DNA of 64,000 nucleotides, from the NCBI GenBank assembly GCA_040954595.2, contig CM082580.2, positions 6,145,519 to 6,209,518 on the forward strand, read 5' to 3'. Below, piece after piece: positions 1 to 64,000 of this stretch. A program made the translations under genes and the position numbers. Below the pieces are notes generated by a model. It did not search any database. It saw only the letters and a list, made by a program, of their open reading frames with translations, and was not told the origin of the DNA. Each line of letters opens with the position of its first letter. The first letter of the stretch is position 1. Source of the DNA: Balanoglossus misakiensis. Taxonomy: Eukaryota; Animalia; Hemichordata.

Positions 1-55
1 AATTTCCCCCAAAATGGCAAAATAATCATCATTGTAAAAGAAATCGTCCTCTTAC

Positions 56-1003
56 CGATTGGATCGATCCAGATGGCCAGAGAACTGGCATCCAGATCCA
101 GCGCCAATTTGCTGACTTTCTCGTCGTTCACGTCGGCCAGTTCTTGGTGGATGACTCGAGCCAGGATGTTGGCGGCGGCGGTGTTGCCGTCCAACACTTT
201 GCCGAGTAGCCGCGATGTGTCCTCCTCCGCGCCCTGCACGGCCACTGTGATGGATTCGCCCAGGGTGTTGGTGAATAGGTTGCTCTCCTCGCCGAAGATG
301 TGATCCCTCATCTCTGCAAACTGGACACACATCACAGAAAATTTCATCGGATACCAGTGTGGTCGAAATTATGCAAAGCTTTTTGTGCCACCAATATTTC
401 AGTTCACAAAACAACAGAAATAGGCTTTATATCAAAAAAAAAATTGAAATAACCAAAAGAATGTCAAAGATTGAGCAGCTTTGTCCCTTTATGTTAAAAT
501 TGCAGCAAATATGGCTAGACTGAACCCAGCATAAACTGCATGGATATGACATAAATGAAATATTTTGCTCATGTATGTATTTCCCGTTATTAAATATGTT
601 TACAACTGTACAGATATTTTCTTTGAAACTTCTGTGTAAAGTGAGTCACGTATGACATGTTCTGGAAAACCGTTCAATCAGTAGATGTTCATTTAAACAA
701 TAAAAGGGAATGTTCAGTCATATCAAAATCAGTTATGGCACAGTTGAACATTTTATCAAAAATGAAAAACACACACACACAATACGACAAAACACCTACT
801 TTTTCTGACACACCATGCTTGATCATTTCCTGGATCAGTACATCAGCCAACGTCTTGAAGTCTTGGACAAATCTGGCATTCTTGGCAGCGCCGGTCTTCT
901 CCTCCACCAGGAGCTCAAACAGAGCATGCTCCGACCGAATCACTCGGGCCAGGTTGGCTGCTTTCTCGGACAACCCAATCAGCAATTGCAGAAATTCAGC
1001 CAT
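56..1003 (-). CDS. INPP1: Inositol polyphosphate 1-phosphatase, 5' portion (coding exons 1003-800 and 320-56; the gene continues beyond the window's left edge)
   Basis: The spliced translation MAEFLQLLIGLSEKAANLARVIR...FVQDFKTLADVLIQEMIK...|FAEMRDHIFGEESNLFTNTLGESI...LAIWIDPI carries the inositol monophosphatase-family motifs DFKTLADVL.QE, GEE and WIDPI(D). Splice sites are canonical GT/AG and in frame. Confidence 0.92.
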
Positions 1004-2254
1004 GATTTGTACTCTTTGAGACACCAGTAATTATGATCAACTCAGTTTCCCCCCTGTGTGACAAGAAAAGACGCAGAGTGAATTAGTAGTGTGAGAAAAT
1101 GAACAAAAAATGTAAAGAATGCTTGTCCAAAACAGACTACTGGCTATGGTCCAAATAATAGTACATGTTTTATACATATCATAATTGATATAAATAAAAA
1201 TGTACAGAGATAAAAAAAATGCAGTGATGAAAAATTAATACATACAGGCAAAACAGGTCTTCACACAACTGACTGAATGTTCCTCTTTCAGTGTCATCAA
1301 CATAACTGACACATACCTTGTGACAGACGATCGATTAACGAATAATAGATTGAGAACAGAAAAAGACCAATGAAATGAAGAAAAAATTAACGCAATGTCA
1401 GATTATTTGGAAGCATTCAGACCCTTTGTGATGAGTGCTTTGAACTCTTCTAATACTCAGCACCGATAATAGTTTTAATCAGTAGATTTATGTTTTATTC
1501 TGTGCGTAATCTGGGGATAAAGGTCACGGGTGACATAAGAGTTGTCAATTATTTCAAACAAGCAATCATTTTTGTATACCATTGCCATAGTAACATTACA
1601 TCTCATTAATATATTCTCATTAAACCTTTATGATTTGACTATTCTCTTCATTTAATCCGATCAACACATTTTTAACTATTCTAATTCTGCAGAAAATGGA
1701 ATTTATATTACTTGAATCTCATTCTGTAGTGATGTATTATGAATCTGAATAATTTTTTTCTTCACCTACCAAAGGGAAAAAAAGGATTGGTCGATTATAA
1801 AACTGTCAAAGTAGCCTATTCATTTGTTGCGGGTCCGTAGCACTACCACCGTACTGAGGTACATGTTTACGTTATGGAGGGAGTGGTCCCTGGGCTATCT
1901 ACAGACCCACAGAAACCATTGTTTTTTTGACAGAAACCCATCCTCATTCACCAGTCCAATACAGTGGTGTAAACTTTGGGTCCTGTCCTACGTATGTTAT
2001 TGAGTAATAAATTAACCGACTGATGATTAACTTGAGTGACTGTCTGATTGATATAAATGATAGATTGGAGCGCTTGTTGACCGATAACATGATTGACAGT
2101 GAATGAGTGATCGCCGGCCGGTGGCCCAACAACAATAAACAACATGAACACAGTCACTCTCGTCCTCGTCGTAGGATTGCGAGTGAATATATACCATAAT
2201 GCCGAGTTACGTCTTCTTGCAACCGTTTGCCATACATCATAAAGAAAAATATAT

Positions 2255-2533
2255 TTACCTTCAAACGTACGCTGGCGTGAATATATTGTCCCCACCCCAC
2301 CACCACCGTGACTGCCAGCTGATCCCTTTACCACACACGTACACGCCCACTGCCCCACCTTTGTGTTAAACGTCATCAGAATATGCGTTGTACTTGACCC
2401 GGAAGTAGATAATTCGGGGCAGTGCACATACGGTGAGATTTGCTTTTGTACTTGTGTGGCTTCGCTTCTGACGATAACAAAATCGAGTTGTGTTATGCCG
2501 AACGGGCACAAAAAAGCCTCCACATAAAATAGA
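2255..2533. promoter_or_regulatory. Probable bidirectional promoter between INPP1 and MPLKIP
   Basis: The genes are head-to-head and the stretch is relatively CpG-rich. There is an ETS/GABP-type CCGGAAGT at 2399-2406 and a candidate minus-strand donor (AAG|GTAAAT) near 2258 for a non-coding first INPP1 exon. Confidence 0.5.
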
Positions 2534-3725
2534 ATGTATTCTAATAATTCTAACCAACCGGACAGATTTAATCGCCCCGGTCAACCGCCGTTGCTGCCAG
2601 GCCCAAGGTTCGGTAGCCCAACGTGGCGTCCGCAAAACAGGTAATTCAATTTCAGACCAAATGTGTACGACTTGCTTGGTCGGTTCTCTGTTGGTCATCT
2701 GAATGGGCCCATCAGAAAACTTTGCAAAAATTGTTTGTGGTGGGAGTTATATAAAAACAAAACGTTGGAGTCTGCATGACACTGACTGAATCACGTCATT
2801 ATTGTTGACATAATTTCAGATGTTCATTTCATTGCAATTTACATTCAACCATGGAGGTACTAGAGAGATTCAACCAACCATGTGTCGATAAACCTTTTAC
2901 TGTAAAACAAAATACATGAAAAAGAAGCAATGAATGGTGATGGTTCAACCATAGATAGTACTATCTATGGTTGAACATATCACGCGCAAATTTATTTTGA
3001 CATTTTTATAGTGAAGTTTTACAGTAATTTATGACCATTATAAGATGCAAATTATAGAAGAAACGTACGTGTAAGTAACAGATAAATGTATGCCAAACTT
3101 CAAAAACCTTTCCATCCCAACATATTGTACATTACGCAACTGCCATTTTTGCACAATATCACCATCTACTGTAATTTTTTTCTTTCTTTGACAGTCCCTT
3201 CCGTCCACACACACCGGGTAGATACAGTCCGCAACAACGAGGCTTTCATCACCAGCCACAGTTCGACCAGCGACCGCAGTCTGGGGGACCGCCCAGTCGC
3301 TTTCTACGTTTCGATTCCCCGCATTTCAGAGGCCATCATCATCACCACGGCGGTGGACACAGGGGGCGCCATTCACACAGGGTAGGGCAAGCCATGATTC
3401 TACACAGAGCGGAGACACGATGGAATTATTCAGTATTTTTATGCACGTAACTTCGCATGATGGTTTGAAAGACACCAATAGTTGTAAACCAGTTGGGTAT
3501 ACTCTTTCACTCAGCAACTGATACGTGTATTATGATACGTAATGTGGAGAGAAAAAAACATGCAAAATAATAACTTTCTTGTAGGGTAAACACCACCACC
3601 ACCATCATCACCATCACCACCAGCAACACAAAGGTGGCAACGTCGGCACACAATACTACAAAGAGTCAATGGTGAAGGACCCGTGGGCGGGGATGACTCC
3701 AATAAGCGTCGACAGTCAGAGGTAG
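2534..3725 (+). CDS. MPLKIP: M-phase-specific PLK1-interacting protein (TTDN1) ortholog, 144 aa; exons 2534-2640, 3195-3381, 3585-3725
   Basis: Three exons join in frame (435 nt): MYSNNSNQPDRFNRPGQPP...PFRPHTPGRYSPQQRGF...GK(H)10QQHKGGNVGTQYYKESMVKDPWAGMTPISVDSQR*. The C-terminal YYKESMVKDPWAGMTPISV matches the MPLKIP signature (YFKPSMLEDPWAGLEPVSV), and the N-terminus is P/G/R-rich. Confidence 0.88.
2943..2976. repeat. Perfect 34-bp palindrome in MPLKIP intron 1
   Basis: gttcaaccatagatagt|actatctatggttgaac. Confidence 0.85.
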
Positions 3726-6700
3726 CACCGGTGGAGTTGCACCACCCACAGCCAGCGTCTGGCCCGTGTCTCTGGAGGTGCTAGTATAGTCCTCATGTAG
3801 TCTGTACTGATTGGAGAAGAAGAGATCCTCACAAAAAATGACAGGACACAACTAGACATTAACACATACAAGGCTTACCAGGACCGCCAGCTGTGTGACC
3901 AACCTACCAGTCCATGTAACGCTTGAGTGTATGGAGTGTGGGTTTTGCAGTCTTCTCAGGTAAATCATAAACTCGCATCAGGAGACGTTTTTTCAAGGTG
4001 TCCACCACCAGTATGCACGGCTGTAAAATATGGCAAAATACTCAGGTGATCAAACAGGTATAAATGATCTACAAAATACGAAGTTCACATGTACAATGTA
4101 TCAACAACTGCTGCTGCAACCAGCCCTGTCCTGACATATTTTGAGAACATACCTAGTTTTAAGACCAACTGTTTTTAATTCTAATAATTACATTCCATAA
4201 ATTTGTAATCTCAGATGAGGTGTTTTGTAAACCAGGATTTTTCAGGGCATAATTTCTAGACCGAAAACAGTCATACACTCCTCAGTCAATTTGTTATCAT
4301 TTATGCTCTAAAAGTTAAGTTTTAGCTTGTTATGGATAGTTCAGCTTCTCAAAAAAAAAAATGACAGTACAAAGAACACAGTTCATGTTTTTAGTTTGTT
4401 GGCATGGAGCATGGTTGCAGCTTCATTATATAGAATTGGGAATCCGTTTCTTCAGTAAGTTGGGTAGAATTATTTTGTTATCAGTCAAGTGACTTTTATG
4501 CTACAGTGCTTGCTTGAATAGGATTTACTGCGCGTTTGTAAATTTCTCCAGCAGTCTCACTTTCCATGATTTTTTATGGCCACGTCACTCGCACTATTAT
4601 AATGGCATGATTTGAGCTAGACACCGTGCAGGATAGCTTCATTCATTTGATGTCATCTTGTTTTGAAAGTACCACAAATGAAATCCTGACACTTTTTATT
4701 TTAATTCAATATAATTTGTAATAACGGTTATTGAGAACATGCTGTCAACAAAGTTGACCTTTGAACTTATAGTTCAATATGCCACTGCATGTGGAACTGT
4801 CACATACCATAAGTTCTGTCTAGTACCACGTTTCAAAACGCTCATTTCAAACAGCTTGTTTTCATTGAACAACAATTACAAACAAAACGTTGAGTATGCT
4901 ACACAGTTGACGCTTGTATCAAGTGATAAGTTTGCTAATTGAAGATGCGAGATTTACTTGTATATCTAGAATTGTATTATATTATGGTACATTACTAGTA
5001 TTGCAACTCTATGAGACAATTTTAACTGCCAATAGGACTTCAGGACGGTTGCTATTTTTTCTCTATTATCAGAACGGATATAAAAAGACGTATTTTAATC
5101 TGTTACAATGTGTAATACTTACTTGATTTGGTAGAATTTTAATCATTTCAGTCATTTTAATAATTTGCTGTCATTTTTTTTTAAAACTCTGACAAATGAA
5201 ATGACGGTCTCGATTAAATGAGACTTTTTAAAGTGTGGTGATTAAATGATGTGAATGTCGTATTACATGTAGGTATTCATTTTGGTGTAATTTTATTTCT
5301 AGACTTGACAGCAACATTTCACATTTACTAACAATACAAGATTTGTAACTTCCTTTCAATAAACTTTTTACTTAAGCTTTTGAGTTAATTTTCTTTTCAG
5401 TTGATGTGGTTAAAGTGTCTCATCTAGTGAAGGTAAATTCAAGTCTTGAAGTGTATGCATGGATAGAAGTTTTTGGAAGCTGGTATACAACATTTCTAAG
5501 AGTGGCAGTTGCTTTGTTGTCCTCTATGAATATTTGCAAGGGTCATTCAGGCAGTGCAATGTATGCATCTCATATAAACCGTCGTGCTGGTGTCTGTCTT
5601 GAAGTACAGCTCATATATAGTGCCTTTTTAATGCCTTACATGTATTTGAACCAGTATTTGCATTTTGTAAAATTTGTGTCCAGAGCAATAAGAGATAAAA
5701 TGTCATCATTTGTAGGGATTAGGAAACTAGGGTGGATGTACATTAAGGCATCCGGCTCTCTAATTCTGAGAACTACTTGTTGTTTCAAGGAGCTTCCCAA
5801 TTTATCTAAATGAGTAAAACCTGCAGATTAGGAAGGTAAAGTTTAACCGAAGCTTATGCTCTAATGGTAAATCATATTTAGGCTCATGTAGCATTGCCTG
5901 GACGTTAGAAACTAAGGTAAGTAGGACAAGTTGTGTCTGGGAGAGTAGGATTTTTGCAAGACAGATTTACCACTGTAAGTATCACTGCAACTAGATTACC
6001 ATAATGCCGTCTGCCCAGTAGAGGGGACTTAGCTTAATCCAGTATTATTCTGAGGTCGCATGTGGTTTTGACGTGAAGGCCAGTTATGCTGTGCCTGCGA
6101 GGCAGATTTGTCTTCAAAAGCAGTCTAAGCATACAGGGAGTAATCCAGCTAAGATTCTGCTGTGGTTGCCATGGTTAGGTTTTTTTAGCCCATGCTTTAA
6201 ACTAAGAGTTTTGCCATCTCTGGGAGAGATTGTAGAAAGTCATCGAGTTTGCTTGTCACTGGGATTATACTTGTGGCAGCTCTTGTATCTCTCGATGTCA
6301 GGAAATCGATGCTGGAATTTACTTTTGTTTTATACGTGTAAGAAGCCAAGATTCGGAACTGTATTCCTAGAGAATTTCCTGCACAATTCTCTCTTCTTTC
6401 TAGTGGACACGTTTATGCACTGAATGAAGTATAAGTTCCTGATTAAATGCCAAAACTTGTTCACACAAACTTTAATATTAGTATTAATGCACACATTTTA
6501 ATTTCTGCTAAGTCCACAGGAAGTTTTTACAAAGGGGAATCCTTTAAAGCTGTAAAAATCAATTAAATGCAAGGTATCGATGTGTAGTTGCACTTGTCAG
6601 AATGATTGTATTACTGCAGGAGTTATCAGGTAAAATGCATTTTCACTTTGTAGCATTAATTTCAAAATATTCCTGGTATCCTTATCATTTTTGATAACTA

Positions 6701-8617
6701 ATACAGTGTCCGTTCCATTATGATTGCAACACCCCTCTGGGGTACTCTCATTTTTTGTACTGGGGTGTCATAAAATTATAAGGGGGGGGGGGGGGGGGGA
6801 CATAAATTTACTTTTGATGCACCAATTAATTTCACAACTTCTAGTGCTGGTACACATGTTCCCTCTAAGATTTAGGATGAGTTAATCGGTATATTAAAAT
6901 TATTAACTTTTTGACTGGTGACATCCACTTGAGCCCACATGTATGCTGTAGCTAGTTGTTATTTTTCCACAGTGTATGCAGTGTTCAAGTAAAATGCATG
7001 TCATTTGGACAGATCTTTTCATGTATATGTAAACTACAAAGATTTTTTCCTATATTTATAAATTTATTTTTCAGAGTGTATAGCCCTTCAAAGCTTTGAC
7101 TCATGTGTACAAGGTTTGAAATTTCCTGTGGGAACGCATATTTAACCGGCTTTTGACTTTCAAGAGCAAGGTACAATTTTCAGTTCACCAAAGAAGCTTT
7201 ACATTTTTTCTAAGTCCCAGAATTCAGCCGACTTGTTGAAATTTTTTTTAACACTTGGCCATTGTTTGACTGTGATGTCACCGATCTTCATCAACATTTT
7301 TGGGAATTACATAAAAATTATCTTGGTTATCACTCGAAAAGCATTTTATGCACCCAATTCATGTACTGCATCACTTTTGTGAACCAAAGCTTTTAACTAT
7401 TCAACATTTGGCCTCATGAGGGCGCCCTTTCTACCAAAGTCGCATGGAAAAGTTAAGTCAGAATGCTCCCCCAACATTACTCTCCGAAGTGGCTCTCAAC
7501 ATTTCACATTTAATGAAACCTAGTCATGGACACGACCACTCCCATTATATTAATACTATGCATCAATCATTGTTTTCACATTAGTTCATTTGACAGTTTC
7601 CACAGGTATCTTTGTACCACCAGTAATTGTATACTAGTATTCAAAATGGGTGTTACGGTTAAAAACTTTGCCTCCATCCCTTATCAGAATGGGGAAACTG
7701 AAAATTTGGGAGTAAAACTGAGAGGACGATCTGAAACCTGCAGGATACCTAGCATGGCGTCGAGGCGGGTATTTGGTTAGTGTGTGATGCGATAATATAA
7801 CACTGCATTTAACGTAATTCCACTTACCGTGTTTCAAAGCACAGATAATTCAGCATCAGCACCTCTCGCAGCCAGCTGCACAAGTGAAGAAGTAATTCCA
7901 AGCAATCCCGGGAACCAGAAACACAGCCATTTTTTAATCAGCAGCTTAACCAACTTCCTCGGCTAATTTGGGGGTAACTATTTTTATTTTCCTTCTCCAA
8001 CAGGCGAATCACTCGTTCTTCCAGCGCACAATTTTTAAGGCAGGCAAAGAGTGTGGAATTGCCCCCGGCACAAGATTTGGCTGAGAAATCAGTCGTGTTG
8101 GGATGTTTGTGTCTGCTTTTCCATCCTCACCTGATGTAGTGGTGCACAGTCGGGTTATTTTCATGTCAGTTTACAAAACACACAGCTGGCTGGGGAAGAA
8201 AAAATTGGCACCCTCACAACAACAACAATACATGCGGAAAGTCTTTGACAAAACACAGGTGATTTCAGATTATACAACTGGTATGCGTTTTACTTTTAAA
8301 AGAAGCAACAGTAACAATCAAATCAGCACAAGCCATAGTCAGTAAGGAAAAGGAAAAGAAATAACATGAGCATTTCGTTTGTTTGCCAATCACAAAAAAA
8401 AAGTTTCCCATTCAGGTAGAAAAAAAAGTACAATAGCTCGCCACTTTTAAGTTTTACAAAACAAGTTGGTAAATGCTGAAAAAGACAATGACATGATTGT
8501 GGAAATTGACAGATCTCAAAAAGAAAAGATAGTAACATAGTTAACATCGAGATTAAATCAGAGTATAACATACACAATACTCAAGTCCACAAAGTGGTAC
8601 GTATTTCATGCGAGTTA

Positions 8618-8950
8618 GCATCTTTTGGCTTCTCTGTACTTTGATGATGTGGAGGATGGGTGAAAATTTCACAACACATGTCCGAATGTAAAGGAAACAA
8701 GAGAGCAAGACTTTTGTGAGAAATATCAATTAATGCTTTGTATTGTCTGGCTTGTTGGAATGTTGATGCGAAACCAATCCACAGTGATGAAGAGTGGTGT
8801 AATAATTTAAAGCTAAATATCAACACAGATCAGATGTGTCAAAGTTTTATCTACCTACCAAGTGTCATGGATGCTCAAAGTTTTGCTGAAAATACGAGTA
8901 TAGCGTAGACCTCGTTTGAGATGTCAAAGTACAGAGAAGGCAAAAGATGC
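8618..8950. mobile_element. Old MITE-like element with 27-bp inverted repeats
   Basis: gcatcttttggcttctctgtactttga (8618-8644) versus tcaaagtacagagaaggcaaaagatgc (8924-8950), one mismatch. True termini are uncertain. Confidence 0.55.
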
Positions 8951-9011
8951 ACACTCCTGACAAATTATCAATTTATGTTCAACTTCCCGTTACAGTTTCA
9001 GCATTTGTAAT

Positions 9012-9104
9012 TTACCCCTTTCACCGCGATGGTTTGGTCCAAATCCATTGTTTTCTATGGTAAAGTTGGACCACTATACAGGAAAACTGGGTTGAAAGGG
9101 TTAT
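9012..9104. mobile_element. Short TTAA/CCCT-ended (piggyBac-like) MITE, degenerate copy
   Basis: ttacccctttcacc...ggttgaaagggttat. The internal sequence resembles the copies at 22256 and 34785. Confidence 0.6.
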
Positions 9105-10416
9105 TTGCGTGTTGTGATAACTTATAAAAGACTACATATAAACTGAAGGCTATTACACAAAGTTATCTTTCTACAATTTAGCGTCATTTTTGAAGTCTGA
9201 TTATTTTTGGCAGTTACAAAGAAAAGAAACTCGTGCCTGTATTCCCCACTGACGACAAAATGTACATGCCGTTACTATTTGTAACCAAAATGCACATTTT
9301 TCAGCTCTTGATATTATAATTTGTTTTCCAATATGGAAATTTCCTGTATTCCGGTTTTTTGGCTTTTTTCCCCCTCAAAAAAAAAAAAAGACATCATCAG
9401 TTCTTGCCGCGTATTAGCACACTATCGGTAGTGATCATTTTCCAAGCTTTCCAAATTCTCTGCAGCAAACTACCTACACGCTTCGGAAATGTTTTATTCG
9501 AGACTCGTGCACGACCAGACCCGGCGGGGTGCACTAAAAAAAGGTTACTGTACAAACGTTCAACTAGGGTGCACGTACAGAACATAAACACTTCACCACA
9601 ATACGATGGTACTGTGTTCAAATCACCACAGTGCCAGAACATTCCACCCCACCTGTGACTTTATAACCGGAACTACGAGAGATCCATTGGCTGCTGGCCA
9701 GGGACTTTTCTGAAGATAAATGTAAAAATCTACAGTTGCAAAATTAAAGGAAAGTGCAAAATCTAGTACAGTATATTGAGCAAATTACAACTGGGATACG
9801 TCAAGCTCCATGCACATTTTTTTCTCTCTGCAGTCTTATTTGAAGAGAACACAATATTTCAGAGACATTAATGTCAATTTTTCCAACCTCATATTCCGTG
9901 TTTTCTGCAATTATTTTAGCGTCATCAATCTTGGAGAAAATGTGACGCGATAAATTTAAGCATGGCCTCAAACATCACAGAATATGCCCTATTCTGACAT
10001 CACACTGTTTTCTATAAAACTTTCGCGAAACTAAAATATATTCTGCAATTCGCCGTCAAAAACACTGTGAATGCCCATTCAAAATTTGAAATCAAAGGAG
10101 AAACTTGAATCCGCAACAATATATACATGAAATCTGCCATTTTCTTTTTTATAAGTATGCCTTTTCATTTGTTGCTGAAGGGACACCAACGGAATAATTT
10201 TAGTCGGTATTCGCTTTTTTCAAATCAATTTCTGATGTATCCCAATTATACGATGAAATACACCACTTTAAAAAATTCACAAAAACTCAAGCAGTGGAAA
10301 AATTCACAATTGTTCGACACACTGCAAGACAAAAAGTGTACAGTTGACATCAGTGACTTGGTCCTCTGGCAGGCATTTTCGAAAGTTTTTTTTTGAGCTG
10401 AATTTTGATCTGCGTT

Positions 10417-18656
<8,240 letters not shown>

Positions 18657-18899
18657 TTTTGCTCTACTTGAACGGAAACCAATTTTTTTCACTGTAACAA
18701 ATGCAATCAATATTCAACAGCGTGTAAATCAACCAAAAATCATCGTTACTCACGGGTCTTGCTCGTTCCTATACCATTACAGAAGCCAGTTCTTGATTCT
18801 TCGCACGCACCTGTTCTGTGCACTAGGCTCCACCACAACTTGCACGGGCACATCCACCGACTTGTCCGGGTAACAGGAACACAGGCCACTGAGCGAGGC

Positions 18900-20179
18900 C
18901 CCCCTCCGTCCGTGTCCAGATCGCTCCCTAGTACCTAAATATACGTTTTGGGGTCCGTTTGTTATCGTTTCCACGGTAACGCCAAAATAGTGGTACTTTA
19001 GTGATGAGGTTTACTTGATAGATCTCTAAACATAGGCACGTGTTGTACGCCTAAATATCGGGGCACTGAGTGGTGCGTGGTAAGCTCGAGCTCCTCAGCG
19101 CGCCGGTCCCTACGTCATCACGCTCTCCAACTCGACGGCCATTTTTGTCAGTGAATCTAGCTAACGAGAGACCTTTGTCAGGAGGTTTTGGAGTTTCTGC
19201 TGCAGGTTACCTCATAACAAATTCAATAACAGCAAAATATACTTTTATATCACATAGATGGTAAACAATTTTTGTCTTGATTTTCAATTAACACGCTGAT
19301 GGTCGCGGATAGAAATCTAAGTACCGGATGACAATTCCGTGTCGAACCGTACCCAGAACATATGCTAATGCATTGTGGGATTTTTACGCATAAGTTGATG
19401 ACGTAAAGCACATCCCTGCACCGGAAGATTGTAGAAGATATTGCACGGCAAACGAAGTTGAATGAAAGAACGCTCAATGTGACTTTAAAAAGAATCATGC
19501 AGCCTTCACCAGCGCTAGCTAAAGCTTCTCAAGCTGAATGGGGTGAGCTTTTGCCTTTTCATTACCGTAGCTCAGTCTGCACGGTTTCTGAAACAGCGCG
19601 CATGTGCAATGAAATATTGCTGTGTTTTATTTCGCTGATCTGACCTTCAGCTTGCAATGCATTACACTTGCGCATTTATTACTGGTCGATTGCTTTTATT
19701 GGCGAGGTGCCTTTCCCCAACCAGGCCTGCAACGCCTGATCATCAACTGTAAACTCTTCACTAAGTACGCCCCTCTGAGAAAACGTGAAGGCATGACACC
19801 CGCCAAGGACTGCATACACACAGCCACCAATAAAATATCAGCAACATGACCCCGAAAACAGTGGGATTTCTCCATTTCCGCGTAGGTGTGGGCGCAAAAC
19901 TGAGGGATTGTGCATCACGATCGGACGATGCATGAGTTGAATTGAAATGTACACTGGCAGTAAATGATATTCGGATTCCCAGGTACTGAGGTAAAGGTCA
20001 GACAGCTTAGTTGAAATATTCATAAGGCATGTCATCCGTCAGGAAGTGATGTTGTGTAGCTGTTAGAGACCCAAATTAGTGATTTATATCAGAGATCGGA
20101 CTTGCTTGGAGACGACCGGCTATTTCCATATTCGAACTTTTGCTGTTCTTGTTGAACTGATCCGTCTTCCTAGTCCACG
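18900..20179. promoter_or_regulatory. Divergent promoter region shared by CDK12/13 and WDR24
   Basis: The genes are head-to-head with start codons about 1.5 kb apart. The region has CpG-rich patches, a CRE-like TACGTCA at ~19111 and an ETS-like CAGGAAGT at ~20040. Confidence 0.5.
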
Positions 20180-23100
20180 ATGAGCATCTTTTCACCAGAG
20201 TGGGACCCAAGTCTAAGTCCTGTTGACAGTCGAAAGAAACAGATCTACTGTGAGTTACAGTAAACCTACTTATATAGTAACCCATTTGTGAAGAGTTTGA
20301 AATGATGCCCTTGTGACGATTATTCTTCATGACATTGACTGTGTTGGAAAATTCGCCAGATAAATAGTCAAATGTTTACTTGTTGATCTTTCTGACAGAT
20401 TCATCTATACATTGTATTGGGGATGTAGGCTATTTTATGACATTTCTATGAATATATAATCCTACATCACGGACGTTGATATCCGAAATGTAAGCAGCAT
20501 ACACATTTAGATCAAAGATGTCTGTCAAGTTTATAAACATAAATGTAGCACTCAGTTGATGGTGAAAGTTGTACTAGCTTATTGTTTTAACAGTTGATGA
20601 GAACCATGGATTCAGCAGGACGTCTGTTTAATATGAGAATTTTAAACATCATAAACATTTTGCTCACCGTAATCATCACTAAAGATTAATGATGAAATTA
20701 TCCCATCATAATGCTTAGTATGTAAAAGAACTCGTTTCTTAAAAGCAATAAAGGTGAAGAAACTGTGGTTTGACTTTTTTTTAAATCGAAGTGAAACTGA
20801 AACAAACTACTGTAATGTGTGTATCTGTGTGCGTCAGCGTGTAGATTCTTTCTTCTTTTTTTACCCATCATATTATCCTTAATACACATACTGTCGTATC
20901 CCATTGCCTTCCATCATGCAACACTTTTCCATGTTTTTACAGTACGTAGAGTTCCAACATGGCTGACGTGTGTGGGCGTGCCTATGAACAGGGTGACTGC
21001 TCATATGACTGGTAGCATGATACAATATAATAGTACATATATATTGCTAGTCAATTTCCTGCATGGAGCCCTAGTTTATATATGGCTGTATTTTGTGAAT
21101 TTCCATCTGCTGTAGTATTAATCATTTCCCTACGCTTGAATTCTGCAGTATCAGGATTGCTTTGATCAAATGGCCTCGAATTGATGCATGTATTTTTAAT
21201 GCCTTGCATTTCAGTCACTGGCAGTATGGGACGTACCATGTATACAACCCTCGATGGTACGATCAATGCACTTAGCATTTGCCGAGATGCTTCACAAGTT
21301 GCTGTTGTCGGACGAAACTGTGAGTACTTCATTGTGTCTGCCTGTCAACTATCTGTAATTTTTTTTAAATTTATAACTGTGCAATTATTTTTGAAACAAG
21401 CAATTTGTCATTCTGTTCTATGATACTTTATTGGTTCCAGAAATGTATTTATCTGAACAGTGTTGGGCTATTGTTGCTATACCAACCAGCATGAAATAAT
21501 ACGGTTTAGTTTACATCATGCCATGGTTAGGAGACTGTTGTCATATGTAATTACATGTATTAGTAATTGTGTTACACATTTGAAACTATAACTCAATCAA
21601 TGTTATGCAATGTAAAGCAATATGACTCATTGTTACTCTATCCACAACAATTCTAGGCATGTGCAGAGCAAAATAATGTGATACATTGAAACATGTTGGT
21701 ATCTTTGCTATCTAGATTAAGACCGTCCAATCAACCTGACCATACTTCTCAGTGTAAACAAGATTATTTTTCCCATTGCATACCCAAAACCCATTACCCC
21801 AATTATTCTCTGCTGGCTAAATCTCAGATAAAGGCAGATCTGACCATACAACACAATGAAGTGAATTCTTGCATTTGATACTATGAGATAATATTGAATC
21901 ACCCTTCTCAAATTGACTGACAGCTTTTTTTAAATAATTTGCTGCTTTTCAGTATTCAAGATTTTTTCAATAGAAGACGACGAGTTTGTGGAAAAGGCCA
22001 ATTTACGTGTCGGGAGAATCAACCTGAACTACAGCAGCTCTGATGTAGTGTGGCATCCAACAGATGGTGAGATGACAAAAATATTAATTTTGACTCAAAT
22101 TTGTCTGAAAATTCAGGTGATATTTTATGGGACAGGGCACATGTGTTCAAGAAAATTGTTTGTGGTGACAGTGTGGCAACCACATTAACTATAGCAAGCA
22201 GGACTTCAATGGCTTGAGTTTGATTTGCTTCCTTTTGTTCACGTACATGACCAAATTAACCCTTTAACCACCATAGTTTGGTCCAAGTCCAATGTCTTCT
22301 GTGATAAAATCGGACATCTACATAGGTAAACATGGGTGAAAGGGTTAAAATAAAATTTAATACCTGTTGCAGTAATGGTAATGATGTCATCACTGACAGG
22401 TGAACTTTGACCTTATTCCTCCGCAGACAATCTATTGGCCACAGCCGCCACCAATGGGGCTGTGATCACCTGGAATCTCGGCAAATCCACGCGCTCCAAA
22501 CAAGATCATGTGTTCACTGAGCACAAGAGAACGGTCAACAAAGTGTGTTTCCATCCAGCAGAGCCTAATATCCTGCTCAGTGGCTCCATCGATGGGTCGA
22601 TGAAATCTTTCGTAAGTTGAAGAGATATTGTTCACTATCATACAGATTGTCAGAAAAATGATAAAACTTTTCAGTCCATTGCTGTATTATAGTGTGTCGG
22701 GAGTCCGTTTGAAAACAAAGTAGAAAATAGAGTGTTCACCGTCTTGTTTTTGTAAAAAGCACTACTTTGGACACAAAGATTGGTGGCCATTTTGAATGTA
22801 AAATTAAGACAATTTCACTGTCATTTGCACTGATAAGAAGAGCCTCCTACTCTGTTACTGCATTGCATATTTGAGGATTGCGTGCCCACAGTGTGGCATT
22901 TTAGCATTTAATGTCATCGTAACATAATATCTTCTGGACCACTGACAGGATTTGCGGAAAAAAGAAGTTGCCAACACATTTACTGGGAAATCGGAGAGTG
23001 TGCGTGATGTTCAATTTTCTCCATATCAGTACTTTCATTTTGCGTCAGCCTTTGAGAATGGCAACTTACAGGTAGGTTGTGTATGAATATATCTTGGTTG

Positions 23101-26100
23101 ATCTCACTCTTCTCAAAAATCATTCTGTGTGTTTTAAAAGCTTTAGAGTGAAAAAAGCTAAATGAATTGTTAAATAGAGTCCCTGATTTTGTATTAAATA
23201 TGGGGTTGAAAGTGTTAACTTTACTAACAGATAAGAATATACAGGGAGAGCACAGGCTTGGTGTTGGTACTCCCATCATCATTTTTGCAAATTTTCTTTC
23301 CAATTGGTTTGCAGCTGTGGGACATCAGAAGAACAGACAAGTACTACGTGATGTTCACAGCGCACAACGGTCCAGTGTTCAGTATTGATTGGCACACGGA
23401 GGAAAGGAACTGGATTGCGACGGCAGGAAGAGACAAAACCATCAAGGTAAGGCAAGAAAGATCTATAACCGGTATGCACTCGGCCAGCAAAGTCCTCTGG
23501 TAGTTTTTGTAAACGCTGAAGTTCTGCCAATGAATTTTCACAACTGTGTCAGTTCCTTTGGTTTAACCAGAGAAGCAGTCACATCTTTTGCAGCACATGT
23601 ATTTAAGTGTCACACATACATTTGCCATAGTCAAAACTGATTCATAGTCAGAGCATTTGACAATTGGACAGAAATAAGATTATATACAGGTATATACAGG
23701 TAAATTTCTGAAAACAGGCCTATGTTGTATGAATATTATAAACCTATTCTGCAGTGTACAGATATCGATGCGCGTATTATCTGGAAATATGTACGCTACA
23801 AATTTGCCCTCGATTTTACCATTAACAGTAGTCAATTTTTTGCTCTCAAGAGTGACCACACAGTGTGAAAAACACCACTCTCTCACTTTCTAGGTGTGGA
23901 CAGACCTGCAGTTCAAGCCAGTGAATCAGAACACGGTCCAGACTATCGCCTCGGTCTCCCGGATAAAATGGCGCCCCCAGCGACGATACCACATCGCCAG
24001 CAGTTCCCTGTTGGTGGACCACTCGGTCAACATCTGGGACATCAGGCGGCCCTTCATTCCATTTGCCGCGTTCGAGGAGCACAAGGATGTCGCCACAGGT
24101 GGGTGAGGCGTGTGGGACTGAATTGTAAGCAAATGATAACTTTGACAATTCTCCAGTTGTGATAAATGCCTGGATGCCATATAATTAAGTACCGTTAAAG
24201 TCATTTTATAAGACGCACCTTTTTTGAGTGACAGTGTGTGACGAAAAGGGGGTGAGACTTATAATACCGCTGCGACTTATAAAATGACTTTAACTATGAT
24301 AGATTTCTTGATAATGACGCATTTCGCCACAGTCCCTCCACAAAGGAAATTTGACACACTTTCTTTGAATCGTATTTGTAGGTATCGTTTGGAGACACGA
24401 TCCCCATGTGTTTCTGTCAACGTCCAAAGATTGCACACTGTATCAACATGTCTTCAGAGATGCCAAACGACCAGCAGAGACAGCAGTAAGTATGCAGAGC
24501 AGAACAAAATGGCAGCCATATTGGAAATGGCGTTATTAAACACAATAAAAAAAAATCACCATTTCGGTTGTATGAATATTATAATTATAAACAATAGATG
24601 TGGAGCTGTAAGAAATTCCCCCAGTCCCATAGTGGTGTTCATAATTTCATATGCATTGTCTCATGCAAACGAATGTGTCACCTACCATGGGTATACTCTT
24701 GTGTAGAATCCCGTTGGAGTGGCCATGAACATTTTCGGCGACGTGTGCCACGTGGCCAGCGACAGTCTGGGAGGGAGCAGCAGCAACAGAGGCACGTCGC
24801 AGGCGAGCTACTCGTCCACCAAGCTGCCGGCGTTCTTCCGGAAGAACCCGGAACCGGAGGAGCAGACAAGGGCCGTGTGTAGCACGGTGAACATGTTCAA
24901 GAATCAAGACTTGAAGGTAAAGATGTGTACTGTGTTGGAAGAGCTTAGTGAGTGTATCTTTTCTCATAAGATTTTCATTCCAGCAGATTCCTTTACTTCA
25001 AAGATAAGTTAAGGTAGAATGCGCCCTGAAAATCACAGTCTTAAATCTTCTCTCATATTTTGCTCTTGATTTAGACATTCGTGTGAAAAAACATAACTGA
25101 CATTTTCTGGGGGTGGGGGAAAGCTACATCATGGATTAATGGAATCTTTTTTGCCCTTCACATAACAGTTTTCAGATGGATTCTGCAAAAGTGCGTTGAA
25201 CTATCAGCTGACTGGAAGATCGTTTCCTGATTTGTGTGAGCATAATGCCCAGGTGGCTCAAGCGTTGATGAGACATCAGGTAAGTACATGGCAGATAATT
25301 GCCTGCTCTGGTTCCCTGATCCAATTGCCCCTATACGTGCCACACTCATGAAAAGTGTCAGATATGTGCCATTCATCGCTATCTGTCATTTGCCAAAGTA
25401 TCAAGGATTCTAATTGGATTCTAATTGCTCATTTCATAGCAACATTTTATTTTTGCTTTTCAGGTAGCACAGTCTTGGAAAATGCTGCAGTTAATCTATA
25501 CTGGCACTGCATCAACTGCTGCTGCTGCTCTTGGTAGATCAGTCTCAACAACATCTGAGAAGCAAGACAAAGATGAAAAAGGTAAACACAAGGACAGAAA
25601 AGCTAACGATTAAAGAAAATTTATTTTGAAATCTCATTAATAAATGTTCATAAGCTAATCAAACAGTAACAGATTGGACTTCCTGGCTCTACCTCTAGAT
25701 TTCACTATTTTCAAATCAAATTTGAAAAGTTCACGAAACACTTCAATTTCCATTACAGGTCGAAGCGAAACCAATGCACCCAATCCTGACTCGCAATTTG
25801 CAGCCAAGGGCGAATCCCGGACGGACGTGCACATGCATCTGGGTGATTCCACCGGCGTCACCAGCGAGAACGAGGAATCGGAGAGCGACATGGAACGCGA
25901 GCGCGATCTGACGACGCTGGCCAGTGGTCTGGCGCAGAGTCAGGGCGATTTCTTCTTCGGGGACGGCGAAGTAGAGGCCTTTGATTACGAGAACTATTCC
26001 GGCACCGAACCTGGGGAAGACTGGACACTACCAACGGAAGCATTCCAACCTAGACATGAAATTGTGGACAGGTAAAATATGAAAATAAAATTGTTGTTTT

Positions 26101-27993
26101 CACAGAGGTATATCTTCATAAAGCCTGCTATTCATAATGGACTTCTGTTCTTTACTGCACATTTGTATGTAAACAAACTCATGTGAAATTTATTTGTTCT
26201 TTTTTATATCATCAGGGCACCATCACCTGGGGAATTACAAGAAAGACCAGAGTCTCCATCCAGGTACGAAAATGATTCTAGCAATATTGATGAAGACCTT
26301 TGAAAAGAGATACACAGTACACCAAGAAAATGCAGACTTCTTTGAACAGGCAAACCAGGGCATCAGACAGATCCCATCCATACTTGCCATCCACCTTGTC
26401 ATAAGTGCTAAGACAAGTACCGTAGTCCACATTATCAATGCGTGTTACAGAATATTACTCATATTATTTATTTAATGACTGGTAATTATTTACTCATAAT
26501 TAACACCTTTTTACCATTTACAGTGTCAATGAATCTGAAACGCTGAGTATCAGCAATCAGTTCTTGTCCGTGACTGCGTCCAACATCAATCCCGTATCAA
26601 CATCGGCTGTTCTGTCAACGTCGCTACCCCCCTGGCAGTTCACACCTATCGTGGTCGACATGCTGCACTTCTATGCTGAACAGGTGAGTCGGAAAAAATA
26701 TCTCTGGTGCCCATCCATCTCCATTCCTGGACGTAGAGAGAACAACATAAACATTACTACACAACAGTTGATTTCACTCAAGTTCCGAAATATTGAGATT
26801 AAAAAAAGTTGGTACCCGTTTCATAACTAGCAAATTCAAATTTACCAAATCAACTGTGAACATCCATTTTACTAATATGTAGATTTACTGGGAAGAGTTA
26901 GAATCAGCAAAGTTGCTACATGTACATGTAGCAAGTCTATGCATGCACAGATGCACAGAGCAAATACCTTATTTTGAAGTTTCATACTCTCTCAGGGTGA
27001 CGTCCAGATGACCGTGTCGGCTCTGATTGTACTGGGCGATCGCATCCGTCGTTACATCGATGAAACGTCACAGGAAGTGTGGTTTATGTCATATATAGGT
27101 ATGTATGTTTAGTGTTTTAACAGACAACATGACAAAAACCTTCTCTCTTGGACTTGAAAATCATAGTTCACCATCTCATTCAAAAATTTCTTTGAGATGA
27201 CCTGCCTTGTTCTTAGGTTCGACATAGAATAGTCAAAGCATTGTCTAGTCACTATAAATGTGTCCCCTCTCTGTGTGATCAGAATTACTTACTAGGTTCC
27301 AGCTGTGGACTGTAGCAACGGAAGTCATCAAGCTTAGCAACCATGCAGCTGTTGGTGCCCTGAACCAGGTAAGGAAACCGTGTGTATGACATTTGATTGT
27401 ACATGTATCTCCCAGAATTCTTTGTGACAGTGTCATGTGACCTCACAAGCAGTGGGCATCCAGTAATGTCATTTGTTTGTTTGTTTGATTTTGAATACTC
27501 AACCACCTTGTCTTGAACATGTTTCTTTTCATAGGCATCAACGACAATTCACACAAATTGCAACAACTGCAGTAAACCTCTGCTGAGGAGTGGTTGGCTG
27601 TGTCAGAGATGCTGCAATCTGACCAACATGTGTTCAGTTTGGTAAGTGCAGAGCCTGAAACGTACAGAAACTAATAGTGCCAGAGATGGAATCTATCATT
27701 TTTCCCCATTAAACTTGGTCCAGCTTGTTTTCAAATGCTATAGTTTTACATGTATGAATAGGGTGTGAGATCATTAATGTACAATCACGGTGAAGTTTAA
27801 TTTATGAGCATGAACTCATGTTGTTAGAGTACTTATGTGTTTTTGTTGTTTCTGCAGTCACCATGTAGTGAAAGGCCTATACGTCTGGTGCCAAGGCTGT
27901 AATCATGGAGGGCATTTACATCACATGGAAGAGTGGTTGAAAATCAGTCCATGGTGTCCAGTCGGTTGTGGTCATCGTTGTGAGTTCAGCTGA
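20180..27993 (+). CDS. WDR24: GATOR2 complex subunit WDR24, ~809 aa; exons 20180-20249, 21215-21319, 21953-22066, 22427-22611, 22949-23071, 23315-23446, 23894-24098, 24382-24485, 24707-24916, 25169-25279, 25464-25581, 25759-26071, 26216-26263, 26524-26683, 26996-27098, 27283-27368, 27535-27641, 27858-27993
   Basis: WD40 repeats include [52 protein letters not shown] and [13 protein letters not shown]...[19 protein letters not shown]. It also has LCEHNAQVA and the C-terminal Zn/RING region [24 protein letters not shown]...[11 protein letters not shown]. The 2430-nt total is in frame. The first exon is inferred from phase compatibility. Confidence 0.95.
22256..22348. mobile_element. TTAA/CCCT-ended (piggyBac-like) MITE in WDR24 intron
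   Basis: ttaaccctttaacc...ggtgaaagggttaa. Confidence 0.65.
24191..24296. mobile_element. Small MITE-like inverted repeat in WDR24 intron
   Basis: gttaaagtcattttataagacgca ... tgcgacttataaaatgactttaac. Confidence 0.6.
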
Positions 27994-29366
27994 AAGCGAT
28001 CAGTCTGTTTGCAATGGAACATATTTACAGAATGTGAAATCAGGAATACAAAGCAGGTGGAAGGATGGCTAACTTGCAGTACCGCGGAAAGTCCAGTAGA
28101 AGCTGCCATGTTCACACACGTGATGTACAGTACGCAGACTTCAACCAACCAATCGTAGTTAATGGGATTGGTGCAGGTCGAGAGGGAAGAACGTTCCAAG
28201 ACCTCTCAACGCGTCAAGAGTTCAAGATGTCGCCACCATCGCCTATGGTTACACTGCCCTCTAGAGGCTGCTTATGGAACTCTGCCATGCCTATCTCAGA
28301 TTGTGCAACACAAGAACTTTTTCTTGTGAAGCAACTCATATGAACGTAAATGTACAAGTCAGTTACTGCATTACTGCCTAACAATGCTGTTGTATTTTTA
28401 AAGTAATTGAGATGAAAACACACACCATCATGCATTATTTACATGCCTCGATATGACTGCAACATTTTGGTTCTGGATCTCAAACCGTGAATTCAGATCG
28501 TGAATTGTACAGAATTATGTGCAGACTATGAGTAGATCAAAGCTGCAAGAATTTCTCTTCTGCTAGTTTTGGAGGATGCTTTGGTGGCCAGGGGCAAGGC
28601 TTGTATACCAAACAAATGTTGGTGCTTGCGTAAATTATGCAGCTTCCAGGTGCTCTGATTGTGGTTGGCAGTAAAACAATATTGCCAGTGATATCCAAGG
28701 ACATTTTCCAAGAAAAGGATATGAAAATATTGTAAAACAAAGAAATTCATGTATACATTTTTCTTTGTTGTAAATATTTCTAAATCTAGATAATAAAAAA
28801 GTAATCTACCCATTTGAAAATGTCCTTTGACTGTAAAGCTGGAAGTTGTTGGTGGCATAGCTTTATTTCTGTTTCAATTTCCACTTTTGCCAGAGGAAAA
28901 TACCCAATATTTCGTTTATCATTATCGTCTATATGTGTAGAGTAAGCATGTTAATGGTTGATAAAACCTGGGTTTATAATTGCTGATGGCAAGTCCGGCT
29001 GGTATTTACATGACATAGAAGCTATATATTGGCATTTTAGCAAAGTAAAGGGAATACAGTGAGAAATATGAGCTGATGCACAGAACGAAAGTTAGCCAAA
29101 AGCCTTTGCTATTCCCTTTAAAAATATACAGCCTACTGAACTATAACATTGAAAATTCATTCCGCATACCGTTACACTTAGACCACCCCTGTAAGTATAG
29201 TAGACTGCTCCACTAATTAGTGTAAACAATCGTACAGTGTGAGAGCCCGCGGCGTACACTAACAGCTTTGGATCGGGATGATGATGGTCAAAGTTTGAGA
29301 TGCGACAAAACCGCAGCAATTATTTCTGATGATAAGGCGAAACCCGTCCATTTTAATCATCGCGAG

Positions 29367-32300
29367 ATGGCCGAAGTTTGGCTCCAGTGTGTGATGTTGG
29401 TGCTTGGCGTGTTTCTTCTGACGGGGGCAAAAGGTTAGTAGAAGAACGGCTGACTGCTGCTATCTTCCGTTGTGAAATCGTCTGCTGTCAGATTGTGTCG
29501 TAACACTGAACAGCTTGACATCAGGGCCGGAGGGTGTTATTTTGACACTTTTTGGTATCCCTTATCGACCAGGGCCAGTTGCAGTTTTGTAACAACCATA
29601 TATATCAAACTATGGATTAGATCAATGGTTGTTATAAACACCGAAACAAAGCTGACATGTGACATGTACAGTACATATGTACTGTACATGTCACATGTCA
29701 GCTTTGAATTTTTTTTCGCGCTGTCAATGTCATGAAATGAACAATCGCACGTATTCTGGCGAAGTCGTCAGTGAAACACAGAAGAAAACAAATGGTTACA
29801 TTTTTAAAGTTTTCGGTTAATTTCTCAACGTTAAGTCTGGATGCGAATGTGCAGAACAGTTCTACATTGACGCATGTGACGAGCGCTCGGTTGAAATTTA
29901 TCACAGTCCGAATATTTACACAATGTAGCACTTCATGCACTTGGTGGCTTTAAAATTTAATCATGTCTCTGTGTACACGTATCGTGTATTACATCTTTTG
30001 ACCGTCAACGCTATCGCCTCATCAGTATGTCACCTAAATTTTCGCACGGCACCGGGTACTCATTGATGTTGCAGAGCAATACAATGTCAAGTACATCAAT
30101 TGATTGATCAAACGCTTTCTTCCGCGCTATGGGTGTCACACTCCATCAATGTGAGCGCCTGCTGTGAATGGCTGAAAGTCCACTTTTGTTGGCTTCTCAG
30201 TTGTGTTTGCTCAAATGTTCAAAAAGGGACAATGATAAAAGATAGCAATTGTGTTGAGGGACAAAGACTGCTTCCAGACGTCGAAAGCGACTTGAACACT
30301 GCAACCAACAGGTGTTGTATTTAGTGTATAATTGTTCGCGCACTCGACCATCAATTATTCTGTCTGTATTACCACTTTTTGAAAAAAAGTGCTCTTGACT
30401 GTGCCGTCTACTCAAAATTTGGTCTACTCTCTCACGAAATTGACAGTGCATGACATTTTCACGAGTACATAACAACATTCTCAAACATTCAGCTGTAACC
30501 CAGTGTATACAAGTTAGAGTGTGAATAAAATACTGTGATGGCATGTGTATTTTATGCAGCTGTAGAAGTAGGTTAAATCCCACAGGAAAACAAAGAATTA
30601 CTATTGTGAACACCCCAAGTGCTAACCCGCCTTTCAAAACAAACTTCCCACTGTTAGTTTAACTGACAAAGGTAATGGAGTTTCACCCTGTATGTCAGCA
30701 GGGGATCAGGGCATGGCTCTGTTTGGCTTCTAGGTTTTCGATGGCTGCCTGCAAATTTGCATTTGGTGAAAGTTATTTCAGTTGAACCATGATTCATTAT
30801 GAATTTAAATGCCTGCTCTCATGTAGAATATATGGTCGTGCCTCTGCAAAAATTTACGTGACACCATTTCTGACTCGTATAAAGTGAAGTGAATATTTCA
30901 CACTGATCGTGATGAGCTGATGGAAGTTGTAAGCGCAGACACTTGGGCCAGCTCTTAGTATGTTTACATTGCACGCACCAGTAAAACATTTACTGTGAAA
31001 CTACATGGACATCTCGGTTCAAAACTTGATGTACGTGCGTCTGAGGCCTGGCTATAGCGATACTTGATATTTTGTGCAAAGATGGTGGTGTTTTCTCCAT
31101 TTGTCACCAAGGCAGCTTGTTGTTGAAACTGCCAGACAGTGCAATCAGATTAATGAACCCACAGGTGTTAGGGTGAAGATCGATAAGAGGATATCAAATG
31201 ATAGCAGAAAAGTATTCTGAAGGGATCGGTGTAAATTGATGTTTTTTAAAAGCATGCACAGACAAGAAGACTGTTCCTTTGAACATGCTGAGTATATTTG
31301 ATGTGTGGGCTTCTATTTGGCAAGTTCATGTCCGAATAACATCAGTAAAATATATGTTGAGATTATTGATGACTTAGCAGAGCTGGCCATGTTGACATTT
31401 TGTGAATAAACCCAGTGTATATTTCATGTAAGCTGACACCATATACATAGGGTCTGTGGAAACAGTTGACAAGTCAGTGTACCGTAGGACAAACCATTAA
31501 TTTCGCAGGGGTGTTTCTCAGCAAATTTCAGTGTGGTATGCAATTGCAATAGCATTGTCGAAAAAATGAGGTTACTAGTAAGAAAAGTAATTTGCATTTA
31601 TATTTTCCATCCAGGATAGTCATTTTTTGATATGATAATGTTATTGTTAGTGAAATTCTGGATTTCAGGTTTACTCAGTTGAGAGCACACATTCCACATA
31701 CCGGTAGAAGCCAATGTATAGAAAGTTATTTATTGACATGTTAGTGTGACACATCTCTACTTCAGTGAGGATAATTATGAGTTCTAAGCATCGCAACTGA
31801 TTCTTAAAATAACACGAGACTGTATGTGTATGCTATGATATCAAATAAAGGATGGGAAAAGCCGGCGTGTTTAGTTTGCCAAAGTGCCATTTCCACATCC
31901 AGGAAGACAAACCCTTCCTTGTGAGCCTTATCTCCACCAACCAAGCTTCATTTATTCAAGTAGACAATATTACATGATTTTTGCCATTTTTTCTCATGGT
32001 CCTAATTCTGCCTCCAACAAATAAATTTGTGGCCGACCCTAGTAATAGTATCTTGACCATTAGAAAACCATGGATACTAGAGAAAAATGTGTATTTATGG
32101 TACAGTAAACCTGTGTAAACCGAGCCCTGTCTTATCTGGACACCTGTCTATACCGAACACCTTTTCCAGTCCCTTTGACATAGAAACACAAGCCAAAAGA
32201 ACCTCGATAAACCAGACACCGCTGCAAACCAAACAATTTACCGTGTAACGTAGAATATTTTTTGCTGGTCTAGATTTTGAAGGTCACTGCTCTGCTGGAG

Positions 32301-35300
32301 TCAGGATTGCAAGGAGGAAAGAAAATGTGATTTATGTCTCGGTAAATGAGGACAGTGATGTGATTTGAGAATCCATGCCGAAGCAATTTGCTTAGCGTAA
32401 ACACCGAGAAACCTGGTAAAACTAATAAATAAATGTGTGCACAGGTATGGCCAAGGATGTTGTTACCAGCCAGGGACCTTCTCATCGATTCACAAATGCC
32501 TTAAAATAATGAAATCTTCTTCAAAGGGGGAAAGTGTAAAACACTAGCTGCACTCAATATCACAAAGCACATGTAGGTTTCTCAGGTGACGCAGAGCAAT
32601 ATTTCTATAACGTGATATGAAGTCTCCATATCAAGTAAAGCAGTTACCACGATGAAGGGAATGTGAATTCATCTCGGGGTTTTCAAGGTCAAGGATCCCT
32701 TTTTTCTATTTCTGGCAGCTAATCATGTGCGTGACGCCAACAAGTCCAGGCGTAGTCGTTAAGGCCGGGGCGTCTGTTAATATGTCCTTGTATATCACAC
32801 ATTTGCTGTCAGTAATTCCAACTTTATTCATCCCAGTGGCAAATTTAGCGCACATTTTACTCCTGTATAATCATGTAAAAAAAAGGATAATATGGTGAAA
32901 ACTGAATGAATATTCCACCGTAAGATTTTGTATTTTAAGTCAAGGACATGGATTCTCTTATTGGCTATTATACTATTAGACAGTTTAGTTCACAAGTCCA
33001 GTTTAAAAATGCAGCATTGAAAATTTGATTTTCAAGTGACGTTTTAAATTTTTTTTAAATACAGAAAAACTGGGGACAGTAAGTTCAACAAGGTAAACAG
33101 AAAACATGATTTACAAGTGACAGATCACACGAAACTTAAAACTAAAGAAAGTCATTTCACTAATATATAGAGATTTTTTCTCAAGATATTCTTGTGTTTT
33201 ATTTTCAGATTTGACAGAAGAAACCATAGAGTGTTCGTGTACTACACTGGAATGTGATCAGATGAATACAAGAGTGTGCAATGCTTCAAGACTATGTTTT
33301 ACTCAGTACTTAGAGAGGAAAGACGGGGGTAGTCCTATAACCAAGGGATGCATCGACAGTGCTTCAACACTGCTCTGTGAAAATAGGTGGGTTCACAATT
33401 AATCACAGGTCATGAAGTTTTTAGTCCCTGATAAGTGATTTGGTAGCTTGCACCATTCCCTAGTGTAGAATCAATGAAAATGTGTATTTCCCAACCTCTT
33501 CATCAGCAGGTCCACCCATTGACCCCACCCATCACACCTCATCAATGTAATTGATTACAAGCCTTTGTTGGCTGCAAGTTTGTACCATAATTTCAGATAA
33601 ATGCGCAGGTATACGTATAGAAGTTTCGCTTGACGGGTTTGGTTGTGGCAGTGACCAGCATCGTGTAGCCTTTTTGCACTCTGCTAATAATGCCTTACAG
33701 CAGTTTTCTCAACCCCCGCACAAAGACTTTAATGATGGGACTTGTTTTATGGTGAAGAGGACTTCTGTTATGGTGAAGAAGCGTGATACGCACTTTTCTT
33801 CATGCGCGTGACTCTAGCACGAAGACACTCCGACCAGCAGGGAGTCTTTGAACAAACACTGCGTGTTCAGTAGACCTCCCCCTTTTCCCTCATTGTTGCT
33901 GTCTTTAGTCACGCGGCTCTGCCACCTGAAACCGCTGTTTTAATAGTTCATAGCCATTGCCCTGCTGGTTATTCCATTGCGCTGGAGCCGGCAGAAAGAA
34001 AGAAGACCGGAATGCCGTGCAGTTCTGCTCATTTGTTTACCGTAGGGGCTGCACGGAGCATTGGTGTTGTGAAGGCTAGTCAAAGGTCTATGTGTTATTA
34101 TACAGCTGTTGCATGGGGGAAAATTTGAAAGTCTGTTGAAAAAGTTAAGAGAAATCAGAGTTAATAATGGAGAACTGTACGAGACAGACTTCAAACCCTG
34201 ATATGTGTAACAGTGTAATGCCCTTGCCCTTGCTGGTGGTTGTAACACTCCTCATATACAAGAATCTGGAATATTTTCAATTTCAACAAGGTCAAAATAC
34301 AAATTATCATTAAAGATTTGTGTTTCTTCCACCTGCTGCTGTTGGTTGCAATTGTGGCCGGTGCAGTGCCAAAGTTCAGAAACTTGTGAAAACTGTACAG
34401 TATATGGGGTCACAATGGAAGTATTGAACTGAATTCCCCTTTTGAATGGTTCAAGCAGGAATGCTCTCTGAAGCACACAGCTGTCTAGTCTGCCAGTGAC
34501 TATTTACATCTTCCTGTATATGGACCGGTTGAGTTTAAGTGTCCAGTTGAGAGTATAGGAAAAACCGAGCTCCCTTCAAAGTCAAAGTCGTAAACTTGAA
34601 TGGCAAAATTTCAAACAGTCCACTAGAGAAGTAAACAGACATTAACAGAAATATGCAATATGGGAGTCATCTGTACTGTACACCAGGTGAAATCTGCACT
34701 TGCAACATAGTGTTTATATGTCATTGCACGAATTGATTTTACGGGAGCTATACTCATTTGTCTGGTTCTACAATACTATAACAGTTACCTTCATTTCACC
34801 CCCATGGTTCAGTCCAAACCACTGTTTTCTATGGTAAGGTTAGGCTTCTCGAGAGGGAACTGGGGGTGAAAGGGTTAAAGACATGCATATTATATTTCTG
34901 TTCGTGTAGGAGACCAGAGGTTTTAGATTCATCACTATGGCCAGTACTGGTGTGTTGCAATGAACCCATGTGTAATCTTCATACGAGTCCATCGTTGCCG
35001 TCCTGGGAGTTACAACCTGACAGACAAAGTAAGTAAAATTGAAAAAAAAACACATGTACAGTTACTGCACAGGTTCTGAATGATTGCAGGCCGTCTGGTA
35101 TTAAATGAATGCCCTCATAGATGGGTGAATGTCTTGGCTATTTCAGTTGTTTGTGGAAGATGGGGTCAACATGAGAATACTATACTGACGCCATTTTTTG
35201 TCTTTACCTTTGCAGAACCAGTTGTTGAATTGGAAAGTTCTGAAAGAGAAGAAGTCAACTCAGAGGACCAAGTGAACACTGACAGTGACAATGAACTTGG

Positions 35301-35601
35301 ACAGAAACCGAACAGCCGAGCGGAGGACGCGTACGAGGGCAGCGAATGGACGTCGGATCCCGTGTACATAGCTATCGCGATCGCAGCCGTGTGTTTGATA
35401 GTTCTCCTCGTTGTTCTGGCCTTGTTCGTTTTGAAACAGCGCAAGTTGACTCGGTATCCCGTGCCGACGCAGGCCGAGGAGGAGTGTTGCCAGGCGACGG
35501 CCGGCGGGAAGCACATCCACAGCGGACTGCACAAGATGATGCACAGTAAAGAGTGCGCGGGAGACCCGTACATCTGCGAGAGATTTTTCAACTCTGTGTA
35601 G
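29367..35601 (+). CDS. BAMBI: BMP and activin membrane-bound inhibitor-like pseudoreceptor, 249 aa; exons 29367-29433, 33209-33386, 34910-35028, 35216-35601
   Basis: It begins with a signal peptide (MAEVWLQCVMLVLGVFLLTGAK). A type-I TGF-beta-receptor-like Cys ectodomain follows (IECSCTTLEC...C...CFTQ...SPITKGCID...LVCCNEPMCN), then one TM helix (VYIAIAIAAVCLIVLLVVLALFVL) and a short cytoplasmic tail with no kinase domain. The 750-nt total is in frame. Confidence 0.85.
29647..29706. repeat. Perfect 60-bp palindrome in BAMBI intron 1
   Basis: caaagctgacatgtgacatgtacagtacat|atgtactgtacatgtcacatgtcagctttg. Confidence 0.9.
32101..32245 (+). mobile_element. Possible Tc1/pogo(Tigger)-like MITE remnant
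   Basis: Begins TA-CAGTAAACCTG followed by repeated aaccg/ggacac-type subterminal motifs. No matching right end was identified. Confidence 0.35.
34785..34878. mobile_element. TTAA/CCCT-ended MITE, degenerate copy in BAMBI intron
   Basis: Ends in ggggtgaaagggttaa. The internal gtccaaaccactgttttctatggtaa closely matches the 9012 copy. Confidence 0.6.
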
Positions 35602-38427
35602 CAAAACTCGGAAACTCGGTGGAGATATGTGGTGTGTTTATTATAAGGCCGAACCCACTCTGATGGTCAATTTACATGACTATAATAATGCCAGATCCCA
35701 GTGAAATCTGACCGTGGAATTAGTCAAATGGCAAACTGAAGTTGCTGGTAGATTGCTGATTTTAACTGCAGCCAGAAATGCAAGAGTCTCCCATTGGCTG
35801 GAGAGCCATTATATGGCCACAGCAGCCAATCAGATGTGTTGTTTCACGTCAAATTTACCAGATGTTTGAGTAAGTTACATACAATTGAAATTGTATCAAT
35901 GAATGTAAAATCTAAGAAATCTAATTTAAATTTACAAAACAGTCTAATTTTGAAACCTGTTTTATAGACATTGACATTTAACACTTTACTCTACATATTT
36001 ACAGAATAATTCGCCATGTGATGTGGCTACTATTTACCTGGTAAATGTTACACAAGAGATCATCCTATCTCTAGATGCCTTAGTTCAGAGGTTCTATAGA
36101 GAACATATTTCACACTTTTATTTGATAGGATAAAGTAGGAGTTTTTGACAAGAATATTTTGCCTAAGTTTCCATGGCTTTTTTTTTCCTTTATTCTTGCA
36201 AAATTCCAACTCAAAATGTTGTTTAAGGAATCTAAGTTGCTGCCAGTATTACATGTACTTGCGCATTATGTCGGTGCTGACCTTTGACCTATGATCCATT
36301 ATTGGATTTGGAAGAGCAACTGCTCCAAAGCCCTGATTATGATGTTGTTTGTCGCGCACCATGTCAGCATATAGTCTGCATGATTCAATTCAGCCCTGGT
36401 CAAATTTGCCTCCAAATCACATTTCGGACAAAAAACTACATCAAGCAGCTGAAATTGAAATGATAGTGCCTAGCTGGCACATTTGCATATGTGTTTGTTA
36501 CAAAACACAAGGAATTGAGTGCTCTCATTTAAAGCTCATTCCCCAGACAATCGAATATCCATGGAATTTTAATGTGTTTTAATTATTAAACTCATATTGA
36601 AAACTGCATGAGTCTTCAGAACATTCAAACCCATAGTTCAGGATATAAACATAAACATTAACATGCAACCATTGCATTGGTCTGTGGTCTTAACAAAAAT
36701 GATGGTATTTACCAAGGGAAGTCTGAATTTCAGTGTCGGTGCAAATTTCAGACCGAAATAGATTGTGGACTAAAAGAATGCATGACGTCCAGAGATAAGG
36801 TAAAAAAAAAATTCTTAAACATACAAGGAATAAAATGGATTGTGCGCAGGGGGAATTGAGTCGGGTCAGGGTAATTGTTAGCATTCCTCTGGATCAGTCG
36901 AGTTTCTGTCTGCAGCTGTTTTCCAAATCAACACATCGTGGCATTTCAAGAAATCTCAGTGGAGACATATGTGCACCTAAAGTGACCAGGGACATTTATT
37001 ATTTTTATTTTCAACTCGGTGACTAATTGAAAAAAAAAAATTATGAACTTGAAGAAACTGCTCGGCAAATTGGCGTTTTAAAAGAATCCTTTAAAAAGTT
37101 CCGACACTTTTGTAGTACATGCAGTGTACTCAAATGTGTGAACTGCAGTCCGCCAGTCAAGTTGTGCTTAGCTGTTCCATCAAAATACCTTAGCAACCGT
37201 GCCATCAGACGTCAGAAGCAGACATTAGGAGCCAAGGCGTAGTATTGCGATGCTATGCACCGTGTACTTGATATGATCCATTAGGAACGCATGGCTGAAT
37301 CTCTTATTTATGACAGTATGTCATTTCTGTGTTGTCATGGTAACCAACATTTTAAGTTAAAACAGACCAGTGGAAGTTCTGTAGGCTAAAAATTATAATG
37401 ATGTCTATAGAATCTTTGCTCTATAACTGGTGTATAGCAATATTAAAAGAAAAGGTTTCAAGACAACCAATGTTTCGAATTGCTAGCATGTTTTGGGTAC
37501 ATTTAAAAGGAATCAAACGTGCCCACGGAGACGTTGTGGAAATATTTTCATCATTCCAAAACCTCGTTTTAATATGCGTGTCGTCAAGAGTAGAAGGCGA
37601 CCCAGACTTTGTTTTCCATTAACATGCAGAGTGTTGCAAGCTTCTGAAATAAATATCACGTATGCCTTGGCCAGTCAGATGACCGAGAGCACGGACATTT
37701 CGGGTGGTGATGACTTTGACCTCGGACTCTGTGCAGATGATGAAGTAGCCCAATTTAAGTATCGTCCAGTGCACATGTGTGGTAGATCAACAACACTGCC
37801 CGTTTTTTTTTTTTTTGCACCAACTGGAAATCGTGACTGTAGCGGGGCGTGGAAACATTGCAGCCATACGTGTTTTGGCTTTTGTGTTTGCGTTGGTTAA
37901 GTGCTTCCAAATTCTTGAATTTCAGGGGTCAGATTCACAACAGAGAAGGGGGTGGTACAGTTTCAAGTCCCTGACTGGAGTGCGTGACTGAAATGTAGGG
38001 CAAGTGATTCAAGAGTTCCCATGTGTACTGTCCAGGTAAACATAAACTTCCAAGGAGATGATGTCCGCAAGGATCTCAGGACACATGGACTGGTCATGTT
38101 TGTTTGTTGACTTTGCAAAAATGTTTATTCTAATACTATAAATAAACCCAATGTAATGCCTCTCTCAGAAGTGCCAGATTAAGTTCATCACTTTCAAAAT
38201 GAACTGTATGTGGCCGAGTGAGGGCGCTGTTTCATTGTACCAGTTGGGAGCATCGCACAGTGGCAGTGCAGTCTCAACCGGGAGACTCAATGAGAAATTG
38301 GAACTCAAATGATGGTGTCAAGTGTTTTAATGGAGCTGGATGATGATACGAAAACTTGCAAAGCGACTTATTGAGACAAAAATCCTAAAGGTTTTGGTTT
38401 ATAGCAGCATGGACTGCTCTTTCTCTC

Positions 38428-38994
38428 GCCTACGGCCATACCACGTATTATTATACATCTAGTGCCGAGAACAATAGATTTTGGCGTGCAATAAAAAGCC
38501 GTACGGAACGGTACGTACGGAACGCGCGTTAAATAAGCCTTAGTTTCAAGGCGCCCCAAACTCACCGTGTACAGGTATGCGCTGTTATGCGAACGGTTTC
38601 AAGGCGCCCGCATTCCAACGCACGTGCGCACACGTAAACAAAAAAGAAAGATGGCTGCTCACTGAGCGGTTTTCGATCGATTGTATCGGCATTTTGGGCG
38701 TTTTGAAAGCCAAGTAACATGCAAAACAAGAACTATCGGAGATGTAAGATGTATAATAATAAGGTTATTACGAAAATACCGCAAAGTATGCACTCGGACA
38801 TTAGCGCAGCGCATCGCCCTCCGCTACGCGTCGGGCGATACTCAGCGCTAATGTCCTCGTGCATACTTTGTGGTATTTTCGTAATAACCTCATAGAATAC
38901 ACCGGTTCTCGTCCGATCACCGAAGTTAAGCTGCGTTGGGCGTGGTTAGTACTTGGATGGGTGACCGCCTGGGAATACCACGTGCCGTAGGCTT
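38428..38994 (+). pseudogene. 5S rRNA: 5S rRNA gene interrupted by an insertion (nt 1-18 at 38428-38445; nt 19-120 at 38893-38994)
   Basis: The joined halves give a canonical 120-nt metazoan 5S: GCCTACGGCCATACCACG+TAGAATACACCGGTTCTCGTCCGATCACCGAAGTTAAGC...GGATGGGTGACCGCCTGGGAATACCACGTGCCGTAGGCTT. Helix I is perfectly complementary. There is a TATA-like TTTATAG at about -30 and a T-run terminator downstream. Confidence 0.93.
38446..38892. mobile_element. Non-autonomous element with asymmetric inverted repeat and 129-bp terminal hairpin, inserted in the 5S gene
   Basis: A 15-bp IR tattattatacatct (38446-38460) / agatgtataataata (38747-38761) is followed by a long imperfect palindrome at 38762-38890. 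TA is present at both junctions. Confidence 0.85.
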
Positions 38995-39010
38995 TATCTT
39001 TTTTTTTTTT
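38995..39010 (+). terminator. Pol III oligo-T terminator of the 5S gene
   Basis: A long T run begins a few nt after the 5S 3' end. Confidence 0.7.
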
Positions 39011-42000
39011 ACTTTTTGACCATTTTGCCATTAAATAGTCCTGTCATATTTTTTTCTCGCCATAACTGTCCGTTTCTTGCTTTCTTTCCTTCTTTTAAAT
39101 TTATTCTTCCATGATCATTTTTTGTAGAAGAAAGAAAAAACCCTGCTCCTCCCGCACCCGTTTGTTGATCGGCCGCGCAACACACAAACATTATCGAGCC
39201 CGAAAAAATACCAACAAAAAATATTTCTTCTCGACTACCAAAATTTACAATAAACCCGACAAATTTAGGCCTAGAATTACATGAGCTTGATTTACAGACA
39301 AGCGTTGTCGAATGTGCGTTTCTGGAAAGGAAAAATGAAAAACGAATTTGTCAAACTGTTTAACATCGCCGCAGAAGGCGCACTTCAAGTGGGGACTGAT
39401 GTACCCATAGGCAAAGCGCTGGCTGAGAATCCGTTCAGATATTGCTATTATAAATATGTTATAGAAGTTTATGGAAATTTCATGTCATTTTTCTTTCATT
39501 ATAGGCCTAAATGACATAAACACCAACTTTACACTGACAACCTATACATCAACATGTGGCAAATGACTGGCGCCAATGAAACTTATGTAGTGAATTTTTT
39601 CCTGTATATTCGTTATAAAACTACCCGCATACATAAAAATACATACCCGCACACCTTCAAGATACAGTATGCTATATGTATACACAAACAATACAATGAC
39701 TAGGACGGCGTGACACACGGCTTTTAGTTCATGTAGGCATCTTTCATCTTAAGTCTGCTTCATACTATCATTAAAAAAATTAGAGACTAAATTTAGTTTG
39801 AAGAGTCGCATAGCTAGGGAAAGGGGCGCAGCTGCAACTGGTGAAGTTGAGGATTTGTATCATTGTAGAGCTTGCCAGTCTTGCACACGACATCACATGT
39901 GAACAACCCTAGTTTTAGATGCTGCCCAACAAATTGCAAATGACACTGTACTTTCCGTTTTTCCGCTGTTCTTCGTTTTAGAGCAGTCCGACGCGGACAC
40001 GTTTCAATTACTGCGTTAGTCATAAGATGCAACAACCGCCTACTCCAATGCCACAAACACCGAATGATTCTGACAAGGCTTGCAGCGCAAAGCCGAGATC
40101 TTGTCAGAAGACCCTTCGCGATGATTGAACGTGACGTCACTCGTGTTCATCTGTAGATTCACCGATAAAGATGACCACTTACATCCGGGTATGTTCACGC
40201 TTGCCAAACAATGCGCGTGTATCACACGAAATGTGATACACGCGTAAATAAAAAAGAGGGTCAAATTCACGAACGAATAAAAGACGGTGTTGCTTTGTAT
40301 TTTACGTCCAACTGGTGCAGCTGAAAATAAATAAAATGTGTTATGATGTTGAAATTCCAGAGAAATTATCGAACGAACTTGGAACAGATAAAAAGGGACC
40401 ATTCTTGTCATTCGATCGACAATCCAACTGCACTATGACAAACATTTTAATGAACAATCTATTTCACACTGGCAACGACAATTTTACACTATACGTACCG
40501 GCTCTTTTTAAAGTCATCCTTCCCCACAATTCAAAGGTTCGCCGAGATGCCTAATGCCAACTCTTCGGAAATTGTATTGTGTTTTTTTTAACAATCACGA
40601 TCTCCAAGGCTGTACACAGATGGCATGCATTAAATCCGTCAACAAAGTAACGGTGAAAAAATATCACCCATCGGTAAAATTTTACTACCAAAGCAATAAA
40701 TTCTGGGCGAGTGATTCTCAGGAAGTATCGATATGTTTTGTGAAAAAATCGATCGATGCATTGGTAAGTAGAAAAACAAGAAAAATATCAAACCAATTCG
40801 GCGCACTCTATATGACTGGGACTCAGGTTCTCTGATAGGAAACTAAAATGTGTATCGGAAAGAAAGAAAGAGAGAGGGAGAGAGAGGAAATTGAAAATCG
40901 CTATTTCACGGTGCACAGTGACACACAGTGGCCGGGTCTTCCACTTTATTTTGGCAGATCACATTGATTCGCAATATATTCTACTTAAGTTAATTGCACG
41001 ACCCGTCCCTTTCTTTCGTTTCAATGCGAGCAACCGTGAATGCCGCTATTATTCAGTTCAGCCTATACACTGTTCAAAAAAATTGTTGAATGAATCCTCC
41101 AGTTTATTGAGAGAGAGAGAAAAAAATTCCATGCGCATCGATTTGTTATGAGCTTCGATAATTGATGCCGAATTGTACGGCAACAAAGGGCTCTGGCGGC
41201 AGAGAGTCGAGGAAGCCTGAGCGGGCGACAAAGGGAACCCGGTAACAAATAGGCAACGTCGCAACTCGCACCCCAAACCAGATAAGACTCCATTCACCTC
41301 AATGCCGTTGCAGTTTCAATGCCGAGCATTCACCTCGCTCCATGATATGATTTAATACATACATAAAAAAACGCGGATAGGACTTTATCCCGAGTACATG
41401 TATCATATACACAGAGGAGAAATCTCCAAAAGCATGTCCCCCGTAATGGAATTTTCAATTACTCCGGATAATCCGAAAGAAATATCGCTCGTTTGCTCTG
41501 ACAGCGCTAGAGCTTGACACGACAGGCTTTGACGATCGTTGTTTGTGTATTTATTATTTGATGTGATATCCATCAATCATTCTCGACAGGCGCTGTCACC
41601 CATCCATCAGCTCGCTGTCACTCGCCAAACTCGCCATCCAATCCCTGGCGAGGACGCCCTCGTTGCAAAGTTCCAGCACAAAACCCGCATCGTTCCATCG
41701 GCGAAGTGAAGTTCTATACCCTGCAGTCCATCCATCAATCGTTGCAGCCATCCCGCCCACCATGTATGTCTTATCAGTTTTCTCCTCACACACGCCCACC
41801 AGCCCGCCTGCCTGCCACTGGACCGACCCATTGATTGATAGATTGATTGATTGATCCATGTGTCTGATTTGTCCGTGAATCTACACCTATATGTTCTCCT
41901 CCGTATGCAAATCACCCGCCCTGCAGCGAGAGCGATAGTTTGGGAGGCTGTGATTGGTGGAGAGCTGATCGTTTCTCTTCATCTACAGACCCAAAGTGAC

Positions 42001-43255
42001 AATGTATATTTTGCAGAGAAAAATGAGGATTCGAATGATTTAAACTGCTTTTCGACCACTGTCTTCCTTACGGTTAGTCTGGCCGCCACCACCACCACCA
42101 CCACCACCTATCTACCATCTGACAGTTATGAATTGAAGAACATTGATTACCCATAGAACATTTTATTAATTACTGCAGAACTACCAAAACATCGTGGTCA
42201 TCAAACCCTTCGAAGCCAACAGAAACAAGGACTCGTCAAATAAAGCAACATCCTTTTATTTCATGCCTATCAGTTATACTGTCTCCTAACCCATCAGCAA
42301 GGGCAAAATTTGAACGCAATAAAAACTAATCAAAACATCTGTCGTTTCACACGAAATGCAAAATGCATTACTTATTTTTATGTACTACCTGAGCGCGTAA
42401 AATGCCATCAGGACAATAACCAGCGATTGAACCAAACGACTGTGTACTCTGATGAACGATTTCCACTATATTTGACAGAAAAATTGACTCGTTCAAGTGG
42501 TGCTTTCCTTCAGAACGGCTCATTTGCCGCCGATAAATCGTCTGCTGACCCGTCACCATATTTGTTTATCCAGTCACGTGATGTACTCGGCGTCCGACAC
42601 CATTCCGATATCCCAATATTAATCTTCCACTCACTCACAGGCAGACGAATTCTCGATATGGCAAATGCCAGAAATGACAACTCGAATTAGCCTCAGCCGG
42701 GGACGAGAACACAATTATCTCGTTTGTTGAATCCAATGTCTGGTAGCAGTGCTATTATACTGTGTAAGCAGGAACTGTGTAATGATGGTATAATCTTTAC
42801 CAATCGCGTGCATTACCATTAGAATGGACGAACCGTACACACCAATGAACAAACGTTGCGACCCGAGGGACGGTGGATATCATATGGAGAATGCGTGGAT
42901 TTTTAGGAAGTGTCTCTACCGAATTGTCTTAACCGTAAAATTAGGCGATTTTTTCCCCACGCCATTTTTTTCAGCGGAGGTTTCAGAGTATAAAATACAC
43001 TTTCAGCATGTCTCCTTGAGCCAGTTATTTTGAAATCTTAACATTTTTTGTGCGCTATTACTTGTGTTTTGATTCCAACCTTAATTTAAAGACTTGCGCA
43101 TTGATGGGGCAATCTGGAGGGGCTTGCCACCCCCCCCCCGAACTCTTTGCTCTTACAAATCTTGGACCACGTTACTGTTTTCCTGACAGAGGAAAACGCA
43201 TCTCTGTTTTGGGGGCAATGTTGTCACTGCGCATGCGGCTAAACGGGCTGTGCTC

Positions 43256-43681
43256 TAGTCTCGGTTACCCAGAGCCCTCTGCTTCTTCCGTTAGGCACTC
43301 CAGAAAGAGGGTCTGGGGAAACCCGGTAGACAAACCGTCAGGCGGAATCGGGACAGCTGCGATGCATGACGGGAGATTAATATTCGATACGATATTATGG
43401 TATGTCGATATTAGAAAACTATTTACCGAACTTCTCTCTCTCTTTTCAATTTGTATACAGTTTTAGCAGGTCTAGCACTTCTCAGCATGTTTTCTTTATC
43501 GTATGTCATACATGTCGGCCGTGGGTTCGCGCGCAGGACGTCGCCATTTTGGAATATTAATCTCCCGTCATGCATCGCAGCTGTCCCGATTCCGCCTGAC
43601 GGTTTGTCTACCGGGTTTCCCCAGACCCTCTTTCTGGAGTGCCTAACGGAAGAAGCAGAGGGCTCTGGGTAACCGAGACTA
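43256..43681. mobile_element. Young non-autonomous DNA transposon, 130-bp TIRs, 9-bp TSD (AcademH-like termini)
   Basis: TIRs at 43256-43385 and 43552-43681 read as exact reverse complements (TAGTCTCGG...CCGAGACTA). GCTGTGCTC is duplicated on both sides. The superfamily is inferred from TAG termini plus the 9-bp TSD. Confidence 0.9.
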
Positions 43682-45528
43682 GCTGTGCTCATAACCTCAA
43701 AAATGTCCCGAAAATAAGACACATACATGTTGCTAGAACATTCGGAGTGCATCTGAAAAAAACATGATATGAACCATGCACCTACTCATCGTATCGCCCT
43801 CAAGTACTAGGCAAATATGTTGGCCCCTGTTAGTTTTACAAAAAAATCCTTTGAAAAGACAACACACTGTTTTACACACACCGGACCACTGTAAGCAAAA
43901 ACCGACTCATATTTATCTGACAGGAGAATAAAAAGACAGGGAGAATGAATGGGTCCGTGTGGGCATCGATTTCCATTACCGGCTAAACGTTGCAACGTCT
44001 CGGTTTAATATCAATTTTGAATTATTATATTTAGTCTCTCAACATTTACTTTATACAACAAAGACACCGCCGACGATGTTGACTAAATTAACATGACGCG
44101 GCACAAGTGGGCTCGGTGTCCGATTGGTTTACTTTAATTAGGCTGCAGTTTAACATCTCAGAGAAGTGACATGGGTTTTCTTTTTTCGTCTACTGGGCAG
44201 GCCTAAAAGCGATCCGGATACACGAAAGAATGGACTGTGTGCCGCCTTTGTTGTCCGGTTGCAGGTATGAAAGAAGCCAATCAAATTTCCATTAGACTCT
44301 GTTGAAATTAGACATACCGAATTGGACACAATTATACAACACACCACGCAATCATACCACATGACGTTACATTTTGGAATTATGTCACATTCTGATCGAC
44401 ACTGACTCACACCAGAACATGTACTGTCAAAAACTGCACCACTTTACAGAATGTGTCATAAACTAATTAAACGGGCTCTGACTTCTGACAAAACAATAGT
44501 CTCCAGACACCCATCACACGTTCTATGTCACCAGATCGTGTGTACGTAATCTAACTGATTTCAAAGCGCGTTTGAACCGTATCCTCCGTCCCTTTCTTAC
44601 GTATTTGCATGGAGGCAGCCATATTTGAGTTCGGCACCAGTTATTATTTATCTTGTCCAACTTTGCACATCCATTACGATTTAGTGGTTAACAATGTTTA
44701 AACACACATTCATGAAATAGTCTTAGATTAAACACGGTTATCTAGTAACCCTGGTTTAATGAAAAAATGCCAAAAAAATGCAGCTCGTGGGCCTTTAACA
44801 TTTTATTCCCTCCAATAACTCCCCGCACACAGTATTTTCGATTTCCAGTCTTAGGAAGAACCGATCCATACCCTTGCGACCGATTCTCTGAATGTCACAC
44901 ACGATTACTGTTATTTGTTGAAAACGTCGTGGCGATGTACAGCAATTACGCCAGATATGGTGCCCCGCATCCCAGTCTCCATGGGGACGCCATGCTGTCC
45001 TCCGGGGTAAAATAGACTTCCACGCCAAACTTGCAGTGGGTGTATATAGATTTGCGTCGTGGTGATGCTTAAAATCGATTCAGAAGGCGGGTTGCAGAAT
45101 CATTGGGAACACAGTGACCCAGATGGAGAAAGCAAAAAAGTCGAACTTTATTCCGTTTTACAATGAAAACGGATTGAGATGCATAGAAGGATTGTACAGA
45201 CCATCGTTTTTTTCCGATCAAGACAGTAAAAATCTGTCATCGGCTCTTTCTCCGAGCTTCACTTCTCTATGTACAAAATGACAAAGACTAAATATGATAT
45301 CTGGATCGTTTGTGCTCATTACATTGATAAACTTAATAAATGAAAGTTTGGCTCTAAAACAGATATGTCATGTGCGTGCGCTGACCTGACCCTGCGGCCA
45401 AACAAGCTACCCTGGATATGTTCAATGTGGCGACCAAGGCCGCAATCCACAAATCCGCCACATTAGTGACATAGAGATCATAGCATTGACAGGGCTTTGA
45501 TGCTAAATGCTTTTGTCCTACAGACAAA

Positions 45529-46637
45529 GGCATTCTTATCGAAGCATCAGACAATTATTCGAAGAGCTTTACAGTCATTACCAAGGTTTGGAGAGGCAAA
45601 TCCACAATCAAAAGCTAATCCAATATAAACCGGCCATTTCCTTCTTGTGATTGGCGACTTGTAAGGCTGCATTCACAAACACCTCTGGAGGGGGGGGGGG
45701 GGGCGGGAGAATTCAATTTTTTTTACCGTTAATTTTCACATGCCCCCCTCAACAACCCGAAATATTTTCAAATCCCCCCCTTCCGAACTGCTAAAATTTT
45801 CAAATCCCCCCCCCCATTTTCTTTCACACAGCAAAACACATCACCTATCTATCTTGTAAAAAAGGAAAACTGCGCTACCATGAAAAGAATTTGAAACTGA
45901 TGTTTCCCCTTATCAGTGGATATTAAAACAGAACATTGTTTCTATTTGTTAAGTATTTTGTATTCTGTGTTGGAAGACATTGTAAACCGAGAATTGAAGG
46001 GGGTGGGTTTGGGAGGGGGTGTCCCCCTCGCACGTAAGAAAATTTTATAAAATACAGAGCTCAAAGCTGCATTTTAATGAACCCGGCAAAAGCAAATTAA
46101 CTCAACTACCGGTATGTTGGGGAGGACAAATTTAATCGTCGCCGCTCAAAGTTATCATGGGGTGGGGGCAAGTCCCATGACCTGGGACACTAGATAAACC
46201 AGTCTATGATTGAAAGGTGTTGATGAATGGAGGGGGTGGGGGTGGGAGGGGGTGTCCCCCTCCCACATGAGAAAATTTTGTAAAATTAAGGGCGCGAAAC
46301 TGCATTTTTGTGGACTCAAAATAAATATTTAGTCCTCAAAGTTTTCAAGTCCCCCCCTTTCAGTCCCTAAATTATTTCAAATCCCCCCCTTACATACCCT
46401 CAATTTTTTCAAATCCCCCCCCTCAATTCTCCTGCCCCCCCCCCTCCAGAGGTGTTTGTGAATGCAGCCTAAAACGGGTATTAGGATGTACAATATACGT
46501 GCAATTTAGGACAAGAAACCGTATCGACTCCGATACACATTACTGGTGGTCAAAATGGTTACCTACAGTTTTTATTTTCATCTTTGTGCATTTGTAAAGC
46601 TCTTCGGATAATTGTCTGATGCATCGATGAGAATGCC
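45529..46637. mobile_element. Older TIR element (45-bp TIRs, degenerate 9-bp TSD; MULE-like) hosting a nested MITE
   Basis: ggcattcttatcgaagcatcagacaattattcgaagagctttaca (45529-45573) versus its inverse at 46593-46637, three mismatches. Flanks are acagacaaa / acacacaac. Confidence 0.7.
45665..46469. mobile_element. PIF/Harbinger-type MITE with TAA target duplication
   Basis: TAA-GGCTGCATTCACAAACACCTCTGGAGGGGG...CCCCCTCCAGAGGTGTTTGTGAATGCAGCC-TAA. It has subterminal tttcaaatccccccc repeats and two internal gggagggggtgtccccctc blocks. Confidence 0.85.
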
Positions 46638-46779
46638 ACACACAACCCATCCATCGTAACACTGCGTTCCAGATATGGGACGGCGACCCATTTCAGTAGA
46701 AACATGATCTAAGCTTATGTTCCGAATGTGCACCTATGCATGGAGGGACCGTGACCCTCCACACATACACACTTCACCC

Positions 46780-46871
46780 TAGTCTCGGTTACCCAGACCC
46801 CCCTGCTTCTTCCGTTGGGCAGAAAGGAGTGCCCAACGGAAGAAGCAGGGGGGTCTGGGTAACCGAGACTA
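46780..46871. mobile_element. 92-bp hairpin MITE of the same TAGTCTCGG family as 43256-43681
   Basis: It is a near-perfect palindrome, TAGTCTCGGTTACCCAGACC...GGTCTGGGTAACCGAGACTA. The 9-bp TSD is acttcaccc/acttcactc (one mismatch). Confidence 0.88.
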
Positions 46872-46896
46872 ACTTCACTCACGTTTATTTATAGTC

Positions 46897-46988
46897 AGAA
46901 AGATGGGCCTTTCTGTGGAAAATGAAGTCATTTCCGGTTTACTTAGAAAGACGGGTCTTTCTGTGGAAAGTGAAGCCATTTCCGGTTC
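46897..46988 (+). repeat. Tandem duplication (48-bp period) upstream of otopetrin
   Basis: agaaagatgggcctttctgtggaaaatgaagtcatttccggtt / agaaagacgggtctttctgtggaaagtgaagccatttccggtt. Confidence 0.8.
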
Positions 46989-47079
46989 AAGTAAAAAAAC
47001 GAAACGAAAGTGAGAAACAAGTTAGAATTTGGGCGGTTGAAACCGGTAGTATCAACCACAGTGAACTACGGAACGCAAT

Positions 47080-49128
47080 ATGGCAGGATCATCGACTGGG
47101 AGCTCCTACGGACGTTGTTACTGGTTTCGTGGACCGTTTACAACGGGCCAGAAGTTATCACACCCCAGCAATGCAGCCAAACACGAGGAAGACAGCAGCG
47201 TGTCCGCAGTTCTCTTCGCGTGTGCCCTGGTGTGCCTAGGGGTTGTTGCACACCTGTGTCGATATATGTCGTCCAGATATGAGCGCTTGTATTCACCGTT
47301 CGTCCTTCAAGTGCTGCGATCCATATTACTTATTCTATGCATCGGGCTAATGCTTTGGTTCTTTAGAAGGAGACGGCAATGGGAAGAACGCGGTTACATC
47401 GTACAGACCTCAGACCCAACTGAAAGTGAGACACATGAACTTGGCGGGACAGACAAACCCAGTCGAGACCACAAAGCTGATTTGCATATATCTACAAAGG
47501 CCATAGTTGTGTTTGGAACAGGGCGTATGGTTCTGGACATGGTGTATTTGGTGCGCACAGGTAACTGTCTGGATGTGACCGTCACACCTGCAGAAGATTT
47601 TCTGAATTTCTTCTATCACATTATCTACGTAGTGTTCACCTTCACCCAAGTTGGCTTTCTATCCCACTTTGTACGGGTTACCTTCAAGAACTGCGGCTAC
47701 TTTCGGTACACTATATTTTATATGTTTGCAGTCAACATCTGTCTCTGGTTTGCATCGCACATCTATGGGATAAGAAATTTGCTACGGCCACCTTTGGGAC
47801 CTGACGGCAACTATACCAATTTGAACTTGCCAGTCGATGGATCTTCTTCCACAGCTCACCTGTTGCAGTGTGTTTACCGCACAACTTCGGTGCACCATGT
47901 CATACAGGACATCGAGCCCTACTTCTACGCTTTCAGTTTAGAATACACCCTACTGGCGGCGGGTATGTTTTATCATATTTGGTCTGGAATGAAGGATGTG
48001 CAACTGGCGCAAAGGGCAGAGGGCAGACCAAAACGAGCAAGTTGTTCCATTCTAAACCGCCTGCGTTCAGTGCGCACGTTTCTGCAAAAAATAAACGATA
48101 GAAGAGAAAGAGATCCACTCGTTGTGAACGAAGAGACGGATGACTCGAATCCCGCTCCAAACGACACCCCGAGTGCAACAAACCATCGAATGTCACGTGA
48201 CCAAACCCAAGTAAACGATGCCGATTTCATCGAGGAGATTAACCCGCCAAAAGAACAGGAACGCGATGAGCCGCGGCCAACGACATTATCACGTGGATCA
48301 GGTGACAAGTTTATCGAAACAGACTCAACTGCATCTCCGAAAAACCCCGCTGACGGCAAAGTCTTGAAGTCGATCAAACAATACGTACGTTTCGGAGGGG
48401 TTTGTTTCACGGTTGGCTTGGTATTCAGTACTGTCATCATAGTATTTGCATATATGTTATTCAATCCCCATCCCGAAGAACGAAGCAGACGTCTTTACGA
48501 ATTTTACACCATTCGTATTTTATTCTACGCCGCCATATGTGTTTGCTGTTGGATTGGCTTCGATGCCCTCAAAGTACACAACTGTGTCAAGATACCGTTC
48601 CGTGAAGACGCCACTTTGTTAATTATTTCCGTCAACGGGTCTTTCTTGTACATAATGTTCGGCATAACAGCGGCTATTGGCGCCTTATCCATCGGCAGAT
48701 TTCCACGCTATCCTGCCACGCTTCCGTACATCGTCATCGTCGACTGCTCCGTGAACCTGATACAGTGTTGGTTGCAAGTGACTTTTCTACTTTCGTCGTT
48801 GAGGTATTTCCCCGCTCGGGGGCAGTCGATTGCCAGACTTCAGCGCATCTATTCCTTCTTGTTCATCTGCAACTTCGGCATGTGGATTATCGACAGTTTC
48901 TTCGAGACGAAGGCGGTGAACCTGTCACCAGTTCAGAAACATTACTATGGAGACGACATTTGGCACATCATAACTGACTTGACCTATCCTTTCGGCATAT
49001 TCTTCCGGTTTCATTCCTTTGTCCTGGCGTATTCTGTATTCGCACGATTTATGCACTGGCACTCATCTGCAGATACGTCCAGGCTTCACTCGACCCCAGC
49101 ATCCAACTCAGAATCGATCGTTGTATGA
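47080..49128 (+). CDS. OTOP: Otopetrin-family proton channel, 682 aa, single coding exon
   Basis: It is a multi-pass membrane protein in two hydrophobic halves. Family-like motifs include FTFTQVGFL, AVNICLWF, YFYAFSLEYTLLAA (cf. YPFNIEYSL), QCWLQVTFL, FLFICNFGMWI and PFGIFFRFHS (cf. PFGIFYRMH). Confidence 0.9.
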   Translation: MAGSSTGSSYGRCYWFRGPFTTGQKLSHPSNAAKHEEDSSVSAVLFACALVCLGVVAHLCRYMSSRYERLYSPFVLQVLRSILLILCIGLMLWFFRRRRQWEERGYIVQTSDPTESETHELGGTDKPSRDHKADLHISTKAIVVFGTGRMVLDMVYLVRTGNCLDVTVTPAEDFLNFFYHIIYVVFTFTQVGFLSHFVRVTFKNCGYFRYTIFYMFAVNICLWFASHIYGIRNLLRPPLGPDGNYTNLNLPVDGSSSTAHLLQCVYRTTSVHHVIQDIEPYFYAFSLEYTLLAAGMFYHIWSGMKDVQLAQRAEGRPKRASCSILNRLRSVRTFLQKINDRRERDPLVVNEETDDSNPAPNDTPSATNHRMSRDQTQVNDADFIEEINPPKEQERDEPRPTTLSRGSGDKFIETDSTASPKNPADGKVLKSIKQYVRFGGVCFTVGLVFSTVIIVFAYMLFNPHPEERSRRLYEFYTIRILFYAAICVCCWIGFDALKVHNCVKIPFREDATLLIISVNGSFLYIMFGITAAIGALSIGRFPRYPATLPYIVIVDCSVNLIQCWLQVTFLLSSLRYFPARGQSIARLQRIYSFLFICNFGMWIIDSFFETKAVNLSPVQKHYYGDDIWHIITDLTYPFGIFFRFHSFVLAYSVFARFMHWHSSADTSRLHSTPASNSESIVV

Positions 49129-49861
49129 GAGAGTAAACTTACATATCAAACTTACATAATCAGATTATTAATCTTGCTAAAATAAACACTTTTATACAGC
49201 ATTGATCTACTCATTCTGGCGTATGATACAAACTTATTCGACAAAGTTTTCATCTGATTTCGATGACAGTCTAGTCAGTAAAGTTTGACTAAAACTGCCT
49301 ATAAAATACGACTTGATTTGGTAAGCTTTGCATATTATTGAGACATTTTACAAAGTATTTTATATCATATGTAAACGTACTCGGAAATATTTAGTAATGC
49401 ACCAGCATTAGACAGGAACACCTTATTTGTCTTGATACAACGCTGCGTATAACAGACTGATATGTCGTGTTTATAAATAGAAACAAACAAATACAGCAGC
49501 GAAGCTAACCGAAGTTTATCATCGATTGAGGGTACTAGGTTCGCTTTGAAAATCTTTCTCATATCGTCACACATTTTCATGAAAGATTAAAATACCTTTT
49601 CTATTTTTGCTCTTTTCCGTATTCTAAAACAGTGTCATATATTTGAATTATCAAAATTAAAAAAACTACACGCAACTAGATTTTGGGTCGGTGATTGTGA
49701 ATAAAAGTACGTGCAGTGTACGTTGTCTCTTATCAATGGAAACACACTTCACACGTTTCCTGGTACTTTACAGGAGAATTAATTTTAATGACAATGGTGT
49801 ATATTTGCATAATATTAGAGTAATTCTCACATATCTGCTTCTTAATTTACTGGTGCAACAC

Positions 49862-49885
49862 CTCACTCAACCGTAGTAAGAGTTT
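49862..49885 (+). promoter_or_regulatory. Candidate proximal sequence element (PSE) of U1
   Basis: tcaaccgtagtaagag lies at about -60 to -45, the expected PSE position, and resembles the TCACCGTNA-type consensus. Confidence 0.5.
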
Positions 49886-49926
49886 TAATGTCGTAGTACA
49901 TAGACCCACTGAACGTTTTTCAAGGC

Positions 49927-50092
49927 ATACTTACCTGGCACAGGGGTTAACCATGATCACGAACGTGGTTCCCCCAGAATGAGGCCCGCGCATTGCACTT
50001 CGCGCGGGTTGATATGTCTGCGATCACCCCAAATGTGGGTGACTCGGGTGCATAATTTATGGTAGTGGGGGACTGCGTTCGCGCTATCCCCT
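49927..50092 (+). ncRNA. RNU1: U1 spliceosomal snRNA
   Basis: It starts ATACTTACCTGG and has loop I GATCACGAA, loop II CATTGCACTT, the Sm site AATTTATGG and stem IV GGGGGACTGCGTTCGCGCTATCCCC. A 3'-box-like ttcaaaattaga lies downstream. Confidence 0.95.
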
Positions 50093-50247
50093 CATTTTCA
50101 AATTCAAAATTAGAACTAGATTAGTCGCGTGATGTTTTTTGTCTCTTAAACCTATAAGACTCGGAGATTATGAAATAATATTAATGAAGCCCATAGGCTT
50201 AGGAAGGGATGACTGTTTGGCCGCGTGTATATGCACAGATACAACCA

Positions 50248-50445
50248 TTACAGGTGTACGGTCACCTATATGCAAATAGAACTACAATCACCTAAGCAAA
50301 TGTGGTGAGATTTAGCCAATCACAGATTTTCAGTGGGTGGCACACGCGAAAAAAGAGCGCCACCGTATGTTCTTTATAACACTCAGATACGCCATTTTAG
50401 CCGTATGTGGGCATATATAGATTGGAGGTGACCATGTACCTTTAA
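50248..50445. mobile_element. Degenerate Kolobok-like MITE
   Basis: ttacaggtgtacggtcacct ... aggtgaccatgtacctttaa: imperfect TIRs, with TTAA on the right and TTAC on the left. Confidence 0.45.
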
Positions 50446-53400
50446 AGAATACGACGTTACAGCGGCACAGATTCTGCGTGCGTTAATAAGAAATTCAGGC
50501 TATCGCGCACTTTATCTTCTGAATGCATGATTGATTAAACAGTAACAAGTGAAAGCGAGATACATGCAGACATATGGACGCCACTTGCATCTCGTTTCGG
50601 TCGATTTCTTTGATCTTGTCTTTCACAATACAATTATGAATTGGTCATTGCCGTGTGTCAACGGTGGTTAGTTGAAATCTCGACTGACAAACCTTGAACC
50701 TCGCCGTGAAAGTGCAAAACGGTAATTGTGTCACGCGATACTTTAAGTCGTCAATCTAAATCTATTTGGGTTAATTTATTAATTTCAAGCAATTATTTAA
50801 TGTATCGGTCTTGCGACACCGATGAAGCTTCACAAGAATTGAGGCGGACAGTTCGGGGAAACTTTGAACATTTCTTTGTTTTCTTAGACATTCTTGCAAG
50901 CAAAGATTGTTAAGAAAACCTGCTACATGTTATTGTTCAAATTGTCGGACAAGTGTACATAGACGGTAAAAGCACAAAGTATACGTCGACGTACTATGCA
51001 CAATATCGATATCGAATATCGATAACATATCGTTTGCTAAATTCGCCTTCGAACTATTTGAGCCATAACCCTCATACGCATTTTTTGTCCAAATAAAGTC
51101 AGTTGTTAATCTAGCTCTCTGTACAATTACGATATGCTAGATTTCATTTGCGCGCTCTCGCAGTGTACATGTACACAGAAGTTGTCATGCACGGCAGAAG
51201 CTCGTGAAGACGGTTCCCGAATATGTACGGCAACTGTAAGGGTAGATTGATTAATGCATAGACTATCAATTTCAATATCAATATCGGATGTTTGATAGTG
51301 GCGCGTGGTCTATCAATCGCATCCAAGGCCATGCGCGCTAAACATACGGATACCTAATGTGACAATACCTCACAAATCATCAAAATAATTCCTTTCATAC
51401 TGGCTTTGTGTGTATGTACCTGTATATGTATGTGTACTATGTATTCTCTACTGAGGTGACCGTCGAGGTAACTCCCCTCCCCTAAGGATTACCCGGCCAT
51501 GTAACCAACCGACGGTTTCTTGTCGATTCGGTTATTTTCGGGCGGTGTCTATTAATAACCTTGTGTAGGCGACCCGTCAAAGTATCGGACCGTTTACTCC
51601 ATCAACGCCGCCGTAACCGAGGCAAGCAGTTTCATTGCGATATCGTCACATTTATCAATATTGGCACAGTGACTGATAATGGCGCGTGTCCGAATCAGTA
51701 GAAATTAACAGTGACGACACAACCGTCTCATTGCATCCCACCGGAATAGTCAAACTGAGCAGGTTTATGCGCAGCCGAGTATAAGGGAACGGCTCAATTT
51801 GTATTTAACGAGCATAAGTACTTCAATTTCAAATTACGATACCAAAGTAATAATAAAAATGCTGTTTTACTGGCAAAAATGAAGGGCGCTTCTAAATAGC
51901 TTTATTGCGTCTCCAAACTATAGGATGAATGGTAATTATTTTTTTATTTGGGCGTCGCAATCTCCTTTCAGGATCTTTCTGAGTAGTTTGGTAGACTTGA
52001 AAAACTTTAATCGATAATATCGTAAAATTAATCATCAGTTTGTTTAGACGTCGCGTCATTCAAGACATTAAAATTTGTGTGGTGGTGACTTTGAGGGAAA
52101 TGAGAATATTTGGGGTTGGCGTTAATTTTTTTTACAATCAGCTGCTAGCCCAACCTGTTTTTGCAGTAGATACATAACTTCTCACACAAAACATAATGTA
52201 TATCAAAAACTGTCGCCATAACAGCCACAACTTTATCTACGTCGTCTGGGCGGGAAAATTTCTCGATGCTATTACGCTAGTTACGCTTCCAAGCGAAAGC
52301 CGTATTTGTATATACCCTCATACCGCCAACGTCACGATCTTCGCGAGTTCTGCGCCTCGGAGTCATCATCACTGGTACACCTCTGGTAACCTAGCAACGG
52401 AATAATTTCCCCCATATTCGCGTGAACAACAAAAAAACGAAACGATGTGTTTACAGTGTCGCTTATTTCGACGTGCGTTTGATCTCGGTTTTAGCGGCTC
52501 CTAAACCGATCAAAAATACCGCCTCCAGCCCGCATGTTATTAATTTTAATATTGGCCCCGCCAGTCCGACGCCAAACGTCAACAAAAATAGTCCCTAGTT
52601 ACCCGTTGATCTGTTAATCTCGATAATGAAGCATAATGACGCGCGACAGCAGTAAGGAATGTTTCTGAAAAGTGCTTTGTACCAAAACAGATCCCCGAAG
52701 GTTTCTTTCATTCTCTCCGTTCTTCCTGTAACATGCACGAACAGAAAAAAAAAACATGTTGAACATCAAAAGAAGACAAGAAACAGCCATTCCTACAATT
52801 TTAGTCCGTTTTCAATTCGCGCACACATCCCCTCAATTACTGTGACATTTTCCTCTCAGCGAGAAAATACTCCACACAGCCTCGCCGACATCAAAGCAGA
52901 AGAAAGTTGAATATGAATGAATATACTGCAGATGTATTTACGTTCGTGCAATCTGCTACCCGTGAGGATTTGATATTTAGATTGAGTTCGTGACCTCTGA
53001 CCTCCCTTTTGTAACATCAATATTTCCATCTGTGCTTTTTCTGCTCCTAATTCCAGACTGCTGATCTCCTGACGCGACTATCTATCTAGTAAAGATCACA
53101 GCCGACGTAATTGATGCAGACAGCGAGGTTAATTTATCGATAGCGTGCACAAACGAATGTTTACCAACTTTACCTTCTCCGTGTAGAAAGAGGAGGCGGA
53201 GTACTTAACCTTTGACCTCTATCTATACGGTGGAAACAAGATGCTGCATCGGATCGCACTAATTCTCAATAAGACATAGCTTGAACATTGATCTATGAAT
53301 TGAAATATTTCATTTTTTGATATTAAAAAAAACTTTCGATGGACTTTTCCGGCCTCGGATAGACAACTTGTACAATATTTACGTATTCTCTCATCACACT

Positions 53401-56400
53401 GGCACAGTACTAAGATCTCTCAAAGCATACGTTCAAGCCGACATCGTAATCACCCACCAAAAACACTGATGACATAAAAGAACCCTCTGTTGCAGCACAA
53501 ACTAGCGTAGTATCTTGTATAGACGTGTGGTTTCCCAATCCCTTAGTGAAACCCGCCTCGTGAAAGGACACTTGCATTTAGAATGATCACGGACGGTCTA
53601 TTAGTATTAGTATACACACACGGAAATAATCAAGGAACGGGAGCGACGAATCTAGACAATCGAAAAGTGTAATCTGGCGAGTATTTCAGCAAATGGGTTC
53701 TCGCTTCCTTTTCTCGCCCCTTTTTTTTCAGGAAGCCGACACAGTACCGGGCTGAGCTGTATTTCAGTAGCAGTTAGTTTCAATCCACGGCCATATGGCT
53801 CAATTATGGCGACTTGATTTACAGAGAAGCCGTAGAATATTGCTCCGGTGTTCCGTATCCCCGCTGGCCACAGCGCAGCAAAAGCACTAAACGTGGATGT
53901 AACTAGCGCCTCGTCGGTATATGCATACCATATGGGACAAGAGCCTTTCCAAACGCGTCTGCCGTATTCCCTGCTTCGTGTACCAAGGGACCGCGTCTAT
54001 TCAATAAAACAGCAGGCTCATCATTAAAATGTAACTAGATTGTGAATTATGACAGTACCTCGTTCATCTTGCACGTGAGTCCCGACTACCAGTTATATAG
54101 TAAAATTTCTAGGTTATTCTTAAAATTAGAACATTTCCGCCTACTATAAGTTCACCTCTCAACTATCTATTACTGCATCTCTACCAATATGATGTATGGT
54201 CCATAGCTGAACATTGTGTGTCAAATGCAATTTCTTGCTCTACTCCAAACAACATGCTAATATACCCAGTACTCCACGTGTCAACATAGCTTGTTATTGT
54301 TGAATTCTAGTCCGGACTTGAATAACAATTCTTGCACAACAACCATGATAACAATGCTGACGATACACATATATGTTGTGTTGATATTAGCTAAATGATG
54401 GATATTTCACCACGTGCTTCAGGGATTTGAACAAGAAAATGCAGTAGATACACAAAACGAAAATAGCTAATGCCCCTTTAAAGTATGCGTGCTGTAGAGA
54501 GAGTTGGCCGATGTCTCGTTGTTTGTGTAAACGGTGTGATCACAAATGCTGTGTTTAGAAACCTATTATTGGCATATATTGTGACAGTTGATGTTTCGCT
54601 CACGGTGGCCGGAGTTAGACCGAAAAGGGCCTTGGAAATATAGGAAATGAATTATTCTCTTTGGGGTTCTGTTTATTGAATCTTCAAGAAGCATCGTCGT
54701 TTGTGAGAAGAATAATACCGAATGCTGACGGGAAAAAAACCCCATGTTTTGTTCTTAATTTACCAAGCTTTACCTCAAGCAAGCGAATATCGAGTCTGTA
54801 CATGGGTAAATCGCGACTTATGATGGTAAAAACCGTGCCAGACATGTTGGCTCCACGTTGGTTTTAATAATTCATATTGCAATTTCGTAGGCATAATGAC
54901 ATTAACGGCCATTAAGGTTCATTAATTGGGAGTAATTAGCTCGGCAGATGAACACGGCGGACTTTAGACTTTCACCGTTAATTGCCGGCAGAGATGTAGC
55001 GAACTACAAAGGAGGGGCCGGAACTGGAACCCGCACATCTTATAAGTGATTCGTTCCCTTATTCATTCAGACGGCGGCAAAATCGCGTTTTGCATTCCCC
55101 CCCCCCCTCACCCATCGCTCGACGCGAAACAATGGCAAGATCGCCGACTAAATATTGTTGCGCAGGTGTAAGAGCGGAGCGGCAGAGATAACATTAAGAC
55201 TCCGACCCTCCGTGGGGACCGGGTCCCCACTTTCAGGGTACGGCTCTTTGCCTTCCGTGACCGGTGGCAAAATCTCTCAATTTTCCCGTCGGACAACCTC
55301 AGACAGTGGGGCTATTGTCTGGGGCACGTGGGACAGACTTCCCGCAGACAATGGCCTGTGTCACCCTGGATAACTCCTTTCTAAAGAATTAACATTTGTA
55401 ACAATGAACAAGAAAATAGGCTTGGGTGTCACCGAGCAATATGTATATTTATAACTTCCCGTACGAAATTTGGCTTGTAGATACAGGTCCATTTTGTTAT
55501 ATGCTGAATAATGGATTCTAAAAATACGAAATCCGCTCTGAAATGAAACGAGCGCGAGTCCTTTTGCTCTGGTACCGATATTAGATTCACTATTTCCTTT
55601 CGCAAGAGGATAACACATTACTTTTAATTTTACATTTAAACATATCAGCGATATCACTAGCTGCCCGGAAAGAAACGTGTAAGGCAGAGATAGAAAATAA
55701 AAAAAAGATCCCACGCCACATGACTCGTGTCATTATTCTATACCGAACTTATATAATGCGCATTAACCATTGAATATATTTCGGCATCGCATATGCGGCA
55801 TGTGTCGGTTCCCCCGGAAAACGTGAAAAACATGCCATCCATGTTTGGAATAGATAGACATCAGGAGACGCGTGGATCGATTCTTGCCAGACTCATCGAA
55901 CAGTAATCCGTTCCATCGGAGGCAATAAAATCCCATAAATTCGATCCGTTGTGAGCATTTGAAAGATTCTGGTCAAGAGAGTAGGGAGAGGCGAGCCTCA
56001 GCAACCACGAGGTACTTATACCTGCAAGTATTTGATAGGGATGGTAGCTACCGATTTGTTCGTCTCGAAACGCCGGACTTTTTACGTTCCCTTGACGACC
56101 GAATACGTGTTGAGATGTAACTTTTAGCATCGTCTTCAAACTTGTGTCATTATATTAACAACCTTTAATGACTTCGTGGCTTTCCGTCGCACGTGGAAGG
56201 TGCAAGAATTTCAAAGTTGCCATTCGAGAATTTGAAGTTGGTGAGACGCATTTGTAGTGCAGTGATAATGTGTTAAATACATGTAGTGGTCAGATGGTGC
56301 AAAGAAGATTCAGATCGACACTAGAATTTGCATTCAACGATGTTTTCCAAAGTTTACCCCTACCTTTTGGTGAAATTGTTAACAGTATTCGAATTCAAAG

Positions 56401-59400
56401 CGGTATCGCCAAATATAGGCTACAGGTATTGCGCCGAAATCTTTAAAGGATGCGTGTGTGATTGTGTTCCTATGTGTAAACGATTTTTAAACCAGGTGCG
56501 AGACTGTAAAACGTGGACGCCCGGTCAAGATGGAGATCAAAGACGTCGTGTTGGAGATCGTAATATACGCTCACTTCTGACCCATCACTGCTGTCAACTC
56601 GTCCGCCTGGGCTTGGCGTCAACAGGGCGAATTCAACGATCCAGACTCGTGAGCAGCTTTTTTTCTCTGCTACACGCTCGTCATTTTTCAAGGAAAGCAG
56701 CCCGCTGAGAGTCCATTGATTTCAGAACAACAAAATTCGAATTGTCGTCTGGCCCCGAGGACAAATAGAAAATTGATTGAAATGTTGAGGGTTGCAGCGT
56801 AGATGACATACACGAGTTAGCCTCGGGTCATGAATCCATTTCGGATTCATCGCGCTTTCCCTTCTCTTTTATAGCGCGCGCACGCGGCATAGGAGCCATG
56901 AAGTCGCACTTACTCTGCGCCGTCAAGTAATTTTCCATCGTGTTTGAATTGTGCTTTAAAAATACCGGTGTAGCCGGCGGGAGAATTCGGGAGATGCGTG
57001 TACGCGGCTTTTGATGTTTACTTGTAATTCTTACAATATTGAACAAGAACGACTGGGTCGACTGATTAAGCTGGCCCCCCAAAATAGCTTCCGAAATATT
57101 AGTTTTCCAAATAGAGAGAGAGATGAGGAATTTCATTGCTTTCGTCGTTTTTTTCTCTCTCTGATATTTCACCAACAATTATTCGCCTTTCATCAATCAA
57201 GGATTCCAGAGATCAATTACAGAAATGTTGGATTTTGCCCCAAAAGCACATTAATGGCAGTTTGTAATCTTTGATGTGACTTCTCTTTTACAACATTTAC
57301 CTCAGTCTATTTTCCCGTGCGCCTTGGCGATGAGTTCTTCAATTTGCGCACATCTGCCAGCGATGTAATGCGCGTGACATACGTACATGATGACATACTT
57401 GCACACACACACACGATTTCTTGGGGGTAATTATATGTACATGTACTGTGACGCATGCGTATGCCCTGGTTACTGGTGGCTTCTGGGAAGAACATCTATC
57501 AACCAACGACAGATCATTAAGACATATTTTGGGGATGGATTGAAACAACATTAAACTGATCTTTCCAAGACACCCCCGAAGTTAAAAACATCGCGAACGG
57601 GAAATTGATCGATTCCTGTTTCTCTTTGCTGAGCCTCAGTAGGTTAGGTACACAACTATAAACCAGTCATCACGTTGCTCAAACACATGTGCCCGAGCTC
57701 AGTGAGAATTAGAGTAAGCTCGCCCACGAGCTGTCACATGACCTGGGATCAACGGATAAGGGAGCATTCGATTTCAAGACTCGTGTGAGCGAGAAATTCT
57801 TGCTGCGAGACAAAACAGATCTGCCACCACCCACTGAAAAAACAACAACCCCTAAAACAAACGTACATGATGTAGTCAAGCCTTGTTTTGTCGTCTACAG
57901 CTACATGTGTCAGTTTTACAAAAACATTAATGTTACTCTGTTGTTCCAAGTAGTCTCACCGTACTTCTCTGCTTACTTCAGAAGTTGACCACCTACACTG
58001 AACCCAATTTGATAAAAATAATTAGTTCTGGCGAAATTATGTGAGCGCAATACTAGTTTTGCAAAGAATCATAACGAAAAGTAGCTTATAAATTCTTGAT
58101 TAAATTGCGAACCGATAATGAGAAACAGTAAAATCCCTTCGTCACTTGTTTTTTCATTTTTTGAGAGAGCTCCATGTAGCTTCATTACATATTGATGGAA
58201 ACAGAGCTTAGCCTATATAAGTAGGTTTTAGGTGATCGGGATATTTTAGAAAAAAAAAATTCAACTAAAGATTTATGTCATGTACACACTGACCCAATAA
58301 AGAAAATTAATTAAGTCAGTCAGTCTGTCTCTCTCTCTCTCTGGCTAGTCACATAATTTAACTCAAGAAACAATGGTATGGCAAATTATGAAAACGACAG
58401 CGTTTATATAAAGTTGGAAGTTTTCGTCTTATTCTATATGAATACAATGACTGCAGGTGATCATACGTTTAATGCAATGCTAGAACGGCCATTTTGATCA
58501 TTCTTAAACACTGCGTATACATGTATATTGACCCGGCCCCAAAAATATTCTTTTTCCCACAACCGGCCATAAACTTCGAAGTTAAACGTTCCGTGAATAT
58601 GTAGCTATGTAGTGCCAACAGCTTTGATAAGTTGTTATTGAAATCAAGGTGCCGTGTTTTTCATTTTACCTCTAACAGAATCGTTCAAAGGCCACTGTGC
58701 CTCACTCGAATTAGCGAGGTTGTTAAAACTAGTCGGGCGACAACTATCGATCCGTTCCACGTGCGAGCGGTACCTCCGAATGCATGGTTACTGCTTGGTT
58801 TCTGTCGTCAGCGTGGTAGACAAATTCCCAGAAATAAAATAAACCCTCGGGATGGTGAATCGATGGCCACCAAGACTCCATCGACTAACTTCTGTTTATG
58901 TATCGAGCGACAGAGAAGTTTTCCGTTCGCTTTCCAGGGCACTACCAAATGTTTCTGTCCACCGTGACGTGATGCCTGTCGAAGGATTTAAAATACTATA
59001 GTACAGTCATATCAACCGCGGGATATATGTGCTCGCTAACATATATTAGTCGTGGGCTTGCCAGGCCGCAGAACATTGTCTTTTTTTAAAACTTCACCTC
59101 AGTTAAAGAACAAAAGATGCCCCTTATATGTCATGGTATGATTGCAACACGTTTCATAAGTTCATCCCAACATATCCAGATTAGCCCACTACCGAAATTA
59201 ATACGATTCAAATTTGCCAACTTTCAAACGTGTAAATTCAAGTAATTCAGTGGTGGGTTGCATGATACTGTGAAAACTCGTTCGAAGAAGAAATAAAGCC
59301 CGGCGAAGGGAGAGATTTTGTCAATGCAGTTTTCGGCCAAAACTGTTTCATACGATCGAATTTAGACGTCTGAGACATTTGACGAAGGTATTTTATCGGC

Positions 59401-62400
59401 GGAAAATAATCATCTAAGTGTGTACGTTTTTCCTACTTTTTAATCGATTTTAGTTCCCTGTGCAAATACACAACGCATCTGGCGTGTCTAAACGTTTCGT
59501 GTCTGTATGTCTGTATCCCAAGGCGGAAACTTCACCCTAAAAGCATTACAGACCAAATGCTACAACTCTGAGAGAGTTGTGTTTCCACCTGTGAACAAAT
59601 TCTGTGGCAAGGTGGCGGCCATTTTGAACGAGTAATCATAAAACGATGACGTCGGCGACAAAAGTATTATGGGATAGTAGGGGCTTCTAACGCCGTATCA
59701 GTTTGCCTTTAATCTTTAAACGTATGGTCTCTTTTTTTTAATCCCATGCTTCGTCATATAATGAATTGGCAGTTCCTAAAATCGGAATAATAAGCTGTTT
59801 CTACTCCATCTAATTATTTTATAACCGATGGATAACAAACTGACTCCGTTTACATTCCTGCGTTATGTACACTATATTTAATGAAATTGTCATATAATAT
59901 GACTGGAGAATGACTTCCACAAGTGTGTTTCAAGGATTTATGACTTTATGGTCAGGTAATCCGAAGCTGAATGACCGTACTCGTGTCGTAAAAGACTTAA
60001 CTCCACCTGTGAGATATTTAATTAGCGGCAGACATATCCCTCGTGTCAACTGTAGCAGCGCATTCTGGAAGCATCTGACGAATTCACACAAGGATCTCTG
60101 ACGTCACCCGCTAGCTGATATATTTAATTTCGAACTTCAGAAAAAAAAATTATGATCACGAATGCGATACCAAGATCGCGAACTTTAACTTTTAATATTT
60201 CTCACGAGAGAGGGAGAGAGAGAGGGAGAGTCTAAAACGAGAAAATTATCAAAATATCTGAGTCTCCATCCCTTAAAGTTTAGTTTAATCAAAGTTCATT
60301 CGACAAAAAATGAAAATTCTTCATCAGTGTTAGACATGCTCTGTAGGCTCTCAAGATGGCGAATGCTAATGACGTAACACCCGCCATCTGATAGTAGCCA
60401 TGCAGCCGAAAAATTGCAGGCAACACTTTTCCCAGAAGAAGCCAAAGGCAAGGTCATTACAAATTGGAGCTTTCTGGAATTGAACGCACGGGGTTTCGTG
60501 TTTTGAAGGCTTTTCAATTTGCCGATCCCAATGCATTGAGCACGTGCTCTTTTGTGTTAAATCCGCCATCCCAGAAATACGGTGGCCTTGAATTTTAATA
60601 GCCAAGTGCGCTCGCTCGCAGATAGACCAGACGTCCAATTGAGGCGTAATTCGACTAGAACTTCCCCGGGGCGACTCGGAGGAGAAACGTGTCGGCAAAG
60701 ACACCTTCAAATTGCAGTCGTTCTCAAACGACACTCGATACAGCTCATCGATTAGTGCGGCCGACAGACAAAGCGCCGTATCCAGGTTTGTTCGTGTGTC
60801 TGCCTGTTGCAATTACCTACCCGCGAATTTTCGCTCCTATTTGAGACATTTCTGCTTCACAGAACATCGCTAATCCGCATTGAACATGAACGAGGATGTA
60901 ACAGCGTGATAATAGCGTTCCCTTCTTTCCGTTTGGCGCTTTCCAGAGCGCATCAGCGCGTTCGCTCAGAAATGTCAACGGCCTCCCTCAAGGTCCTGCC
61001 TTCTAAATAGACGCGCCTGGCGAACAAAGAATGGTACAAAAAGTGTTGAAGAAAAGAAATGACATGTATCTTGTTCATATAGATATTTTGTAGCACACGT
61101 TACGTTTTTCGCCTTGAACATCCTCCATCGCCTGAACAGTTTCGGTTTTTTTCCCCGTAAAAAATAAAAAGCATACGACACATATTCACACGCAATTATT
61201 ACTTTCAAGTCAAACTAACAATCCCTCACGAAAAGTTGACCCTCCTTTCCATTTGAATTTTTACGTCGGAACTTCAAGAGCCGGGGTTCTTCACAAAAGC
61301 AGAAAATCTCAATTCACTGAAACTCTCCTTATGATAAAACGAGATGTTATTATTCATCCAATGTATTTTTTCTATTCAGTCTTTCCGATTCAATGGAACG
61401 AAGGCCGCTCCCTTTGAATGTTTACTAAATCCCTTTGCCTGAAATTCGATATATTCTATGATATCATGTCGTGCACGGTTAATAACCCAGTATTATCCAC
61501 TGTTGCTTTTTAAAATGTCTCTTCGTGAAGTATTTAGTTTGCGTGTCATATCCATTTATTCATTTTTCTCTCTTTTACGTCGACAGTGAAACCATCACAA
61601 TATTTAAATATAAGGCGCTCTCTGTGTCTGTCTGTCACATATATATCACTTACCGATCGACCGATTTATTAATTGGTTTCTTTCTTTCTTTATTTTATTG
61701 ATTAATTTATTAACTTACTTGCTTACCCACATACCCTATTTACTTATTTACATACTGCGTAGAACATATACTTTCTTTCTTATTTACTAACTTACTTACA
61801 AATTTATTTCCAAAAGAGGCATTAATTTATCAACACTATAGTCGTTATTCCATCGTCGCAAACCACGACCTCTTTGCGGCAACAGTTTTCGGAGTAGACT
61901 CTGGCTCGCGAGAATGCGTTATTCTCGAATGCTGATGTCTGGGTGCCATGACTGTCTGTTTGTGTCTCTGATGTGGACACTAACTCTTCAGCGATGTAGT
62001 GCTAATCTCTGGACATAAAACGGGCATTTGACTACATTTGGAATTCAAAATGGCTGCCCATAGACATTTGAACTAGATCGTGCTTGAAAACAAGAAGTTG
62101 AGAGCTCAAGTTTTCATCTGTAAGGTATCATCTACCGTCATTGAAGATGGTGTCATTATTTCGCGATAATTTTTCAGGATCTTAATTTAAATTTCGTTTG
62201 ATGAATAGTGTACATTTCTCACGATTTTACACATTTTCTACCTTGACCTGTATTTCGGCAAATGGGTTACTAGTATCATAGTATATATGTTAAAGTAACA
62301 CTGAACAGTGATCGTTCGATTCTCGGGTCAATTAATACTGTAAAAATATTCTTACAAAATGTTTCTCCTATTAGGAAATAAAATCCGTATTCTCAACGAC

Positions 62401-63512
62401 AGAAAGAGGAGAGAAAGAAGGGAAGTTAACGCTGTCGCCAGCCGATCGTCTGCGTCACTTTCAATATGGCGTCAGGCGGGTGACAACCAAATAAGTGACG
62501 TGTAATAATAGCGGGTATTTTTGACAAAATGAGACTACGGTGAAAGGAATAGCCGAGAGGAACACGTCAGCTTGTGGTCTAATGAGCTGTTCGAGAAAGC
62601 CACAGCCGATATGCAAGCCTTGCGGGTGAGAATTAAAATTGAAAGCTGTCAAGACACTTCAGCCCCTTAATGTCCCAATTATACACTTTTCAATCGGTGA
62701 ACTCTGACCCCGTAGCAAGCAGCCTCGTTACAGCCATTCTTGTCCCATATTACACTTACAATGGCAACTGTGCGGCTCGATTCTCAATTCATCTGTGCCA
62801 TCTTCTCAAACCGCATTTCTCTTAATCAGAATACGGCAATATACTGTATGAATAATTTATGTGTAACCAGCTCGAGGTTTCGAAACGGCACAAATGCTTC
62901 TCATGAAAGCAACCGCCATTTCACAGAACCTGGCTCGGTCCCAGAACAAAGGTTCGGAGACTACTATACCGCCAACCTTTGAAAAACGTTCCACAGAAAT
63001 ATTCAACAGCTGCTAGCTGCCGCACTATACGGTGCAGTCAAATTTCCTTTGCGAAAATTAAAAAGGGGCGGATGATTTCTGGGGGACAAATACGGCACCA
63101 AGGATATCCGGCACAATAGTTCCAACTCCAAGTGAAACAATGAAGGGATACACTCTATAGGACGTTCCACCAATCACGTTACGCGGAACTATAACTAGAC
63201 CGCCAATTTGTTCCGAGCGCTTCAGTTTTTTTATGACATTCACCAAAATCGATTGTCTGGAGTTAACAAAACGACACTGATCTGCAGCTATAGTTACCGC
63301 GCAGACACCCATTAAAGATAACGGCCTTTCCAGGTGCTTTGTGCAAGGAAATTGCACCGTTTACCCTTAAAACTAACAATTTTCGGGGGTCGAGTAAAGC
63401 AAAAATTTTAAGATTCGATGTCGGCTATAAGCCACGTCTCGATTGCATGCGTTAGTCTACTGTGTGAATTCAATGTAAATTGGCGTTGATTTTCCACGGG
63501 AACTGAGTAATA

Positions 63513-63565
63513 CTACGGCGTTTTACCATAAAAACATACTATGTTTTTATGGTAAAACGCCGTAG
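63513..63565. repeat. 53-bp palindrome (26-bp arms, 1-nt centre)
   Basis: ctacggcgttttaccataaaaacata-c-tatgtttttatggtaaaacgccgtag. Confidence 0.9.
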
Positions 63566-64000
63566 AATTTACTAGACCTGCCCGACACAATCCCTACAAA
63601 TATTTGTCCTAGTGAGTACATGTACATATCTCTCGGATTCAACGCAAATCAGACAGCGTGCACCGCGCGTAGTCTAGCGCCACCATATTTTTGTTGACCT
63701 CAAGACAGGACAGTCGTGTTTTGCTGTCGGCCGCGAGGATCACCCCTGACCACACATCCCTGTCCTGTGTTTCACAAAATAACCGTCTGTGTTTTGTCAT
63801 CGCTCTGGAACGGGCGACTCCCTTGTGATCTACCACCCGGGCGTAATTCAAACACAACAGACCACCGCCGTGTAATTTCGGGGACAACTTTTGAGTTGTT
63901 TGGCTTTCGGGGTGGGATAATGGGGCTCTGGCCTGTAAAAGTCTTACGTTATTCCCAACTTTTCCTGATAAAACCTATTAACCCTTAACCTCGGAACCTC

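What the first reader, a model, noticed from the sequence alone, without database searches (positions are those of the whole stretch)
38428..38994. Otherwise intact 5S rRNA gene split at nt 18-20 by a ~447-bp structured element
Seen: both 5S halves look undecayed, with a perfect helix I, intact box A and box C, an upstream TATA-like element and a terminator. Removing 38446-38892 restores exactly 120 nt, with a TA dinucleotide at both junctions. Known: some mobile elements target multicopy RNA genes specifically (R2 and Pokey in 28S, Dada in snRNA/tRNA genes). Inference: this is a recent insertion and may represent an element that targets 5S rDNA, or excises precisely from it. A single copy cannot distinguish targeting from chance insertion at a TA.
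Basis: partly seen in the sequence, partly recalled or inferred. Interest (0 to 1): 0.8.

Follow-up and report, generated by a model that had tools for sequence, protein, structure and literature searches.

The report
Crypton-type hairpin element splits 5S gene
A 447-base jumping DNA element, very abundant elsewhere in this animal's genome, sits inside one lone 5S ribosomal RNA gene, likely by chance rather than by targeting, and its hairpin end suggests it is likely moved by a Crypton-type recombinase that may act on one folded DNA strand.

Summary
A 5S gene (38428-38994) is split after nt 20 by a 447-bp insert with TA at both junctions, and the rejoined gene folds canonically. Targeting of 5S is not supported. 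In public runs the insert has roughly 150 to several thousand times the depth of the flank. All 7 listed contigs that reach an element end continue into non-5S DNA. The abundant intact 5S form has TC, not TA, at this site. The insert is one gene-less element with a 135-nt terminal palindrome. Its minus strand has two tandem G.A mismatches and a G-T-A loop, and next to the stem lies an inverted copy of its own joined ends. The same design occurs in unrelated metagenome contigs, one of which carries the first exon of a tyrosine recombinase. Best reading: a non-autonomous Crypton-type element inserted by chance, probably recently, at a TA in a solitary 5S variant; movement as a folded single strand is inferred. 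No partner enzyme could be sought in this genome. The scan noted this end design earlier on other DNA, including this genome.

The parts
38400..38403 (+). TATA-like box 25-28 nt upstream of the 5S start
   Evidence: sequence; function untested
38428..38447 (+). 5S rRNA gene, nt 1-20, ending in the TA at which the element sits
38446..38894 (-). Non-autonomous element, 447 bp plus one TA (TA at both ends); oriented on the minus strand if the hairpin end is taken as 5', as in L001
   Evidence: other copies end at 38445/38446 and 38894/38895
38759..38893 (-). 135-nt terminal palindrome, 57 Watson-Crick pairs; on the minus strand tandem G.A/A.G mismatches at 38858-57/38794-95 and 38832-31/38820-21 and a G-T-A triloop at 38827-38825
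38747..38781 (+). Internal inverted copy of the joined element ends: 15 nt mirror 38446-38460, the rest is the hairpin's inner arm mirroring the right end; 2 nt of the joined ends have no partner
38446..38460 (+). Far end of the element, perfectly complementary to 38747-38761
38461..38746 (.). Gene-less body with two short direct repeats (38500/38514, 11 nt; 38543/38596, 14 nt)
   Evidence: no stop-to-stop frame of 85 aa or more overlaps it
38895..38994 (+). 5S rRNA gene, nt 21-120
   Evidence: Rfam RF00001, 84.4 bits; fold
38999..39010 (+). T12 run, Pol III terminator-like
   Evidence: sequence; function untested

Best explanation
The insert is one copy of a very abundant, gene-less DNA element that likely belongs to the Crypton (tyrosine-recombinase) transposons and likely landed by chance, probably recently, at a TA in a solitary 5S gene variant. 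Shown: boundaries, very high abundance, non-5S flanks of other copies, the end design, and the same design on a recombinase-bearing element from another organism. [quoted passage not shown] Inferred with less confidence (about 0.45): the substrate is the folded minus strand, in which the joined ends pair with their internal mirror copy beside the G.A-studded hairpin, like an integron attC site. The interrupted 5S copy is likely dead and tolerated because many intact copies exist.
For: depth: flank X1 30-79, X2 95-130; insert X1 11,937-113,890, X2 88,716-491,441; 5S 3' piece X2 1,442-2,380, so in X2 the insert exceeds 5S about 37- to 200-fold. table 8: 7 of the 24 listed pieces reach an element end and all 7 continue for 140-1505 letters that do not fit 5S (about 5 distinct contexts). 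Five of them also cross the body/hairpin boundary at 38760, so the 447 bp is one family. table 5c: intact 5S with C between 38446 and 38895 at depth 10,403 (X1) and 1,052 (X2). End design. Of 123 cap-pattern hits in metagenomes, 12 of 25 low-GC hits and 0 of 98 high-GC hits have stems of 30 pairs or more. A mirrored far end of 11 nt or more was found in 6 of 9 long hairpins with room downstream (4 families) against 2 of 23 short-stem hits. Of 11 further 2x2 loops, 6 are GA/GA and none TC/TC. L001 has cap, GA/GA loop and mirror 65 nt from the loop, as in the window, and encodes a 68-aa exon with 243 relatives at E<=0.001. Of 26 long relatives tested, 13 match Phage_integrase PF00589 at E<=0.01 (8 above cut-off) and 2 more match only an integrase N-terminal domain. 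Short direct repeats of Cryptons are described as target microhomology (PMC13465315, passages).
Against: No recombinase gene lies in the element or among 67 of 129 window frames tested, and no genome is held to look for a partner. The recombinase link rests on one foreign contig that shares the cap and layout, not the arm sequence. Published animal Cryptons are described as lacking terminal repeats, and fungal and oomycete ones as having 4-6-bp repeats; here the repeat is 2 bp (PMC3212892, passages). Summed contig depth is no copy number by the tool's own caveat; in X1 the 5S 3' piece (33,078) is of the same order as the insert. One of the 7 contigs (X2 record 16) lies wholly in the palindrome, so its extra letters may be the body of a sister family. 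No listed contig bridges the 5S junctions. 11 of the 26 relatives had no integrase match, and a word-based homologue search with L001 found nothing.
Confidence: 0.75

Rival explanations
1. The family, or a sub-lineage, prefers this site in 5S genes, like Dada-5S or Mutsu.
For: A clean hit in a small, intact gene; 5S targeting exists (Dada-5S, PMC8869645 passages; Mutsu in a table of PMC10946416). 1270 contig pieces and 210 loose ends were not shown.
Against: 7 of 7 listed end-reaching contigs have non-5S flanks; the abundant 5S form is intact and has TC here; in X2 the element far exceeds 5S in depth. Dada makes 6-7-bp duplications, and the Dada-5S target is elsewhere in the gene.
Confidence: 0.07
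2. It is a Helentron/HINE-type rolling-circle element with sub-terminal inverted repeats and an end hairpin.
For: An asymmetric 15-nt inverted repeat plus a terminal hairpin resembles HINEs (PMC4067079 passages); an earlier scan note reports Helentrons in this genome (unchecked).
Against: HINE palindromes are 5-10 bp and the elements are flanked by T runs at TT targets. Here the palindrome is 135 nt and both flanks are TA. The same cap occurs on a tyrosine-recombinase-bearing element.
Confidence: 0.07
3. Two nested TA-inserting MITEs (Tc1/mariner type): one with 15-bp TIRs at 38446-38761 and one palindrome at 38759-38894.
For: TA occurs at 38446, 38760 and 38893; each half has inverted ends.
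Against: Five listed contigs from other copies cross 38760 in register, two at depth 702 and 2,271; the same mirror-beside-hairpin layout recurs in four unrelated families.
Confidence: 0.04
4. An assembly chimera joined a 5S gene to an abundant repeat.
For: No listed contig bridges either junction; X1 has no depth at 38384-38415 (the tool says a hole proves nothing).
Against: Both junctions fall on the element's true ends, and the 5S halves rejoin to the base, which a chimera would rarely do; the upstream flank is single-copy and matches X1 record 3 exactly.
Confidence: 0.04
5. The insert is removed precisely (as DNA or RNA), so that this gene still yields 5S rRNA.
For: Excision leaving one TA would restore the gene; tyrosine recombinases can excise cleanly (established knowledge).
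Against: No joint skipping exactly the insert with TA kept is among the 15 of 16 joints listed (contigs drop rare variants). No splice or ribozyme signature: the only Rfam match here is 5S.
Confidence: 0.03

Closest known systems
Animal Cryptons (CryptonA/CryptonI) and their non-autonomous derivatives; Kojima and Jurka 2011, PMC3212892 (passages); Eulor5/6 and salmon Crypton-N1, PMC5753468 (passages)
   Same: Gene-less, very abundant, no true terminal inverted repeats, short repeat at the junctions; the end design is shared with an element carrying a tyrosine-recombinase exon (L001).
   Different: The passages read report no terminal repeats in animal Cryptons and mention no hairpin or mirrored junction; the repeat here is 2 bp, not 4-6; no partner shown in this genome.
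DIRS-1 internal complementary region; PMC7192593 (passages)
   Same: [quoted passage not shown]
   Different: No reverse transcriptase, no long terminal repeats; the mirror here is about 35 nt, not 88, and is fused to a 135-nt palindrome.
Integron attC sites; PMC2727003 (abstract and outline only)
   Same: Imperfect hairpin with strand-specific unpaired bases, read by a tyrosine recombinase on one folded strand.
   Different: Bacterial and tested biochemically; here only the architecture is seen, and the mismatches are tandem G.A pairs.
Dada-5S (DDE) and Mutsu (Tx1 LINE), 5S-targeting elements; PMC8869645, PMC10946416 (passages)
   Same: An element inside a 5S gene.
   Different: Those are target-specific; Dada has 6-7-bp duplications and another site. 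This family is dispersed.
Helentron/HINE (DINE-1); PMC4067079 (passages)
   Same: Asymmetric inverted repeat of 12-15 nt and an end hairpin.
   Different: Hairpin 135 nt rather than 5-10 bp; TA flanks rather than T runs.

Membership tests
Crypton | Tyrosine recombinase encoded by the element or by an autonomous partner with the same ends | tested here: inconclusive
   None in the element; no genome to search; a foreign element with the same cap and layout carries a recombinase exon
Crypton | No terminal inverted repeats | tested here: met
   Left and right ends do not mirror each other; the inverted copy lies 133 nt inside
Crypton | Short direct repeat at both ends reflecting target homology (4-6 bp in fungi and oomycetes; none reported in animals) | tested here: inconclusive
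   2-bp TA at both ends and at the mirrored junction
Crypton | Abundant non-autonomous copies | tested here: met
   Depth 150 to several thousand times the flank
Crypton | Circular intermediate | not testable with these tools
   A joint from 38841 back to 38447 exists at depth 38 and 67 (table 5c), which fits a tandem or nested copy and does not show a circle
Dada (Dada-5S) | 6-7-bp target duplication | tested here: not met
   Only TA is repeated; definition
Dada (Dada-5S) | Copies confined to one site of the RNA gene | tested here: not met
   7 of 7 listed end-reaching contigs have non-5S flanks; published site differs
Helentron/HINE | 12-15-bp sub-terminal inverted repeats | tested here: inconclusive
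   15-nt pair present, but one copy is terminal and the other 133 nt from the end, against 2-4 and 38-60 nt
Helentron/HINE | 5-10-bp end palindrome and T-run flanks | tested here: not met
   135-nt palindrome, TA flanks
Tc1/mariner MITE | TA duplication | tested here: met
   (definition recalled)
Tc1/mariner MITE | Inverted repeats at both termini | tested here: not met

The most novel reading that the evidence does not exclude
Animal Crypton transposons move as one folded DNA strand: the joined ends pair with a DIRS-like internal mirror beside a G.A-studded hairpin, forming an attC-like site that the recombinase crosses with a host TA. This copy, inserted at single-base precision into a gene whose sequence is known, with a probable empty allele on the other chromosome, would be a ready-made donor-target pair to test it. 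A bolder add-on, that a sub-lineage homes to A20-type 5S genes, is about 0.07 likely.
Probability: 0.4. Interest if true: 0.75.

Novelty: new variant of a known kind. Interest (0 to 1): 0.38.

Why it matters
As a 5S story it is minor: one spare gene copy likely knocked out by an abundant element. Such cases are seldom reported; a 2024 review says it knows of no insertion within the 5S gene, though its own table lists Mutsu 'into 5S' (PMC10946416, passages). The interest lies in the element's ends. If the folded-strand reading is right, a widespread group of animal transposons uses a route known from bacterial integrons, which would explain why their ends were hard to define and would offer a structure-guided recombinase system.

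Tried and rejected
No genome is held, so no genome-wide copy or flank count. Self-BLAST found no second copy of the element or of 5S in the window. No RNA holder listed. A 21-letter cap pattern gave 0 hits in viral contigs. A word-based search of longer proteins with L001:285-581 scored 0 of 114 candidates; the query included read-through past the probable exon end, and the trimmed 68 aa worked. Pfam on 7 frames from the hairpin loci gave nothing above cut-off. The Atlas gave mostly unnamed clusters and one set with Phage_int_SAM_1 on 10% of members, a lead only. A sequence look-up in earlier findings found no look-alike, and nothing is noted nearby. My first reading of two nested elements was dropped. 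The reads were laid only on 38000-38935, so 5S variants further 3' and the downstream flank were not examined.

Full report
Setting. The window is animal genomic DNA with exons of a kinase gene whose translation looks CDK12/13-like (my recognition; Pkinase E 0.008), a BAMBI-domain exon and an otopetrin gene, one U1 gene and one 5S match. Earlier scan notes call the organism a likely acorn worm; I did not test that. No whole genome is held.

Observation. The 5S gene starts at 38428. Its first 20 nt end in TA, and the rest runs from 38895 to 38994, followed by a T12 run. Removing 447 nt restores 120 nt that fold into the 5S shape with a 9-bp helix I and an 8-bp helix II. The 3' piece matches RF00001 at 84.4 bits.

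Anatomy of the insert. It has no reading frame of 85 aa or more. The first 15 nt are mirrored perfectly at 38747-38761, which 0 of 2000 shuffles reach. A 135-nt palindrome follows directly and runs to the right end (z about -17 on both strands). The two strands fold with similar computed energy, but only the minus strand turns the two 2x2 loops into tandem G.A/A.G pairs and the tip into a G-T-A triloop. That such loops are stable in single-stranded DNA is recalled, not tested. Taken together, 38747-38781 is an inverted copy of the right end joined to the left end, less 2 nt. I looked for the G.A loops and the mirror after reading earlier scan notes, then tested them here.

Abundance and flanks. 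Three runs of one sample hold the region, so they are not independent and may be the source of the assembly. Laid on 38000-38935, the flank has depth 30-79 in X1 and 95-130 in X2, while the insert has 11,937-113,890 and 88,716-491,441. Summed depth is not a copy number, but the gap is two to three orders of magnitude. Of 24 listed pieces, 7 reach an element end (X1 6 and 8; X2 10, 12, 14 and 16; X3 23). They stop at 38446 or at 38894-38895 and continue for 140-1505 letters that do not fit 5S, reading record coordinates in reverse for minus-strand pieces. They represent about five contexts, since X1 6/X2 12 and X1 8/X2 14 look like the same copies; X2 16 is ambiguous because it lies within the palindrome. 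Five cross the body/hairpin boundary, so the insert is a single family. None of the 24 bridges a 5S junction, and 1270 were not shown.

The target. The abundant intact 5S form has C, not A, at nt 20 (depth 10,403 in X1 and 1,052 in X2), and another 5S copy has a different upstream flank (tables 5c and 7). In the window copy A20 pairs with U58, so the TA is likely native to a 5S variant; I could not read nt 58 of the abundant form. X2 record 9 carries the second haplotype's variants, aligns to 38447 and then has 10 letters that do not fit the insert. This fits an empty allele, hence a heterozygous and recent insertion, but the letters were not shown. A rough estimate with assumed numbers (about 190 5S copies from the X1 depth ratio, 0.5-1 Gb genome, 1000 copies) gives 0.02-0.05 chance hits in 5S for this family alone. 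That is low, but not remarkable across many such families and a scan of this size.

What kind of element. Long stems occur in 12 of 25 low-GC hits and 0 of 98 high-GC hits. Their arms are unrelated to the window's, yet 6 of 11 additional 2x2 loops are GA/GA, and 6 of 9 with room downstream have a mirrored far end 65-73 nt from the loop, against 2 of 23 short-stem controls. Those six belong to four families, so they are not six independent cases. One, L001, contains a 68-aa frame ending at a GT donor-like site. Its relatives number 243 at E<=0.001. Among 26 long relatives, picked by length from the 150 listed, 13 match Phage_integrase and 2 more its N-terminal domain; the five printed look like eukaryotic Crypton recombinases by my recall. 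So this end design goes with a tyrosine recombinase in at least one element.

Mechanism. Most likely an autonomous Crypton supplies the recombinase, the ends are joined, and the junction is crossed with a host TA, leaving TA on both sides. This matches the account of Crypton repeats as microhomology (PMC13465315, passages) and of DIRS integration (PMC7192593, passages). The strand-specific mismatches and the mirror suggest a folded single-strand substrate, as in integron attC (PMC2727003, abstract). That step is inference from architecture only.

Literature. Searches listed no paper whose title or abstract start describes hairpin-plus-mirror ends for Cryptons or a Crypton in a 5S gene. Passages of PMC3212892 say that no terminal repeats were found in animal Cryptons. 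Repbase entries and reports, subscription reviews and all supplements were not seen and may describe these ends. Targeting of 5S by Dada-5S and Mutsu is known.

Verdict. Real feature; chance insertion of a Crypton-type non-autonomous element (0.75); 5S targeting unlikely (0.07). The end design is a variant not found in the papers I read, and the scan had noted it before on other DNA. Interest 0.38.

Noticed in passing
window 49927-50093 +: Full-length U1 snRNA gene (143.8 bits) about 11 kb from the solitary 5S gene.
   Followed up: no
window 43255-43682 and 46779-46874: Element with 131-bp perfect terminal inverted repeats and a 92-bp palindromic relative with the same ends.
   Followed up: no
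window 45529-46637: Element with 45-bp inverted ends and internal 32-bp tandem repeats in both orientations.
   Followed up: no
window 2943-2976, 29647-29706, 63509-63569: Three short near-perfect palindromes (34, 60 and 61 bp).
   Followed up: no
window 38446-38447 with 38932: The window's 5S has A20 paired with U58 while the abundant 5S form has C20, so at least two 5S sequence types likely coexist.
   Followed up: partly
window 38893-38895: About half of the listed copies match one base beyond the TA (G at 38895), a weak hint of a target word longer than TA.
   Followed up: no
L026 1-1873; L017: Two unrelated hairpin families abut far end to far end in L026, and in L017 and L026 one family has its own far-end sequence directly before the hairpin, a head-to-tail junction that differs from the internal mirror by a few bases.
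   Followed up: partly
L003 768-786: The same hairpin cap occurs in a 3.3-kb contig with a Rep-like frame (my recognition), without a long stem.
   Followed up: no
run X2, window 38072-38075 and 38913: Contigs start and stop at GATC and one has four letters put in at a GATC, signs of a proximity-ligation library that may bias depth.
   Followed up: no
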